Sequence record: OZ335962.1
Length of the DNA stretch: 64,000 nucleotides
From: a phage
Direction: 5' to 3' (one strand)
Positions 1 to 64,000 of this stretch are shown here, piece by piece. Under the pieces are notes generated by a model. The model did no database searches and was not told where the DNA came from. It saw only the letters and a list, made by a program, of their open reading frames with translations. The translations under genes and the position numbers were made by a program. The first letter of the stretch is position 1; each line of letters begins with the position of its first letter.

Positions 1-16
1 ACAATAAATTTAGGCA

Positions 17-865
17 TTAATCAACTGCTATTGGATGAATAGCATTAAACTTATGAAACGCTTCTGATTTTTCTTTGCGCGAAACACACATGCGAAGAAC
101 CTTTAATGGTTCGTCTTCTTCACCCAACGATTTTCTCTTTTCAATATTCAATGTTTTCCAACGAGCTTGCTCTGGAAACTCTCTATTGATTTGCTCAAGA
201 GCTCTATTATGTTTTGAATTACTACGAATTGAACTGCACCCGCCCGGAGCCTGTGCTTTTCCAGATACAACCAGATATTTGAACAAGGCCAAATGTGGAT
301 AACCTTGATTAATTAAATTGAGAAATGCATACATATCTTCGCATAAATCAATTTTTCCATACCCAATTTGTTCTGTCGTAAGTTTTCCGAGGTCATACCA
401 AGTATTCGTGAATCCATATGAATTTTCACGATAATTACCCCAAGATGAAGTAATTTTAAAAATAGGCAGACGAGCATGACCATGATAATACCCGCAATCC
501 ATGGCATCTTCAACGTATTGAATCAATTCATAGAACTGTTCACGAGTTAATTGATTAATTTTATCTACGCAGCGACGATCATCTTTCTTTCGCATTGAAC
601 TCATACGAATAGTAGTATCATCATCAATCATCCAAATTCGTTGACCTGCATACATATCAGTAATTGCTTTACGAGTACCAGCAATTCCGTTAACATCATC
701 AGGAATAGTTATAATTTTAGCTCTAGACCCGTAAGCGTCATAATAAGCCTTTTCTTCATGTTCACGTACTACAATATGTGGTTCATAATCAGTCGGAAAC
801 ATATCAAGGGCAGAAACTGCCCCTACGCGCTGATAGCTTGGAATTACGAATTGAATCATTTCCAC
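17..865 (-). CDS. GT-A fold glycosyltransferase, probable DNA hydroxymethylcytosine-glucose glycosyltransferase
   Basis: 282-aa ORF with N-terminal VIPSYQR and IDDD (DxD) motifs typical of family-2 glycosyltransferases; occupies the position of T4 beta-gt next to gene 42 but is not the GT-B beta-gt sequence, so possibly the beta-alpha-gt type of T2/T6-like phages (inference). Confidence 0.5.
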   Translation of the reverse strand: MEMIQFVIPSYQRVGAVSALDMFPTDYEPHIVVREHEEKAYYDAYGSRAKIITIPDDVNGIAGTRKAITDMYAGQRIWMIDDDTTIRMSSMRKKDDRRCVDKINQLTREQFYELIQYVEDAMDCGYYHGHARLPIFKITSSWGNYRENSYGFTNTWYDLGKLTTEQIGYGKIDLCEDMYAFLNLINQGYPHLALFKYLVVSGKAQAPGGCSSIRSNSKHNRALEQINREFPEQARWKTLNIEKRKSLGEEDEPLKVLRMCVSRKEKSEAFHKFNAIHPIAVD

Positions 866-1596
866 TCACCGTTATAATCTTTTTTCGCAATATGAGTTTC
901 GCCAGTTTTCCACCAATGGTCAACCAAATAAAAATGACGGGAATACACATGAAGGCTTCCGACATTCCATATAATGGAACCTGCTTTATACTGACGAGTT
1001 GAATCACCTGCATTCAAATCAGATACTAATTTATCTAGTACGTATTTTTGCCATGCATAATCATTACGGAATCCGAAGACCACGTCATTTGAACGCATGC
1101 TTACTACTGCATTGACTTTCTTATCACGAATCAGGTACTGTACTGTATTCGTACACATGAAATCTGACATACCATCTTTATTGTAGTCAAACTGCATGGA
1201 TGGACGAGTATAAATCATGATACCGCGTCGAGAATCAGGATTTTGACCAAGTTCAGCTAAACACATATCATACTGGGCATAGTTATCTTCTGACCAGATG
1301 GCCCAACCATAATTCGAGTTAATTTCGCCTTTAGAAGATGCTACCTGTTGCCAAATCTTTGGTGTTTCACCTGGAATATCTTTAACAAACAGACTTTGAG
1401 ACTTATACCATTCAAGTTCACGTTGAATGTATTCATCATTAAGAGCGCCAAAAATAAAAGGTTCATCTGCTACAAATGATGCACCAATAATTTCAATAGT
1501 TTTAACACCAGTTTTATCAATTACGAAATCTTTTTCCTTTAATGCAAGACCCAAATCAAGACGGATTTCTTCAACTGTCATATAATCGTTAATCAT
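856..1596 (-). CDS. 42: dCMP hydroxymethylase
   Basis: 246 aa, same length as T4 gp42; thymidylate-synthase-like fold implied by position between imm and the glycosyltransferase. Confidence 0.8.
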   Translation of the reverse strand: MINDYMTVEEIRLDLGLALKEKDFVIDKTGVKTIEIIGASFVADEPFIFGALNDEYIQRELEWYKSQSLFVKDIPGETPKIWQQVASSKGEINSNYGWAIWSEDNYAQYDMCLAELGQNPDSRRGIMIYTRPSMQFDYNKDGMSDFMCTNTVQYLIRDKKVNAVVSMRSNDVVFGFRNDYAWQKYVLDKLVSDLNAGDSTRQYKAGSIIWNVGSLHVYSRHFYLVDHWWKTGETHIAKKDYNGEWK

Positions 1597-1749
1597 TTAA
1601 ACCTCAATTGATGCATTCATATTTAACTTGTAACAGTAATAAACCCCAACCTATAATAAGTGTCGGAATCATACAAGGAACCGTTACGCTATAGTATATA
1701 CTTATTATAATCATCAAAATTAAAAGCAATACTGCTAAAATTTTGCTTT

Positions 1750-2001
1750 TCATTCCTTCTCTCTGATGATAATTACTTGGTTTTGCTGTGCAGATTTTTT
1801 AGTTTCACCCGCAATTGACCAAATAAATGTAATAAACCAACCAATAATTGACCAATTAAACAGTAAAGATGTGAAAAAGATTCCTACTGTCGATTTTGAC
1901 CCACGCATCAAGGCGATGAACCACGGAAGCATGTATATAATAATAGCCAACACGCCTGAAACTAAAACCATAAAAATTGAACCTGCTACTAAAGTTTCCA
2001 T
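1750..2001 (-). CDS. imm: Imm superinfection immunity membrane protein
   Basis: 83 aa (T4 Imm is 83 aa), two hydrophobic helices, located just downstream of gene 43. Confidence 0.75.
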   Translation of the reverse strand: METLVAGSIFMVLVSGVLAIIIYMLPWFIALMRGSKSTVGIFFTSLLFNWSIIGWFITFIWSIAGETKKSAQQNQVIIIREKE

Positions 2002-2008
2002 GTTTTCC

Positions 2009-2389
2009 TCACTTAGTCAAATTTTTTACACATGAATTATAAGAATTCACTACATACTCCATTGGAGCATTTTTACCAGTACGCCATTGGTAATTATTAG
2101 CCCAATTAGCCCAAAGTTCGGCGCAGTAGTTTTCAATTTTTTCTTCGCGTGTAATTACATCTGAATTACGATATGCTTGAGCAGATTCATCTGGACGAAT
2201 AGCTTCGTCAAAATTCGCCTGCATTTGTTCTACTGTCTGTTTTGGAGCTTCTTTATAACATTTAACATTAGGATTATAAAATTTGCTTGAACAGTTTACA
2301 ATTTTTCCTGCATCAGACTGATTTACTATCGGTCCTTGAGCTACACATCCAGTAAGACCTAATGCAATAACCAAAATAGCGATTTTCAT
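2009..2389 (-). CDS. putative lipoprotein
   Basis: Likely start at ATG 2389 (MKIAILVIALGLTGC: signal peptide plus lipobox) preceded by GGAGAA RBS; the track ORF extends further upstream through a promoter. Confidence 0.6.
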   Translation of the reverse strand: MKIAILVIALGLTGCVAQGPIVNQSDAGKIVNCSSKFYNPNVKCYKEAPKQTVEQMQANFDEAIRPDESAQAYRNSDVITREEKIENYCAELWANWANNYQWRTGKNAPMEYVVNSYNSCVKNLTK

Positions 2390-2423
2390 TTCATTCTCCA
2401 AATTTGTATTGGTTGATAGAGTA

Positions 2424-2453
2424 ATAGTACCACAGAGGAACAGTCTTGTAAAC
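2424..2453 (-). promoter_or_regulatory. early-type sigma70 promoter
   Basis: Minus strand reads GTTTAC -35, 18-bp spacer, TGGTACTAT extended -10, A/T-rich UP element; upstream of lipoprotein gene. Confidence 0.6.
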
Positions 2454-2532
2454 AGTTTTGTGAAAAAATTTTTAATGAATTTACAGGACCTAGAATCATC
2501 TATTTTTCCTAAGTATAGATTTATATTACTTG

Positions 2533-2558
2533 TATGAAAAAGGGACCCGGAGGTCCCT
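2533..2558 (-). terminator. intrinsic terminator hairpin downstream of gene 43
   Basis: AGGGACC-CGGA-GGTCCCT stem-loop followed on the minus strand by TTTTC. Confidence 0.6.
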
Positions 2559-2570
2559 AGATTTATTCTA

Positions 2571-5267
2571 TCAGCCAAACAGGAAGTCTAACGAAGCTTT
2601 TTCCTCATAGTCCATACCTGCCGATTCACACATGCCCGCAAGAGGTTTAACAAACGATTTTTGGAACAAAGTTGAGTAGTCAATCCAAGACAGTACGTCA
2701 GAACGAATTTCTTTTGGAAGTTCTGTGCCTGATGGCCAAGCAATGCACTTGTCACCAAATGGATTTCCTTCACGTAATGGAAGAACCATTACCTTATTTC
2801 CATCCAAAATTGGAGCTACACCTAAACCACTAACAGCTCGACGATAAGTTAGCACACCACGAATATGGAACGGACATTTAAATCCTGGCCAACCTTTATC
2901 ATCATATTTCGCTATATCGTTCGCAGTTTTTACTTCAGCAATAACTTTATAGTCAAGTTGACGATATTCTTTCTCAAAGTTCTTGTAGTATTCTTGGACA
3001 GACTCTTCACCTTCCTGAAGAATACGACGAATACTTTCTTCGAGGGCTTCTTGTACTGCTTTTGGTGTTGAACTCTGCTGAGTTTCCATACCCATGATTT
3101 TTAGATGCGGTTCAGCAAATCGCTTATCTTCCATATCATAAACGTTCAGAGCATAACGTTTTTTCGCTTTCCAAAATCCACCAACACCCTTTGAACCAAG
3201 TGGAGGGCAAGAAATAGCTTCACGGTCCATATGCATCAGATGCTCGCGGTTATTCATATAATCACATAACTCACGATATGCAACATCAATCATAGGTTCC
3301 ATCTTTTTCTTACCAAACTGATTCATGAATTCAACTAAATCATTTTGTTCTTTAAAGCGGTCAAGACCTACTTTTTCAATAACTTTATCTACACAAACAT
3401 ATACCGAATCAGTATCACCTGCTGCGATGAAATCTTCACCATTAGTTCCACACACTTTATTTAGATACTCATTAATTTTACGAGCAATCCATTGAATACC
3501 AACTTGACCGAAAATTGTGATAGCAGTAGCATTTCGCAAATCATAGTAACGGAAATGAATATTACCAAGAGCACCATAAAGACTGTTAATAAGAATTTTA
3601 CGGTTCAGCTGATTTGTGTTAGCAAGCGTAGCTGCTTTTTCACATTCTTCGATCAGACTATTAAGAACAGATTCGGTGTAATTCGATAATTTGTTTAAGA
3701 AATCATCATTGAACTTAACATATCGTTCAACTTCTGGTTTAGTTGAACAAGACCCTGCACCTTTCATAATAATCTTTTTAATAGCTTCGGCATTCATTTC
3801 TTCCGCGAACATTTTCTTTTTCCAATCTTTACGCTGGAAAAATACTTTAGCGATTTCCTTTGGAATGATACCTTCTTGGTGCTTATCATACATCCATCCA
3901 TTCGGAGAGCAAGAATATTCATCACTTGGCTTAGGAGCTGTTCCTGCGATATATTCATGAATTGGATGAACTTTAAACTGCCCACGAATAGTCTCAGGAC
4001 TAATGTTAACCTGACGAATAATGCTAGGATACAGAGACGTCAAGTCAAAACTCATAATGTATCTACGGGCAATCGGTTTAGGTTCAAACACAAATGCACC
4101 TGGAAAACTCTGTTTAACGTGCGAACCTTGTTGAGGAATAACCTTATGTTCACCTTTCAGTGAGTTAAAAATAATAGCATCCCAAGTTTTAATAGGACTC
4201 ATTACACCAGAAAAAGGCATTTTAGCGTAATAAGACATACTTAAAACTAGATCGATAAACCCACGAATTTTATCAATTGCTTGAACTGATTCTACGTCAA
4301 TGATGTTATAACTAATGTATCGTTGATGATTAGTCTCACGAAGTTTATTAATAGGACCATCATATGGTAATTTACCTTTTTTGGTTTCATGTTGAGCAAC
4401 TGATTCCAAAGAGAACGATGGCAAATTAGTAAATGCGAATTTCTTGTACAAATCTAAATAATCAAGAATAGATACGCCATCAATAGAATAAATTTCTTTG
4501 CTACCGTACATATTTTGAATTAGTTTAGATTTTACTCGACCGATTGGAGAGAAGCGTTTCATACTACGTTCGCCTAGAACCATTTTAACACGGTTCATGA
4601 TATACGGAACGTCAAATCCCTCAATATTCCAACCAGTAAAAATAGCGGGTCGTTTCTGTTCCCAGAGATTAATATATTCCATGAGCATATCACGCTCATT
4701 ATCAAATGGCATATAAATTACTCGGTCAAGAATTTCTTGAGGAACTTCATCACCACCTTCGCAGTCAAGCTTAGCAGCTAACTTTGCATCCCATTTTGAT
4801 ACTGAACCGTACATTGAATTCAATAAATCAAAGACGTAAAAACGATCGTCAATTGAATCATAATGAGTGATAGCATCAATTTCATATTCTGCTTTCATTG
4901 GGTCAGGAAATTTATCGCCAGTAACCTCAATGTCACAGTTAGCCACACGAACAAATTTTCGGTCATAAACAATTTCTGAACCATATGTATCACTGATATA
5001 AGCGAGTTTAAAATCGTTCATACCGAGAGCTTCGAGACCGATGTCTTCCATTCGCTTCATCCAGTCTCGCGCATCTTTCATTGATGGAAATTTTTGAGGA
5101 GCGCAATTTTTACCATAAATGTCTTTGTATTTTGACTCTTCCTTACAATGCCTAAACATAGTCGGAAGATATTCTACTTCACGGGTACGTTCCTTTCCAT
5201 TTTCATCAATATAACGCTCAACAATATTATTTCCGACTGTTTCGATAGAGATATAAAATTCTTTCAT
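2571..5267 (-). CDS. 43: DNA polymerase (family B)
   Basis: 898 aa, near-identical to recalled T4 gp43 (MKEFYISIETVGNNIVERY...; exonuclease and polymerase motifs including YGDTDS). Confidence 0.97.
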   Translation of the reverse strand: MKEFYISIETVGNNIVERYIDENGKERTREVEYLPTMFRHCKEESKYKDIYGKNCAPQKFPSMKDARDWMKRMEDIGLEALGMNDFKLAYISDTYGSEIVYDRKFVRVANCDIEVTGDKFPDPMKAEYEIDAITHYDSIDDRFYVFDLLNSMYGSVSKWDAKLAAKLDCEGGDEVPQEILDRVIYMPFDNERDMLMEYINLWEQKRPAIFTGWNIEGFDVPYIMNRVKMVLGERSMKRFSPIGRVKSKLIQNMYGSKEIYSIDGVSILDYLDLYKKFAFTNLPSFSLESVAQHETKKGKLPYDGPINKLRETNHQRYISYNIIDVESVQAIDKIRGFIDLVLSMSYYAKMPFSGVMSPIKTWDAIIFNSLKGEHKVIPQQGSHVKQSFPGAFVFEPKPIARRYIMSFDLTSLYPSIIRQVNISPETIRGQFKVHPIHEYIAGTAPKPSDEYSCSPNGWMYDKHQEGIIPKEIAKVFFQRKDWKKKMFAEEMNAEAIKKIIMKGAGSCSTKPEVERYVKFNDDFLNKLSNYTESVLNSLIEECEKAATLANTNQLNRKILINSLYGALGNIHFRYYDLRNATAITIFGQVGIQWIARKINEYLNKVCGTNGEDFIAAGDTDSVYVCVDKVIEKVGLDRFKEQNDLVEFMNQFGKKKMEPMIDVAYRELCDYMNNREHLMHMDREAISCPPLGSKGVGGFWKAKKRYALNVYDMEDKRFAEPHLKIMGMETQQSSTPKAVQEALEESIRRILQEGEESVQEYYKNFEKEYRQLDYKVIAEVKTANDIAKYDDKGWPGFKCPFHIRGVLTYRRAVSGLGVAPILDGNKVMVLPLREGNPFGDKCIAWPSGTELPKEIRSDVLSWIDYSTLFQKSFVKPLAGMCESAGMDYEEKASLDFLFG

Positions 5268-5317
5268 AGATATTCCTTAGTTTATAGCCCGAGTTATTAG
5301 GCTCTTGATATATTATA

Positions 5318-5341
5318 CTCCAAATAAGGGGCCGAAGCCCC
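5318..5341 (-). terminator. terminator-like hairpin between regA and 43
   Basis: GGGGC-UUCG-GCCCC tetraloop hairpin followed by TTATTT. Confidence 0.55.
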
Positions 5342-5345
5342 TTGC

Positions 5346-5714
5346 TTAATTACCAATCGTATATTTTGGAACGAGTTTCCATTCATGTTTTTGTTTAAAA
5401 GAAATAACTCGGAAGTTATTGGTTAAATCTTTCATAAAAGTTCTTTGACCAGGAACGATTTCAATCAGTCCCCAATCTTCTAACAGCCACGCAATCGAAT
5501 CACGGCGAACTTCATCTTCTTCTGTCATTTCAACCTGGCGACCATCCATACGAAGCATTTCTTTAAAATGAACGATATAGTATAGTCCTTTTTTCTGAAG
5601 AATATGGCAGGACTGATACAGAACTTTATCTTTATTATTAGCAATTCCCATACGAGTCAAGGTTTCTTTTACTTTCAGAAAATCTTCAGGTTTTTTAAGA
5701 GTAATTTCAATCAT
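5346..5714 (-). CDS. regA: RegA translational repressor of early genes
   Basis: 122 aa as in T4 RegA; position between 62 and 43. Confidence 0.9.
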   Translation of the reverse strand: MIEITLKKPEDFLKVKETLTRMGIANNKDKVLYQSCHILQKKGLYYIVHFKEMLRMDGRQVEMTEEDEVRRDSIAWLLEDWGLIEIVPGQRTFMKDLTNNFRVISFKQKHEWKLVPKYTIGN

Positions 5715-5715
5715 T

Positions 5716-6279
5716 TTACCATTCCAATGCTAGTTTTTTGAGTTGTTTCTGTTCTTTTACGTTCTTAGTCACTTCTTTCAAAAAATCATCCGTGACTAAA
5801 CCTTTTAGTTCTTTTAATACTAAAGGAAGTTTTCCATTTTTAGTAAGAATTGATTTATAGTTAATTGCATCATTTGTATTAACTTGATACCGCTTAGCAA
5901 GTAACTTAATAATCAATACTTCGGTAGAATCTTCGACCAGTTTTGCCCATTTACCGTATCTTTTACCCCGAGGAACGGCAGCCATCAGATAATTAAAATG
6001 GGCTTCATCGCTTAAACCTGATCCAATTAAATTCATCGCATATACAGCTGGCATGCATTCAGGAAATTGTGATAATGCATTCTCAACCATGTATTTTGAA
6101 TAATCTTTTTGAGCAATAGAGCATTTAGTTTTATTATTAATAGCTCCAATTATTTCAAAAAATTCATTTTCAGCTTTTTCCTTAAAAGAATCAGCAGCAG
6201 ATTGGACAGCTGTCCAATCTTTTGAATACCAAGCAACTTGATGCTCGTTTAATTGAATATCATCTTCAAATAAGCTCAT
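5716..6279 (-). CDS. 62: clamp loader small subunit
   Basis: 187 aa as in T4 gp62; adjacent to gene 44. Confidence 0.9.
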
Positions 6280-6280
6280 A

Positions 6281-7240
6281 TCACTTCCACTGCATTTCGC
6301 ATGCTAATTGAATGAAAAGATATGCTAAATGTAATTCAGTATTAGCCGCAATTCCATGATACTGGTTATTTTCACCAACAATTTCATACATACGAATAAT
6401 ACTTTGCGGAGTTACGCGTGTATAGATTTCTTCGGCAAGTTTACCTACGAACCACGAATAATCAGCTGCATATTTTGGTGCTAAAGCTCTGAGCTGTTTA
6501 ACATCTTTATTTTTGAGAGATTCAAGAACATCATCAATAGCACCACGATCGTTAGTAACCAGTGATAAAATACCAGCATCCAAAACACCTTTAGATGAAT
6601 AACTATCGAGCTCACCAATAGTTTTACGAAAATCAGGAAAATTCTTTTTAACTAAAGCTGCTACAACTTTCATATCAGCTATAGCAATTCCTTCATGCTT
6701 ACAGATTTCAGTCAATCGACGAATCATCTGCTTCATCATTTCAATTTTATCTTCATCGGTCGGTTGACCGAACGTAATAACTCGGCAGCGTGACTGAAGC
6801 GGTTTAATAATACCATCAATATTGTTAGCAGTAATAATAATACTACAGTTTGAACTATAAGCTTCCATAAAGGAACGAAGATGCCGCTGAGACTCTGCTA
6901 ACCCTGAACGGTCAAATTCATCAATAACGATTACTTTTTGACGACCATCAAATGAAGCTGCGCTAGCAAAATTAGTCAAAGGACCACGAACGAAATCAAT
7001 TTTACAATCTGACCCATTTACAAACATCATATCAGCATTTACATCATGACACAATGCTTTTGCTACAGTTGTTTTACCTGTTCCTGGAGAAGGAGAATGA
7101 AGAATAATATGTGGAATCTTACCTTTACTTGTAATAGATTTAAAGGTTTCTTTATCAAAGGCGGGAAGAATACATTCATCGATAGTAGATGGACGATATT
7201 TCTGTTCAAGAATGTGTTCTTTTTCATTTACAGTAATCAT
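6281..7240 (-). CDS. 44: clamp loader ATPase subunit
   Basis: Matches recalled T4 gp44 ([22 protein letters not shown]..., Walker A GTGKTT); likely start at ATG 7240 after GAGGAA RBS giving 319 aa, the track ORF starts 5 codons earlier. Confidence 0.93.
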
Positions 7241-7272
7241 AATTTCCTCATTCAAGTTTTAGTGTAAATTAT

Positions 7273-7290
7273 AAAGGGCCGAAGCCCTTT
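7273..7290 (-). terminator. hairpin between genes 45 and 44
   Basis: Palindromic AAAGGGC-CGAA-GCCCTTT; could function on either strand. Confidence 0.5.
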
Positions 7291-7291
7291 A

Positions 7292-7978
7292 TTAAAAATC
7301 GTGGGTAGAATCAGCTTCAAGAGCTACTACATAATTCGCATGTTCACCTTCAAATTTAGCAGCACCTTGTTTACCTTTTGCCCAGAGCAGAAGTTTATAA
7401 TTTCCTGGTTGCATTTTCATATTTGCCATATTGATAATGAAATTAAATGTATTTTCACCATCATAATCACCAAGAGTCAAAGAATATTTAACACGGGTCA
7501 AAGCAGAATCTTCTACTTTGTTAAAACCGTTAATTACGATTTTACCTTCTTTTACTGTGATAGCAATTGTATCAATCTGCAGACCACGAGATACACGCAA
7601 CAGCTGTTGAAGGTCTTCAGCTTTAATTTCGGTAACAACAGATGCTACCGGGAATGGAATTGGTTTATTAGGAGCAACTACTGTACTTGGATCGGCTGCT
7701 GGCCAAAAAATTGTTGAACGAGCATCAGCAATTTTAATATTTCCATCTTCTGACTGGGAAATTTCTGCATCGTCATTAACTAGGGACAGAATACCGAGAA
7801 AACCGTTCAAATCGTAAATTGCTACATCAAAATCAATAGTGTCAGAAATATTTGCTTCTGCATAAGTTGTACCATTAACTGCGCGAGTCATAATAAATTG
7901 ACCAGATTTAAGCATAATACCAGAGTTAATAGTAGCGAAATTTTTAAGCAGAGCAGTAGTATCTTTAGACAGTTTCAT
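7292..7978 (-). CDS. 45: sliding clamp processivity factor
   Basis: 228 aa, matches recalled T4 gp45 sequence. Confidence 0.95.
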   Translation of the reverse strand: MKLSKDTTALLKNFATINSGIMLKSGQFIMTRAVNGTTYAEANISDTIDFDVAIYDLNGFLGILSLVNDDAEISQSEDGNIKIADARSTIFWPAADPSTVVAPNKPIPFPVASVVTEIKAEDLQQLLRVSRGLQIDTIAITVKEGKIVINGFNKVEDSALTRVKYSLTLGDYDGENTFNFIINMANMKMQPGNYKLLLWAKGKQGAAKFEGEHANYVVALEADSTHDF

Positions 7979-8008
7979 GTAATTTCCTTCAATTCAAATG
8001 AGATTTAA

Positions 8009-8033
8009 TTTTATAACTAATTTAATAAAGCAA
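8009..8033 (-). promoter_or_regulatory. possible MotA-dependent middle promoter of gene 45
   Basis: Minus strand TTGCTTTA (MotA box) followed about 11 bp later by TATAAAAT; T4 gene 45 is known to have a middle promoter. Confidence 0.45.
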
Positions 8034-8423
8034 TTAACGATTAAAATCGGCAGCAATTGTTTCCGCAACAATTTGAGCAGCGACAATTAGGCGTTCATCT
8101 GCATTACCACAATAATCATCTTCAAGACGTTCACCGCATGAAGTCATAATAAATTTAGCACCAGCATTTAAAGATTCTGTCGTATGTTTGCGCATTAGTT
8201 CAATCCATTTATTGCTTACTTCACGATCGATAGCTTCATAATACGCATGACGAGCAGGTGCAGATTTAATTTTATTCTGAATAACTTCCATCGCGTTATC
8301 AGAAAGAGACAAAACCCATGCTCGACGAATTTTATTTTGATTTTGTGGATTTGATTCAGAACGCACGTGTTTTGGCTGAATATCTTTTACATCAACAGTA
8401 TAATTCACAGTAATTTTAGTCAT
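8034..8423 (-). CDS. rpbA: RNA polymerase binding protein RpbA
   Basis: 129 aa, position between 45 and 46 as in T4. Confidence 0.75.
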
Positions 8424-8432
8424 AATACACCT

Positions 8433-8621
8433 TTAGTCATAATAATCAGTAACAGTCCAAGCTTCATTTCTGTTGGACATTATTTTCGTATATTCTGCTT
8501 TAAATGCATTCTTAAGCATAGATTCAGTAACTATATGCTCTTCATTAGAAAAATTATTTCTCAGAATATATCGTTTTATTTCAGGAATAGTTAATAGATG
8601 CTGTCCAGTTGAATATTCCAT
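8433..8621 (-). CDS. hypothetical protein (45.2-like)
   Basis: 62-aa ORF in T4 45.2 position. Confidence 0.55.
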   Translation of the reverse strand: MEYSTGQHLLTIPEIKRYILRNNFSNEEHIVTESMLKNAFKAEYTKIMSNRNEAWTVTDYYD

Positions 8622-8676
8622 GTTTTTCCTCCATAGAGATTATACTCTAATAAATTAAAGCATAATCTCTTATAAA

Positions 8677-10359
8677 TTAAACCATTACAGTAAATCGACC
8701 AACTTTCTTCATTTGAAGATGCTGACCATATGCTTGTGGGTCGTGGTCTCTATGTGAAATAACAAAAACATTAGTATTTTTTAAACTATCTAAAATAGTT
8801 GAAATAGCTTTTACACCTTCAACGTCTGTTGCTGAATCAAAAACTTCATCAAGAATTAACGTGTTTATTTTAACACCTGAAACTTTTTCAGCAATATCAC
8901 GCCAAGTAAATAAAAGAGCAATATCAATTCGTGCTTTTTCGCCTTGACTGAATGAAGCATAACTAAAATCTTCACGACCACGGGATTTAATTGTCTCATT
9001 AAATTCTTCATCTAATGTAAACACATAATCCGCTTCCATTATTTTAAGATAATGATTAATCTGCTTATTAAATAACGGAATGTACTTTTTAATAATAGCA
9101 CCTTTAATACCAGAATCTTTGAGCATATCAGTCAAAATTCCTCTGTGGTATTTTTCCATTACTAAATTAGTTTTTGTCTTAACAATTTTATCAAGTTCTT
9201 CTTGAAGCAGTGCTATTTCATCAGCATGGTCAATAAACTCGGATGATGCTTTTTCTATAGCCGCTTTAACTTTTTTAGCTTTATCTACCGTCGTGATTAG
9301 AGATTGCTTTTTATTGCGAATATCATTCGCCAACGTCTGCTGGGTTTTAATATTATCTCGGTATTCATCAACAAGAACTTTTAAATTATCACGATGTGTT
9401 GAAAGCTGTTCGAACGAATGTGTGCATTCAGAAACTTTATCTTTAATTTTAGAAACAACTTTATCACCGGAACTTAATTGTGACAAACAGGTTGGACATA
9501 ATCCACCTTCGTGATACATATTAATGACTTTATTATACGAGTCAATTTTTGATTTAATTAAAAATGCTTCTTGACCGATTTTATTAAATGCATCAGTCGG
9601 GTCTTCATCCAAAACAATATTAACTAATCTTTCATTAGCTTCTTCTATTTCCGATTTTAACGTTCTAGCTTCTTTTGCCAAATCATCATACATATTCTGC
9701 AGACGAGTAAGGTTATCACCAGTTAATTTTTTCTGGCGTTCAACGTTATCATTATATATTTTAATTTGCTGGATAATACTATCTTTTTTAACATCAAGCA
9801 CTTGGTTTTGTGAATTTAATTCACGTATTAGTGCTTTATTAAGCTTATCCATTTCAGCTAATGTTCCTACCTCGAGTAGGTCTTCGACGAGTTTTCTTCT
9901 TGCAGGAGTGGATAAGCCCATAAAAGGGGTATATCCAGCCGTGCCGAGTACGACGATCTGTTTGAAACTGGCGTATGACATTCCGATAAGCTGTTCAAAT
10001 TCTGCTTGGAAATCTTTACTGCTGGCAGATTCATTAAGACGTGTACCGTTAACGGTGATTTCGAAAACATTCGGTTTTTGTCCTCTTTTGATATAGTACT
10101 TTTTCTCATCATATTCCATCCACAGTTCAACTAAAAGTTCTTTCTTATTTGTGCTGTTTATTAATTGACCTTTCTTTACATCACGAAATGGCTTGCCAAA
10201 AAGCCCAAATGTGATGGCTTCTAACATAGTAGACTTACCACCGCCATTTCGTCCAGTAATAAGAGTTTTTTGAACCTTATCTAGTTGAATGTCAATAGGA
10301 TTTCCACCTACTGACATTATATTTTGATACCTAACTCGGTTTAGTTTAAAATTCTTCAC
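8677..10359 (-). CDS. 46: recombination endonuclease subunit, SbcC/Rad50-like ATPase
   Basis: 560 aa as in T4 gp46; Walker A GRNGGGKST, long coiled-coil, C-terminal signature and D-loop. Confidence 0.92.
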   Translation of the reverse strand: MKNFKLNRVRYQNIMSVGGNPIDIQLDKVQKTLITGRNGGGKSTMLEAITFGLFGKPFRDVKKGQLINSTNKKELLVELWMEYDEKKYYIKRGQKPNVFEITVNGTRLNESASSKDFQAEFEQLIGMSYASFKQIVVLGTAGYTPFMGLSTPARRKLVEDLLEVGTLAEMDKLNKALIRELNSQNQVLDVKKDSIIQQIKIYNDNVERQKKLTGDNLTRLQNMYDDLAKEARTLKSEIEEANERLVNIVLDEDPTDAFNKIGQEAFLIKSKIDSYNKVINMYHEGGLCPTCLSQLSSGDKVVSKIKDKVSECTHSFEQLSTHRDNLKVLVDEYRDNIKTQQTLANDIRNKKQSLITTVDKAKKVKAAIEKASSEFIDHADEIALLQEELDKIVKTKTNLVMEKYHRGILTDMLKDSGIKGAIIKKYIPLFNKQINHYLKIMEADYVFTLDEEFNETIKSRGREDFSYASFSQGEKARIDIALLFTWRDIAEKVSGVKINTLILDEVFDSATDVEGVKAISTILDSLKNTNVFVISHRDHDPQAYGQHLQMKKVGRFTVMV

Positions 10360-10619
10360 AAAAGATTCCTTTTAATGTATCTTTTAGACCATTCTATCAT
10401 ATCATCATAATCTAAAAAGTATTCATCAAATTCAGCCATGCAAACAACACCTTGCGCTGCTTTTGATGTGATATAAATTATTCCAACATATCTAGAATCT
10501 TCTTCGGTGTAATCAATATTTGCTATGAATTCATCGTTAATGTCAAATGTCGAAAACTTCACAGTATGCATCCTTAATACAAGATACAGCCATATCTTGT
10601 AATGATTTAGGTGTGTCAT
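10356..10619 (-). CDS. hypothetical protein (46.1-like)
   Basis: 87-aa ORF between 46 and 47; start uncertain. Confidence 0.45.
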   Translation of the reverse strand: MTHLNHYKIWLYLVLRMHTVKFSTFDINDEFIANIDYTEEDSRYVGIIYITSKAAQGVVCMAEFDEYFLDYDDMIEWSKRYIKRNLL

Positions 10620-10806
10620 TATCTAAAATGTTGAAGTTAAAAGATACAGCCCAGTCAGTGCAGACCGTAACCTTTTTAATACAATTATCTTCAACCTCTA
10701 GCGGTTCAAACCAATATTCAATAATTTCTTTATGCCCAATATCATCTTTTACTTCGCATTCAAAATGCTGACTCATCATAACATTTTTAAATTCATCAAA
10801 AGTCAT
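10543..10806 (-). CDS. hypothetical protein (46.2-like)
   Basis: 87-aa ORF immediately downstream of gene 47. Confidence 0.45.
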   Translation of the reverse strand: MTFDEFKNVMMSQHFECEVKDDIGHKEIIEYWFEPLEVEDNCIKKVTVCTDWAVSFNFNILDNDTPKSLQDMAVSCIKDAYCEVFDI

Positions 10807-11822
10807 TGTGTTGCCTCTACATATAACTGATTTGCATATTGAATAAGTGCTTCGCGGTCAGAATCAGTGATGTCTGGAATTGCATTAATGTATTCTTCCA
10901 TCAACGTCTGAAGAGATTGAACTTCAACTTCTTCACTATCATCTGACTCGACAGAGTTATCAATCTTTGACACAACTCGTAATGAATGCACAACTTTTTC
11001 TAGTTCAGATTCGAACTTCGTTAGATTTTTGTCTACTTCAGTTACTATAACACGTACTGATAGATTTGTAAAATCTTTATAGTCAATTTTTCCCTTAAAT
11101 GGATATTGAATTCGACGATGCCAGGTGGTGTTGTTTGGAATAAATTCCATTCGTTCTGTTTCTGTATCAAACATCCAGAACCCGCGAGGGTCATTCTCGT
11201 CACCTGCAGTTAGTGTCCATGGTGTCCCAATATATCTGACGTTAGCAGCCTCAGAGATAGTATGGAAGTGACCAGACCACACCTCTTTATAAGTCTTAAG
11301 GAAATCAGGTTCAAGACCGTGAGATTTCATTCCTTTATAAAAATAAAATCCATTCAGTTCCCAGTGACCAACACAAAAAGAAGCAGATGAAGTTTTGATG
11401 TGTTCAAGAATTTCACCAGTATTTTCTTCGCACATCCAAGGAATTAAATCAATCAAACATCCGTCAAAATCTACTGTAGTAGGCTTATCATATACTTTAA
11501 CATTAGGATATTTAGCCAAAAGCTCAGTAGAAGCATTTGGAGTTAAAGTATTTTTAAAGTGCATATCATGGTTTCCTACAACAGTATGTAGGGTAATACC
11601 AGCATCATCAAGCATTTGAACTATTTCACGAGCGAACTCCATAGTTTTATGTGTGATTGCTTTTCGCACATCAAAAATATCGCCGTATTGAATCCATGTA
11701 GTAATTCCGTTTTTCTTAGAATATTCTATTGCTTGTTTAATTCCATCCAACTGAATGGATTGAACCCACTCATCATCAGCTTTAACACCTAAATGCCAAT
11801 CACCTAAATTTAAAATTTTCAT
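10803..11822 (-). CDS. 47: recombination endonuclease subunit, SbcD/Mre11-like phosphoesterase
   Basis: 339 aa as in T4 gp47; calcineurin-like phosphoesterase motifs (DWH, GDIFD, GNHD). Confidence 0.92.
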   Translation of the reverse strand: MKILNLGDWHLGVKADDEWVQSIQLDGIKQAIEYSKKNGITTWIQYGDIFDVRKAITHKTMEFAREIVQMLDDAGITLHTVVGNHDMHFKNTLTPNASTELLAKYPNVKVYDKPTTVDFDGCLIDLIPWMCEENTGEILEHIKTSSASFCVGHWELNGFYFYKGMKSHGLEPDFLKTYKEVWSGHFHTISEAANVRYIGTPWTLTAGDENDPRGFWMFDTETERMEFIPNNTTWHRRIQYPFKGKIDYKDFTNLSVRVIVTEVDKNLTKFESELEKVVHSLRVVSKIDNSVESDDSEEVEVQSLQTLMEEYINAIPDITDSDREALIQYANQLYVEATQ

Positions 11823-11959
11823 ATATCAAGAACCGTCATTGAAATGCAAAATAAAATTATTGAAATAAATCCATCTGGAGTGCTAAAGAACCCAATCCAA
11901 CATGCTCTAGTGAATAGATAAAATGCGAGAAAAAGTATCACATATCCAAGAAATATCAT
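11819..11959 (-). CDS. small hydrophobic protein (46 aa)
   Basis: Below the 60-aa track cutoff; ATG 11959 with GGAG RBS; stop overlaps gene 47 start in an ATGA coupling arrangement. Confidence 0.45.
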   Translation of the reverse strand: MIFLGYVILFLAFYLFTRACWIGFFSTPDGFISIILFCISMTVLDI

Positions 11960-11982
11960 TATATCAAACTCCGTATAAAGCT

Positions 11983-12000
11983 AAAGGGCCGAAGCCCTTT
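11983..12000 (-). terminator. hairpin at a-gt stop codon
   Basis: AAAGGGC-CGAA-GCCCTTT overlapping the a-gt stop. Confidence 0.5.
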
Positions 12001-13201
12001 ATTTTGTAATAATGTCAAACTGTTCTTTAAAGCAGAAGCTTGAATCTTGATGCTGATACAAAAATTCATAAGCTTTTTCGCGTTCACGGTCATAAAGAGC
12101 TCGGTCAGATGACAGTTCTTTAATACGTTCAAATGTTGATTCCATGTCATTTTCATCAAACCAAACGATACCGCTATCATGTGAAATTAACGGAGTATTA
12201 TCAACACGGAATTTTAAATTTTCACCAGTAGATTTCCAAAATACTGGAATTGTTCCACATGCACCAAGCTCGAGATGAGTATATTCTAAAGAACGCTGTA
12301 GATATTTTTTGTCCAACTTACTCAGCTGATAACCAAATCCGGATTTACTCATGCGTTCAAGCATTTCGCTATTTACATAACGGTCAAGAATTTGCGTTGG
12401 CAAATTAGGAGCAATTTTAATTTGGTCTACTTGATGAAGACGATAATACTCATATGGAATTCCTTTTTCTTTAATAGGAATGAACGCTGGAGAACGTTCC
12501 AGACCTTCCATAATAGTACTTAGCCCAGCAGGTTTAAGATGTTTTTCGTGAAAATCAAACATCTGATAAAAACCTTTCCATGTAGTCGTACGACCAATCC
12601 AACGGTTGACATTCATGTTAATTTCAGAAACATCTTTCCAGTAGGTTGATCGAACCTTAGCAATATCCATAGGAGGCTGAAAGTTGTATACAGTCGGTGC
12701 TTCTTCAATATCGTCAAACAGTGAAACAGTTTCTGGATACCATTCTTTCATCAGAACTTTATTAAAATCACCATTATCAGAATGACTAAAAATAACATCA
12801 GCTCGGCGAACAGTTTCTTCTAATCCCAAATTTCGGCGCAAAGAAAGAGAAGAATGGTCATGTTGATAAACTACAACACGAACCGAAGGTTTAATGTTAT
12901 CAATAATTTTTTTATAGTTATTAATAGTGTCTTCTTCGACTGAAGTAGCAGGAACTGAATTGATAATTAGAATATCACAATCATTTACCAGCTTAAGTGT
13001 TTTATCGTATTCTTTTGCCAATAAAACCGGAATTGAAAATGATTTATAATCATGCGCGCAATTACGGGTAAATGATTTATCTTTAGCATAAACCAAAGTT
13101 ACTTCATGACCATTTTTAATAAACCAATCACGTTGCTCAAGAGAAAATTTAGTTACGCCACAACCTTCAAGACCTCGAGCCATAAAAATGCATACTTTCA
13201 T
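11999..13201 (-). CDS. a-gt: DNA alpha-glucosyltransferase
   Basis: 400 aa, closely matches recalled T4 alpha-gt (..CIFMARGLEGCGVTKFSLEQRDWFIKNGHEVTLVYAKDKSF...). Confidence 0.93.
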   Translation of the reverse strand: MKVCIFMARGLEGCGVTKFSLEQRDWFIKNGHEVTLVYAKDKSFTRNCAHDYKSFSIPVLLAKEYDKTLKLVNDCDILIINSVPATSVEEDTINNYKKIIDNIKPSVRVVVYQHDHSSLSLRRNLGLEETVRRADVIFSHSDNGDFNKVLMKEWYPETVSLFDDIEEAPTVYNFQPPMDIAKVRSTYWKDVSEINMNVNRWIGRTTTWKGFYQMFDFHEKHLKPAGLSTIMEGLERSPAFIPIKEKGIPYEYYRLHQVDQIKIAPNLPTQILDRYVNSEMLERMSKSGFGYQLSKLDKKYLQRSLEYTHLELGACGTIPVFWKSTGENLKFRVDNTPLISHDSGIVWFDENDMESTFERIKELSSDRALYDREREKAYEFLYQHQDSSFCFKEQFDIITK

Positions 13202-13225
13202 TTAATATCCTCATTGTTTTGGTTT

Positions 13226-13250
13226 ATTTTACCAAAAATTTATAAAGCAA
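13226..13250 (-). promoter_or_regulatory. possible MotA-dependent middle promoter of a-gt
   Basis: Minus strand TTGCTTTA followed 11 bp later by TAAAAT, 25 bp upstream of a-gt start. Confidence 0.4.
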
Positions 13251-13251
13251 T

Positions 13252-13269
13252 ATAGGAGCCGAAGCTCCT
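13252..13269 (-). terminator. hairpin upstream of a-gt
   Basis: TAGGAGC-CGAA-GCTCCTA stem-loop. Confidence 0.4.
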
Positions 13270-13441
13270 ATCCGCATAATACACCATACAGAGGCTCATT
13301 AGAGCTTCTAAATTTTATGCGTTTATGTGTTATAGTTCCTGCTTTAGCTTTATCATGAGACTCTTTAAAGCGTCTCATCATTTCTACTTTAGAGGAACGA
13401 ATTTTATTATAATCTATTTCACAAGTCTGGGCGTTCATCTT

Positions 13442-13648
13442 TCACAGTTGCCACCATTTTTTGACTTGATAGGAATCAACCCACACTTTCATATTAGGGT
13501 CTGCTCTTACAATAGGAGGATTAACTTCTTTAATTGAACTATCGTGGTATTCTTTTTCAGAAATTTTCACACAAAGATGACCATTCAAAGATTCAGTAAA
13601 TCCTGCATTAATTTTAAGACGCTTGAATTTTACGTGTGTAAGCATCAA
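13442..13648 (-). CDS. hypothetical protein
   Basis: 68-aa ORF in a-gt/55 intergenic gene block. Confidence 0.4.
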   Translation of the reverse strand: MMLTHVKFKRLKINAGFTESLNGHLCVKISEKEYHDSSIKEVNPPIVRADPNMKVWVDSYQVKKWWQL

Positions 13649-13931
13649 TCATATCCTCAATCTGCGATCTAGTAGTCTTCCAAAGAATACTAATGAGTTC
13701 ATCGTTATATGGCTGTTTTAGAATATCCCGACTTTTCTTGATAGCATATTCGTATTGAGCAAAATTATTGTTTTCAGCTGCAATCTGAGCGTGCTTATAA
13801 AGACGGTTCAGTTCGCGTTTGTTTTTAGACAATAACTTATTTGCTTTTCTTTCTGCTTCAAGACGGTTCTTTTCTTCAAGAGAAGAAATAAGCTTTTCCA
13901 CTTCATCATTAATTTCGGGTTTATCAGTCAT
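13614..13931 (-). CDS. hypothetical protein
   Basis: 105-aa ORF, charged/coiled-coil rich. Confidence 0.5.
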   Translation of the reverse strand: MTDKPEINDEVEKLISSLEEKNRLEAERKANKLLSKNKRELNRLYKHAQIAAENNNFAQYEYAIKKSRDILKQPYNDELISILWKTTRSQIEDMIDAYTRKIQAS

Positions 13932-13932
13932 A

Positions 13933-14151
13933 TTATTTCTCTAATATAAAATAAAAATCATCATCTGTTAAATGATACCGATAATTTAATTCTACACCGT
14001 TAGATTTAAAAGCGGTATCATACGGATTTTCTGGATCAATATCAATGTCAAGAGCTAAAACTTCCCTGAGATACATTTTAAGTAAATAGGGAATAGCTTC
14101 AACTTCAGGTATTTCTTCCAAGAATCCGGAGAGGTTAATCGTTAGCCTCAT
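13933..14151 (-). CDS. hypothetical protein
   Basis: 72-aa ORF directly downstream of gene 55. Confidence 0.5.
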
Positions 14152-14692
14152 ATAAAAAATCCAAACTAGGAGAATCGTCTACAACACTTTTCTTTTCAGC
14201 CCCCGGTGTTCTATAGGTTGATTCTTCGTAATGCGTCATTTTATCGTAGATGTCTTGAATAAAAGTTTCATCTACTAACGCAACCATATCGTCGTCACGA
14301 CTGTCATAGACATTGTGAACGAAGTAACTATATTTCTTTGCAACTTCCTTACGTTCTTTTTTAATACGTTGGACGAATGCATTAAAACAAGCTTGAGTTA
14401 TATATGCATGTGGGTTTTTATATTTCGTTTCATCAAAATTATGAAGCCCCTTAATAGAAGCTTCTATACCATCTGCAATCATTTCTTGTTTCCAAGATTG
14501 GGTGTATCCTGAAAAGTTGAAACGTTTAGATAAGCCTTCTGCGATAAGCATAATGGCTAATCCGATAGTATCATTCTGACGAACTACTTTATTTGGGTCT
14601 TTATTATTTGCTAATTCTGTTTTCCAATCAATAATAGCTTGTAAAAGCTCTTTATTGTTTACGTAATTATATTTAGGCTTAGTTTCTGACAT
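14135..14692 (-). CDS. 55: late-transcription sigma factor
   Basis: Matches recalled T4 gp55 N-terminus ([23 protein letters not shown]); ATG 14692 after AAGAGGTG RBS gives 185 aa; the track ORF starts at an upstream GTG. Confidence 0.9.
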
Positions 14693-14713
14693 TTTCACCT
14701 CTTAGCTCAATTC

Positions 14714-14748
14714 ATAGATCTATTATATCATAATATTTGAAGATCTAT
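14714..14748 (-). promoter_or_regulatory. gene 55 upstream element: TATAAT flanked by perfect 8-bp inverted repeat
   Basis: ATAGATCT (14714-14721) and AGATCTAT (14741-14748) flank 19 bp containing minus-strand TATAAT, just upstream of the gene 55 RBS. Confidence 0.45.
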
Positions 14749-14770
14749 CTTAAAGCATAGAGGGTATCAG

Positions 14771-15040
14771 TTATCTAAGTAAGCAGTATGCTTGGAATAC
14801 TTTCTCCATCATCTTTTTAAATTCATGAATATCTATATAATGACTAGTTAAATCAGCATGATATAAAAAGTCTAAAAACTTTTCATGTGTGCTAACATAT
14901 TCACTTTCATTTAATTCAGAAACATGGCTTTCCCAATATCCAACACCAGTCTTATTTGGGAAAAATGAAATTTTCATATATTGGTCAACATAGAAAATTC
15001 CATAATTTTCAATAGTAATAGAAATATTAATAAATTTCAT
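14771..15040 (-). CDS. hypothetical protein
   Basis: 89-aa ORF, 55.x-like early ORF block. Confidence 0.45.
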   Translation of the reverse strand: MKFINISITIENYGIFYVDQYMKISFFPNKTGVGYWESHVSELNESEYVSTHEKFLDFLYHADLTSHYIDIHEFKKMMEKVFQAYCLLR

Positions 15041-15258
15041 ACATTCATCAACTTAGCCGCTTCAAGAGCTGCATCTAACGAATCAAACTGGTCAACGTAT
15101 TCAATCAATTCGCCATAATTAGCATATAACCACCATTGACTAAATTCATACTCAAGGATGAATCCATTTCCTTCAATTTGAGTTAAACCAATGCCGTTTG
15201 TATTTACTTCATATCCGGCAAGACGCAAATCGTTAATAAGAGCTTCGTTCATATTCAT
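15037..15258 (-). CDS. hypothetical protein
   Basis: 73-aa ORF, overlapping start/stop with neighbours. Confidence 0.45.
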   Translation of the reverse strand: MNMNEALINDLRLAGYEVNTNGIGLTQIEGNGFILEYEFSQWWLYANYGELIEYVDQFDSLDAALEAAKLMNV

Positions 15259-15581
15259 ACCTTAGCAATTTTCAGGTCAGCAAATTTTTTCTTGCGTTGA
15301 TTTTTCATACGACGAATAGTTTTATCAGAAATTTCATGCTTTTGATAAGCTTTAGATTCTACACCAAAAGCTTTAACATCAAATTCTGACAAGATATATT
15401 GAACCAACAATTCACGGACAGTATTGCGTCCAATTTTCTGATCATTCTGTTTCATCGTCTGATGAAGCTCTTTTTCCCATTTATCCAAAATTTGAGGAGT
15501 TACAATATCGCCTTTTTCTAGCAAAGAAACTACTTTATCATATGCGTAAGAATTGATGGCGTTTTTAATTTGAATAGTCAT
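15255..15581 (-). CDS. hypothetical protein
   Basis: 108-aa ORF. Confidence 0.5.
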   Translation of the reverse strand: MTIQIKNAINSYAYDKVVSLLEKGDIVTPQILDKWEKELHQTMKQNDQKIGRNTVRELLVQYILSEFDVKAFGVESKAYQKHEISDKTIRRMKNQRKKKFADLKIAKV

Positions 15582-15609
15582 ACATTATCCTCAATTACAT
15601 TAAAATTTT

Positions 15610-15635
15610 ATTATCCAAAAAGGGCCGAAGCCCTT
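15610..15635 (-). terminator. intrinsic terminator hairpin
   Basis: AAGGGC-UUCG-GCCCTT followed by TTTGG and A/T-rich run. Confidence 0.5.
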
Positions 15636-15834
15636 AGCTAAACTTTTTGGCACCCTTCCAGCCTTCGTACATCATTGCGACTGACAATGACAAAGCTCCT
15701 TCACATGCTGTATACTTATTATTCCAGAACCAATTTAGAAAAACTTCATCCTCAATACCATTATGTTTCATGTTCTGGAAAAATTTGGCACGTTCTTCAG
15801 CAATTCGTTGCGATAATTTAGATTCAGGATTCAT
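15634..15834 (-). CDS. hypothetical protein
   Basis: 66-aa ORF followed by a terminator hairpin. Confidence 0.45.
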   Translation of the reverse strand: MNPESKLSQRIAEERAKFFQNMKHNGIEDEVFLNWFWNNKYTACEGALSLSVAMMYEGWKGAKKFS

Positions 15835-16050
15835 TTAAATTTTCCAGTTACCATTTTCATCAATAAATTTAATCCAGTCATTTACTGACCACTTGATCGT
15901 ATCGCCCTTTGGAGCAACATTTAAAGTGTATAATCCTTGTTTAAAAAGCATGCGTTTGATATTCATATTTTCCTCAGCTGTAACGATAGCACTCGTTTGA
16001 TTTACGCTTAGCAACTCGTTGAGAAGTATTGTAATCAAAATCATCGTCAA
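15835..16050 (-). CDS. hypothetical protein
   Basis: 71-aa ORF with N-terminal hydrophobic segment. Confidence 0.45.
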   Translation of the reverse strand: MTMILITILLNELLSVNQTSAIVTAEENMNIKRMLFKQGLYTLNVAPKGDTIKWSVNDWIKFIDENGNWKI

Positions 16051-16267
16051 TGTAAACTGATTTTTTCAACTTTCTTACTTCACCGCGTAATTGGCGATTT
16101 AGCTCATCTTTAACTTCTGAATCAATGCCTTTCATTCTACGCCATTTATCAGAGCGAAAAATGTTTTCAACCATATCTTTATGACTTACACCATCAGGAG
16201 CTTTACGCTTTCCGAAATAGTCATAATCACGAACTTTCAAGTCTTTACGACGATACGTTTTACCCAT
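15974..16267 (-). CDS. hypothetical basic protein
   Basis: Likely start ATG 16267 (MGKTYRRKDLK...) with AAGGAAA RBS; lysine/arginine-rich. Confidence 0.45.
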   Translation of the reverse strand: MGKTYRRKDLKVRDYDYFGKRKAPDGVSHKDMVENIFRSDKWRRMKGIDSEVKDELNRQLRGEVRKLKKSVYIDDDFDYNTSQRVAKRKSNECYRYS

Positions 16268-16442
16268 GGAGTTTAATTTCCTTAGCAACTGAACTAAATA
16301 CAGCACGGTCACAAATCATCTGTTTATGTAACTTGAGTATAAGATAATAAACTTCAAAACCGTTTACATAAGTAACACGAACAACATTACCATTAATAAA
16401 ATAATATTGTCCCTTTTTAATTTCTTTATCAACCACAACCAT
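16260..16442 (-). CDS. hypothetical protein
   Basis: 60-aa ORF with GAGGA RBS directly downstream of an early-type promoter. Confidence 0.45.
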   Translation of the reverse strand: MVVVDKEIKKGQYYFINGNVVRVTYVNGFEVYYLILKLHKQMICDRAVFSSVAKEIKLHG

Positions 16443-16473
16443 ATCAAATCCTCAAAGGCAATTCATATGTTAA

Positions 16474-16502
16474 TAATACCACAGTTTGAACTTCTTGTAA
16501 AC
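16474..16502 (-). promoter_or_regulatory. early-type sigma70 promoter
   Basis: Minus strand GTTTAC -35, 18-bp spacer, TGGTATTAT. Confidence 0.55.
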
Positions 16503-16564
16503 AACTTTATGAAAATTATTTTAGGGAACGATAAGAAGGGAACGATAGCTTAGAATGGTAATAT

Positions 16565-16597
16565 ACAGAATGTGAGAAAGAAAGGCCCAGAGGGCCC
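16565..16597 (-). terminator. intrinsic terminator downstream of nrdH
   Basis: GGGCC-CUCU-GGGCC hairpin followed by TTTCTTTCT. Confidence 0.55.
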
Positions 16598-16600
16598 GTC

Positions 16601-16924
16601 TTAGTCTTCTATGATATCTCTATCATATCCAAGTGAAATGAGAGTTTCTTTGAAGTGTTTAATGTTCTTTTGTCTAGAATCATTAATGAAAATGACTGGA
16701 TAACGAATATTAAGAGATGTGAATCCAGCGCGTTTAGCAAGAGATACAATCAGTGGACGATCATACTCAATCTTACCATTATTTGTAAGAACTTTATAGA
16801 AAGTAAAAGGAGCATTGAGCTCCTTTAAAAGTTTTGTAACTGATTGACATCCAGGACAACGACCAACTTCATCTGGAATTCCATAGACTTCAATCTTATT
16901 CTTTAAGTTCGAGTTTTGTTCCAC
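16601..16924 (-). CDS. nrdH: NrdH-like glutaredoxin
   Basis: Redoxin core KIEVYGIPDEVGRCPGCQS (CxxC); no ATG in frame near the domain, so a GTG start at 16924 with AAGGAA RBS is proposed (inference). Confidence 0.55.
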   Translation of the reverse strand: MEQNSNLKNKIEVYGIPDEVGRCPGCQSVTKLLKELNAPFTFYKVLTNNGKIEYDRPLIVSLAKRAGFTSLNIRYPVIFINDSRQKNIKHFKETLISLGYDRDIIED

Positions 16925-17207
16925 GAGAAATAATTCCTTGATAAGCCCAATATGGCGGATTAACAGAATCCTCACCAGAATTTTCTTCAGGAAAATAAAC
17001 CTGGATAACAAATCCAGATGCATCAAAGGTAAAATAAACTGTAGGTAATTCACCTAACAATTCAGCACGATTATTAATTTCTTCGAGTTCTCGTTCACGT
17101 CCGGCCCAAAAACTAGGATTTAGACTACATTCATAGAAATAATAGTCATTACCGAACATATCAAAACCTTTCCAACTCTCTACCACATATCGCTCAAAAC
17201 TAATCAT
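16896..17207 (-). CDS. hypothetical protein
   Basis: 103-aa ORF between nrdG and nrdH. Confidence 0.45.
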   Translation of the reverse strand: MISFERYVVESWKGFDMFGNDYYFYECSLNPSFWAGRERELEEINNRAELLGELPTVYFTFDASGFVIQVYFPEENSGEDSVNPPYWAYQGIISRGTKLELKE

Positions 17208-17209
17208 AA

Positions 17210-17425
17210 TTAAGCCTTTTTATCAAGAACAGCATTCAGCTTGTTAGTAATTTTATCCAGGCGCTCATTGAACTCGCTAGAAGATAGACCTTTTTCTGGA
17301 GAAATCAAACTAATTACGAAAAATATAACAATAAAAGGAATAAGGAAAATAGCTCCAACTGCCATAAACAGAAAGAATGTTACAGTTGTAAGAAAATCAG
17401 CTAAACCTTTACGAAATTTATACAT
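17210..17425 (-). CDS. hypothetical membrane protein
   Basis: 71-aa ORF with one strong transmembrane helix. Confidence 0.45.
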   Translation of the reverse strand: MYKFRKGLADFLTTVTFFLFMAVGAIFLIPFIVIFFVISLISPEKGLSSSEFNERLDKITNKLNAVLDKKA

Positions 17426-17540
17426 ATTTTACCCTTAATTGATTAACCAAGCATTGATAAGCACTAAACTATATTGCGAATAAAATTCTGGACCAAAATG
17501 AAAAATCATATCATTTATAGTGTCCATAATATAATTCAAT

Positions 17541-18011
17541 TTAATCATGTTTCCACACCCCATCGGTATTTGACCAAAGTCGCTGATTATCTGATCCTCG
17601 CCACAGCTTTTTGGTCGGAAGATTTTTCTCATACTTCCCATCAATAATAACATCAACATATTTAAGCATTTCTAGTTGTTTAATATCTTCAAACTTATAT
17701 CCTGTCCACAACCAAATGCTTTTATTGGGATAAAGATTTTTTACTGTTTGAACAATGCAATGAATAACATCTCGGTTATCAGGATAAAGAGGGTCACCTC
17801 CAGTTATAGTTAATCCTTCTATATAATCATTATTCAAACATTCAATTAATTGTTCTAGTGTTTCACCAGTGAATGGAACGCCATTTCTAGCATTCCATGT
17901 TGATTTATTATAACACCCTTCGCATTTATGCAAACAACCTGTAACGAAAAGAACGACCCTGCATCCAGGGCCATTCACAAAATCGCAGGGATAAAATCTA
18001 TCGTAATTCAT
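17541..18011 (-). CDS. nrdG: anaerobic ribonucleotide reductase activating protein (radical SAM)
   Basis: 156 aa as in T4 NrdG; CxxxCxxC cluster (CLHKCEGC). Confidence 0.9.
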   Translation of the reverse strand: MNYDRFYPCDFVNGPGCRVVLFVTGCLHKCEGCYNKSTWNARNGVPFTGETLEQLIECLNNDYIEGLTITGGDPLYPDNRDVIHCIVQTVKNLYPNKSIWLWTGYKFEDIKQLEMLKYVDVIIDGKYEKNLPTKKLWRGSDNQRLWSNTDGVWKHD

Positions 18012-19825
18012 TGGTGTTTAACCCTATGCATGATTTCTTTATTTTTGCCGAGATTAAATCCGCGTTCGTTCGGATTTCCCAAATAACCACAAGTTCTTCT
18101 TATTGTGTTCATCTTTTTAGGATCAGTTTCTCCACAAATAGAACAAACAAATCCGTTTTCAGTAGGAGTCATTTCATGTGTACTTCCACACGTAAAACAT
18201 TTATCTACTGGCATATTAACACCAAAATAATCTAAATGTTGTGCAGCATAATCCCATACAGCCTCAAGACCTTTTAGGTTATTTTTCATATCAGGAAGTT
18301 CAACATAAGAAATGTGACCACCTGTCGCAATGAAATGATATGGTGCTTCTCGAGAAATCTTTTCAAACGGAGTAATATTTTCTTCTACTGAAACGTGGAA
18401 ACTATTAGTGTACCATCCTTTATCAGTAACATCTTTTACACTTCCATATTTCTCAGTATCAAGTTTACAGAAGCGATAGCACAGATTTTCAGCAGGTGTA
18501 GAATACAAACTAAAAGCAAAACCGGTTCTTTCAGTCCACTGTTTAAGACGAGCATTCATTTTAGTTAAAATTTCCTGTCCAATATCACGACCGACAAGAA
18601 TATTCAATTCGTGAATACCAATGTATCCTAAGGACACTGAACTTCTACCGTTTTTAAATAACTCAATTATGTCGTCATCAGGTTTAAGACGAACCCCGAA
18701 TGCACCTTCTTGGTAAAGAATAGGAGCAACAATCGCTTTAACTCCTTTTAAGGAACTAATTCTACACATCAAAGCTTCAAAACACAAATCCATTCGTTCA
18801 TTGAACAATTCGGCAAATTTCTGTTCATTGAATTGTGTTCCAATATAAGAATCTAACGCAATACGAGGAAGATTCAGTGTTACAACACCAAGATTATTAC
18901 GTCCATCAAGAATTTCATTACCAGTCGAATCTTTCCATACGCTTAAGAAACTACGGCAACCCATTGGAGAAACAGGAATAGATGAACCGGTGATAGCTTT
19001 ATTGTTCTTAGCTGAAATAATATCAGGATACATTCTTTTGCTTGCACACTCTAAAGCAAGCTGCTTAATATCATAGTTCGGATCATCTTTATAAAGATTA
19101 ACACCTTCTTCAACGAACATAACAAGTTTAGGGAAAATAGGAGTTATCCCATCGCGACCAAGGCCTTTAATACGATTTTTCAGAATTGCTTTCTGAATCA
19201 TTCGTTCAGTCCAGTCAGTTCCAGTACCAAATGTAATTGTTACAAAAGGCGTTTGTCCGTTTGAACTAAAGAGAGTATTTACTTCATATTCATAAGCTTG
19301 GAATGCATCGTATACGTCTTTTTCTGTTTTAGATTGGGCGTAATTCAACGCATCAGCGATTTGCCATTTTTCTGCATCCTCAATATGTTTTGCATAGGTG
19401 CGTTTAACATAAGGAGAAAGTACTTTATCTACATTCGCAAAAGTCGTTCCACCATATTGATGAGAAGCAACCTGCGCAGTAATTTGTGCCATAATTGCAG
19501 TAGCAACGCCGATTGATTTAGGAGTTTCAATCTGCGCATTACCGAGCTTAAATCCATTCTCAAGCATTCCTTTTAAATCTACTAAACAGCAATTAGTAAA
19601 TGGAAGAGCAGGTGAATAATCAATATCATGGAAATGAATAATTCCGCTTTCATGCGCTTTCATAATAAAAGACGGGACCATATTTTTGGCAATGTGTTTA
19701 GACACAATACCAGCCATAAGGTCCCGTTGAGTTGGAAAAACACGAGAATCTTTATTAGCATTCTCGTTTAAAAGGTCTTTATTAGTTTTATGAATCAATC
19801 CTTCAATTTCTTTTTCAATTGTCAT
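18008..19825 (-). CDS. nrdD: anaerobic ribonucleoside-triphosphate reductase
   Basis: 605 aa as in T4 NrdD; C-terminal glycyl-radical motif RTCGYLG and Zn ribbon CxxC..CxxC; the ORF is continuous, with no intron. Confidence 0.95.
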   Translation of the reverse strand: MTIEKEIEGLIHKTNKDLLNENANKDSRVFPTQRDLMAGIVSKHIAKNMVPSFIMKAHESGIIHFHDIDYSPALPFTNCCLVDLKGMLENGFKLGNAQIETPKSIGVATAIMAQITAQVASHQYGGTTFANVDKVLSPYVKRTYAKHIEDAEKWQIADALNYAQSKTEKDVYDAFQAYEYEVNTLFSSNGQTPFVTITFGTGTDWTERMIQKAILKNRIKGLGRDGITPIFPKLVMFVEEGVNLYKDDPNYDIKQLALECASKRMYPDIISAKNNKAITGSSIPVSPMGCRSFLSVWKDSTGNEILDGRNNLGVVTLNLPRIALDSYIGTQFNEQKFAELFNERMDLCFEALMCRISSLKGVKAIVAPILYQEGAFGVRLKPDDDIIELFKNGRSSVSLGYIGIHELNILVGRDIGQEILTKMNARLKQWTERTGFAFSLYSTPAENLCYRFCKLDTEKYGSVKDVTDKGWYTNSFHVSVEENITPFEKISREAPYHFIATGGHISYVELPDMKNNLKGLEAVWDYAAQHLDYFGVNMPVDKCFTCGSTHEMTPTENGFVCSICGETDPKKMNTIRRTCGYLGNPNERGFNLGKNKEIMHRVKHQ

Positions 19826-20295
19826 TTTAAACTCTTTCTAAGCTGCTTCTTAAATGAAGCTATTAATTGTGTTTTAGTGTCAGATTCATTATATTCAAAT
19901 CCTCTTTGAAGCATCTCAGCCATCATTTCCTCTTTTCCTAAACGAGAAAATTCCTTTGATTTATCTCCAACGAAGTTAGGGTGAATATTATTTTGGGTGT
20001 AATCGGATTTTAAATAAGTAAGTAAATTTTCTAACCATTCAAGATAATCAACGCCTTGTCCCTTTAAGCCAGAACGATTAAATTTGTGCTTCATTTGACC
20101 TTCCGCTGCATTGCAAAGATTACAGAGCAATCCACGTACCTTTCCTGCTTTTGGTCCATTTAATTCATGGTCATGGTCAAGGTGATTAGCTTGAACATCA
20201 GGATTTAGTTCTCGTTGGCAAATTAAGCATTTACCGTTTTGTGCGTTATAAAATTTTTGTTTTTCTTCTTTATATAATTTGCCAGTCAATAACAT
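19822..20295 (-). CDS. 49: endonuclease VII (Holliday junction resolvase)
   Basis: 157 aa, essentially identical to recalled T4 endonuclease VII (MLLTGKLYKEEKQKFY..CLICQRELNPDVQANHLDHDHELNG..). Confidence 0.96.
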   Translation of the reverse strand: MLLTGKLYKEEKQKFYNAQNGKCLICQRELNPDVQANHLDHDHELNGPKAGKVRGLLCNLCNAAEGQMKHKFNRSGLKGQGVDYLEWLENLLTYLKSDYTQNNIHPNFVGDKSKEFSRLGKEEMMAEMLQRGFEYNESDTKTQLIASFKKQLRKSLK

Positions 20296-20297
20296 AA

Positions 20298-20330
20298 TAA
20301 ACCCTTACCTTAAATAGATAAGGGTATTTA
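20298..20330 (-). promoter_or_regulatory. RBS-sequestering hairpin upstream of gene 49
   Basis: Minus strand ACCCTTA...TAAGGGT stem includes the gene 49 Shine-Dalgarno (AAGGTAAGGG); T4 gene 49 translation is known to be controlled by such a hairpin. Confidence 0.45.
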
Positions 20331-20512
20331 TTATTTTCAAGTATTGTAAAACATTCGATGCAATCGCTTATATTGTCGAATCATCTTTTTAGTAGGACGA
20401 GAATAAGTTCCTACACAAGTGGTCATATTAGGGTCTGTAGAATTTCCTTTAATAAAAAGTTTCCAGACTTTACCACCATTTAGCTTTTCAGTATAAATCA
20501 ATTCAGTTTTCA

Positions 20513-20977
20513 TTAGAATGGCCTATCAGAAAAAGAAATTTGAGTTTCAAGCCATTCAATATATTCTGCCGCAGCTTGCATCAAATTTCCTTCATAACCA
20601 TCGTTATTTTCTTGTGCAGCTAATTTAGCTAATGCGTATGAAATGCGTTCACCTTGAAAAGCGGCTTTAGGTTTATGAATAACTTGATCAACTCGTTCTA
20701 CAACTTCTTCAATTTCGCCATTTTCTGCTGATTCAGTATTCCACAAGCACCAATATGTAATTGGCTTATCATAGATGTTAATAATCTTTCCATCAGAAAG
20801 TTCAATTTCAATAATTCCAGTATCAGGTTCTATGTCATCTTCACATTCTTTTACAAGTTCACGAACTTTAAAGACAGTACCTGCACTAAGTTCCGGCCAG
20901 TAATTACACAGCCCTTTATCAGCACGATTAATTCTAAACCACTTATCTACTGCAATCATGTCCCATCTCCATATCAA
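20513..20977 (-). CDS. hypothetical protein at the T4 pin position
   Basis: 154-aa acidic ORF immediately downstream of gene 49 where T4 encodes Pin; identity not verifiable from sequence alone. Confidence 0.4.
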   Translation of the reverse strand: MIWRWDMIAVDKWFRINRADKGLCNYWPELSAGTVFKVRELVKECEDDIEPDTGIIEIELSDGKIINIYDKPITYWCLWNTESAENGEIEEVVERVDQVIHKPKAAFQGERISYALAKLAAQENNDGYEGNLMQAAAEYIEWLETQISFSDRPF

Positions 20978-21082
20978 TTAAGTCGTTTATCGTCGGTTCA
21001 TTATATACTGTTTCTTCATCAGTGTAAACCGGTTCTTCCGGCTCTGGCTCTACAGTTTCCCATCTAGCCGCCCACCAAGGTT

Positions 21083-21430
21083 TTATAGCGTAATCCATTC
21101 TCGTACTGTCTGAGTTACTACACGTTCACGGGGCTCGACTAGTTCAACAGTCGGAACTGCATAATACCAGTCAGAATGATAAGAACCTGAGCGAGATTCA
21201 TTTACAGACACATGAACGTTATGTTTTGGACTAAAATAAATGCACTGCCGGTATTGACATTTGCCGTCTTGTACCCAATCTTCTATTTCGATAGGTTTAA
21301 GATAATCTGAAAAATCGAAATCATAATTTTCTGAAAATGCATCATGGTCTTCAATGATTTCACCCAGAACTGCATCAACATCGTAAATCATATTTACCCC
21401 AGTTTGACCATACAATCGCCATATTTCCAT
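21083..21430 (-). CDS. hypothetical protein
   Basis: 115-aa ORF (49.x-like). Confidence 0.45.
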   Translation of the reverse strand: MEIWRLYGQTGVNMIYDVDAVLGEIIEDHDAFSENYDFDFSDYLKPIEIEDWVQDGKCQYRQCIYFSPKHNVHVSVNESRSGSYHSDWYYAVPTVELVEPRERVVTQTVREWITL

Positions 21431-21609
21431 TTAGAAATAGACTTTTCACCATTAAAATAATAAACTTCGAGTTTAGCACGATTATTTTTAATTTGAATAA
21501 CCTTGGCTGTCATCAAAGTTCCATACCCATAATAAACTGCAACCTCATCACCTACATATACCGCGCTTCCGCGGTAGTCATGGATATAATCAGTTCCTTC
21601 GAGCATCAT
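21394..21609 (-). CDS. hypothetical protein
   Basis: 71-aa ORF (49.x-like). Confidence 0.4.
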   Translation of the reverse strand: MMLEGTDYIHDYRGSAVYVGDEVAVYYGYGTLMTAKVIQIKNNRAKLEVYYFNGEKSISKWKYGDCMVKLG

Positions 21610-21869
21610 TTAAAATATTCCCGCAATTGGTCAAATCCACCAATATAACTTCCATCAGGAGCAAATACTTGTGGCATCGTCAAACCAATTTGAGTATCAC
21701 GACCTAGTTTCGTCAGAAGCTCAGCGATTTTCTCATCATCAAAAACACCTTTTTCTGGCATAATGTTGATAAATTCAAACGGCTGTTTCTTCACAGCCAA
21801 AAGACGTTTTGCATTATCGCAATACACACATTTATGGATACTGCTATCATAACCATATACTTTAAACAT
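21606..21869 (-). CDS. nrdC: thioredoxin/glutaredoxin NrdC
   Basis: 87 aa as in T4 NrdC; active site CVYC. Confidence 0.85.
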   Translation of the reverse strand: MFKVYGYDSSIHKCVYCDNAKRLLAVKKQPFEFINIMPEKGVFDDEKIAELLTKLGRDTQIGLTMPQVFAPDGSYIGGFDQLREYFK

Positions 21870-21870
21870 A

Positions 21871-22128
21871 TTATTCCTTAATTCCTAGTACTTGTTTAAA
21901 AGTCTCGTCGTAATCAAGACTTTGGCCCGTTTGTTCTTTATGTTTGTATATAATATCACTTATTTCTGATAGCATATTTTTATATGAACGAGTTAAAGCA
22001 GATTTAAGCACGCTGTATCTATCAGGAAATTTACCGTGTTCATTATAATACGCTATTGCTAATTCACGGACTGCCTTTTCAGCAATCTCCATATATTCTT
22101 TACGCTTGGTCATTTTCTTCTCGGTCAA
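21871..22128 (-). CDS. hypothetical protein
   Basis: 85-aa ORF. Confidence 0.45.
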
Positions 22129-22417
22129 ATCGGTGTTTGCAATGACGGCATTTATAACGAAGATTACTAGTCTGCCAATGAACTAATTGTACCTGTTCAG
22201 TACCGCATTCAGGACAATTAGGAACGTTTTTAGAAGCCCTTTCGCGACGTTCAACCATAGCCATAATGGCATCCCAAGCTGGAGGTTTAAAATCTAAATC
22301 GTCACAACCATGAATCTTTCCACGCATTTCCAGATCGTCTTCTTCACCAGCCATAATAATTTTAATTAGACTGGAATTACTTGAAGCTGCAATATCTTCT
22401 AATAGACGCTTTTTCAT
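22100..22417 (-). CDS. hypothetical zinc-ribbon protein
   Basis: 105-aa ORF with CPECG...CRHCKH cysteine pairs. Confidence 0.45.
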
Positions 22418-23343
22418 TTCAGCACCTCAATAGCATTACGTAAACCATTTGCTTTTGCATTAAGAGCTTTTAACAATTTGGTGTGTTCGGCAATCTGGGC
22501 TTCAACTTCAATCAAACGAGCATTGAGATATTCACGTTCTTCGCTCAAGTTATCAATCTTTTCTACTTTAGGCTCTTTTACAACTGTCTTATATGTATTA
22601 GGGTTCTTCAGTTTAATTAGAATGCGTGAACTGTATAACATTGAACCATTATCTTCGGTTTCGTCATACATTTCTACTACGTCCATGATTTTTAACATCA
22701 TGCGAAGTTTATAAGACAACGAACGAATAGTTTTGTTGTGCTTATTAATTTCTTTAGAGTTCATGGTGCCGAGATTACGTGAGTAATAATAAGGAACCTG
22801 GATATTAATTAATACTGATGAACCACCTGGCTTGTGTGTTACTTCATCAGCAATAACCCAGTCCTTAACATGAACTGTATTTGTACGGTCATCACCCGCG
22901 GTAAACAGTTTGCGAGCATGCTTAAAAAGCATATTCACTTGGGTATTGAATTGACAAGCAAATTTATCAGCAAATTTAGTTTCAGGAATGGTAGATAGCC
23001 AATCAGCTAAATGGGTCTTTTTAACATCGTTAACAATAGTAAATTCAACCAAATCGGTTATAGATGTCGCAGATTTAATGAAGCTCGGCTTCATAAAGTT
23101 TTTAATGTTATCACGAGCTACAGTAGAAGATAACATACGAGAACGTTTAAACCATTCAAGCAAATTGCCTAATGAATGAGAATAGGCGTTCTGAGTATCT
23201 TTACAGATATGATTTTCCTGGCCAACATATTGAAGGAAATCACGAAGAATATTATTGATTACTGCTCTGTGTCCGATCTGATAATTACGATGTTTAGTAA
23301 TAAGACTGTCAAAATAATCAATATAATGTTTACGAGTTTTCAT
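22414..23343 (-). CDS. paralog-family protein 1 with C-terminal coiled-coil
   Basis: 309 aa; N-terminus MKTRKHYIDYF resembles that of the ORF at 24455-25480; C-terminal heptad-rich segment. Confidence 0.55.
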   Translation of the reverse strand: MKTRKHYIDYFDSLITKHRNYQIGHRAVINNILRDFLQYVGQENHICKDTQNAYSHSLGNLLEWFKRSRMLSSTVARDNIKNFMKPSFIKSATSITDLVEFTIVNDVKKTHLADWLSTIPETKFADKFACQFNTQVNMLFKHARKLFTAGDDRTNTVHVKDWVIADEVTHKPGGSSVLINIQVPYYYSRNLGTMNSKEINKHNKTIRSLSYKLRMMLKIMDVVEMYDETEDNGSMLYSSRILIKLKNPNTYKTVVKEPKVEKIDNLSEEREYLNARLIEVEAQIAEHTKLLKALNAKANGLRNAIEVLK

Positions 23344-23395
23344 GTTCTTCTCACTTGGTTAATGATTTATGCTCCGAGCCATCCTTGGCTTTAAA

Positions 23396-24427
23396 TTACT
23401 TAATTAATTGTAAAGCTTGTTCAAGACGATCTAGGCGATTAACAGATTCTTCCCAAATCCTTTTAGCCTGCTCATAATCTTTCTGCGCTTTATTAGAAAT
23501 TTCTAGAACTTCTTTATAAGCTTTTTCTAGTGCAATAACTTCTGGACGAATTTCTACCGGTTCAGGTGAATCGTCAAGACATTCCATTAGTTCCTCAAGG
23601 GTAGTTTCTTCTTTAGGAGTATTCACAATTTCATCACATTTTTGTTGGTAAATTTCTTTATCAGTCGGTGAGTACGCACACTTTACTTCACGGAGACTAA
23701 CTACAATTTTATATCCTTCCCAACCGCATATATTCTTAAAAGGATAAGTATGAATATTTTCTACTGTTTCCATACAAAGTAATGCGGTCTCTAACTGACG
23801 AGTTATATCGCTAGCAATTGAGAAAAATTTATTAATGTTCTTTTGATTAGCTTCTGGTGTAAAAAATTCATAATTCACAAAAATAGCTGCTTTATTTTTA
23901 TCAAGCTCATATTCTTTTATGATAATCATATCAGAAGCCCAAGGATGGATTTGACGATAATCACCATAGCATAATTTAGAAGCTGATTTTAGAAGTTGCT
24001 TCTTGAAAAGTCTGAAATTACTAATCCAACGACGAGTAAAAATATTCTCAGGGTCTTCTTTATTATTAAGATGATAAGAATTAACATCACCGAACCAATT
24101 ATATCCTACTACATCTTTAGTTCGTTTAATTTCTTTCCCAAATTTACTAAGAATATCTCTGTTGACTAAGTATGAAAGAAGACGAGAACCTTTAAAGGTT
24201 TCCTTAATATCATCTTTATATTCGCAACTAGAAATTTTATGAACTTCATGAATAAATTTGTCGGAAGAAACAATACTTGCATCAGTATTGTTGAGCCACT
24301 GATTGATAATAGAAAGAACACTATTCTGACTAGACATAGATTTAACTTTATCATCAATAACGCTATTGAATGATTTGATATATTCGTTACGAGTCATATT
24401 AATCTCCTCAGTAGAAAGTAAGAACAT
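23396..24427 (-). CDS. paralog-family protein 2 with C-terminal coiled-coil
   Basis: 343 aa; shares the W..F..F(K/R)KQL...AS(K/R)L block and C-terminal coiled-coil with neighbours. Confidence 0.55.
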   Translation of the reverse strand: MFLLSTEEINMTRNEYIKSFNSVIDDKVKSMSSQNSVLSIINQWLNNTDASIVSSDKFIHEVHKISSCEYKDDIKETFKGSRLLSYLVNRDILSKFGKEIKRTKDVVGYNWFGDVNSYHLNNKEDPENIFTRRWISNFRLFKKQLLKSASKLCYGDYRQIHPWASDMIIIKEYELDKNKAAIFVNYEFFTPEANQKNINKFFSIASDITRQLETALLCMETVENIHTYPFKNICGWEGYKIVVSLREVKCAYSPTDKEIYQQKCDEIVNTPKEETTLEELMECLDDSPEPVEIRPEVIALEKAYKEVLEISNKAQKDYEQAKRIWEESVNRLDRLEQALQLIK

Positions 24428-24454
24428 TATACCACATCCTTGTGGCGAAGTAAA

Positions 24455-25480
24455 CTAGTTTAGTGCATTTAGTGCATTGTTCAGTTTAGAACGTTGCTTC
24501 GTGAGATTTTTGACTTTTTCTTGAGCTTTTTCTAGTATCTTTTCAGCTTCTAACACTTCATTAGTTGCTTTAATGAGTTCATCATCTACTGCCTTGATAG
24601 ACTTCTCAATCGCATCTGCATGCCATTTTTCAACAGGTTTAAGACTCGGATTTTCAACAGGAAGAAAATTCGCTTTATTGAATTTCCATGCATCCTTATT
24701 ACCTGAACTATACATCCAAAATTTAGGATCGTTTGATGAGTAATTGGATAAATTTAAGTTATAGTTATCTTGTACTTCCTGCTTTTTCTCTTGCGGGATT
24801 TCGTCCTTTCTCAAAAAATCATATTTAAATGAAACGATCATATCAAGTTCATACGTTGTTGTATGTTCCCAATTTCGCTCAAAATGAGGTAAAATCTTAG
24901 ACTGAACCGCGGCAACTACATCCATATACTTAAATGCTTCTGTCAACTGTGATTTAAGGCATTCACAAATTGAAAGAGAATTTTTTGTATTAGGTTTAAA
25001 GCTAATTCGTGCAGTTCTGTTATTTTCTTTTAATGGTCTTACTTCCATCTGAAGAGTATAACCATCAAATTTCAGATTCTTTAAGTTAATATCAGAACCT
25101 TTTAATCGACTCGCAATTGATAAAATTTGTTTTAATTGTTTACGGAATAGAGCAATAAATCTCCATTCAATACGATAATGATTTGGATTGAAAAATCCAG
25201 ATGATAAATCGACCTTACTTTGACCAACGCCTTGAACAAATAGAGGATTTTTATAATCAATAGTTTTACAGAAATCGGTGAGCTGCTCACGAGCAGTCAT
25301 TTGTGTAATATACCCCGCTTTACTAAAATGACGTAACCATTCACTGCTATTCATATATTTAAAGTGAATATCACTATTAACTTTATCAGGGTCTAAATTA
25401 TTTTGACACAAAAATGTCATAACATCACGAGTATAGCTGGCATTACGAACCATATCTTCAATTTGAGAACGAGTTTTCAT
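24455..25480 (-). CDS. paralog-family protein 3 with C-terminal coiled-coil
   Basis: 341 aa; conserved block RIEWRFIALFRKQLKQILSIASRL and C-terminal coiled-coil. Confidence 0.55.
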   Translation of the reverse strand: MKTRSQIEDMVRNASYTRDVMTFLCQNNLDPDKVNSDIHFKYMNSSEWLRHFSKAGYITQMTAREQLTDFCKTIDYKNPLFVQGVGQSKVDLSSGFFNPNHYRIEWRFIALFRKQLKQILSIASRLKGSDINLKNLKFDGYTLQMEVRPLKENNRTARISFKPNTKNSLSICECLKSQLTEAFKYMDVVAAVQSKILPHFERNWEHTTTYELDMIVSFKYDFLRKDEIPQEKKQEVQDNYNLNLSNYSSNDPKFWMYSSGNKDAWKFNKANFLPVENPSLKPVEKWHADAIEKSIKAVDDELIKATNEVLEAEKILEKAQEKVKNLTKQRSKLNNALNALN

Positions 25481-25488
25481 GGTGTTCC

Positions 25489-26400
25489 TTAAGATTTAAG
25501 TAAATCAACAATTTTAATTAACTTTTCACGCTCAGATTTAGCTTTACTACTCAGTCCAGATAGTCTGAAAATTTCATCATCATATTGTTGAATGGAAATA
25601 TTCAGCTCTTCAATCTGTTTATTAAAATAATCAATTTGTTCAGAATGTTTTTCGTTACTACGAACTGGTACAGGTTTCGTAGGCAATGTAGTTGAACTGG
25701 ATTCATCCGGGCGATAAATTAAAATACAACTTGAACCAATAGGGCATTTTGCACCAGATGAATATTCTAATGTTCCAGCTTCTTTTAAAACTTCAAAAGC
25801 TAAACAGAGATGATGCCCCATATTAACATAATCTGTGGAGCGAGCTCTGATGTAATAATCATCGCCACGAATACTAAATTTAAAGCATTTAAGGTCTTCC
25901 GTATTATTGGTCTTAAAAATCATTTGTTTATCTAGACCTTTAGCTAATCGAGCGCCTAATGCTAATAATCGTCGTTGATTTTCCCACAAATCCACAATCA
26001 TTTGATCGAATGATAATTTCGGCATTAGTCGACCATAAAGGTCATATCCTTTATTATAATTACGAAGGATTTCACTCGCGTTAATACGAGACAATGCTCC
26101 AATTTTATTAAGAGCTTTCATAATGCGATTAGATAAACTCATTCCAGACCCATTTGTTCGCTGTAAATGTTTTTCTAATCCAAATCCAATATCAACTTTA
26201 AACTTATCTAAAATTTCTGCATGAACATCTCTGTCGATAACATTCAAATCCAAAGTTGGGTTAAATCTATGAAAAAATTTATCTGGCTCTGCACTGCGAA
26301 ATACAGTCCATTCATTCATCATTTTTTTATTAACTAAAGATTTAATTACTGCATTGACATTATTAATTACTACTGACATATTTTCCTCACTCAATTTCAA
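25489..26400 (-). CDS. paralog-family protein 4 with C-terminal coiled-coil
   Basis: 303 aa; block LWENQRRLLALGARLAKGL and C-terminal coiled-coil. Confidence 0.5.
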   Translation of the reverse strand: MKLSEENMSVVINNVNAVIKSLVNKKMMNEWTVFRSAEPDKFFHRFNPTLDLNVIDRDVHAEILDKFKVDIGFGLEKHLQRTNGSGMSLSNRIMKALNKIGALSRINASEILRNYNKGYDLYGRLMPKLSFDQMIVDLWENQRRLLALGARLAKGLDKQMIFKTNNTEDLKCFKFSIRGDDYYIRARSTDYVNMGHHLCLAFEVLKEAGTLEYSSGAKCPIGSSCILIYRPDESSSTTLPTKPVPVRSNEKHSEQIDYFNKQIEELNISIQQYDDEIFRLSGLSSKAKSEREKLIKIVDLLKS

Positions 26401-26794
26401 TTTTACTAAATATACAGAATAAGATGGAACAGACTATATAAGCACCACACACAGATTGAACTAATACCATTCCAAAGAACCAAACAATATTATCAAACAA
26501 TGTCTGTTTTACGTCGAAAGGACGTAAACTTACAGTAATATTATCACCTTTTTCTATTGAAGAATACATCTCTGGGGAAATATATTCACTAAATCTATAA
26601 CCGTCTTTGAGTTCATATACGGCAATAAACGATAAACTAGACCCTTTTCCTTGCGTTCCTGTAATGGTATTAACTACAGTAACATCATAATCTTTATAAT
26701 GCATATAATCATTAATTGCGTAATAACCATATGCAATTACTACACATAAACAACATATCAATAAATTCAATCTTTTAATTATCAACTGTTTCAT
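26387..26794 (-). CDS. hypothetical membrane protein
   Basis: 135 aa, N- and C-terminal transmembrane helices. Confidence 0.5.
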   Translation of the reverse strand: MKQLIIKRLNLLICCLCVVIAYGYYAINDYMHYKDYDVTVVNTITGTQGKGSSLSFIAVYELKDGYRFSEYISPEMYSSIEKGDNITVSLRPFDVKQTLFDNIVWFFGMVLVQSVCGAYIVCSILFCIFSKIEIE

Positions 26795-26849
26795 AATAAT
26801 CTCAATTAAAAGGGCTTAGAACCATTATACCATCCTTGGTATAAAGCGG

Positions 26850-27377
26850 TTATGCGAGTACCGTCTTTAACCGTTCTTCAAACTTCCGAAGAGTATTTTG
26901 GCGTTCAGCTCTTTGCTTTTTGTAAGTTTCAATACGCTCTGAAATGAGAGTGTATCGTTCATTTACTGATTCTTTCATAAAATCAGGAATTTCACGAGAA
27001 GCTTTAATCTCGTCAAATTTATCAATAACAGCTTGCTCTTCAGCAATTAAGTTATCATACATTAAAATATCTTTCTTGATGAACTCAATATCTTCTTGAG
27101 TTACACGAGATAATTTAGATGCTTTATCCTTTTTGTACTGTTCGTTAGTATCACGAGACCAGTGTAATGTACGATTTTTATTCGTATTTTTGTAAATTTC
27201 TACAATACCGATCTCATCAATAATAACGATCCAATTCCAACGGGATTTGTAAATTTGTCCTCCATCAACAGTGATTTCACCTCCGATTGAGATGTCATTA
27301 AAGAACTTGCTTTGTGCCTCAGATTTAAATTTACCATCGTTGTAATTTACCAAGTTGAAAATATCTTTAGCGTTCAT
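26850..27377 (-). CDS. hypothetical protein
   Basis: 175-aa ORF directly downstream of an early-type promoter. Confidence 0.55.
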   Translation of the reverse strand: MNAKDIFNLVNYNDGKFKSEAQSKFFNDISIGGEITVDGGQIYKSRWNWIVIIDEIGIVEIYKNTNKNRTLHWSRDTNEQYKKDKASKLSRVTQEDIEFIKKDILMYDNLIAEEQAVIDKFDEIKASREIPDFMKESVNERYTLISERIETYKKQRAERQNTLRKFEERLKTVLA

Positions 27378-27405
27378 TTTCTGTTCCTCCGTAGTTGATA
27401 GGGTA

Positions 27406-27435
27406 ATAGTACCACAGAGGAACAGTCTTGTAAAC
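27406..27435 (-). promoter_or_regulatory. early-type sigma70 promoter
   Basis: GTTTAC -35, 18 bp, TGGTACTAT; upstream of ORF 26850-27377. Confidence 0.6.
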
Positions 27436-27437
27436 CA

Positions 27438-27752
27438 CTAAAAGAAACTTCTTTCACAATTTTTTCCACTGAACCATGCACTCACTGCTTTCTTAGTCTC
27501 AGGAGCAGTGTTATCCATAAACCATTCAAAGGCAGCCTTTTTATGATTCTGGAGGGCTTCTCGGGCTTTAATCTGCTCACGGTCTATTAACACTAACATA
27601 TGAGCCTTTCTTGTCACCATGGGCTTCTTATGATTTTTTGAATACTCCCAGTCATTTGTCCATCGCATTGTCGTTGCGAACTTAAATACTTCTTCTTTAA
27701 TTTTAGTTTCGTAAATTTCACGAGCCTTTGAGTATAACATCATTACCTCCAT
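27438..27752 (-). CDS. hypothetical protein
   Basis: 104-aa ORF. Confidence 0.45.
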   Translation of the reverse strand: MEVMMLYSKAREIYETKIKEEVFKFATTMRWTNDWEYSKNHKKPMVTRKAHMLVLIDREQIKAREALQNHKKAAFEWFMDNTAPETKKAVSAWFSGKNCERSFF

Positions 27753-27841
27753 TCACCAGTTTAATTCTAGTCATCTTTTTAATGGCAGTCCATATAATCT
27801 ATTTCTGAACTGCCTTTTTGTCATAGAAGTCCTCTTATGAA

Positions 27842-28828
27842 TTATTTCAGAAGAGTAACCTCAGCGATTTCTTCCCAACCGTTTTTGTCGGTCATAATAA
27901 AGTCAGCAAGATAAAGAGCAGTACGCAGTGAAACATTGCGTAAACGATTAACATTAACTTTCATCCATGATAATGCTTTATAAGTTTCTTCATCAGAAAG
28001 ACCGCGCTTTTGCATCATGTCAGTTGAAAGAATAACATCTTCAACCCTGACCATAATTTCTTCATTAGTATGAACACCCAAATCCAAATAAACTGAGCGG
28101 GACACTAATGCTTGTAAATGTGGAGCAAGTTTAGTACCGCGGTCTAATTCGCGGTCAATGTCAACGTTTGTGATAAAAACAATCGTTCCTTTAAATTCAA
28201 ACTCACGCTCAATGCCTTTTTCTTCTAAGTAAGAAGACGCAGTGCTCCAGCAGACTTTACGGGTCTCTCCAGTGTCCAGAGCGGCTTTTAGAAGATTAAG
28301 AATGTCCATATCAGAGAAAACATCCACATCATCAATCAAAAGGACAGAATTCTCTTCACGATTATTCCAAAGCTGCTCATAAAGACCAATACCAGAGATT
28401 TTACCATTAATGCTTTTATATTCAATGTATCCAATATCATTTGCTTTATTCAAAGCTTTATCTAAAGAATACGTTTTACCAATACCTGCTGCACCAGAGA
28501 TAATCAATGAACGAATATTTCCATTAATAATACCATTCGTCATCATTCCCATAACATTAAATCTTTTATTAATGCGGGTTTTCATATCTTCATACGATTC
28601 TTTAACTTCTTCAACTTTTACACCATCATATGAAATATCTGATTTGTAAACCCAAACACCGCGACGTTTACCGTCAATTTCAACAAAAACTTTACCATCT
28701 CCTTGTGCATCTACCGGAGCATTATCTGGGAACCATTCGCCTAAGAGCTCAAAAGTTCCAGAGATTTCTTTACCGAAGTAGATACCCTTATTGATAGTTA
28801 CAGTTTTCATTTTATTCTCCAATTTCAC
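27842..28828 (-). CDS. AAA+/P-loop ATPase
   Basis: 328 aa; Walker A GAAGIGKT and Walker B VLLIDDVD; own early-type promoter upstream. Confidence 0.65.
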   Translation of the reverse strand: MKLENKMKTVTINKGIYFGKEISGTFELLGEWFPDNAPVDAQGDGKVFVEIDGKRRGVWVYKSDISYDGVKVEEVKESYEDMKTRINKRFNVMGMMTNGIINGNIRSLIISGAAGIGKTYSLDKALNKANDIGYIEYKSINGKISGIGLYEQLWNNREENSVLLIDDVDVFSDMDILNLLKAALDTGETRKVCWSTASSYLEEKGIEREFEFKGTIVFITNVDIDRELDRGTKLAPHLQALVSRSVYLDLGVHTNEEIMVRVEDVILSTDMMQKRGLSDEETYKALSWMKVNVNRLRNVSLRTALYLADFIMTDKNGWEEIAEVTLLK

Positions 28829-28846
28829 ATTTGTTTTGATAGGGTA

Positions 28847-28876
28847 ATAGTATCACACTACTACCCTACTGTAAAC
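28847..28876 (-). promoter_or_regulatory. early-type sigma70 promoter
   Basis: GTTTAC -35, 18 bp, TGATACTAT; upstream of the AAA+ ATPase gene. Confidence 0.55.
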
Positions 28877-28879
28877 AAT

Positions 28880-29143
28880 TTATTTTAATGTTTGCCAAAT
28901 TTTTACTGCTTCGCGACGAGATACTTCTACAGCTCCAAGTTCTACGGCTTTTTGGCGTCGGCGAGCATGTAAGTCATAATGTTTAATGCGTTTATCTTGA
29001 AACCAAGAACGTTTCATTCCTATTGCTTCTGCCATTTTATGAAGCTCTTCAATATCTCCATCAGTGAACATATGACAATTTTTAGTTGGATGACCGCGAA
29101 GTTTCCATCCATGATTCATTAAAACATCTACGTAAACTGTCAT
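28880..29143 (-). CDS. hypothetical protein
   Basis: 87-aa ORF, conserved-looking small domain (VYVDVL..GW..RGHP..CHM). Confidence 0.45.
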   Translation of the reverse strand: MTVYVDVLMNHGWKLRGHPTKNCHMFTDGDIEELHKMAEAIGMKRSWFQDKRIKHYDLHARRRQKAVELGAVEVSRREAVKIWQTLK

Positions 29144-29290
29144 TGATTCTGCTCCAAATATGTTTCTATAATTTTCTGAGCGAGATAAACTGCGTTATCT
29201 TCAGTTGCATCTTCTAAGAAATTTTCAAAATAAGCTGAAATTTCTTCTGTATCAATCAACTTTTTTACTTCAATTAACGTAGTTTTCATT
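29141..29290 (-). CDS. small acidic protein (49 aa)
   Basis: Below track cutoff; ATG 29290 directly downstream of an early-type promoter; translated by eye as MKTTLIEVKKLIDTEEISAYFENFLEDATEDNAVYLAQKIIETYLEQNQ. Confidence 0.4.
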
Positions 29291-29323
29291 TTATTCCCCA
29301 AATCCGTATCAGTTGATAGTTGT

Positions 29324-29353
29324 ATAGTACCATAAAGCTTTATGCTTGTAAAC
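29324..29353 (-). promoter_or_regulatory. early-type sigma70 promoter
   Basis: GTTTAC -35, 18 bp, TGGTACTAT; directly downstream of a terminator hairpin. Confidence 0.6.
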
Positions 29354-29361
29354 CGTTTTGT

Positions 29362-29401
29362 GAAAAAATTTTGAAATAAAAAAGGGAGCCCGAAGGCTCC
29401 C
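29362..29401 (-). terminator. intrinsic terminator downstream of the nucleotidyltransferase gene
   Basis: GGGAGCC-UUCG-GGCUCCC hairpin followed by TTTTTTATTT. Confidence 0.7.
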
Positions 29402-29403
29402 TA

Positions 29404-30417
29404 TCATTTATAATAACTTCGATGGTTTTCAAGATAAATCCTCTCAAGGAAGTCATCCCAGAAACCCATGTCTACTTTTTGCTGCATACCGTTCTTAGAA
29501 GCTTCAATGGAAGCTGCTTCTACTTGATCGACTACATCTTCCAAAAACTCTTGAACAGTTTTAAATGGATGTTTACCCAACTTCACGTCGAGAATAAATG
29601 GAGCATCTTGAAGTGGATAGACTAAGTCACCAGTTTTGTAAATTTCCAATAGTTGGAGTCCACCACGGCAAGCATGACTCAGAGCTTTCCAGTCAATGCC
29701 CTCATTAGCTTCGGCCTTACGAGCGCGTTCGCCGTATTCAGCATCAAGTTTATTCAAAGATTGCTTAAGCTCGATAAGAGAAAGCGTTGTTTGATATTTA
29801 CGACCCAACACGGTGTAGAACGTTTGTGGTCCTGTTTTCTCATGATTATGGAATACCCATTCACAGAATTCGTTCTCTGGAAGACGATGCTTAATATCTT
29901 CAACTTTAGTTCGACGCTGCTTAATGGAACCGTCTTCTTGGTAATCAACCCATTGCTCAGGGATTTGATTAACTACTTTCAATACATCACGTAATGCGGC
30001 CAAACGAGAACCCTTGACACCATATTTAGAAGCTTGCTTGCGAACATATCCTAAATAGGATTTCATGTTAGTCGTATAAAAACGAGAACGATTGTCTTGA
30101 ATAAACTTCCATACATCAGGCAAATCAGATTTAACTACCAGTTCAGGTGGAGTATGGAGCATATCCAATGCTACAGTTTCACCATCTGCTGCTAATTTAA
30201 AGAAATACTTAAGACTGTATAGTTCATGGTCAATATCATCTTTAGTGTTTTTAGATGATGTGTTGTTAGTGTTTTTACTCATATGCTCTTTAACATTTCC
30301 GATAAGAATATCACGAGCAGGAGGAACAAAGATTTCTTTAAAATCTACATCAGATTCTGGAGTAGAAGTTCCATAAAGATGACTACCAAAATAGCTTTTC
30401 ATTACTGTTTTCATCAT
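29404..30417 (-). CDS. putative nucleotidyltransferase (Pol-beta superfamily-like)
   Basis: 337 aa; N-terminal GSHLYGTSTPESDVDF resembles the GS...DxD nucleotidyltransferase motif; terminator hairpin downstream. Confidence 0.45.
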   Translation of the reverse strand: MMKTVMKSYFGSHLYGTSTPESDVDFKEIFVPPARDILIGNVKEHMSKNTNNTSSKNTKDDIDHELYSLKYFFKLAADGETVALDMLHTPPELVVKSDLPDVWKFIQDNRSRFYTTNMKSYLGYVRKQASKYGVKGSRLAALRDVLKVVNQIPEQWVDYQEDGSIKQRRTKVEDIKHRLPENEFCEWVFHNHEKTGPQTFYTVLGRKYQTTLSLIELKQSLNKLDAEYGERARKAEANEGIDWKALSHACRGGLQLLEIYKTGDLVYPLQDAPFILDVKLGKHPFKTVQEFLEDVVDQVEAASIEASKNGMQQKVDMGFWDDFLERIYLENHRSYYK

Positions 30418-30875
30418 TCAGCCTTATATTCAATAACAGGACATACTTTAGCTTTACGCGCTTTTAAAAATTCGACGATAATAGATTTCTTGGGTTGAAT
30501 AGGAGGTAAACCTTTATACGCCCTATCAATATTTTCTACATGTAAAGCATAATCCTTTTTCCATTTATAATCTTTATATTTTTCATGCAGTTGTGCAGGA
30601 ATAACAAATGAACCAATAATAAGTAAAACAAGCAAAATGGCAAGTATAAATGCTGATGGAATAAGAGTCCATAAACTACCAAAAATAAGCCATTTCTGTA
30701 TGATTTCTGCACAGATAATAGTTAGACCTGCGAGTATAGTACATCCGAAAAAAGAAACGAAAAATGCAGGGATAACAATAGACCAAAAATATGCACAAAG
30801 TGTCTTAGGTCGTTTCCATTCGTCGTTAAACATTTTGAATAATTTATAATGCCAAGAGTTTTCATTAATAATCAT
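30414..30875 (-). CDS. hypothetical membrane protein
   Basis: 153 aa with 2-3 predicted transmembrane helices. Confidence 0.5.
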   Translation of the reverse strand: MIINENSWHYKLFKMFNDEWKRPKTLCAYFWSIVIPAFFVSFFGCTILAGLTIICAEIIQKWLIFGSLWTLIPSAFILAILLVLLIIGSFVIPAQLHEKYKDYKWKKDYALHVENIDRAYKGLPPIQPKKSIIVEFLKARKAKVCPVIEYKAE

Positions 30876-30877
30876 AA

Positions 30878-31399
30878 TTATCCTTTCATTGAAGGTGTAA
30901 CAGTTGTTAAATACTTAATCATAGCTTCAGCTTCTGATTTTGATAATGAAATTTCTCCATTATTTTGACGAATAGAAATAAAATCCGGATGACGGTCACC
31001 ACCAGCTTTTAAAACACACATATAAGTATCAGTTTCATCTTCAATATTTGAAATGATTGAAGCAGTTCCACATGAATGTGGTTTTTGATAAACTAATACA
31101 GCTTTTCTTCCACCGTTTGACTGTTCATAAACTTTTAATACATCAAACAAATCACTTCTTTTATCAATAGCTAAGATGTTGTTTTCATCTTCAATGTTAA
31201 ATCCTTCGGATACTTCATAAAGTGTCACCCATAAATCGCCAATATCAATAACAGCGTTCACTTTTCCATGACTTTCAAGAGCATGACAAATTTTCTTGAT
31301 TTCATCATAACTCATTTTAATAATATCATCTCCTTGAATAAGAAAGATGTCATTTTTAAATTCAACACGAATTAAACCGCTTTCACTTGAAATAAACAT
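30878..31399 (-). CDS. hypothetical protein, paralog of the next ORF
   Basis: 173 aa; C-terminal EAEAMIKYLTTVTPSM resembles EAIALKTYLDSVIPTM of the upstream ORF. Confidence 0.5.
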   Translation of the reverse strand: MFISSESGLIRVEFKNDIFLIQGDDIIKMSYDEIKKICHALESHGKVNAVIDIGDLWVTLYEVSEGFNIEDENNILAIDKRSDLFDVLKVYEQSNGGRKAVLVYQKPHSCGTASIISNIEDETDTYMCVLKAGGDRHPDFISIRQNNGEISLSKSEAEAMIKYLTTVTPSMKG

Positions 31400-31405
31400 A
31401 TTTCC

Positions 31406-31963
31406 TCACTTTGAAATCATAGTTGGAATGACAGAATCAAGATAAGTCTTTAGCGCAATAGCTTCGTCTTTGGTAAATGTGACAATATGTGATCGAAAAT
31501 CATCAATTTGACGAATAGTTAAGACATCTCCATCTTCATAACATTTTGATAAATTTAAAACAGTTTCATCATTTTGATTGCAAGCGTTAGTAATAATAGC
31601 ATTGCAATTTTTGAGCCATTTTAAACTATGTTTTCTTTCATTAGAATAATAAAAATATTTAATCTTATCTATAAAACTATCCCAATGGATAACTGATAAA
31701 CACATTGACTCACTTTTAATATTAAATCCTGGGCATGAAGAATAAAAATGAATTTTGTGCTCATCATTGATGCTTACTATTTTATCAGTATAAGGATATT
31801 CAATTTGGGTTAAATGAATGATTTCACTAGGCGTAAAATATAGCATATCGTCTTCTTGTGTCAAACGATACATATTATTTACTTTTTCTATAGCTAATTC
31901 ACCAAAAAGCGGACTAACTTCTAATACTAATCGTTTCATATTGATTCTCTTCGACTCACTCAC
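31406..31963 (-). CDS. hypothetical protein, paralog of the previous ORF
   Basis: 185 aa; shared C-terminal motif with ORF 30878-31399. Confidence 0.5.
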   Translation of the reverse strand: MSESKRINMKRLVLEVSPLFGELAIEKVNNMYRLTQEDDMLYFTPSEIIHLTQIEYPYTDKIVSINDEHKIHFYSSCPGFNIKSESMCLSVIHWDSFIDKIKYFYYSNERKHSLKWLKNCNAIITNACNQNDETVLNLSKCYEDGDVLTIRQIDDFRSHIVTFTKDEAIALKTYLDSVIPTMISK

Positions 31964-32100
31964 AATTACATACTCCTTTGAATAATATCAATAATGTTGT
32001 TCACCAGATTATAAGTAAACATTGGATAATTATATTGAATCATCACATACACAACAAACAAAACTTTCATTCTCTTCTCCTTGGCAGTTGACAAGATTAC

Positions 32101-32119
32101 TATATCATAACCTTGCCAA
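32101..32119 (-). promoter_or_regulatory. early-type sigma70 promoter
   Basis: GTTTAC -35 and TATAGT -10 in a 330-bp intergenic region. Confidence 0.4.
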
Positions 32120-32293
32120 CTTGTAAACCATTAAATGACGTTTTCAATAAAATTCTGAAGCTTTGTGTGAGCATCAACCATGATTTTCATTTCTTCCTTT
32201 GCGAAAGCTGTACCTCTTTCCCTAGCAGAATACTCATAGTCAGAAACTGCGTTAGCATATTCTTCAATTAGCTTCATTAAAAACATCTGCTTT

Positions 32294-32488
32294 TCAGTTT
32301 TCATTATTCCACCTAATCATTTCAAGATATTGAACTAACTTAGCTTTGGATTTATCCAAATCCTTTTTAGCTGCTTCTATACCATCGTATGAGTATCCTT
32401 CACAATGCTCAACTGCTAATTGATATGAATCTATTTCAACATCACGTGCTAATTTAATAATTTTTTCAAACTGTTCACGTGTTAGCAT
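32294..32488 (-). CDS. hypothetical protein
   Basis: 64-aa ORF. Confidence 0.4.
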   Translation of the reverse strand: MLTREQFEKIIKLARDVEIDSYQLAVEHCEGYSYDGIEAAKKDLDKSKAKLVQYLEMIRWNNEN

Positions 32489-32490
32489 AC

Positions 32491-32730
32491 TTAAACTCTC
32501 GTATTATGATCGATAATTTCATCAAGAAACATATCTAAAGCTTCTACAGCATTATCAACTTTAGCTTCAAATTTTTCAATACCTTTATTTGCAATGCCTG
32601 CCGAAAACCAAGCAAAGTCACTAAGTTCCTCATCTGCTTTGCGAATTAAAGCTACCAATTCTTTAATTTTATCTGCTTGTTCAATTCTAGTCATTATTCC
32701 ACCACATATGAAAGAGAGAATATTGCACAC
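32491..32730 (-). CDS. hypothetical protein
   Basis: 79-aa ORF. Confidence 0.4.
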
Positions 32731-32882
32731 GCCATATGAGTTGCAGCTTCATCACACATATCATAACGTTTCTTAAGAAGTTCTACAAGTTCTTCACTAG
32801 TAACTTCATCCATGTCGACGAAAAAATCACCATTAATGATGACATAGATATTTCCTTCTTGATTGAGTGCTTCAATTTTCAT
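32694..32882 (-). CDS. hypothetical protein
   Basis: Likely start ATG 32882 ([10 protein letters not shown]...) with GAGGAGA RBS just downstream of an early-type promoter. Confidence 0.45.
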
Positions 32883-32910
32883 GATGTTCTCCTCTTTATC
32901 CGATGGTTGT

Positions 32911-32940
32911 ATAGTATCACAGCTCAAATTGAAAGTAAAC
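32911..32940 (-). promoter_or_regulatory. early-type sigma70 promoter
   Basis: GTTTAC -35, 18 bp, TGATACTAT; between a terminator and ORF 32694-32882. Confidence 0.55.
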
Positions 32941-32944
32941 CGGT

Positions 32945-32972
32945 AAAATGAAAAAAGTCTCCCGAAGGAGAC
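32945..32972 (-). terminator. intrinsic terminator
   Basis: GUCUCC-UUCG-GGAGAC hairpin followed by TTTTTTC. Confidence 0.7.
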
Positions 32973-32977
32973 TAATG

Positions 32978-33364
32978 TTATTCGAGGGAAAGAAGATATT
33001 TACTCTGGTAAAACATCCCAGTGATATCATCTATCGTGCTTTGAATGGCTGGAGGCATTTCTTTATAAATGCTGTTAGATTGATCTAGTATGTGATCAAT
33101 CATTTTAATTGTATCGGTAGGAAGTTTACTGGCGTCTGGAATAGAAGGCGTGTATTTTCTACCAGAATACCCTAAATATTGCTCACCAAATTTATCAATC
33201 AAATCTGGCAATTCAGAGAAAATAAAATCGTATGCTTTGTGTCTAGCATAACTTTTAGTTTCAAAATGTGCAGAATGAAAATAAGCTTGTGCAGCCATTA
33301 ATAAACCTAAGTATTCATCTGCCTTTGAAGGTTTTCCACTTTGTGAAAAGTCGCTGAATTTCAT
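32978..33364 (-). CDS. hypothetical protein (rI.-1 position)
   Basis: 128-aa ORF downstream of rI, followed by a UUCG-loop terminator. Confidence 0.5.
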
Positions 33365-33654
33365 TCAGTCTCCAATTTAATGTTCATAATTCTAGCGTAT
33401 GATTGTGCCATCTCCGCGCCTCGCTCTATACATTCAAAATCGGAAGAGCACGGGTCATTTTTATAAGTCGTTCGCATAAAACTATAGAACTGTTCAGATG
33501 ATTCTACGCTTTTATTTTCAAAAAGCATATAAACGTGTCTAATACCAGATTCCATAAATTTATCAAAATGAGGATCGACATTCGCTTCAATTGGTGGAGA
33601 TAAAGCAAACGCTAATCCTAGCATGGCAAATAGTGCCGTTGCTTTTAAGGCCAT
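33361..33654 (-). CDS. rI: lysis inhibition regulator rI
   Basis: 97 aa as in T4 RI; N-terminal signal-anchor MALKATALFAMLGLAFA; located upstream of tk as in T4. Confidence 0.8.
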   Translation of the reverse strand: MALKATALFAMLGLAFALSPPIEANVDPHFDKFMESGIRHVYMLFENKSVESSEQFYSFMRTTYKNDPCSSDFECIERGAEMAQSYARIMNIKLETE

Positions 33655-33666
33655 AAAGGCCTCCTA

Positions 33667-33879
33667 TCATTTTTGTCCTGTATTTACTTTATGCCGATGC
33701 ACGGCCTTAACTTTATCAAGGTATTTTTCAAAATTTCGCAATCTAGTATAGTCTGCCGGAGATTGGTTGAGTGATACTTCTCGACGCAAAGCTGAAATGA
33801 TATTTCCAACTTCCCTACGAATTTCATCTAATTGAAGAACAGTAAGATTGCGAAGTTGCTTTTCAGTTAATTGTAGCAT
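33667..33879 (-). CDS. hypothetical protein (rI.1 position)
   Basis: 70-aa ORF between tk and rI. Confidence 0.45.
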
Positions 33880-33921
33880 ATATACCCCTTTAGTTAGATA
33901 AACCTATTTATAACTTTTGCA

Positions 33922-34503
33922 CTAACCGAGCTTTTTAGTTAATTCATTCCAATGTTTTCTACACAAAGAAACATAAATTTCATCACCAATACAGATTTGA
34001 TTACCTTCTTTAACCGGTGTTCCATCTTCCATTAATCGAGCTGTCATAATAGCCTTTTTACCACAATGACAAACTGCCTTTAGTTCAATAAGTTTATCTG
34101 CAATCGCCAAAAGTTCTTTAGAACCTTCAAATAATTTTCCAGCGAAATCAGTCCTTAGTCCATAAGCCATAACAGGAACACTATATGTATCAACAATTCG
34201 GCTTAATTGATGCACCTGTTTAGTTTTTAAAAACTGGGCTTCATCTACAAATACACAATGAATATCTTTTTGTGCTTCAGCCCATTTATAGAACTCAAAA
34301 ATATCCATATCATCCGTAATAATATTCGCTTCCTGCTTAATTCCAATGCGAGAAACGACTTCACAGACAGAATCACGAGTATCAATAGCAGGCTTAAGAA
34401 CTAATACACCCATTCCGCGTTCTTTATAATTATGTGCAGCAGTCAAAAGAGAAGCAGATTTTCCAGCATTCATTGCTGCGTAAGTAAAAATTAAACTCGC
34501 CAT
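33922..34503 (-). CDS. tk: thymidine kinase
   Basis: 193 aa as in T4 Tk; P-loop NAGKSASLL and C-terminal zinc-binding cysteines. Confidence 0.9.
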   Translation of the reverse strand: MASLIFTYAAMNAGKSASLLTAAHNYKERGMGVLVLKPAIDTRDSVCEVVSRIGIKQEANIITDDMDIFEFYKWAEAQKDIHCVFVDEAQFLKTKQVHQLSRIVDTYSVPVMAYGLRTDFAGKLFEGSKELLAIADKLIELKAVCHCGKKAIMTARLMEDGTPVKEGNQICIGDEIYVSLCRKHWNELTKKLG

Positions 34504-34512
34504 ATCACCTTC

Positions 34513-34698
34513 TTAAAGCGTATTCACATAAGCTATTAATTCGTTTTCTTTCTTATCAAACCGATCAGCAAATTCTTCTTGCTGATCGGGAGATAGCGGG
34601 CCGTATTCATCATAAAAGGTGTTTGCTTCTGTATGCTCATCTAGAAGTTCATGGATAAGCTCAAACAATTTATCTTTTTGTTCTTTACTCAGACTCAT
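34513..34698 (-). CDS. hypothetical protein
   Basis: 61-aa acidic ORF. Confidence 0.4.
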   Translation of the reverse strand: MSLSKEQKDKLFELIHELLDEHTEANTFYDEYGPLSPDQQEEFADRFDKKENELIAYVNTL

Positions 34699-34868
34699 AT
34701 ATTAATTTCCAGGAGTTTTAAAATAATTCGCTTTTGCTTAAATATTTCCATAGTTAAATGACCAGTATCTTTTTGACCGATTCCAATGGCAAAACCTTTA
34801 TTGACAGCGAGTTCAATTAAATTATCAAGCTCACGTAACACTTCATATTGTAACTCAAAACTATTCAT
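34696..34868 (-). CDS. small protein (57 aa)
   Basis: Below track cutoff; start and stop overlap neighbours in ATGA-type coupling. Confidence 0.35.
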
Positions 34869-35092
34869 TTCGGTTTACCTTCTTTAACGAAATCGGGATA
34901 AGGATAAAATCCTGAATAAAATCCTTCACCTTTATGATTGATGCATCCTTTATTAGAACAATAGCACCAATAATCGAAATCACAAGCCATTTCATCATTA
35001 CATAAAGCAAAAACAACTGGCCATTCACACTTTTCGCAGTGGGCATTTTTAAGAATACTTGTTTGGCTCATAACCATGTAACCTTTAAACAA
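34865..35092 (-). CDS. cysteine-rich putative zinc-binding protein
   Basis: 75 aa with CxxC and multiple further cysteines. Confidence 0.45.
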   Translation of the reverse strand: MFKGYMVMSQTSILKNAHCEKCEWPVVFALCNDEMACDFDYWCYCSNKGCINHKGEGFYSGFYPYPDFVKEGKPK

Positions 35093-35280
35093 TATTCTTC
35101 TACGTGTTGTTTACGACCTTTCTTATCAATAAAGGTATATTCAACGAATGTTCCAATATAGTCTTTATCTACACCATGTGGACTATTAATTGGGCATTTA
35201 GTACGGCAAATGCGTTCCCATTGACGAATAATTTCCACTTTGTTTTTAGGATCAAACGGATGCGGGTAATGTACTTTCAT
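35068..35280 (-). CDS. hypothetical protein
   Basis: 70-aa ORF. Confidence 0.4.
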   Translation of the reverse strand: MKVHYPHPFDPKNKVEIIRQWERICRTKCPINSPHGVDKDYIGTFVEYTFIDKKGRKQHVEEYCLKVTWL

Positions 35281-35731
35281 AATCCATCACTATTAAATCA
35301 ATATCAGGAGTAAACATGTCGATTAATTTAGAAACCTTATCCCAATCGCCGCCAGCAATACCGCAACCTATACGTGGAATGTAAATTACTGGTTTAAACA
35401 AAAGGGTTTCTGCCTGTAGATTTAATTCTATCATGCAGTTTACTAAAGCACCATAATCAAGATTAGGACCCGGTTCGTATTGTGTATACAGGTTATAGCA
35501 TATACCAAATCCCGTAGGGCTATGTTTAAAAACAATAGACATATCGCCTAATTTATCACGAGAACCGTACTCGGTAGTGGTTTTATCTATTTCTAAAATT
35601 TTGGGATAGGCTCTTGCTAATTGACCCGCTACGCCAGAGCCCATTGTGTGGAAGCAATTGCACCCGTGCGCAATAATATTACCTTGAAGAAATAGGGCGA
35701 CAATATCGCCCTTGATATATTTTACAATCAT
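35252..35731 (-). CDS. macro-domain-like protein (putative ADP-ribose binding/hydrolase)
   Basis: 159 aa; glycine-rich motifs HTMGSGVAGQLARAYP and IPRIGCGIAGGDWD resemble macro-domain signatures (by eye only). Confidence 0.5.
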   Translation of the reverse strand: MIVKYIKGDIVALFLQGNIIAHGCNCFHTMGSGVAGQLARAYPKILEIDKTTTEYGSRDKLGDMSIVFKHSPTGFGICYNLYTQYEPGPNLDYGALVNCMIELNLQAETLLFKPVIYIPRIGCGIAGGDWDKVSKLIDMFTPDIDLIVMDYESTLPASV

Positions 35732-36075
35732 CTAGTACTCAATCCTCGATTATAAGAATCTACTAAACGGTCAACCATTGAATGACAAGCGGCTTTATCT
35801 TTCTCCTCCGCAACTGAACATTCTAAAGTATTCCACTTTTTAGCATATCGTTTTAACAATGTATCATTTTTGTATCTGCTTGATTTATCTCTTTCTCCGT
35901 CTTTATATGCATATATTAATTTCTGCGCAAATTCAGCTTGGCATGCTTTATTTTTCCCACAATAATCCGCGGCAGTACGGTTTACATACTCTCTAATTTC
36001 AGTATATGATGTATCTGCTAACGCAGAAGCAGAAAATGAAATTAATCCTATACATAAAACCAAAATTTTAGTCAT
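35728..36075 (-). CDS. vs: valyl-tRNA synthetase modifier Vs
   Basis: 115 aa as in T4 Vs; N-terminal signal peptide; position upstream of tk block. Confidence 0.6.
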   Translation of the reverse strand: MTKILVLCIGLISFSASALADTSYTEIREYVNRTAADYCGKNKACQAEFAQKLIYAYKDGERDKSSRYKNDTLLKRYAKKWNTLECSVAEEKDKAACHSMVDRLVDSYNRGLSTR

Positions 36076-36613
36076 TTACTATTTCCAAAAGTTTATTATT
36101 TTTAAGGTAATTAGCCTTTTCTAGGACTTCAGAAGCATATTTAGAACCTGCTTTAACATTCCATCCCGAATTATAAGAGGATATCGCCTTTCTTATATCG
36201 CCCTTATGTATATTTAACCAATAAGAAAGTTCAATGTACGCCCAGGAAGCTGAATTGGACCGTTTATTCAACATTCTTTTTATTTCAGCATCGGTCATAT
36301 TATAACCAAGTTCCTTAACTCTTGCTCGCATAGTAGGCAAATAATTTTGGAACATTCCATAGGCATGATGCTTTGGTTTAGATTTTAAATTAACTCCGGC
36401 AGAGCTTTCTTGCCATAAAATAGCAGCCATTATATGACCTAATCCGCTCTTGTGGATATTTTTGTGTGTTTTATATTTTCCATCCTTAGAAAATTGTTCC
36501 CCGAATTGATACGCGTAACGCATGTTATCGAGTTGGACATTACTGAAAGTATGCTCGGAGCTATGCGCCATCATTGAAATGGCCAATAGACCAGCGAGTA
36601 GTGCTTTTCTCAT
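36068..36613 (-). CDS. lytic transglycosylase-like protein
   Basis: 181 aa with signal peptide and Slt-type motifs (ES...GMFQ...YN); T4 vs.1 position. Confidence 0.6.
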   Translation of the reverse strand: MRKALLAGLLAISMMAHSSEHTFSNVQLDNMRYAYQFGEQFSKDGKYKTHKNIHKSGLGHIMAAILWQESSAGVNLKSKPKHHAYGMFQNYLPTMRARVKELGYNMTDAEIKRMLNKRSNSASWAYIELSYWLNIHKGDIRKAISSYNSGWNVKAGSKYASEVLEKANYLKNNKLLEIVND

Positions 36614-36620
36614 GCTTACC

Positions 36621-37082
36621 TCATTGAGTTTTAATTACTGCTTTAGAAGCCTTTCCTGGTAAACGACGACTGTTGATAATTGCCATCCTGCATTGAAGCG
36701 ACGGGTCTTTGAACTTCGCATTAGGTTTACAAACTGTAAATCCAAGCCAAAGATTTCCATCTGTGATTTCTAAACGTCCAGGACGGTATTCAACCCCATC
36801 AATAAAATCCTCATCAATGTCAGGACGCGGAGGCATACTCAGGAATTCATTAACTTCTAAAACATGGTCTTTTATTTTGTGGAATAATTCAAAAACATAT
36901 GTCTCATCAATCTCCCGTTGAATTGCACGATCAAGAAGATGCTGAGAATATTTTAGATGAAACGATGAGACCCCTGCTGCTTTTGATGCCTCACGAATCT
37001 CATTGTTAATTTGACGAAACTCCGACTCAAAGTGACGACGAAGCTTATTTCGACGGATAAAAACTTCTGTGTTGATAGTCAT
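36621..37082 (-). CDS. regB: RegB site-specific endoribonuclease
   Basis: 153 aa as in T4 RegB; own early promoter with TGGTATAAT extended -10 directly upstream. Confidence 0.8.
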   Translation of the reverse strand: MTINTEVFIRRNKLRRHFESEFRQINNEIREASKAAGVSSFHLKYSQHLLDRAIQREIDETYVFELFHKIKDHVLEVNEFLSMPPRPDIDEDFIDGVEYRPGRLEITDGNLWLGFTVCKPNAKFKDPSLQCRMAIINSRRLPGKASKAVIKTQ

Positions 37083-37109
37083 GTTATTCTCCTCTTAACT
37101 GATAGAAAA

Positions 37110-37139
37110 ATTATACCACAGTCAAGAGGAAAAGTAAAC
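37110..37139 (-). promoter_or_regulatory. early promoter of regB
   Basis: GTTTAC -35, 18 bp, TGGTATAAT consensus extended -10, 28 bp upstream of regB ATG. Confidence 0.65.
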
Positions 37140-37141
37140 AG

Positions 37142-37420
37142 TTATTCTTTAAATCTAATCAATTTATTCATAGACTTTGAAACTTCTGCACGGACCTCAT
37201 GTAGGTTTTTAAGCTGTTCAAGACGCTGCTCATAGTAAGCAATTTCATCTTCTTCGAGACAGTCCTGTGAATCTTCTTTAAGATAACGTGCATAGTCCTG
37301 GAAAGCTTTACGGACTACTTCTTGGAAGTCATCAAGACTTTGAATTTTCTTAGGAGCAACAGATACACGACGAGGGGCAGTATAATACTCATAACCAAAC
37401 CCTGCGCTTAATTGAGCCAT
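37142..37420 (-). CDS. hypothetical protein
   Basis: Likely start ATG 37420 ([13 protein letters not shown]...) with GAGGAAA RBS. Confidence 0.45.
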
Positions 37421-37686
37421 TAATATTTTTCCTCTGGTTGGAACACAGCACGACAAGCCCACATACTAGCTTCTTTGAGTTTCGTTTTAGCAATAGTTAA
37501 CTGATCGAGGCTTTCAGCATAATTCTTTGCGAATTCGTAGTCTTCACAATTATCTAGTGCTTCCCAGAATTCATCATATAAAGCGTCAAAGATAAGTCCT
37601 AAACGAACTTCAGCGTCTTTGATAGCATTCACTTTATCGATTTTCTCTTCAGTGTGCGGCTTATAACCTTTAATATCTTCAATCAT
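37420..37686 (-). CDS. hypothetical protein
   Basis: Likely start ATG 37686 with GAGGAAG RBS. Confidence 0.45.
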
Positions 37687-37900
37687 ATTTGACTTCCTCG
37701 CCCGTTCCCAAATCATATTCAACTAAACGAATAGGTTCATGAATGCCATATCCCTGAACAGAAATTTCTGTCGTAGGATAAATTCCACTAATATCACCCA
37801 TATTCCACGCTTCATTAAATTGCTGTTCGCCTGAATTACTAAACCATTCTGCGAAAGCATTTAACACATCTTTAGAACCTTCAATAATTATCTTTGCCAT
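37679..37900 (-). CDS. hypothetical protein
   Basis: 73-aa ORF immediately downstream of the glycyl-radical cofactor gene. Confidence 0.45.
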   Translation of the reverse strand: MAKIIIEGSKDVLNAFAEWFSNSGEQQFNEAWNMGDISGIYPTTEISVQGYGIHEPIRLVEYDLGTGEEVKYD

Positions 37901-38262
37901 TACAAGCTCTCAGTAAAGGTACGAGCGATAACGTCGCGCTGCTGTTCCGGAGTCAGAGAGTTAAAGCGAACTGCATAACCGGATACACGGATGGTCAGCT
38001 GCGGATATTTTTCCGGATGCTTAACTGCATCTTCCAGAGTTTCACGACGCAGAACGTTAACGTTCAGGTGTTGACCACCCTCAATTTTAACTGTAGGTTG
38101 TGTTTCAATTTCAATTTCACGGGCATGCAAACCATAGAAAATTTCTGGGTCTACAAAAGAGTCCTCTTTAAAGGTTTTAGAGACAATAATTCGTGCTTGA
38201 ATACCATCTTCAAAATAAATAGTACCTCTATGTGTGCCTTCAAGAATTTGATATGCTTTCAT
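37900..38262 (-). CDS. autonomous glycyl radical cofactor (GrcA/YfiD-like)
   Basis: 120 aa; C-terminal glycyl radical motif [15 protein letters not shown]; T4 is known to encode a YfiD-like spare-part protein. Confidence 0.8.
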
Positions 38263-38268
38263 ATAACC

Positions 38269-38598
38269 TCAATTAGAAAATAAATTTATCCAAGATTGTT
38301 CTTTAATTAAAAATGGCTCAGAATCATATGCCATTAAACTTTGTGTGATTAGTCCTTTAAAAGGCCCATCAATAAATTCCATAGTAAAATATGGAATTTT
38401 ATTCATTAGTCGTGCATTAGGAGCAGTGCACAAAACTCTGCATCCTTTGAATACGCCTTTTTGTAATTTGTACTGCTTAGGATAAAATTCGCTCAAGACG
38501 TTATTATTTGCCAAAATTTCAAAATGATTCACCAACTTATTTTTAATAGTTTTTGGTGAAAAATAAAGATATTCGAAAAGCTGTGTGTCTGTCATCAT
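38269..38598 (-). CDS. hypothetical protein
   Basis: ORF with probable internal ATG start (MMTDTQLF...). Confidence 0.4.
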   Translation of the reverse strand: MMTDTQLFEYLYFSPKTIKNKLVNHFEILANNNVLSEFYPKQYKLQKGVFKGCRVLCTAPNARLMNKIPYFTMEFIDGPFKGLITQSLMAYDSEPFLIKEQSWINLFSN

Positions 38599-39182
38599 TG
38601 CATTCCAATCACAAAAAATTGAGGACGAGTAATACCGCCAATGCAGCATTTACTGTTGCAGCAGTGTTGCACAGTTTCAATATGAATATCATAAATTTTA
38701 TCCATATCAGGAGATTTAACAGGCTCATCGATTATATACAAGATTCGAGAAAGCGATAAACCTCTGAACTTGCTACCTCTATTACCAATAAAACTACGGA
38801 CAGAATCGGTAAATAAGCGGAATCGGATATCATCGCTAGAATAACGAGAAAATTCTTTTTTAATGTGGCCTGCAGAAATTTTAGCGTAAGCTGAAGTGTT
38901 AGAAAGAACAATAACTGTTCCACCATCATACAGCCAATTAGCAGCAAAATTAGTCACAGCAGTTGATTTACCGGATTGACGTCCACCATCTAGTCGAAGT
39001 GTACAATACTGTTTGAGCAAGTCTTCAAATGGTAGGATATAATCGTTTTTACAAATTTCTTCTACTCTAGCATCAGAATGGTGTGTAAAAGCATTCATCA
39101 GGGATAGATAAGGACCAGTTAAAAATGTTCTCATTTTATTCTCTCTAAATTTGGGCCATTCCATGGCGCGTGAATTGTCCAT
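38595..39182 (-). CDS. putative P-loop NTPase
   Basis: 195 aa; Walker-A-like GGRQSGKST and hhhhDE-like ILYIIDEP. Confidence 0.45.
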   Translation of the reverse strand: MDNSRAMEWPKFRENKMRTFLTGPYLSLMNAFTHHSDARVEEICKNDYILPFEDLLKQYCTLRLDGGRQSGKSTAVTNFAANWLYDGGTVIVLSNTSAYAKISAGHIKKEFSRYSSDDIRFRLFTDSVRSFIGNRGSKFRGLSLSRILYIIDEPVKSPDMDKIYDIHIETVQHCCNSKCCIGGITRPQFFVIGMQ

Positions 39183-39287
39183 TTCTGTATTTACCCATTA
39201 CCGCACTTGGGCTCGACCTTATTACAGGTTGGCGGGAATCCCTCATAGAATCATGAAGTCCAGCTTGTTCCCATATTTCTTATTTGC

Positions 39288-39761
39288 TTATTTGAATGAT
39301 TTGACGTACTGAATAGAGCCTTTGCTATTCACGAAAGCGATTTTACCATTTTTGTTATACATGGTAGCAGTACGCTGATAGCCATAAGTTTGCTTACCAG
39401 ATTGATAACCAACTAGTGCGAAATTATCTTCACCCATTTTATTCTGCTTAGCGCGGATACGTTCATGACCGTGCGCCATAAGAACCTTAGCATCACCAGT
39501 TGCAATGGATCTACGAGTTTTTTCATCTTCAACTGTATTAACAAAGTCGTCAAATGAATCAAATTTAGCATGAGATTTATTATACAGTTTTCCATCTACT
39601 GCATAATTATATCCCTGTACATCCATCTCAACTTCTGTACCATCATCTAATACAGCAGTGATTTTTTGACCTTTTTTAAATTTCAAAAGATCAGTAAAAG
39701 ATTCAGCAATAATTTGAGAATTAATAGCTGCTTCAGTGATAAATTCTTGATATGTTTTCAT
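39288..39761 (-). CDS. internal protein (capsid-targeted, CTS-bearing)
   Basis: 157 aa beginning MKTYQEFITEA, the capsid targeting sequence consensus of T4 internal proteins; adjacent to denV and e like the T4 ipII/ipIII locus. Confidence 0.7.
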   Translation of the reverse strand: MKTYQEFITEAAINSQIIAESFTDLLKFKKGQKITAVLDDGTEVEMDVQGYNYAVDGKLYNKSHAKFDSFDDFVNTVEDEKTRRSIATGDAKVLMAHGHERIRAKQNKMGEDNFALVGYQSGKQTYGYQRTATMYNKNGKIAFVNSKGSIQYVKSFK

Positions 39762-39770
39762 GTGTTTCCT

Positions 39771-40187
39771 TTAAATGTAAATATTTTTGCCGTAGTATTT
39801 ATACCAGTGTGGCTTCATTAAAATTTTTTCATCGAGTCGTTGTTGACTCAATTTAATAGCCGATTTGCATTGGTTATAATCATTTTTCCATTCTGCTGGA
39901 ATATCGCTGATGTCAGGAACTTCAGTATCTTTTATACTAAACCCACGTTTTAAGCATTCCGCTATAATGTCTGATTGACGCTTTCGCAAAAATTCTAACT
40001 TATCATAAAAGAACGTAACATGACCAGAACCTAAAATAAACTCGGAAGATATTTTAAAATCTTTAACCCGCTTACCATTTGCCACATGTTTACGAACTAT
40101 ACCAAAAACACGTGGCAATTCACGGTATTCTGCGATTAAATGTTGATCAGCAAGTTCAGATACTAAAGTCAAATTAATACGAGTCAT
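39771..40187 (-). CDS. denV: endonuclease V (pyrimidine dimer DNA glycosylase)
   Basis: 138 aa, matches recalled T4 endonuclease V ([33 protein letters not shown]..). Confidence 0.93.
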
Positions 40188-40200
40188 TTTATCCCTCCTA

Positions 40201-40241
40201 GAATTGTGAATATACTATCACAATTCTAGGAGAAAGTAAAC
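40201..40241 (-). promoter_or_regulatory. early promoter of denV with palindrome over the -10
   Basis: GTTTAC -35 (40236-40241), -10 TAGTAT; perfect 9-bp inverted repeat GAATTGTGA/TCACAATTC (40201-40209, 40218-40226) brackets the -10. Confidence 0.55.
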
Positions 40242-40245
40242 AACT

Positions 40246-40776
<531 letters not shown>

Positions 40777-41232
40777 TTAAAAGAGGCTGTTCATTATTCG
40801 GTAAAGTGAAGGACCCATCACATATTGCCACTGAGTACGAGGAATAAGAGCAAAAGCATCCATCTCTGGAATCATAACGCCATCTTTATTTTCAAAATAA
40901 GACTCGCAATGGCAATTTCTAAACATCTCATGCTCTACTGGAATCGTATAATAAAATAACTGTAAGTCTTTATTACTAGAATATTTAAATACACCTAAGT
41001 CTTCTAGAAGGTCTGGATTATAATCGATAAAACCAGTCTCTTCTGAGCATTCTCTTTTTGCAGCTTCCAGTGCATTCAAATCAGAACTTTCTACACGCCC
41101 CTTTGGAATATCCCAGCGATGTGCCATCATTCCAGGTTTACGAGAACCGGTAACTCGTCCCATAAATAAATCTTTATCTTCTGTCATAAAGATAATACCA
41201 GCTGATAATGTTTTCATTTTAATTTCCTGCAT
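40777..41232 (-). CDS. nudE: Nudix hydrolase
   Basis: 151 aa as in T4 NudE; Nudix box GRVESSDLNALEAAKRECSEETG. Confidence 0.85.
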   Translation of the reverse strand: MQEIKMKTLSAGIIFMTEDKDLFMGRVTGSRKPGMMAHRWDIPKGRVESSDLNALEAAKRECSEETGFIDYNPDLLEDLGVFKYSSNKDLQLFYYTIPVEHEMFRNCHCESYFENKDGVMIPEMDAFALIPRTQWQYVMGPSLYRIMNSLF

Positions 41233-41702
41233 TCAGTGATAAAATTATTTAAATTTTGAGCATATTTCTTTTCATCAAAAATCTTTTGTTGTCTGCGCAT
41301 CCGCCATGGCATTTCAATGAACATGTACCATATTCCTGATAATATTGATGCTGTAAAAATATTAACAAGTATAATTAAAAGAATCCAATCTCCCGTTCTG
41401 CCTACTGGACTTTCTCCAAAGAAGCAAAATACAAATGATGTCACAGGAAAACTAATAATATACCACAGAATCATAATCTTATCTGTGAACCAATCAGCGT
41501 TCGTTAATTTAGCGCGACCGTTTCGAATACACACGAATTTATCATCTGTCGCAGTAGATGGCTTAGCTGCTTGATATCCCATTCTAAACTCCCTAATTAA
41601 TCGTTTCTTTGTATCTTCAGAACAGCCGCTCCAGTCAACTCTATCAACTGAAATGCCATCGTCCCCATCATCTAAATCATACCAGCGAGTTTTTAAAATC
41701 AT
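41214..41702 (-). CDS. hypothetical membrane protein (complete copy)
   Basis: 162 aa with C-terminal transmembrane helices; its first 84 codons are exactly duplicated upstream. Confidence 0.6.
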   Translation of the reverse strand: MILKTRWYDLDDGDDGISVDRVDWSGCSEDTKKRLIREFRMGYQAAKPSTATDDKFVCIRNGRAKLTNADWFTDKIMILWYIISFPVTSFVFCFFGESPVGRTGDWILLIILVNIFTASILSGIWYMFIEMPWRMRRQQKIFDEKKYAQNLNNFITECRKLK

Positions 41703-41964
41703 TTAATTTATAATATACCACAGAATCATAATCTTATCTGTGAACCAATCAGCGTTCGTTAATTTAGCGCGACCGTTTCGAATACACACGAATTTATCAT
41801 CTGTCGCAGTAGATGGCTTAGCTGCTTGATATCCCATTCTAAACTCCCTAATTAATCGTTTCTTTGTATCTTCAGAACAGCCGCTCCAGTCAACTCTATC
41901 AACTGAAATGCCATCGTCCCCATCATCTAAATCATACCAGCGAGTTTTTAAAATCATTTAATTT
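41455..41964. repeat. exact 255-bp tandem duplication (2 copies)
   Basis: Copy 1 41455-41709 and copy 2 41710-41964 appear base-for-base identical by direct reading; in frame, creating a truncated gene copy. Confidence 0.85.
41703..41957 (-). CDS. truncated duplicate of the downstream gene (N-terminal 84 aa)
   Basis: Encodes the identical first 83 residues of ORF 41214-41702 then N-stop; product of a 255-bp tandem duplication. Confidence 0.5.
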   Translation of the reverse strand: MILKTRWYDLDDGDDGISVDRVDWSGCSEDTKKRLIREFRMGYQAAKPSTATDDKFVCIRNGRAKLTNADWFTDKIMILWYIIN

Positions 41965-42316
41965 TCCTACAATCACTCACAAACTCTTCCATTGATTCTT
42001 TTTCAATATAAGACATATAGCTATTATATTCCTTTAATTGTATTTTGTAATCCTTTTTTCTTTGCCAATTTATTTTAAAATTATCATAATGAAAATATAA
42101 CATGGTACCAAAGAATGAAAATAATGAAATCGCTATAGTAAAACGAAGTTCACTCCAAACCTCTATTATAATTACTGTGCCGTCGATGTTTAAAATAAAA
42201 CAGTCAATTAACAATCCAATAAGACTACCCGCAAGAGCTGCAAATACTGATACAGCAAGAATTAATAGTGCCTCAGGAAACGAATATTTGACTTTATTTA
42301 GTTTTGGCTTTTGCAT
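41954..42316 (-). CDS. hypothetical membrane protein
   Basis: 120 aa with two transmembrane helices. Confidence 0.5.
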   Translation of the reverse strand: MQKPKLNKVKYSFPEALLILAVSVFAALAGSLIGLLIDCFILNIDGTVIIIEVWSELRFTIAISLFSFFGTMLYFHYDNFKINWQRKKDYKIQLKEYNSYMSYIEKESMEEFVSDCRKIK

Positions 42317-42690
42317 CGTGATTCCTTAACAAATTTCATAATTTCATCAAATTCATACATATCTAGCTTAAGCTGGTGTTCCTTTTTAATCTTTTTACAC
42401 TGAGCTTTCCAATCACGTACACGTTTACGATAATGTCTTCCTTGATACCAGTATCCTACCCAATTTACAGGTACTAATAAAAGCGGAACTACCAATGGAA
42501 GAATTAGTGTTGCTCCAAATATTACACCAGATTCAATATCAGTCATAACGTCTATAACCATTCCAGCAATCACCAAAATCACAAATGATACAGCTACCAC
42601 AGGACCTATTAACACATCAGTAGAAATTAGCTGACGCTTTGGTTCATACTTCACAGGTTTACTTGGAAGGTATAGTGATGGCTTTGACAT
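42298..42690 (-). CDS. hypothetical membrane protein
   Basis: Likely start ATG 42690 with AAGGAA RBS; two transmembrane helices. Confidence 0.5.
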   Translation of the reverse strand: MSKPSLYLPSKPVKYEPKRQLISTDVLIGPVVAVSFVILVIAGMVIDVMTDIESGVIFGATLILPLVVPLLLVPVNWVGYWYQGRHYRKRVRDWKAQCKKIKKEHQLKLDMYEFDEIMKFVKESRCKSQN

Positions 42691-43273
42691 ATTCTCTACA
42701 TTCCTTAACAAATTTTTCTAATAATAAATCACTTTCAAAATTGGGATTTTCTACGAATTTATCAAAAAGATCATCAACAATAGTTAAGATATTCTTTTTA
42801 CTAAGAATACGCTTATTTTCATATTTTGTTTCAGAGTCAACTATAAGAGTAAAGAAATATTTCTTTCCCTGAAATTTTACCGTAGTATCAATATAAAATA
42901 AATTTGATTTTTGTAAATTACGTTTAAACCATGCATCACTTAAACTATAAACGCCAAGATAATCATAATCGTCGTTTAAATAACAAACCGTCCATTCAGG
43001 AGAAATGAAATCAGTAAATTCAACATCAAAATCACACGTCAATGAATGAATTGATTCAATACTGTTAATGAGTATTCCAGGACGTATTAAAGACTTTTTA
43101 CCTCTAGAAAATCTTCCGGAAAGGCTTTCATCAGTTTCATATGAAGACCCCCAATAGTAATTACGTCCTTCTGCCATGCGTTTAAGAGCATTTAGTAATT
43201 GGTCTGGAACATCAACCTGTCTTTGGAACTCTTCAAACATTGAATTGAAATCACTTTGCATTTTCATTTTCAT
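42659..43273 (-). CDS. hypothetical protein
   Basis: 204-aa ORF with GGAG RBS. Confidence 0.55.
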   Translation of the reverse strand: MKMKMQSDFNSMFEEFQRQVDVPDQLLNALKRMAEGRNYYWGSSYETDESLSGRFSRGKKSLIRPGILINSIESIHSLTCDFDVEFTDFISPEWTVCYLNDDYDYLGVYSLSDAWFKRNLQKSNLFYIDTTVKFQGKKYFFTLIVDSETKYENKRILSKKNILTIVDDLFDKFVENPNFESDLLLEKFVKECREYVKAITIPSK

Positions 43274-43292
43274 TCCTATTTACTCCAAGTAT

Positions 43293-43310
43293 AAGGGGCC
43301 GAAGCCCCTT
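43293..43310 (-). terminator. terminator-like hairpin
   Basis: AAGGGGC-CGAA-GCCCCTT between ORFs 43315-43908 and 42659-43273; weak U-tract. Confidence 0.45.
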
Positions 43311-43314
43311 ATCA

Positions 43315-43908
43315 TTATTTCAGAGAATTAATGTATTCCTGAACATCGGCAGAGGTAGTTTCAACCCCAGAAATATTACCATTAAAGGTTTCAACTCGAG
43401 CAAGGGTATCTTCAATATCAACCTTAGTCAGTGCTGCAATTTCAACTACATCATCGGCAGTACTAATTCCAAGGGCATTTGCCGCACGAGTTTCACGGAT
43501 ATATTCCAATTTAACTGCAAGCTCTTGACGAGCATCATCTAACTCAACTACTTTCTTGGCGATTTCAATTCGCATTTCAGCATAACCGTCAGCCTTAGTA
43601 GTCAACTGCTCAGCTGTTCGACGATATAGTAAACCGAGTTTAGCATGCATTGTTACATCTTGGCCTTCGGAAAGAAGTTTACGAATTTCACGCTCTTTTG
43701 ATTCGGCCTGTCGATTCTTTTCGATAACAAGTTCACGAATACGTTTTTCTTCGTTAATAGATTTAACAGAAGCAGTTTTTAGATCTTTAATTTTATCAAG
43801 TAGTTTTGCTGCTGCAGCAGTATACTGTTCTTCGACAGATAGATTTTTAGCCATAGCAGAACCAAGTTTAGTGCGAATAAACTCAACAATTTTCTTCAGT
43901 GTGTTCAT
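43315..43908 (-). CDS. hypothetical coiled-coil protein
   Basis: 197 aa, alanine/glutamate-rich helical sequence. Confidence 0.5.
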
Positions 43909-44012
43909 AGTATTTCCTTAGGTTGATTAAGATTTAAAATCCGTAAAAGTAGTATTATACTCTATCATCAAGTTACAGGCTCATAATATCTCAATCATGA
44001 GCCTATGTAAAC

Positions 44013-44276
44013 TTATTTCATATTATTGAAATATTCTTCTGCGATTTCGTCGTTATCGTGGTAAACTTTAGAAGACAGTTTAACATAACCTTCTGCTGTG
44101 AACATATTAATCACAACCTTTACAGTATACCACTGTCCGTCTTCATTACCCATTACTGCGTAAGTTTCAAACATCGGATGGTCAGGACCGATAACTTTAA
44201 TATCATTCACTGTACGACCGAAATCTTCTGAAACGCATTTCATAAAGAAGTTGAACAGTTCGCCGTAATTATCCAT
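44013..44276 (-). CDS. hypothetical protein
   Basis: Likely start ATG 44276 (MDNYGELFNFF...) with GGAGAA RBS downstream of an early-type promoter. Confidence 0.5.
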   Translation of the reverse strand: MDNYGELFNFFMKCVSEDFGRTVNDIKVIGPDHPMFETYAVMGNEDGQWYTVKVVINMFTAEGYVKLSSKVYHDNDEIAEEYFNNMK

Positions 44277-44320
44277 TTCATTCTCCAAGTTGTTTTTCTG
44301 TATCAGTAGTTGATAGTTGT

Positions 44321-44350
44321 ATAGTACCATGGAAGAACAGGGATGTAAAC
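44321..44350 (-). promoter_or_regulatory. early-type sigma70 promoter
   Basis: GTTTAC -35, 18 bp, TGGTACTAT; upstream of ORF 44013-44276. Confidence 0.6.
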
Positions 44351-44483
44351 CGTTTTGTGAAAAAATTTTTAAAAAGTTTTATGGAATTCTGGGGCAGGGA
44401 GGGGCAATTAAAAGGTAGGATAATATATTATAAAGGGTATAAACTAAATGATGCCTAGAGAGGCCCGGAAAGGCCTAGATACC

Positions 44484-44514
44484 AAAAAGCCCCAACCTTT
44501 TGGTCGGGGTTAAG
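44484..44514 (-). terminator. intrinsic terminator downstream of the ip-like gene
   Basis: CCCCGACC/GGTTGGGG stem followed by TTTTTGG on the minus strand. Confidence 0.6.
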
Positions 44515-44518
44515 AATG

Positions 44519-44992
44519 TTATTTGATTTGTTTAGCAGACCAAATGCGGTCTTTAATAATTTTTTGAATGTCTTCAACATACTCAAGAGAGTGAACGTGT
44601 GGATTATCTTTGAAACTATAAGCACGGGCTAACTTTTGGCCTTCGGTTTTGATTACTAAAAGCTCTTTAAGGATAGCTTCATATTTAGCGATAATTCCTT
44701 TAACGATATTTTTTTCTTGTGCCGCTTTAGGATCTGCTTTAGGAGCAGGTTTACCCGAAGGCTTTGCAAAAGCAGCTCCAGTAGCAACTAAACTTTTCCA
44801 GGCCATACTAACTGCATTTCCCGTAAATCCTTCTGCTTTCATGTCGCGAGCAAATTGGAATCGTGATTCGTCAGAAGCATCTTTATAGGAATATTTACCC
44901 GCTGCAATGGCTGCTTTTGCGACAGCTTGAATTTCGGTGCTAGATGCTTCATTTAACACCGCTTCATTTAAAAATTGAGCATATGATTTCAT
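44519..44992 (-). CDS. internal-protein-like (CTS-bearing) protein
   Basis: 157 aa beginning MKSYAQFLNEA (CTS-like); flanked by near-identical terminator hairpins and preceded by a TATAAATA late promoter. Confidence 0.6.
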   Translation of the reverse strand: MKSYAQFLNEAVLNEASSTEIQAVAKAAIAAGKYSYKDASDESRFQFARDMKAEGFTGNAVSMAWKSLVATGAAFAKPSGKPAPKADPKAAQEKNIVKGIIAKYEAILKELLVIKTEGQKLARAYSFKDNPHVHSLEYVEDIQKIIKDRIWSAKQIK

Positions 44993-45032
44993 CTTATTTC
45001 CTGTTTTAATTCGTGGATTTAATATACTACTA

Positions 45033-45040
45033 TATTTATA
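45033..45040 (-). promoter_or_regulatory. late promoter (TATAAATA)
   Basis: Minus-strand TATAAATA 41 bp upstream of the ip-like gene start at 44992. Confidence 0.5.
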
Positions 45041-45042
45041 CT

Positions 45043-45073
45043 AAAAAGCCCCAACCTTTCGGTCGGGGCTAAG
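45043..45073 (-). terminator. intrinsic terminator upstream of the ip-like cassette
   Basis: Near-identical copy of the 44484-44514 hairpin, followed by CTTTTTAG. Confidence 0.6.
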
Positions 45074-45075
45074 CC

Positions 45076-45376
45076 TTGCGGCAACCTTGTCGGGGTTCCA
45101 CCTGCTAAGGCAAGTGTTTGTACGAAACGCCGGGATTCGAACCCGGTTATTAAGTAGTTGACGCTACTCAATATTTTTAAAAGGCCATATCTCGACCATA
45201 TCCGAACGTTCCGTCAAAAACGCTACTCGGCTTACGGCAAAGATATTTCCTCGAATCGATAATTCGGTGCGCCGTTTCAGCTGTGATAGTAAAGAACCAG
45301 AACACAGTAAAACTGTGGGAGGAACTATACTCCAGGGAACATCAGTCCGACGACTTACCGGTAACGACCCGGTTTC
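45076..45376 (-). ncRNA. candidate stable RNA / tRNA-like element
   Basis: Non-coding 300 bp containing a perfect T-arm (CCGGG-TTCGAAT-CCCGG) and a possible acceptor pairing CGGAACG/CGTTTCG but no canonical cloverleaf; T4 encodes stable RNAs of unknown function near its tRNA cluster. Confidence 0.3.
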
Positions 45377-45727
45377 TTAATATTCTTTTAAAGTATCAAT
45401 CTGTTCACGACGTTTACGCCATAAATCAATTGCTTCATACGCAGATTCAGCATTTCTAATTAGTCGGCATTTGTGTAAAGACTTATGATTTTGATATTGT
45501 GTAGATAACGGAATTTTATCTAAAAGGTCTTTACGTTCAAAGTATTCATAACCATCTAAGCCAAATGAACGATTTTTAAGAAATTGCCAATGACCGTATT
45601 CGTTTTCGACATAAACATAATCTGCGTGCTGATAAAGCAAATTAATTACACGTTCAGAAATAACAGTGTCATTATGATTAAAATAGAATGTTAAATCATG
45701 AACTACTAAATAAACATTACCTTTCAT
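45377..45727 (-). CDS. hypothetical protein
   Basis: 116-aa ORF immediately downstream of tRNA-Arg. Confidence 0.45.
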   Translation of the reverse strand: MKGNVYLVVHDLTFYFNHNDTVISERVINLLYQHADYVYVENEYGHWQFLKNRSFGLDGYEYFERKDLLDKIPLSTQYQNHKSLHKCRLIRNAESAYEAIDLWRKRREQIDTLKEY

Positions 45728-45743
45728 ATTTTCCTCACTTAAT

Positions 45744-45819
45744 TGGTCGAGGCAGTAGGGATCGAACCTACGACCCAGGACTTAGAAGGTCCTTGCTCTT
45801 CCTTCTGAGCTATGCCTCG
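45744..45819 (-). tRNA. tRNA-Arg (anticodon UCU)
   Basis: 76-nt cloverleaf folded by eye: anticodon loop CTTCTAA, T-loop TTCGATC, CCA encoded. Confidence 0.9.
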
Positions 45820-45823
45820 GATT

Positions 45824-45898
45824 TGGCGGACGTGATAGGATTCGAACCTATAACCAATCGCTTAACAGGCGATCGCTCTGCCATTGAGCTACACATCC
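45824..45898 (-). tRNA. tRNA-Asn (anticodon GUU)
   Basis: 75-nt cloverleaf: acceptor GGATGTG/CACGTCC, anticodon stem ATCGC/GCGAT, loop CTGTTAA, T-loop TTCGAAT, CCA encoded. Confidence 0.8.
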
Positions 45899-45902
45899 AA
45901 AT

Positions 45903-45989
45903 TGGTGGGGAGTGATGGAGTCGAACCACCCGAGTCGCAATGACAATGGATTTACAGTCCACACCGCTACCTCTACGGGATAACTCCCC
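45903..45989 (-). tRNA. tRNA-Tyr (anticodon GUA), class II
   Basis: 87 nt: acceptor GGGGAGT/ACTCCCC, anticodon loop CTGTAAA, long variable arm, T-loop TTCGACT, CCA encoded. Confidence 0.75.
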
Positions 45990-45998
45990 AAATTAATT

Positions 45999-46073
45999 TG
46001 GTGGCCCTGGGTGGAATTGAACCACCATCTGGCGATTATGAGTCGCTTGCTTGAACCTTCCAGCTACAGGGCC
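45999..46073 (-). tRNA. tRNA-Ile (anticodon CAU, AUA-reading type)
   Basis: Matches recalled T4 tRNA-Ile (GGCCCTGTAGCTGGAAGG...CTCATAATCG...). Confidence 0.9.
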
Positions 46074-46074
46074 T

Positions 46075-46150
46075 TGGTGCTGATTGACGGAATCGAACCG
46101 CCGACCTTCTCATTACAAGTGAGTTGCTCTACCTACTGAGCTAAATCAGC
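46075..46150 (-). tRNA. tRNA-Thr (anticodon UGU)
   Basis: Matches recalled T4 tRNA-Thr (GCTGATTTAGCTCAGTAGG...). Confidence 0.92.
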
Positions 46151-46155
46151 AAAAC

Positions 46156-46245
46156 TGGCGGAGGCGATAGGATTTGAACCTATGAGTCGCCGGAGCGACT
46201 GCCGGTTTTCAAGACCGGTGCATTAAACCACTCTGCCACGCCTCC
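46156..46245 (-). tRNA. tRNA-Ser (anticodon UGA), class II
   Basis: 90 nt with long variable arm; anticodon loop CTTGAAA. Confidence 0.88.
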
Positions 46246-46247
46246 AG

Positions 46248-46321
46248 TCTCCATACAAGGATTTGAACCTTGGACCTCCTGATCCCAAATCAGGCGCTCT
46301 ACCAAACTGAGCTACACGGAG
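46248..46321 (-). tRNA. tRNA-Pro (anticodon UGG)
   Basis: Matches recalled T4 tRNA-Pro; anticodon loop TTTGGGA; 3' CCA not encoded. Confidence 0.88.
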
Positions 46322-46331
46322 TAAATTAAAT

Positions 46332-46405
<74 letters not shown>

Positions 46406-46410
46406 AAATT

Positions 46411-46497
46411 TGGTGCGAGAAGTGGGACTCGAACCCACAAGGAAATCATTCCGCAGCATTTTAAGTGCTGTGCCTTTACCAATTTGACCATTCTCGC
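46411..46497 (-). tRNA. tRNA-Leu (anticodon UAA), class II
   Basis: Matches recalled T4 tRNA-Leu (GCGAGAATGGTCAAATTGG...). Confidence 0.92.
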
Positions 46498-46498
46498 G

Positions 46499-46571
46499 CT
46501 GGGAATAAAGGACTCGAACCTTTGCATCCTGGAATCAAAATCCAGTGCCTTACCAACTTGGCTAATTCCCA
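46499..46571 (-). tRNA. tRNA-Gln (anticodon UUG)
   Basis: Cloverleaf with anticodon loop TTTTGAT; abuts tRNA-Leu as a dimeric precursor; CCA not fully encoded. Confidence 0.88.
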
Positions 46572-46657
46572 ATTATTAACAAAGGCTCTTAAGCAAGAAC
46601 CCTTGATGATAGAGGGTATTAATCAGTGCGATATGAGTTAATAATAACAAATAATTC

Positions 46658-47173
46658 TTAAAGCAAATTAAACATTTTAACGGTCGGCAAAACAATTTCT
46701 TCTTCTATATAAGAGTATTTAACACTCTCAACTACACGCAAAAAATCATAATCATAATACTCAGAAGCATTACCTAAAATATTAATAAGTCCTTCAAGCA
46801 CTTTATTACCATTCACAAAAAATAAGTCAAATACACGTTCTTCATCTTCTTCAGATTTATTACCAAGATCAACTTCTATGCGAAAGACCTTTTTAATGAA
46901 TTCTGGATAAAGCTGGTCTGAGAACAGTCCTTCAACCAAGTATTCATAAATAAAAAGAGATTGCTCGCTGAACAAACCATTACCGCAATAGCGCTCAATT
47001 TTAGTACTAGAATATCTGCTTTTAAATTTCTTTAAAAGATACTGAAATTGTAAGATTTCATGCTCTTCTACGCCAAACAGTGTTTTAGTTTTATAGTTGT
47101 CACCATCATTTTCCCAGGTAGTGACATCAATTACGTAGCCCTGCGGAATTGTAGTACCTAAACAAATATTCAT
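46658..47173 (-). CDS. hypothetical protein
   Basis: 171-aa acidic ORF between the ip locus and the tRNA cluster. Confidence 0.5.
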   Translation of the reverse strand: MNICLGTTIPQGYVIDVTTWENDGDNYKTKTLFGVEEHEILQFQYLLKKFKSRYSSTKIERYCGNGLFSEQSLFIYEYLVEGLFSDQLYPEFIKKVFRIEVDLGNKSEEDEERVFDLFFVNGNKVLEGLINILGNASEYYDYDFLRVVESVKYSYIEEEIVLPTVKMFNLL

Positions 47174-47176
47174 TTT

Positions 47177-47467
47177 TCACCACGCTGCGTTAATGTAAGT
47201 ATATTTAATACATTCAAGACCCAAAGGATTCTTGAAAATATCATATTCAAGAGGACCTTTTTCTGTTTCAATAAAGAAATCAAAATTTACTGTATTAAAT
47301 TTACGTTCTTCCTTCACTAATTTAACTTGAGAAGATGAACGGTCAATGTAAACCTTTTCAACTTCAAAACATGTTAAAATGCCATAATCATCAATCAAAG
47401 CTTTAGCCGCGTCTTGATCATATTTATATCCATTTTCAATGGATGATACTTTCGCATAAAGAATCAT
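47177..47467 (-). CDS. hypothetical protein
   Basis: 96-aa ORF. Confidence 0.45.
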   Translation of the reverse strand: MILYAKVSSIENGYKYDQDAAKALIDDYGILTCFEVEKVYIDRSSSQVKLVKEERKFNTVNFDFFIETEKGPLEYDIFKNPLGLECIKYTYINAAW

Positions 47468-47469
47468 TA

Positions 47470-47868
47470 TCAGCCTTCATCAACAATAGTGTGAGTATTG
47501 GCATTTACGATTTGCCACCAATCAAAGCGATTAGAATCCATCGGTTTGTTTTCATTTTCTTTGATAATGTCACGGAGTTCATCTTCAGAGAATGCTTTAG
47601 CAATTAAATCGGTATACCCACCACGGGGATAATAATTATCACCTGCAAACAAAAGGAAATTTACCTTCCCGGAAGGAACATATGCTTCCTTAGGATACTT
47701 GTTTCCTGCGTGGTCAACCACTTCAATATAACGGTAAGGAATATCGGTTCTTTCAACCCATTGCCATGCCGCTGCAGGGGAATCGAAAGCATCTACACCT
47801 AAACGATTATCTTCATCTTTAGACGGATTATTTTCGTAATCCGCATATACATAATATTCAACGTTCAT
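47470..47868 (-). CDS. hypothetical protein
   Basis: 132-aa ORF. Confidence 0.5.
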   Translation of the reverse strand: MNVEYYVYADYENNPSKDEDNRLGVDAFDSPAAAWQWVERTDIPYRYIEVVDHAGNKYPKEAYVPSGKVNFLLFAGDNYYPRGGYTDLIAKAFSEDELRDIIKENENKPMDSNRFDWWQIVNANTHTIVDEG

Positions 47869-48053
47869 TATTCACCTTTAGAAATTTTATCCATAACAAT
47901 AGCAATTAAACCAATTAAAAATGCTACTACAAGTGAAAAAACATTTTCTGCCGTAGTCAATAATCCGCATATAAATCCAACAAACATTGAAAAACTGAAA
48001 GCGGAAGCAGAAATTGCAATAGCAACATTTCGAATTAATTCACAACGTTTCAT
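47868..48053 (-). CDS. small membrane protein (61 aa)
   Basis: Likely start ATG 48053 (MKRCELIRNVAIAIS...) with GAGGAGA RBS downstream of an early-type promoter; one transmembrane helix. Confidence 0.5.
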   Translation of the reverse strand: MKRCELIRNVAIAISASAFSFSMFVGFICGLLTTAENVFSLVVAFLIGLIAIVMDKISKGE

Positions 48054-48081
48054 TTTATTCTCCTCAGTAGTTGATAGGGTA

Positions 48082-48111
48082 ATAGTATCACTACCCCATC
48101 TAAAAGTAAAT
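48082..48111 (-). promoter_or_regulatory. early-type promoter (weaker -35 ATTTAC)
   Basis: ATTTAC, 18 bp, TGATACTAT; upstream of the 61-aa membrane ORF. Confidence 0.45.
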
Positions 48112-48345
48112 TTATTTTTTACGAAAAATTGATTTATTTTCTGCTGCCCATTTTTCAATAACTGCAGCAGGACCAGTAACAACAATTTTATCACCGTAAT
48201 CTTCTGCGGCGAGTTGACCGAAATTATCTAATGCATCACGAAGAACTCCATGAGGCATTTCACCCATTTTATCTTTCTTGCCGGTGTAAATAAACTCAAC
48301 TTTTACATCAGAAGATTCAGCGATAAATTCTTGATAAGTTTTCAT
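48112..48345 (-). CDS. internal protein (CTS-bearing), ipI-locus gene A
   Basis: About 77 aa from MKTYQEFIAESS (CTS consensus); own early-type promoter upstream; position next to 57B as T4 ipI. Confidence 0.65.
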   Translation of the reverse strand: MKTYQEFIAESSDVKVEFIYTGKKDKMGEMPHGVLRDALDNFGQLAAEDYGDKIVVTGPAAVIEKWAAENKSIFRKK

Positions 48346-48382
48346 TTTAGTTTCCATTCGATTGTTTTGTTTTGATAGGGTA

Positions 48383-48412
48383 ATAGTATCACAACTAAAA
48401 CCGTATGTAAAC
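48383..48412 (-). promoter_or_regulatory. early-type sigma70 promoter of ip gene A
   Basis: GTTTAC -35, 18 bp, TGATACTAT. Confidence 0.6.
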
Positions 48413-48424
48413 AACTTTGTGAAA

Positions 48425-48682
48425 TTATTTTAAATCTTCTAATCGTTTCTTCATCTTAGAACCATTTTTAGCAATTTCTCCTGCATCGGAGCATAATGCT
48501 AAAAGTGCTTTAACTTTCGTTTGGTCTCCTTTAAAAGATGAAGGATCTACTGCAGCAGCAAGTTCTTTAATACGAGAGAAAAGACGCTCAGCTTCAGCTA
48601 AAGCCATTCCAAGCTTTACTTCCATACCGTGGGAAGATTCAGTGATAGTAGTTTTTGCAGCAAACTCTTTGAAAGTTTTCAT
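48425..48682 (-). CDS. internal-protein-like (CTS-like), ipI-locus gene B
   Basis: 85 aa beginning MKTFKEFAAKT; AGGAAA RBS; own early-type promoter upstream. Confidence 0.6.
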   Translation of the reverse strand: MKTFKEFAAKTTITESSHGMEVKLGMALAEAERLFSRIKELAAAVDPSSFKGDQTKVKALLALCSDAGEIAKNGSKMKKRLEDLK

Positions 48683-48712
48683 TTTATTTTCCTAATTAAT
48701 TTTGATGAGGTA

Positions 48713-48742
48713 ATAGTATCACTACCTCATCAGCATGTAAAC
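48713..48742 (-). promoter_or_regulatory. early-type sigma70 promoter of ip gene B
   Basis: GTTTAC -35, 18 bp, TGATACTAT; -10 embedded in inverted repeat GATGAGG...CCTCATC. Confidence 0.6.
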
Positions 48743-48754
48743 AACTTTGTGAAA

Positions 48755-49439
<685 letters not shown>

Positions 49440-49440
<1 letters not shown>

Positions 49441-50165
49441 TATAGTACCTTTAGTGTATTTTTAATTTTAGAAAAAAGTTCTTCAAGAGAACCATCGTTT
49501 GTAATTACTAAATCGCCATCACGAATTGGCAATCCAGCTTCTGTAATATGAGTATCATTGGATTTTTGACCAGGACGAACTACATGAATTACTGTAGCAC
49601 CCATCGCCCTAGCCGCATCCATTTCATGATCTTGACGAGTATCAGGAACGATATAATAATCATAACCTGAGTTAAATTTATCAAGATAATCTAAAGCAAA
49701 TAATTTTACCCAATACATGCGGTCGAAGTTATTAACAATCAAATCCGTACCTAGGGCTTGCATCAGACGACGGATTGACCATTGATCTTCAATATTATTT
49801 ATAACGTCAGCAATCTTGTTAAATGCTACGAAATTAACTGATTCTTTTCCTTCGTCATCAAAAACAAACACACCTTTAATTGGGCTTTTACTATTAAGAT
49901 AGCAAAATGCTTGTTCCATAATCGTAATTACTTCTAATTTAGTCAGATTTAAATTAGTCTCACGATCATAGTCAATTCCTTCAAACTCTCTACGAGTTAA
50001 GCAAGGATAGTCAGTGTTTGCTGCAAATACAGACCATGCATAAGCCAATGCATCCTTAATAGGACCAGCAAGTTGATATTTAACTGCAGAATAATTATTC
50101 ATGATAAAATCTGCAGTAGTATCTTTTCCACTACGCTTTACACCACTTAAAAAGATTAGTTTCAT
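49440..50165 (-). CDS. 1: deoxynucleoside monophosphate kinase
   Basis: 241 aa as in T4 gp1; P-loop GVKRSGKDT. Confidence 0.9.
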
Positions 50166-50214
50166 ATGTTTCTCCTCAAATTTAGTTAAGATTATAACAC
50201 ATGAAACTGAAGCA

Positions 50215-50745
50215 TTAAACTTCTGCTATAATTTTACCATCTTTTTCTACTTGAAAATACGTATAAGGAATCGTTGCTGTGCATACTAAAGCTGGGTCTG
50301 AATCTTCCGTGTAGCTGAATTCTACTTCAGATAGGTCAGAAACCCAGGGCTTATAAAAATTTATTGACATCACGATTTCAGTTTTACTATTATCTAAAAT
50401 GTAAAGCGTAATGTATTCAGGACCTGTTTTTTGGGCAGTATTTTCACCTGTAAGATAGTTACTAGTTCCTAGCATCCATTCATACATTCCTATCCACGAC
50501 TTAAGCTCTTCATCAACTATAAATCTCACGATGAGTGGATCGTACTCAAATGTAACTCCTGGACGTTGTGCTCTACCTAGTCCAAACGGCCCAGTCACGG
50601 TATCAGTAACAGGTATCCTAATTCCTGGAATAGGAACTGACTGAGCATTTAAAGTAAAAGCAGATGTAGTATTACTATGCGGTATTGATACTACAAAGTT
50701 AGTTGTATTTGCTTGGTTAAAAATTTGTTGTAGTGCTTGCGACAT
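50215..50745 (-). CDS. 3: tail completion and sheath stabilizer protein
   Basis: Start placed at ATG 50745 (MSQALQQIFNQ...) after GAGGAA RBS giving 176 aa as in T4 gp3. Confidence 0.8.
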   Translation of the reverse strand: MSQALQQIFNQANTTNFVVSIPHSNTTSAFTLNAQSVPIPGIRIPVTDTVTGPFGLGRAQRPGVTFEYDPLIVRFIVDEELKSWIGMYEWMLGTSNYLTGENTAQKTGPEYITLYILDNSKTEIVMSINFYKPWVSDLSEVEFSYTEDSDPALVCTATIPYTYFQVEKDGKIIAEV

Positions 50746-50851
50746 ATATTCCTCATAATGCTTCATAAATGTTGGTGGTATAATGGGTCTAAGTCCCTTC
50801 CATTCAATTCCAATTAGAACAAACAATAGAAAAGAATGGAAGATAATAGAA

Positions 50852-51676
50852 TTAGATATTTGACCAGACTTTGTTTGCAGAGAAACGTTTTCCTTTTGAA
50901 ACGAACTGCTGAAGTGGCATTAACACAACGTTCGCCCAGTCTTTCGGGGCGATTTCAACAAGGCTACCCATAATATTACCGGGTATATATGCCTTAATCA
51001 TTTGGTCTGCACCCCTAAATCCTTTCACTTGACTCCAATCAATTTTTAATTTCGTTTTATTAGTAATAGTAGGCGTATTTGAATATTGCTTTAAAAGCTC
51101 TTCTAGAAACTGTTGACGAGCTTTAGGTGGAATATAGTGCAAGTTCAATCCATACATTAAATTGTGTTTACCTAAACCGAGGTAAATTATCAAAGGAAAT
51201 TTATCCCAATAAGGAAGAGTTTCCTTGTGTTTAGCATCATAAGCAAAAGCATATATTCGTCCCGGCTGCGGGCGAACAACTTTGTGTCCTTTTACTTGCT
51301 TGATAGTTTCAGCAAACCACTTTCTGGTTTTATTATTAATTGCTGCGCCTTCATTACGAATTTTATCACGCAATGTTTGCCTGAATGAATTTATCATAAG
51401 CAGTTGTCTTTCTTGCTTATTGAGTTTATTCATTGGTTTTGATTCAAGCTTTTGAATCTTTTCAGCTGTTTTAATTCCTGAAGCATATTTTGACATTGCT
51501 GAAGTAAACGTAGAGTATTTGATTCCTCTTTCTTCGGCAAATTGCTTTCCTGTCATTCCTTTTGCTTTGGCCTTTTTGTATTCAAGACCTATCTGAATCC
51601 ATTTCTTTTCGTTTAATGATTGCTTAACCTTTGGAACTTGGGGAGTGCTTTCATTAATTATTTGAAAAATAGCCAT
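50852..51676 (-). CDS. 2: DNA end protector protein
   Basis: 274 aa as in T4 gp2; position between 3 and 4. Confidence 0.85.
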
Positions 51677-52128
51677 TATGCCCCCTTAAAGCCAAGAGCT
51701 CGTAATCCATCTTCTGTTAAAATTCTAAATTTTATTCCACGCTTTTCAGCTAAAGATTGCGCTGCTTTCCATTTGTCAGTATTAACGGAATATGTATAAA
51801 TTTCATTCATAAATCTTTTCTTCGCTGCAGTTGTTAGATGTGCCGGTTTAACTGGTGGTTGTGTTTCTTTTTTAGGTTTTATTTCAATAAAAAATTCTTG
51901 TCCAGAAGAATCTTTCATCCAAATATCCATGAAGTATCTACGTTTTTTCCCTTCTGCATTACAAAAATAAGGAATTACTGCTGTTTCACTACCCCATGCA
52001 ATAATTTCTGGATTTTTATCTAACCATTCAAAAAAGAATTTTTCCCAATTTGATCTATACGTAATTTTTTTAGGGTCACCTCTATATTTTGATATATTTT
52101 TAGGAACCCATTTTCCAGAATATGCCAT
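51676..52128 (-). CDS. 4: head completion protein
   Basis: 150 aa as in T4 gp4; divergent late promoters between 4 and 53. Confidence 0.85.
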
Positions 52129-52139
52129 TGGATTCTCCT

Positions 52140-52147
52140 TATAAATA
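52140..52147 (+). promoter_or_regulatory. late promoter (TATAAATA) of gene 53
   Basis: Exact TATAAATA 29 bp upstream of gene 53 ATG. Confidence 0.7.
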
Positions 52148-52154
52148 GATAATA

Positions 52155-52162
52155 TATTTATA
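52155..52162 (-). promoter_or_regulatory. late promoter (TATAAATA) of gene 4
   Basis: Minus-strand TATAAATA 27 bp upstream of gene 4 ATG; divergent with the gene 53 promoter. Confidence 0.65.
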
Positions 52163-52175
52163 AACAGGAGGGCCC

Positions 52176-52766
52176 ATGCTCTTTACATTTTTTGATCCGA
52201 TTGAATATGCGGCCAAAACGGTGAATAAAAACGCGCCGACTATTCCTATGACAGATATTTTTAGAAACTATAAAGACTATTTCAAACGTGCTCTTGCAGG
52301 ATACCGCTTACGCACTTATTATATTAAAGGTTCACCACGTCCGGAAGAATTAGCAAATGCTATATATGGAAATCCGCAGTTGTATTGGGTTTTATTGATG
52401 TGTAATGATAATTATGATCCGTATTATGGATGGATTACTTCGCAAGAAGCTGCTTATCAAGCATCTATACAAAAATACAAAAACGTAGGTGGAGACCAAA
52501 TAGTATATCATGTGAATGAGAACGGTGAAAAATTTTATAATTTAATATCATACGATGATAATCCATATGTTTGGTATGACAAAGGCGATAAAGCTAGAAA
52601 ATATCCTCAATATGAAGGAGCACTTGCTGCGGTCGATACGTATGAAGCTGCTGTTCTTGAAAATGAAAAACTTCGTCAAATAAAAATAATAGCAAAATCA
52701 GACATCAATTCATTTATGAACGACCTTATACGTATAATGGAGAAATCTTATGGAAATGATAAGTAA
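52176..52766 (+). CDS. 53: baseplate wedge subunit
   Basis: 196 aa as in T4 gp53; TATAAATA late promoter about 30 bp upstream. Confidence 0.88.
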   Translation: MLFTFFDPIEYAAKTVNKNAPTIPMTDIFRNYKDYFKRALAGYRLRTYYIKGSPRPEELANAIYGNPQLYWVLLMCNDNYDPYYGWITSQEAAYQASIQKYKNVGGDQIVYHVNENGEKFYNLISYDDNPYVWYDKGDKARKYPQYEGALAAVDTYEAAVLENEKLRQIKIIAKSDINSFMNDLIRIMEKSYGNDK

Positions 52767-54477
52767 TAACCTTAATTGGTTTGTTGGTGTTGTTGAAGAT
52801 AGAATGGACCCATTAAAATTAGGTCGTGTTCGTGTTCGTGTAGTTGGTCTGCATCCACCTCAAAGAGCACAAGGCGACGTAATGGGTATTCCAACTGATA
52901 AATTACCATGGATGTCAGTTATTCAACCTATAACTTCTGCAGCAATGTCTGGAATTGGAGGCTCCGTTACTGGTCCGGTAGAAGGAACTAGAGTCTATGG
53001 TCATTTTTTAGACAAATGGAAAACTAACGGAATTGTCCTTGGCACGTATGGTGGAATAGTTCGCGAAAAACCTAATAGACTTGAAGGATTTTCTGATCCG
53101 ACTGGACAGTATCCTAGACGTCTAGGAAATGATACTAACGTATTAAACCAAGGCGGAGAAGTAGGATATGATTCGTCTTCTAATATTATCCAAGATAGCA
53201 ATCTAGACACTGCGATAAATCCTGATGATAGACCGCTATCAGAAATTCCAACTGATGATAATCCAAATATGTCAATGGCTGAAATGCTTCGCCGCGATGA
53301 AGGATTAAGACTAAAAGTTTATTGGGATACTGAAGGATATCCGACAATTGGTATTGGTCATCTTATCATGAAGCAGCCAGTGCGTGATATGACCCAAATT
53401 AATAAAGTTTTATCAAAACAAGTTGGTCGTGAAATTACCGGAAATCCAGGTTCTATTACAATGGAAGAATCGGTAACTTTATTTGAACGCGATTTGGCTG
53501 ATATGCAACGTGACATTAAATCACATTCTAAAGTTGGCCCAGTTTGGCAAGCAGTTAATCGTTCTCGTCAAATGGCATTAGAAAATATGGCATTTCAGAT
53601 GGGCGTTGGCGGTGTAGCTAAATTTAACACAATGTTAACTGCTATGTTAGCCGGAGATTGGGAAAAGGCATATAAAGCTGGTCGTGATTCATTGTGGTAT
53701 CAACAAACAAAAGGCCGTGCATCTCGTGTTACCATGATTATTCTTACAGGTAATTTGGAATCATACGGTATTGAAGTGAAAACACCGTCTAGGTCTTTGT
53801 CAGCAATGGCTGCTACTGTAGCAAAGTCTTCTGATCCAGCTGACCCTCCTATTCCGAATGATTCGAGAATTTTATTTAAAGAACCTGTTTCTTCATATAA
53901 AGGTGAATATCCGTATGTTCATACAATGGAAACTGAAAGCGGTCATATTCAGGAATTTGATGATACCCCTGGGCAAGAACGATACAGATTAGTTCATCCG
54001 ACTGGAACATATGAGGAAGTATCACCCTCAGGAAGAAGAACAAGAAAAACTGTTGATAATTTGTATGATATAACAAATGCTGATGGTAATTTTTTGGTAG
54101 CCGGTGATAAAAAGACTAACGTCGGTGGGTCAGAAATTTATTACAACATGGATAATCGTCTCCACCAAATAGATGGAAGCAATACAATATTTGTACGTGG
54201 CGATGAAACTAAGACGGTTGAAGGTAATGGAACTATCCTAGTCAAAGGTAATGTTACTATTGTAGTTGAAGGTAATGCTGACATTACAGTTAAAGGAGAT
54301 GCTACCACTTTAGTTGAAGGAAATCAGACTAATACAGTAAATGGAAATCTTTCTTGGAAAGTTGCTGGTACAGTTGATTGGGACGTTGGTGGTGATTGGA
54401 CAGAAAAAATGGCATCTATGAGTTCTATTTCATCTGGTCAATACACAATTGATGGATCGAGGATTGACATTGGCTAA
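52750..54477 (+). CDS. 5: baseplate hub subunit and tail lysozyme
   Basis: 575 aa as in T4 gp5; N-terminal OB-fold, central lysozyme domain (MAEMLRRDEGLRLKVYWDTEGYPTIGIGH), C-terminal VxGxxxxx beta-helix repeats. Confidence 0.96.
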   Translation: MEMISNNLNWFVGVVEDRMDPLKLGRVRVRVVGLHPPQRAQGDVMGIPTDKLPWMSVIQPITSAAMSGIGGSVTGPVEGTRVYGHFLDKWKTNGIVLGTYGGIVREKPNRLEGFSDPTGQYPRRLGNDTNVLNQGGEVGYDSSSNIIQDSNLDTAINPDDRPLSEIPTDDNPNMSMAEMLRRDEGLRLKVYWDTEGYPTIGIGHLIMKQPVRDMTQINKVLSKQVGREITGNPGSITMEESVTLFERDLADMQRDIKSHSKVGPVWQAVNRSRQMALENMAFQMGVGGVAKFNTMLTAMLAGDWEKAYKAGRDSLWYQQTKGRASRVTMIILTGNLESYGIEVKTPSRSLSAMAATVAKSSDPADPPIPNDSRILFKEPVSSYKGEYPYVHTMETESGHIQEFDDTPGQERYRLVHPTGTYEEVSPSGRRTRKTVDNLYDITNADGNFLVAGDKKTNVGGSEIYYNMDNRLHQIDGSNTIFVRGDETKTVEGNGTILVKGNVTIVVEGNADITVKGDATTLVEGNQTNTVNGNLSWKVAGTVDWDVGGDWTEKMASMSSISSGQYTIDGSRIDIG

Positions 54478-55006
54478 TATACTTCCAATGAGCGCTGATT
54501 TAGGAGAATCCATGGAAGGTTCTTCTATCGACGTCACCTTTACTGCTCAATTAGAAACAGGTGAAACGTTAGTATCTATAAATATAACTAGTTACGAAGA
54601 AACTCCTGGGGTTTTAGTAGAAGAAAATCGTTTATATGGAACGTATGAATCCGTGTTTGGATTCGGAAATGATGCGTTGAAATATCGTTTAGATAATGAA
54701 TTTAAAACCGCTGCTTCATGGGAAGACCTTCCAACTGATTCTAATACTCAGTTATATTTATGGAAAGCTCCTCAGAACCTCCAGAAGACATTCACTTACG
54801 AAGTAACATTAATATATGACTACCAAGAACAAAGTGAATCTGGAGGTTCTGGCAGTAATTCTAGGTCATCTTCTGATACTACTGAACCAACGGATCCTCC
54901 TGCTCCAATAAGAAAAACTCTTGTTAAAAATTACACAAAAACTATAGTTGGAAATTGGAGTCGTTGGGCTAATAAATTGAGAAGCTACGTATATGAGAGG
55001 CAATAA
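54449..55006 (+). CDS. baseplate-associated protein (5.1-like)
   Basis: 185-aa ORF between 5 and 5.4, serine-rich. Confidence 0.6.
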   Translation: MMDRGLTLANILPMSADLGESMEGSSIDVTFTAQLETGETLVSINITSYEETPGVLVEENRLYGTYESVFGFGNDALKYRLDNEFKTAASWEDLPTDSNTQLYLWKAPQNLQKTFTYEVTLIYDYQEQSESGGSGSNSRSSSDTTEPTDPPAPIRKTLVKNYTKTIVGNWSRWANKLRSYVYERQ

Positions 55007-55300
55007 ATGTCAGGATTAAGTTATGATAAGTGTGTTACTGCTGGCCATGAAGCATGGCCTCCAACAGTTGTGAATGCTACACAAAGTAAAGTATTCACTG
55101 GAGGAATTGCTGTTCTCGTAGCAGGTGATCCAATTACGGAACATACAGAAATTAAAAAGCCATATGAAACACATGGCGGAGTGGCACAACCTAGAACTTC
55201 TAAGGTATATGTCACTGGAAAGAAAGCTGTTCAAATGGCTGATCCAATATCATGCGGTGATACTGTGGCTCAGGCATCATCTAAAGTATTCATTAAATAG
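55007..55300 (+). CDS. 5.4: PAAR-repeat spike tip protein
   Basis: 97 aa as in T4 gp5.4; PAAR-like repeats. Confidence 0.85.
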
Positions 55301-55308
55301 GATTTAAA

Positions 55309-57291
55309 ATGGCAAATACCCCTGTAAATTATCAATTAACAAGAACAGCAAATGCTATTCCCGAGATATTCGTCGGGGGTACATTTGCTGAAATAAAACA
55401 AAACCTCATTGAATGGCTTAATGGCCAAAATGAATTTTTGGATTATGATTTTGAAGGCTCAAGATTAAACGTTCTGTGTGACCTTTTGGCTTATAATACA
55501 TTGTACATTCAGCAGTTTGGTAATGCTGCCTTGTATGAAAGCTTTATGCGTACTGCTAATTTGCGTAGTTCAGTAGTTCAAGCTGCACAAGATAATGGAT
55601 ATTTACCTACTTCAAAATCAGCTGCTCAAACTGAAATTATGCTAACTTGCACAGACGCATTGAATAGAAATTACATTACTATTCCTCGCGGTACTCGCTT
55701 TTTAGCATATGCAAAAGATACTTCCGTTAATCCTTATAACTTTGTATCTACTGAAGATGTTATTGCTATTCGCGATAAAAATAACCAATATTTTCCGCGT
55801 TTAAAATTAGCCCAGGGGCGTATAGTAAGAACTGAAATCATTTATGATAAATTAACACCTATTATCATTTATGACAAAAATATAGATAGAAACCAAGTTA
55901 AGCTGTATGTTGATGGAGCAGAATGGATTAACTGGACAAGAAAGTCAATGGTTCATGCTGGTTCTACATCAACAATTTACTACATGCGTGAAACTATTGA
56001 TGGAAATACTGAGTTTTATTTTGGCGAAGGCGAGATTTCTGTTAATGCGGCAGAAGGAGCATTGACTGCTAATTATATTGGAGGTCTTAAACCTACCCAG
56101 AACTCTACGATTGTTATTGAGTACATCAGTACTAACGGTGCAGATGCGAATGGCGCAGTCGGATTTTCATATGCAGATACATTAACAAATATAACTGTCA
56201 TCAACATTAATGAAAATCCAAACGACGACCCAGATTTTGTTGGAGCAGACGGCGGCGGTGACCCAGAAGATATTGAGCGTATTCGCGAATTGGGTACTAT
56301 TAAACGCGAAACCCAACAACGCTGCGTAACTGCGACTGATTATGATACATTCGTTTCAGAGAGATTTGGTTCTATTATTCAAGCAGTTCAGACGTTCACT
56401 GATTCTACAAAACCCGGTTATGCATTTATTGCTGCTAAACCTAAATCAGGTCTGTATTTAACTACTGTACAGCGTGAAGATATTAAAAATTATCTCAAAG
56501 ACTATAATTTAGCTCCTATTACACCATCAATTATTTCTCCTAATTACCTTTTTATTAAGACTAATTTAAAAGTCACATATGCTTTAAATAAGCTGCAAGA
56601 ATCTGAACAGTGGCTTGAAGGTCAAATAATTGATAAAATTGATCGTTATTATACCGAAGACGTAGAAATTTTTAACTCATCTTTCGCTAAATCTAAGATG
56701 TTGACATATGTAGATGATGCAGATCATTCTATCATTGGCTCATCAGCGACAATTCAAATTGTTCGTGAAGTACAAAACTTCTATAAAACGCCTGAAGCAG
56801 GTATTAAATACAATAATCAAATAAAAGACCGTTCTATGGAATCTAATACGTTTTCATTTAATTCTGGACGAAAGGTTGTAAATCCTGATACTGGTTTAGA
56901 AGAAGATGTATTATATGACGTTCGCATAGTATCAACAGACCGAAATTCTAAAGGAATTGGTAAAGTTATTATTGGTCCATTTGCTTCTGGCGATGTTACA
57001 GAAAATAAAAACATTCGTCCATATACAGGCAACGATTTTAATAAATTAGCAAATTCTAGTGGACGCGACAAATACTATGTTATCGGTGAAATAAATTATC
57101 CAGCTGATGTGATTTATTGGAATATCGCTAAAATTAATTTAACATCTGAAAAATTTGAAGTTCAGACTATTGAATTATATTCTGACCCAACCGATGATGT
57201 TATCTTTACTCGCGATGGTTCACTGATTGTATTTGAAAATGACTTACGTCCACAATACTTAACTATCGATTTGGAGCCTATATCACAATGA
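55309..57291 (+). CDS. 6: baseplate wedge subunit
   Basis: 660 aa as in T4 gp6. Confidence 0.92.
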   Translation: MANTPVNYQLTRTANAIPEIFVGGTFAEIKQNLIEWLNGQNEFLDYDFEGSRLNVLCDLLAYNTLYIQQFGNAALYESFMRTANLRSSVVQAAQDNGYLPTSKSAAQTEIMLTCTDALNRNYITIPRGTRFLAYAKDTSVNPYNFVSTEDVIAIRDKNNQYFPRLKLAQGRIVRTEIIYDKLTPIIIYDKNIDRNQVKLYVDGAEWINWTRKSMVHAGSTSTIYYMRETIDGNTEFYFGEGEISVNAAEGALTANYIGGLKPTQNSTIVIEYISTNGADANGAVGFSYADTLTNITVININENPNDDPDFVGADGGGDPEDIERIRELGTIKRETQQRCVTATDYDTFVSERFGSIIQAVQTFTDSTKPGYAFIAAKPKSGLYLTTVQREDIKNYLKDYNLAPITPSIISPNYLFIKTNLKVTYALNKLQESEQWLEGQIIDKIDRYYTEDVEIFNSSFAKSKMLTYVDDADHSIIGSSATIQIVREVQNFYKTPEAGIKYNNQIKDRSMESNTFSFNSGRKVVNPDTGLEEDVLYDVRIVSTDRNSKGIGKVIIGPFASGDVTENKNIRPYTGNDFNKLANSSGRDKYYVIGEINYPADVIYWNIAKINLTSEKFEVQTIELYSDPTDDVIFTRDGSLIVFENDLRPQYLTIDLEPISQ

Positions 57292-60200
57292 CAGTAAAAG
57301 CACCTTCAGTCACTAGTCTCAGAATTTCCAAGTTATCCGCAAATCAGGTGCAAGTACGCTGGGATGACGTTGGTGCTAATTTCTACTATTTTGTAGAAAT
57401 CGCTGAGACAAAAACAAACTCGGGGGGAAATCTCCCGAGTAATCAATACCAATGGATTAACTTAGGATATACTGCAAATAACAGCTTCTTTTTTGATAAT
57501 GCTAATCCATTGACATCGTACATTATTAGAGTAGCTACAGCTGCGCAGGATTTTGAGCAATCTGATTGGATTTATACCGAAGAGTTTGAAACTTTTGCTA
57601 CAAACGCTTATACATTTCAAAACATGATTGAAATGCAATTAGCTAATAAATTCATTCAGGAAAAATTTACTCTTAATAATTCTGACTATGTTAATTTTAA
57701 TAATGACACTATAATGGCTGCATTGATGAATGAATCATTCCAATTCAGCCCATCATATGCTGATGTTTCATCAATAAGTAATTTTATTATTGGTGAAAAT
57801 GAGTATCATGAAATACAAGGTTCTATTCAGCAAGTATGTAAGGATATTAACCGAGTTTATTTGATGGAATCAGAAGGGATTCTATATCTTTTTGAGCGCT
57901 ATCAGCCTGTAGTTAAAGTATCCAATGATAAAGGACAAACCTGGAAAGCTGTAAAGCTCTTCAATGACCGTGTAGGATATCCTTTATCTAAGACTGTATA
58001 TTACCAATCTGCGAGCACAACATATGTTCTAGGATACGACAAGATTTTCTATGGCCGCAAATCTACTGATGTTAGATGGTCAGCTGATGATGTCAGATTT
58101 AGTTCGCAGGACATAACATTCGCTAAACTTGGTGATCAACTTCATTTGGGATTTGATGTTGAAATCTTTGGTACTTATGCTACATTACCTGCAAATGTGT
58201 ATCGTATAGCTGAAGCTATTACTTGCACCGATGATTACATTTACGTTGTCGCCAGAGACAAAGTTAGATATATAAAAACGAGCAATGCACCTATAGATTC
58301 TGATCCATTATCTCCAACATATTCAGAAAGGCTATTTGAACCTGATACAATGACTATAACTGGAAATCCTAAAGCAGTATGCTATAAAATGGATTCTATT
58401 GGTGATAAAGTTTTTGCTCTTATTATCGGTGAAGTTGAAACATTAAATGCTAATCCTAGAACGTCAAAAATAATTGATTCTGCTGATAAAGGAATATATG
58501 TTTTAAATCATGACACAAAAACGTGGAAAAGAGTTTTTGGCAACACTGAAGAAGAAAGAAGACGTATTCAACCTGGGTATGCGAATATGTCAACTGATGG
58601 TAAATTAGTTTCTCTATCTTCGAGTAATTTTAAATTTTTAAGTGATAATATTGTTAATGACCCTGAAACTATAGCAAAATATCAGTTAATCGGTGCCGTT
58701 AAATATGAATTTCCTCGTGAATGGTTAGCTGATAAGCATTATCATATGATGGCATTTATAGCAGATGAAAAGTCTGATTGGGAAACCTTTGCTCCACAAC
58801 CAATGAAATATTATGCTGAACCTTTCTTTAACTGGTCTAAAAAGTCTAATACACGGTGCTGGATAAACAACTCTAATAGGGCTGTGGTAGTTTATGCAGA
58901 TTTAAAATATACTAAAGTTATTGAAAATTTTCCAGAAACATCGCCAGATAGATTAGTTCATGAATACTGGGATGACGGCGATTGCACTATAGTAATGCCA
59001 AACGTTAAATTCACGGGATTTAAAAAATATGCGTCTGGGATGCTTTTTTATAAATCCTCTGGTGAAATAATTTCTTATTATGATTTTAACTATCGAGTGA
59101 GAGACACGGTTGAAATAATTTGGAAGCCAACTGGAATATTTTTAAAAGCATTTTTACAAAACCAAGAGCATGAAACTCCTTGGTCACCAGAAGAAGAGCA
59201 TGGATTAGCTGACCCTGATTTAAGACCATTGATTGGCACAATGATGCCTGATTCTTATTTACTGCAAGATTCGAATTTTGAGGCATTTTGCGAAGCATAT
59301 ATTCAGTATCTTTCTGATGGATATGGAACTCAGTATAACAATTTACGAAATTTAATTCGTAACAAATATCCACGAGAAGAGCATGCATGGGAATATTTGT
59401 GGTCAGAGATATATAAAAGAAACATTTATTTAAATGCTGACAAACGTGATGCTGTTACAAGATTTTTCGAATCACGTAGCTATGATTTTTATTCTACTAA
59501 AGGAATTGAAGCATCATACAAATTTCTTTTTAAAGTTCTTTATAATGAAGAGGTTGAAATTGAAATCGAATCTGGGGCTGGTACTGAATATGATATAATC
59601 GTTCAATCTGATTCTTTGACTGAAGACTTAGTAGGACAAACGATTTATACGGCTACGGGAAGATGTAATGTTACTTATATAGAAAGAAGCTATTCTAATG
59701 GTAAATTGCAATGGACCGTAACTATTCATAATCTTTTGGGAAGATTAATTGCTGGTCAAGAAGTTAAAGCAGAAAGACTTCCGAGTTTTGAAGGCGAAAT
59801 TATTCGTGGGGTTAAAGGAAAGGATTTGCTTCAAAATAATATAGACTATATTAATAGAAGCCGATCATATTATGTAATGAAAATTAAATCCAATTTACCT
59901 TCTTCCCGCTGGAAATCTGACGTTATTCGTTTTGTTCATCCAGTAGGATTTGGATTTATAGCAATTACCCTTTTAACGATGTTTATTAATGTTGGTTTAA
60001 CTCTTAAACATACAGAGACTATAATTAATAAATATAAAAACTACAAATGGGATTCTGGATTGCCTACTGAATATGCTGATAGAGTAGCTAAATTGACTCC
60101 AGCTGGTGAAATTGAACATGATTCAGTAACAGGCGAAGCAATTTATGAACCTGGCCCAATGGCTGGTGTAAAATATCCTCTTCCTGATGACTATAATGCT

Positions 60201-60386
60201 GAAAATAATAATTCAATATTTCAAGGTCAATTGCCTTCTGAACGACGCAAATTAATGAGTCCTCTATTTGACGCATCTGGAACAACATTTGCACAGTTTA
60301 GGGATTTAGTTAATAAACGTCTAAAAGATAATATAGGAAATCCAAGAGACCCTGAAAATCCAACACAGGTTAAAATAGATGAATGA
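57288..60386 (+). CDS. 7: baseplate wedge initiator
   Basis: 1032 aa as in T4 gp7. Confidence 0.92.
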   Translation: MTVKAPSVTSLRISKLSANQVQVRWDDVGANFYYFVEIAETKTNSGGNLPSNQYQWINLGYTANNSFFFDNANPLTSYIIRVATAAQDFEQSDWIYTEEFETFATNAYTFQNMIEMQLANKFIQEKFTLNNSDYVNFNNDTIMAALMNESFQFSPSYADVSSISNFIIGENEYHEIQGSIQQVCKDINRVYLMESEGILYLFERYQPVVKVSNDKGQTWKAVKLFNDRVGYPLSKTVYYQSASTTYVLGYDKIFYGRKSTDVRWSADDVRFSSQDITFAKLGDQLHLGFDVEIFGTYATLPANVYRIAEAITCTDDYIYVVARDKVRYIKTSNAPIDSDPLSPTYSERLFEPDTMTITGNPKAVCYKMDSIGDKVFALIIGEVETLNANPRTSKIIDSADKGIYVLNHDTKTWKRVFGNTEEERRRIQPGYANMSTDGKLVSLSSSNFKFLSDNIVNDPETIAKYQLIGAVKYEFPREWLADKHYHMMAFIADEKSDWETFAPQPMKYYAEPFFNWSKKSNTRCWINNSNRAVVVYADLKYTKVIENFPETSPDRLVHEYWDDGDCTIVMPNVKFTGFKKYASGMLFYKSSGEIISYYDFNYRVRDTVEIIWKPTGIFLKAFLQNQEHETPWSPEEEHGLADPDLRPLIGTMMPDSYLLQDSNFEAFCEAYIQYLSDGYGTQYNNLRNLIRNKYPREEHAWEYLWSEIYKRNIYLNADKRDAVTRFFESRSYDFYSTKGIEASYKFLFKVLYNEEVEIEIESGAGTEYDIIVQSDSLTEDLVGQTIYTATGRCNVTYIERSYSNGKLQWTVTIHNLLGRLIAGQEVKAERLPSFEGEIIRGVKGKDLLQNNIDYINRSRSYYVMKIKSNLPSSRWKSDVIRFVHPVGFGFIAITLLTMFINVGLTLKHTETIINKYKNYKWDSGLPTEYADRVAKLTPAGEIEHDSVTGEAIYEPGPMAGVKYPLPDDYNAENNNSIFQGQLPSERRKLMSPLFDASGTTFAQFRDLVNKRLKDNIGNPRDPENPTQVKIDE

Positions 60387-61383
60387 TTCAAGTGTTATCT
60401 ATCGTGCGATAGTTACTTCAAAATTTAGAACAGAAAAAATGTTGAATTTTTATAATTCAATTGGGAGTGGTCCGGATAAAAACACTATCTTTATCACATT
60501 TGGAAGATCAGAACCGTGGTCATCAAATGAAAATGAGGTGGGCTTTGCTCCACCTTATCCAACTGATTCTGTATTGGGTGTAACTGACATGTGGACTCAT
60601 ATGATGGGAACCGTAAAGGTTCTTCCATCTATGCTTGATGCGGTTATTCCTCGTAGAGATTGGGGAGATACTAGATATCCGGATCCATACACATTTAGAA
60701 TTAACGATATTGTAGTGTGTAACTCAGCTCCTTACAATGCTACTGAATCAGGCGCAGGCTGGCTAGTATATCGTTGTTTAGATGTTCCTGACACAGGAAC
60801 ATGCTCAATAGCATCTTTGACTGACAAGGATGAATGTATTAAGTTAGGTGGAAAATGGACTCCTTCTGTTAGGTCAATGACTCCTCCTGAAGGTCGAGGA
60901 GACGCGGAAGGAACAATCGAACCTGGAGACGGATATGTTTGGGAATATCTTTTTGAGATTCCGCCTGATGTATCTATAAATAGATGCACAAATGAATATA
61001 TCGTAGTTCCTTGGCCTGAGGAATTAAAAGAAGACCCAACTAGATGGGGGTATGAAGATAATCTCACTTGGAAACAAGATGATTTTGGATTAATTTATCG
61101 CGTTAAGGCAAACACTATACGTTTTAAAGCATATTTAGATTCAGTTTACTTTCCTGATGCTGCATTACCGGGAAATAAAGGATTTAGACAAATATCAATA
61201 ATCACCAATCCTCTTGAAGCTAAAGTTCATCCAAATGACCCAAACGTTAAAGCTGAAAAGGATTATTATGATCCGGAAGATTTAATGAGGCATTCGGGCG
61301 AAATGATTTATATGGAAAATAGGCCACCTATTATCATGGCAATGGATCAAACAGAAGAAATCAATATTCTGTTTACATTTTAA
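60379..61383 (+). CDS. 8: baseplate wedge subunit
   Basis: 334 aa as in T4 gp8; followed by terminator hairpin and late promoter. Confidence 0.92.
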   Translation: MNDSSVIYRAIVTSKFRTEKMLNFYNSIGSGPDKNTIFITFGRSEPWSSNENEVGFAPPYPTDSVLGVTDMWTHMMGTVKVLPSMLDAVIPRRDWGDTRYPDPYTFRINDIVVCNSAPYNATESGAGWLVYRCLDVPDTGTCSIASLTDKDECIKLGGKWTPSVRSMTPPEGRGDAEGTIEPGDGYVWEYLFEIPPDVSINRCTNEYIVVPWPEELKEDPTRWGYEDNLTWKQDDFGLIYRVKANTIRFKAYLDSVYFPDAALPGNKGFRQISIITNPLEAKVHPNDPNVKAEKDYYDPEDLMRHSGEMIYMENRPPIIMAMDQTEEINILFTF

Positions 61384-61388
61384 ATTAA

Positions 61389-61413
61389 GGGAGCCCATAG
61401 GCTCCCTTTTTTC
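61389..61413 (+). terminator. intrinsic terminator downstream of gene 8
   Basis: GGGAGCC-CATA-GGCTCCC followed by TTTTTTCTTT on the plus strand. Confidence 0.7.
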
Positions 61414-61415
61414 TT

Positions 61416-61423
61416 TATAAATA
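61416..61423 (+). promoter_or_regulatory. late promoter (TATAAATA) of gene 9
   Basis: Exact TATAAATA 25 bp upstream of gene 9 ATG. Confidence 0.7.
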
Positions 61424-61447
61424 CTATAAACTCATAAGGAAACCGCT

Positions 61448-62314
61448 ATGTTCATTCAAGAACCAAAGAAATTGATTGATACCGGCGAAATTGGTAACGC
61501 TTCTACTGGTGATATCTTATTCGACGGTGGTAATAAAATTAATAGTGATTTTAACGCAATTTATAATGCGTTTGGCGATCAGCGCAAAATGGCAGTAGCA
61601 AATGGCACTGGAGCAAATGGCCAAATTATCCATGCTACTGGATATTATCAAAAGCACTCTATAGCAGAGTATGCAACTCCAGTAAAAGTTGGCACTAGAC
61701 ATGATATTGATACCTCTACTGTAGGTGTTAAAGTTATCATTGAAAAAGGCGAACTTGGCGACTGTGTTGAATTTATTAACTCAAATGGGTCAATATCAGT
61801 TACTAATCCTTTAACAATTCAGGCTATTGATTCAATCAAAGGTGTTTCGGGTAATTTGGTAGTAACTAGCCCATATAGTAAAGTTACTTTACGATGTATT
61901 TCATCTGATAATTCTACGTCTGTTTGGAATTATTCTATTGAAAGTATGTTTGGCCAAAAGGAATCACCGGCCGAAGGTACATGGAATATTTCTACGTCTG
62001 GATCAGTTGACATTCCGCTATTTCATCGTACTGAATATAATATGGCTAAATTGTTAGTTACATGCCAATCAGTAGATGGAAGAAAAATTAAAACAGCAGA
62101 AATAAATATTCTTGTAGATACTGTTAATTCAGAGGTCATTTCTTCTGAATATGCTGTCATGCGAGTTGGGAATGAAACTGAAGAAGACGAAATCGCTAAT
62201 ATTGCATTTAGTATTAAAACAAATTATGTAACAGCGACTATAAGTTCTTCAACTGTCGGTATGAGAGCAGCAGTTAAAGTTATCGCTACGCAGAAAATCG
62301 GGGTGGCTCAATAA
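61448..62314 (+). CDS. 9: baseplate wedge tail fiber connector
   Basis: 288 aa as in T4 gp9. Confidence 0.92.
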   Translation: MFIQEPKKLIDTGEIGNASTGDILFDGGNKINSDFNAIYNAFGDQRKMAVANGTGANGQIIHATGYYQKHSIAEYATPVKVGTRHDIDTSTVGVKVIIEKGELGDCVEFINSNGSISVTNPLTIQAIDSIKGVSGNLVVTSPYSKVTLRCISSDNSTSVWNYSIESMFGQKESPAEGTWNISTSGSVDIPLFHRTEYNMAKLLVTCQSVDGRKIKTAEINILVDTVNSEVISSEYAVMRVGNETEEDEIANIAFSIKTNYVTATISSSTVGMRAAVKVIATQKIGVAQ

Positions 62315-64000
62315 TGAAACAAAATATTAATATCGGTAATGTTGTTGATGATGGTACCGGTGACTACCTGCGTAAAGGTGGTATAAAAATAAATGAAAAC
62401 TTTGATGAACTTTATTATGAACTCGGTGATGGAGATGTTCCATATTCAGCCGGTGCCTGGAAAACTTATAATGCTTCATCTGGTCAAACACTAAAAGCTA
62501 AGTGGGGAAAATCATACGCTATTAATACCTCTTCTGGAAGAGTAACTTTACAACTTCCTAAAGGAACTGTTAATGATTATAATAAAGTAATTAGAGCTAG
62601 GGATGTATTTGCAACATGGAACATTAATCCAGTTACTTTAGTAGCTGCTTCTGGAGATACAATTAAAGGGTCGTCATCGTCAGTTGAAATTAATATTCAA
62701 TTTAGTGATTTAGAGCTCGTTTATTGCGCACCAGGACGTTGGGAGTATGTCAAAAACAAACAAATTGATAAAATTATTAGTTCAGATATTAGTAATGTAG
62801 CTCGCAAAGAATTTTTAGTAGAAGTTCAAGGACAAACTGACTTTTTAGATATTTTCCGTGGAACTAGTTATAATGTTAATAACATAAGAGTAAAACATCG
62901 CGGTAACGAATTATATTACGGCGATGTATTTAGTGAAAACAGTGACTTTGGCTCTCCAGGGGAAAATGAAGGTGAATTAATTCCTCTTGATGGATTTAAT
63001 ATTAGGTTAAGACAGCCTTGTAATATTGGTGACACTGTTCAAATTGAAACATTTATGGATGGTGTATCACAATGGAGAAGTTCATATACAAGACGCCAAA
63101 TAAAAGTACTAGATTCAAAACTAACATCAAAGACTTCTTTAGAAGGAAGCATTTATGTTACTGATTTATCGGCGATGAAATCAATTCCATTTTCTGCATT
63201 TGGATTAATTCCTGGTGAACCCATTAATCCTAATTCTCTTGAGGTTCGTTTTAATGGAATTTTACAGCAGCAGGCTGGAACAGCTGGATATCCTCTGTTT
63301 TTGTGCGAAGGCGCTAATTCAGATACGCAAGAAGGATGTATATCTCTTGGTGGCGAATGGAAAGAATCAAACACCGATTATTCTATAGAATATGAAGACG
63401 GAAAACCTATCAGTCTTTTATTTGATAGAAAATTTGAATCCGGCGACATTATCGTTATAACATGGTTCAATAACGATTTAGGAACTCTTTTAGAAAAAGA
63501 TGACATCATTGAATTGACTGATGACCGTTATGTTAGCAAAGGATCATCTACCGAGGTTACTGGTGATGTAGCCTTAACGGATTTTGATAAAATTGGTTGG
63601 CCAAATGTTGAAAAAGTTGATTCTTATACTAGAACGTATAATTCAATATCATCTATTTTCGACAGCATTTATCCAGTTGGTTCAATTTATGAAAATGCTA
63701 TAAACCCAAATAATCCAGTGACTTATATGGGATTTGGTTCGTGGAAATTATTTGGTAAAGGACAAGTTTTAGTAGGATGGAACGATGATGTTACAGATCC
63801 AAACTTTGCATTAAACAATAATGATTTAGATTCTAGCGGAAATCCTTCACATACTGCAGGTGGAACAGTTGGAACAACATCAGTAACGCTTGAAAACGCA
63901 AATCTTCCTGCGACTAAAACTGATGAAAGAGTTTTAATTGAAGACGAAAATGGATCAGTTATTATTGGAGGTTGTCAATATGACCCAGATGAAACTGGTC
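62314..64000 (+). CDS. 10: baseplate wedge subunit and tail pin (5' partial, runs off window end)
   Basis: ATG at 62314 overlapping the gene 9 stop (TAATG); open frame continues to the window end; T4 gp10 is about 602 aa. Confidence 0.8.
   Translation, partial: MKQNINIGNVVDDGTGDYLRKGGIKINENFDELYYELGDGDVPYSAGAWKTYNASSGQTLKAKWGKSYAINTSSGRVTLQLPKGTVNDYNKVIRARDVFATWNINPVTLVAASGDTIKGSSSSVEINIQFSDLELVYCAPGRWEYVKNKQIDKIISSDISNVARKEFLVEVQGQTDFLDIFRGTSYNVNNIRVKHRGNELYYGDVFSENSDFGSPGENEGELIPLDGFNIRLRQPCNIGDTVQIETFMDGVSQWRSSYTRRQIKVLDSKLTSKTSLEGSIYVTDLSAMKSIPFSAFGLIPGEPINPNSLEVRFNGILQQQAGTAGYPLFLCEGANSDTQEGCISLGGEWKESNTDYSIEYEDGKPISLLFDRKFESGDIIVITWFNNDLGTLLEKDDIIELTDDRYVSKGSSTEVTGDVALTDFDKIGWPNVEKVDSYTRTYNSISSIFDSIYPVGSIYENAINPNNPVTYMGFGSWKLFGKGQVLVGWNDDVTDPNFALNNNDLDSSGNPSHTAGGTVGTTSVTLENANLPATKTDERVLIEDENGSVIIGGCQYDPDETG

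Follow-up and report, generated by a model that had tools for sequence, protein, structure and literature searches.

[quoted passage not shown] As reviewed previously, internal-protein propeptides are 10-19 residues long; residues 4 and 7 are important in capsid targeting, processing depends on residues 8 and 10, and gp21 cleaves after L/I-x-E. T4 has two variable IP loci, one between 57B and trna.4, where ipI stands alone, and one in the gene e / denV region. Each of the T4 proteins Ip1, Ip2 and Ip3 inhibits a different GmrSD enzyme. IPI (IPI*, PDB 2JUB) inhibits GmrSD-CT596, and IPII and IPIII inhibit GmrSD from ECOR21 and ECOR17. Silas et al. 2025 proposed that all proteins of both Ip loci target GmrSD variants.

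The diversity of these proteins has long been recognized. Later papers credit Repoila et al. 1994 with the finding that T-even internal proteins bearing a capsid-targeting sequence (CTS) are diverse and number at least ten, and the conserved flanks of ~70 bp around IP genes are attributed to the same study. Repeats of this kind are described as promoter-early stem-loop (PeSL) cassettes (Arbiol et al. 2010, Comeau et al. 2014), for which the promoter consensus of the PST/T4 type is TTTACW-N17-TAYWAT. Terminator or attenuator activity was found in reporter assays for RB49-type PeSLs only.

Two small genes in place of ipI

The window analysed here is a 64,000-nucleotide stretch of sequence record OZ335962.1, which we assigned to a T6-like Tequatrovirus. 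Two small genes with intact reading frames, ip5 and ip6, lie on its minus strand between 57B and a trna.4-like gene (Table 1), and positions 48112-48682 extend exactly from the stop codon of the second to the ATG of the first. As had been predicted from the sequence, both have CTS-like N-termini and occupy the ipI locus; the leaders are of the T4 type and contain an L/I-x-E motif. The prediction also placed them upstream of 57B, which is correct in plus-strand coordinates only; by transcription they are downstream of 57B, where T4 has ipI. The order of transcription, all on the minus strand, is gene 1, 57A, 57B, ip5, ip6, the trna.4-like gene, trna.3-like and trna.2-like genes, an ORF of 171 aa and a tRNA cluster. 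In this arrangement, 57B is the conserved boundary of the locus on the transcription-upstream side, and the trna.4-like gene is the conserved boundary on the transcription-downstream side. We took ATG 48345 as the start of ip6, which the ORF list extends to an upstream TTG, because a ribosome-binding site precedes this ATG and the same start is annotated in related phages.

Table 1. Features of the ip5-ip6 locus, in order of transcription, and the two glucosyltransferase genes of the window
Feature	Coordinates	Strand	Basis or remark
Gene 1, dNMP kinase	50165..49440	-	
57A	49440..49210	-	
57B, 151 aa, Acb1 anti-CBASS homologue	49210..48755	-	Pfam PF23474 Acb1, E = 2.6e-60; T4 57B position
PeSL copy 1, ~71-nt repeat, ip5 promoter	48700..48770	-	Repeat family D1; perfect promoter-pattern match; fold
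ip5 promoter, GTTTAC-N15-TGATACTAT	48742..48713	-	Perfect match; -35 GTTTAC 48742..48737, -10 TACTAT 48718..48713
Stem-loop in copy 1	48732..48703		13 bp, encloses -10; -20.2 kcal/mol, z = -4.1
ip5, 85 aa	48682..48425	-	T6 Ip5 identity; phrog_3499
PeSL copy 2, ~71-nt repeat, ip6 promoter	48370..48440	-	Repeat family D1; perfect promoter-pattern match
ip6 promoter, GTTTAC-N15-TGATACTAT	48412..48383	-	Perfect match
ip6, 77 aa	48345..48112	-	Bas37_0260 and T6 Ip6 identity; phrog_8111
PeSL copy 3, promoter and stem-loop before trna.4-like gene	48069..48139	-	Repeat family D1; fold
Third promoter, ATTTAC...TGATACTAT	48111..48082	-	One mismatch; precedes trna.4-like gene
Stem-loop in copy 3	48100..48073		12 bp, encloses -10; -16.1 kcal/mol, z = -3.4
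trna.4-like gene, 61 aa, hydrophobic	48053..47868	-	phrog_1692; position as T4 trna.4 and T6 Trna.4
alpha-gt	13201..12002		91% to T4
beta-alpha-gt (beta-glucosyl-HMC-alpha-glucosyltransferase)	859..17		phrog_842, E = 1e-88; downstream of gene 42, where T4 has beta-gt

The Acb1, Ip5 and Ip6 genes adjoin one another, an example of a counter-defence hotspot.

The same gene order, with matching intergenic repeats and protein identities of 96-99%, occurs in T6 (GenBank MH550421, annotated 57B, Ip5 ('replaces ipI'), Ip6 and Trna.4), in Bas37/KarlGJung (MZ501089) and in JB75 (MH355584), which has Ip5 and Ip6 between 57B and trna.4. Over a 1.5-kb region, the window shares 99.4% identity with Escherichia phages UGKSEcP1 and UGKSEcP2 and 97-99% with many further Tequatrovirus records, and 80% or more of this query is covered in 212 phage records. 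RefSeq labels the two ORFs 'internal head protein' and 'internal virion protein', and T6, JB75 and other GenBank records already name them Ip5 and Ip6.

These names hold over the full length of both proteins. The first is 99% identical to T6 Ip5 (98-99% across T2, T6 and Bas37 Ip5), shares 84 of its 85 residues with Bas37_0261, is 91% identical to RB70 Ip5 (UniProt Q38378) and falls in phrog_3499 (E = 3.9e-49). The second shares 96% identity with T6 Ip6 and 75% with VR25 Ip6, and belongs to phrog_8111 (E = 5.1e-52). At the same locus and of equal length, Bas37_0260 matches it at 75 of 77 residues (97%). The few substitutions relative to the T6-type relatives include Ip5 A9 (not T9) and Ip6 SS (not TA) at residues 11-12; the latter two are the residues that differ from Bas37_0260, and they directly follow the predicted cleavage site.

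We consider it very likely that this T6-like Tequatrovirus has two PeSL-led cassettes, ip5 and ip6, that replace the single ipI of T4, encode injected counter-defence proteins and are swapped by way of their PeSLs. The locus adds nothing new in kind, as the gene names, leader, promoter repeats, shuffling and target of Ip6 have already been published or annotated.

Promoter repeats and probable cassette exchange

The original prediction of a GTTTAC promoter before each gene is borne out by two perfect matches, and a third promoter with one mismatch precedes the trna.4-like gene. With up to two mismatches, the pattern occurs 12 times in the window, always on the minus strand, where shuffles predict 0.32 occurrences, so it represents the phage's own early-promoter type rather than chance. 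Upstream of both ip5 and ip6 the sequence reads TTTACA-N17-TACTAT. An early promoter of the PST/T4 type within an intergenic repeat, one of the features of a PeSL, is thus present at both genes, and the JB75 record has a promoter annotated before each of Ip5 and Ip6 at the same positions as in the window.

All three promoter regions are copies of one direct repeat of ~71 nt. The identity of copies 1 and 2 extends into the preceding genes, over their last four codons (D-L-K-stop), and the coding ends of 57B (...DDLK) and ip5 (...EDLK) fall inside these copies; the -35 element of the third promoter directly follows the stop codon of ip6. Each -10 element had been predicted to lie within a short inverted repeat. 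This is true of the ip5 promoter, and also of copy 3, where significant stem-loops enclose the -10 elements, but not of the ip6 promoter, where the stem of copy 2 has decayed and the fold is not significant (z = -1.06). The PeSL upstream of T4 ipI, with its promoter, matches copy 1 nearly base for base, and the window repeats match published PeSL cassettes, including exchange junctions that lie inside the repeats. They differ from these in that one of the three stem-loops is degenerate and none of the three is followed by a U-run; a terminator scan found no terminator-like site at the locus.

Alignment of T4, T2, T6 and the window shows how the cassettes are arranged. From 57B through the first PeSL, the four phages hardly differ. 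Between the first and second PeSLs lies either ipI or ip5, and between the second and third lies ip6, ip7 or, in T4, nothing; T2 accordingly has Ip5 and Ip7 between 57B and trna.4. Junctions of exchange among the four phages fall within the repeats. In T4 the PeSL of trna.4 is a hybrid, its 5' half corresponding to window copy 2 and its 3' half to copy 3, which is the pattern expected if the second cassette was gained or lost by recombination in the GTGATACTATTACCCTATCA core that the copies share. The PeSL repeats may thereby serve as the homology by which cassettes are swapped, added and removed, and such recombination would account for the arrangements of T4 (ipI), T2 (ip5-ip7) and T6 and the window phage (ip5-ip6).

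Leaders, mature domains and probable packaging

The two leaders are of different T4 types. In translations of the T4 record, IPI starts MKTFKEFTSTTTPVSTITE, whereas IPII and IPIII start MKTYQEFIAE, which makes the leader of Ip5 IPI-type and that of Ip6 IPII/IPIII-type. Ip5 starts MKTFKEFAAKTTITESS. Its leader, MKTFKEFAAKTTITE, contains the capsid-targeting MKTFKEF of T4 IPI with F4 and F7 present, and its first L/I-x-E is I13-T14-E15, so that gp21 is predicted to cleave after ITE15. The sequence ITE-SS is unchanged among Ip5 variants with leaders of different length, and a Mosigvirus homologue that is 47.6% identical has LSE-A at the matching position. Two more L/I-x-E motifs (E30, E40) lie in the predicted first helix, and the mature form of Ip5 could therefore differ from the prediction. 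Ip6 starts MKTYQEFIAESS, and its leader, MKTYQEFIAE, is the very one that serves T4 IPII and IPIII as capsid-targeting sequence, with Y4, F7, I8 and E10 all present and predicted cleavage after IAE10 (I8-A9-E10). Both proteins therefore combine the leader, the gp21 motif and the location in the variable IP locus from 57B to trna.4 by which T4-type internal proteins are recognized.

Beyond the leaders, the sequence similarity ends. Alignment of Ip5 with Ip6 is confined to the first 12 residues, in agreement with the prediction that they are not one protein duplicated, and the similarity of both to T4 IPI and IPII is limited to the leader. BLASTP detected no similarity of either protein to the mature domain of T4 IPI, only matches within the first 14-26 residues. 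Ip5 shares the leader MKTFKEF...ITE with IPI, from the same locus, but their mature domains lack sequence similarity. Likewise, the mature domains of IPII and IPIII are unrelated to that of Ip6, and their genes are in the second IP locus, close to gene e; what these proteins have in common with Ip6 is the CTS and the concept of an injected, subtype-specific anti-restriction protein. A search of PDB sequences with both proteins returned nothing significant (best E = 0.65-1.4) and did not recover IPI*, and neither protein belongs to a Pfam family.

Structure prediction from shallow alignments suggests two different folds. The AlphaFold2 model of Ip5 is a two-helix hairpin (pLDDT 72) with no match at E <= 0.001 in a structural search of BFVD. 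That of Ip6 (pLDDT 82.5) has a low-confidence leader followed by a ferredoxin-like beta-alpha-beta-beta-alpha-beta fold, and its best BFVD match is the Ip6 of VR7. An exhaustive HMMER search of 1.84 billion proteins with Ip6 matched only 5 representatives. The Ip6 core has a homologue with 60% identity, P0017, that has no leader, is preceded by in-frame stops and is encoded between early promoters in metagenomic T4-like contigs. Its existence indicates that injection is not obligatory for the Ip6 domain. One of the 5 representatives, P0019 (491 aa, matched in 5 stretches), consists of repeated NHL-like units and was treated as a spurious or compositional match.

So, are Ip5 and Ip6 injected? 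By analogy with T4 IPI, IPII and IPIII, whose motifs they share, we infer that they are packaged, cleaved and injected. Host sigma-70 RNA polymerase would transcribe ip5 and ip6 from separate early promoters of the T4 type, to judge from the consensus match. The N-terminal CTS would bring the proteins into the scaffolding core of the prohead, gp21 would cut the leader after IAE10 in Ip6 or ITE15 in Ip5, and the mature proteins of ~7.5 kDa would remain in the head and be injected with the DNA. As in T4, enough of each protein would be present at prohead assembly despite the early-type promoters only.

Alternatively, Ip5 and Ip6 could be early cytoplasmic proteins that are never packaged, the CTS-like N-terminus persisting as ~30 coding bases that ride along with the PeSL cassette. 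Only early-type promoters adjoin ip5 and ip6. The late-promoter motif TATAAATA shows no enrichment (12 occurrences in the window against 11 expected); the nearest upstream copy, at 49803..49796, is within gene 1, and neither ip5 nor ip6 is directly preceded by one. The leaderless P0017 is also encoded between early promoters, and IPIII without its CTS is still functional when expressed in the host cytoplasm. However, the DNA repeat that the cassettes share stops short of the ATG, and the leaders of Ip5 and Ip6 are not the same. Furthermore, leader and cleavage motif are kept at the protein level in diverged Ip5 and Ip6 variants, and the Ip6 leader equals the validated CTS of IPIII over 10 residues, including those important for targeting and processing. 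We therefore regard the absence of packaging as very unlikely.

Probable counter-defence functions of Ip6 and Ip5

For Ip6, an indication of function comes from the HIDEN-SEQ preprint (10.1101/2025.11.20.689424) on Bas37. There, bas37_0260 bears an N-terminal packaging signal, and once it is deleted, the phage becomes vulnerable specifically to the type IV restriction system McrBC of E. coli K-12. Transposon mutants of the gene were depleted ~30-fold on K-12 (mean count of 8.4 on K-12 BW25113 vs 227-309 on clinical isolates). Bas37_0260 is the orthologue of Ip6 at the same locus, although the McrBC result concerns the allele of another isolate and is reported in a preprint. It shows that the targets of Ip proteins extend beyond GmrSD within type IV restriction. 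In a new host, the Ip6 of the window phage would block McrBC, on the basis of this knockout of its 97%-identical counterpart.

A McrBC inhibitor fits the DNA modification genes of this phage. The window encodes alpha-gt and, at the position of T4 beta-gt, beta-alpha-gt (Table 1), and has no match to T4 beta-gt; its glucosylation gene set is of the T2/T6 type. With this type of glucosylation, some hydroxymethylcytosine carries no glucose and is thereby exposed to McrBC, and in such a phage a McrBC inhibitor that is injected makes sense.

For Ip5, the same preprint (10.1101/2025.11.20.689424) offers a lead that its authors do not discuss. In its supplementary data, transposon mutants of bas37_0261, the Ip5 orthologue, were depleted 4-fold on uropathogenic E. 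coli CFT073 (log2FC -2.09, adjusted p reported as 0.00000), with a log2FC of -0.01 on CFE299 and CFE303. Mutants of bas37_0262 (57B) were also depleted on CFT073 (log2FC -1.56, adjusted p 0.003). Because ip6 mutants are not depleted on this strain, a polar effect on ip6 cannot explain the bas37_0261 signal. The likeliest target of Ip5 may be another modification-dependent (type IV) nuclease or some other first-response defence.

Could the proteins instead be mainly structural, with a role in head assembly or in DNA condensation, as suggested for IPIII? The predicted mature Ip5 (70 aa) is basic, with a pI of 9.2, like T4 IPI* and IPII*. A T4 head contains ~300 copies of the internal proteins, which bind DNA when salt is low, and head assembly is slowed in IPIII mutants. 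Yet the predicted mature Ip6 (67 aa) is near neutral (pI 6.5), and both Bas37 orthologues accept transposon insertions at every TA site (15/15 for bas37_0260 and 18/18 for bas37_0261) and were classed as 'Non-essential' (10.1101/2025.11.20.689424). The phenotype of the Ip6 orthologue is host-specific and tied to McrBC, and the locus varies among close relatives, unlike a structural requirement. A primarily structural function is thus highly improbable.

That either gene is a decaying or unexpressed remnant of cassette shuffling is effectively refuted: the stem-loop in the ip6 PeSL is degenerate and ip6 has a weaker Shine-Dalgarno sequence (TGGAAAC) than ip5 (AGGAAAA), but both frames are intact in hundreds of phages and under purifying selection (pN/pS of 0.00-0.10 for ip5 and 0.24-0.26 for ip6), disruption of the ip6 orthologue has a strong phenotype and disruption of the ip5 orthologue a significant one on CFT073.

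Two different injected effectors, as the original prediction held, are thus supported. They are the known Ip5 and Ip6, the orthologue of the latter inhibits McrBC, and injection is indicated by the leader. The anti-McrBC function is of the kind that had been proposed, namely against type IV restriction. The opposite outcome, in which one ORF is IPI and the other a dead fragment, does not agree with the leader-only similarity and the purifying selection on both genes. The idea of two such effectors is not itself new, as it is found in Repoila et al. 1994, to the extent that later papers cite it, and in the discussion of Silas et al. 2025.

We also put forward, as a tentative and rather doubtful extension, that Ip5 may be an injected inhibitor of a defence system of CFT073, and that the anti-McrBC domain of Ip6 may also circulate leaderless as an ordinary early gene, the CTS being a portable 'injection tag' gained and lost in the course of cassette shuffling. 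The CFT073 signal for Ip5 is a cheap lead for research into host range in phages or into type IV restriction.

A probable footprint of PeSL duplication, and dispersed promoter repeats

The repeated promoter-early stem-loop (PeSL) sequence takes in the last four codons (D-L-K-stop) of both 57B and ip5. Alignment of the repeats placed ~35 nt of near-identity, up to and into the -35 element, in the copies at the 57B and ip5 ends. Given these shared codons and flanking nucleotides, ip5 appears to terminate in a duplicate of the 57B 3′ terminus, probably a footprint of PeSL duplication that extends into coding sequence. We also noted two early promoters, 25 kb apart, that share a 30-mer and whose likeness runs on through ...TTAC(T/C)CTATCAAC. 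With a third related copy, these indicate that PeSL-like repeats are scattered across the early region.

Features in the window, and the P0017 gene on metagenomic T4-like contigs
Feature	Position	Strand	Annotation
β-glucosyl-HMC-α-glucosyltransferase gene	17-859	-	phrog_842, E = 1e-88; Pfam TAGT
Early promoter	2424-2453	-	30-mer GTTTACAAGACTGTTCCTCTGTGGTACTAT
alpha-gt	12002-13201	-	
Early promoter	27406-27435	-	Same 30-mer
157-aa CTS-bearing gene, MKTYQEFITEAA...	39288-39761	-	phrog_3155 ‘internal virion protein’, E = 6e-102
Late-promoter motif TATAAATA	39796-39803	-	Directly 5′ of 157-aa gene
Related promoter repeat	44321-44350		Third copy
171-aa ORF	46658-47173	-	phrog_2290, unknown function; between trna.2-like gene and tRNA cluster
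Final four codons of ip5	48425-48436	-	Inside PeSL repeat
Final four codons of 57B	48755-48766	-	Inside PeSL repeat
57B	48755-49210	-	Pfam PF23474, E = 2.6e-60
P0017 gene	L008 3001-3192		Also in L009, L010

Gene content relative to T4 and T2

A third gene with a capsid-targeting sequence (CTS) lies immediately 3′ of denV, at a second internal protein (IP) locus. The gene order there is e, denV, IP gene, whereas in T4 it is e, ipIII, ipII, denV. A late-promoter motif adjoins this gene upstream, unlike ip5 and ip6, which have no such motif directly upstream. Gene 42 is followed on its 3′ side by the β-glucosyl-HMC-α-glucosyltransferase gene, where T4 carries beta-gt; together with alpha-gt, this gene content is that of T2/T6-type DNA glucosylation. 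T4 has no counterpart of the 171-aa ORF at this position, and T2 encodes a 171-codon ORF (516 nt, labeled RB32ORF134c) in a similar place, a likeness of length and position.

Counter-defence genes and a leaderless Ip6 homologue

Labeled ‘RNA ligase’ in RefSeq, 57B is a homologue of the anti-CBASS protein Acb1, and the locus thus reads as a putative counter-defence series of Acb1, Ip5 and Ip6. In published data for phage Bas37 (HIDEN-SEQ, 10.1101/2025.11.20.689424), passage on CFT073 depletes transposon insertions in the 57B orthologue (log2FC -1.56, adjusted p 0.003). Mutants of the Ip5 orthologue, Bas37_0261, are depleted 4-fold on the same host (log2FC -2.09, with an adjusted p listed as 0.00000) and unchanged on CFE299 and CFE303 (Extended Data Table 7 of the same preprint). 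The Bas37_0261 depletion is not discussed in that preprint, and is the one functional hint for Ip5 that we found.

The 63-aa protein P0017 is 60% identical to the mature domain of Ip6 and lacks the capsid-targeting leader. In-frame stops occur shortly 5′ of its ATG. The gene is flanked by GTTTAC-type promoters at a locus other than that of ip6, with MotA-like and T4-baseplate-like genes nearby. Comparison of leaderless P0017 with CTS-bearing Ip6 indicates that one putative effector domain occurs in two forms, as a predicted injected protein and as what appears to be an ordinary early gene.
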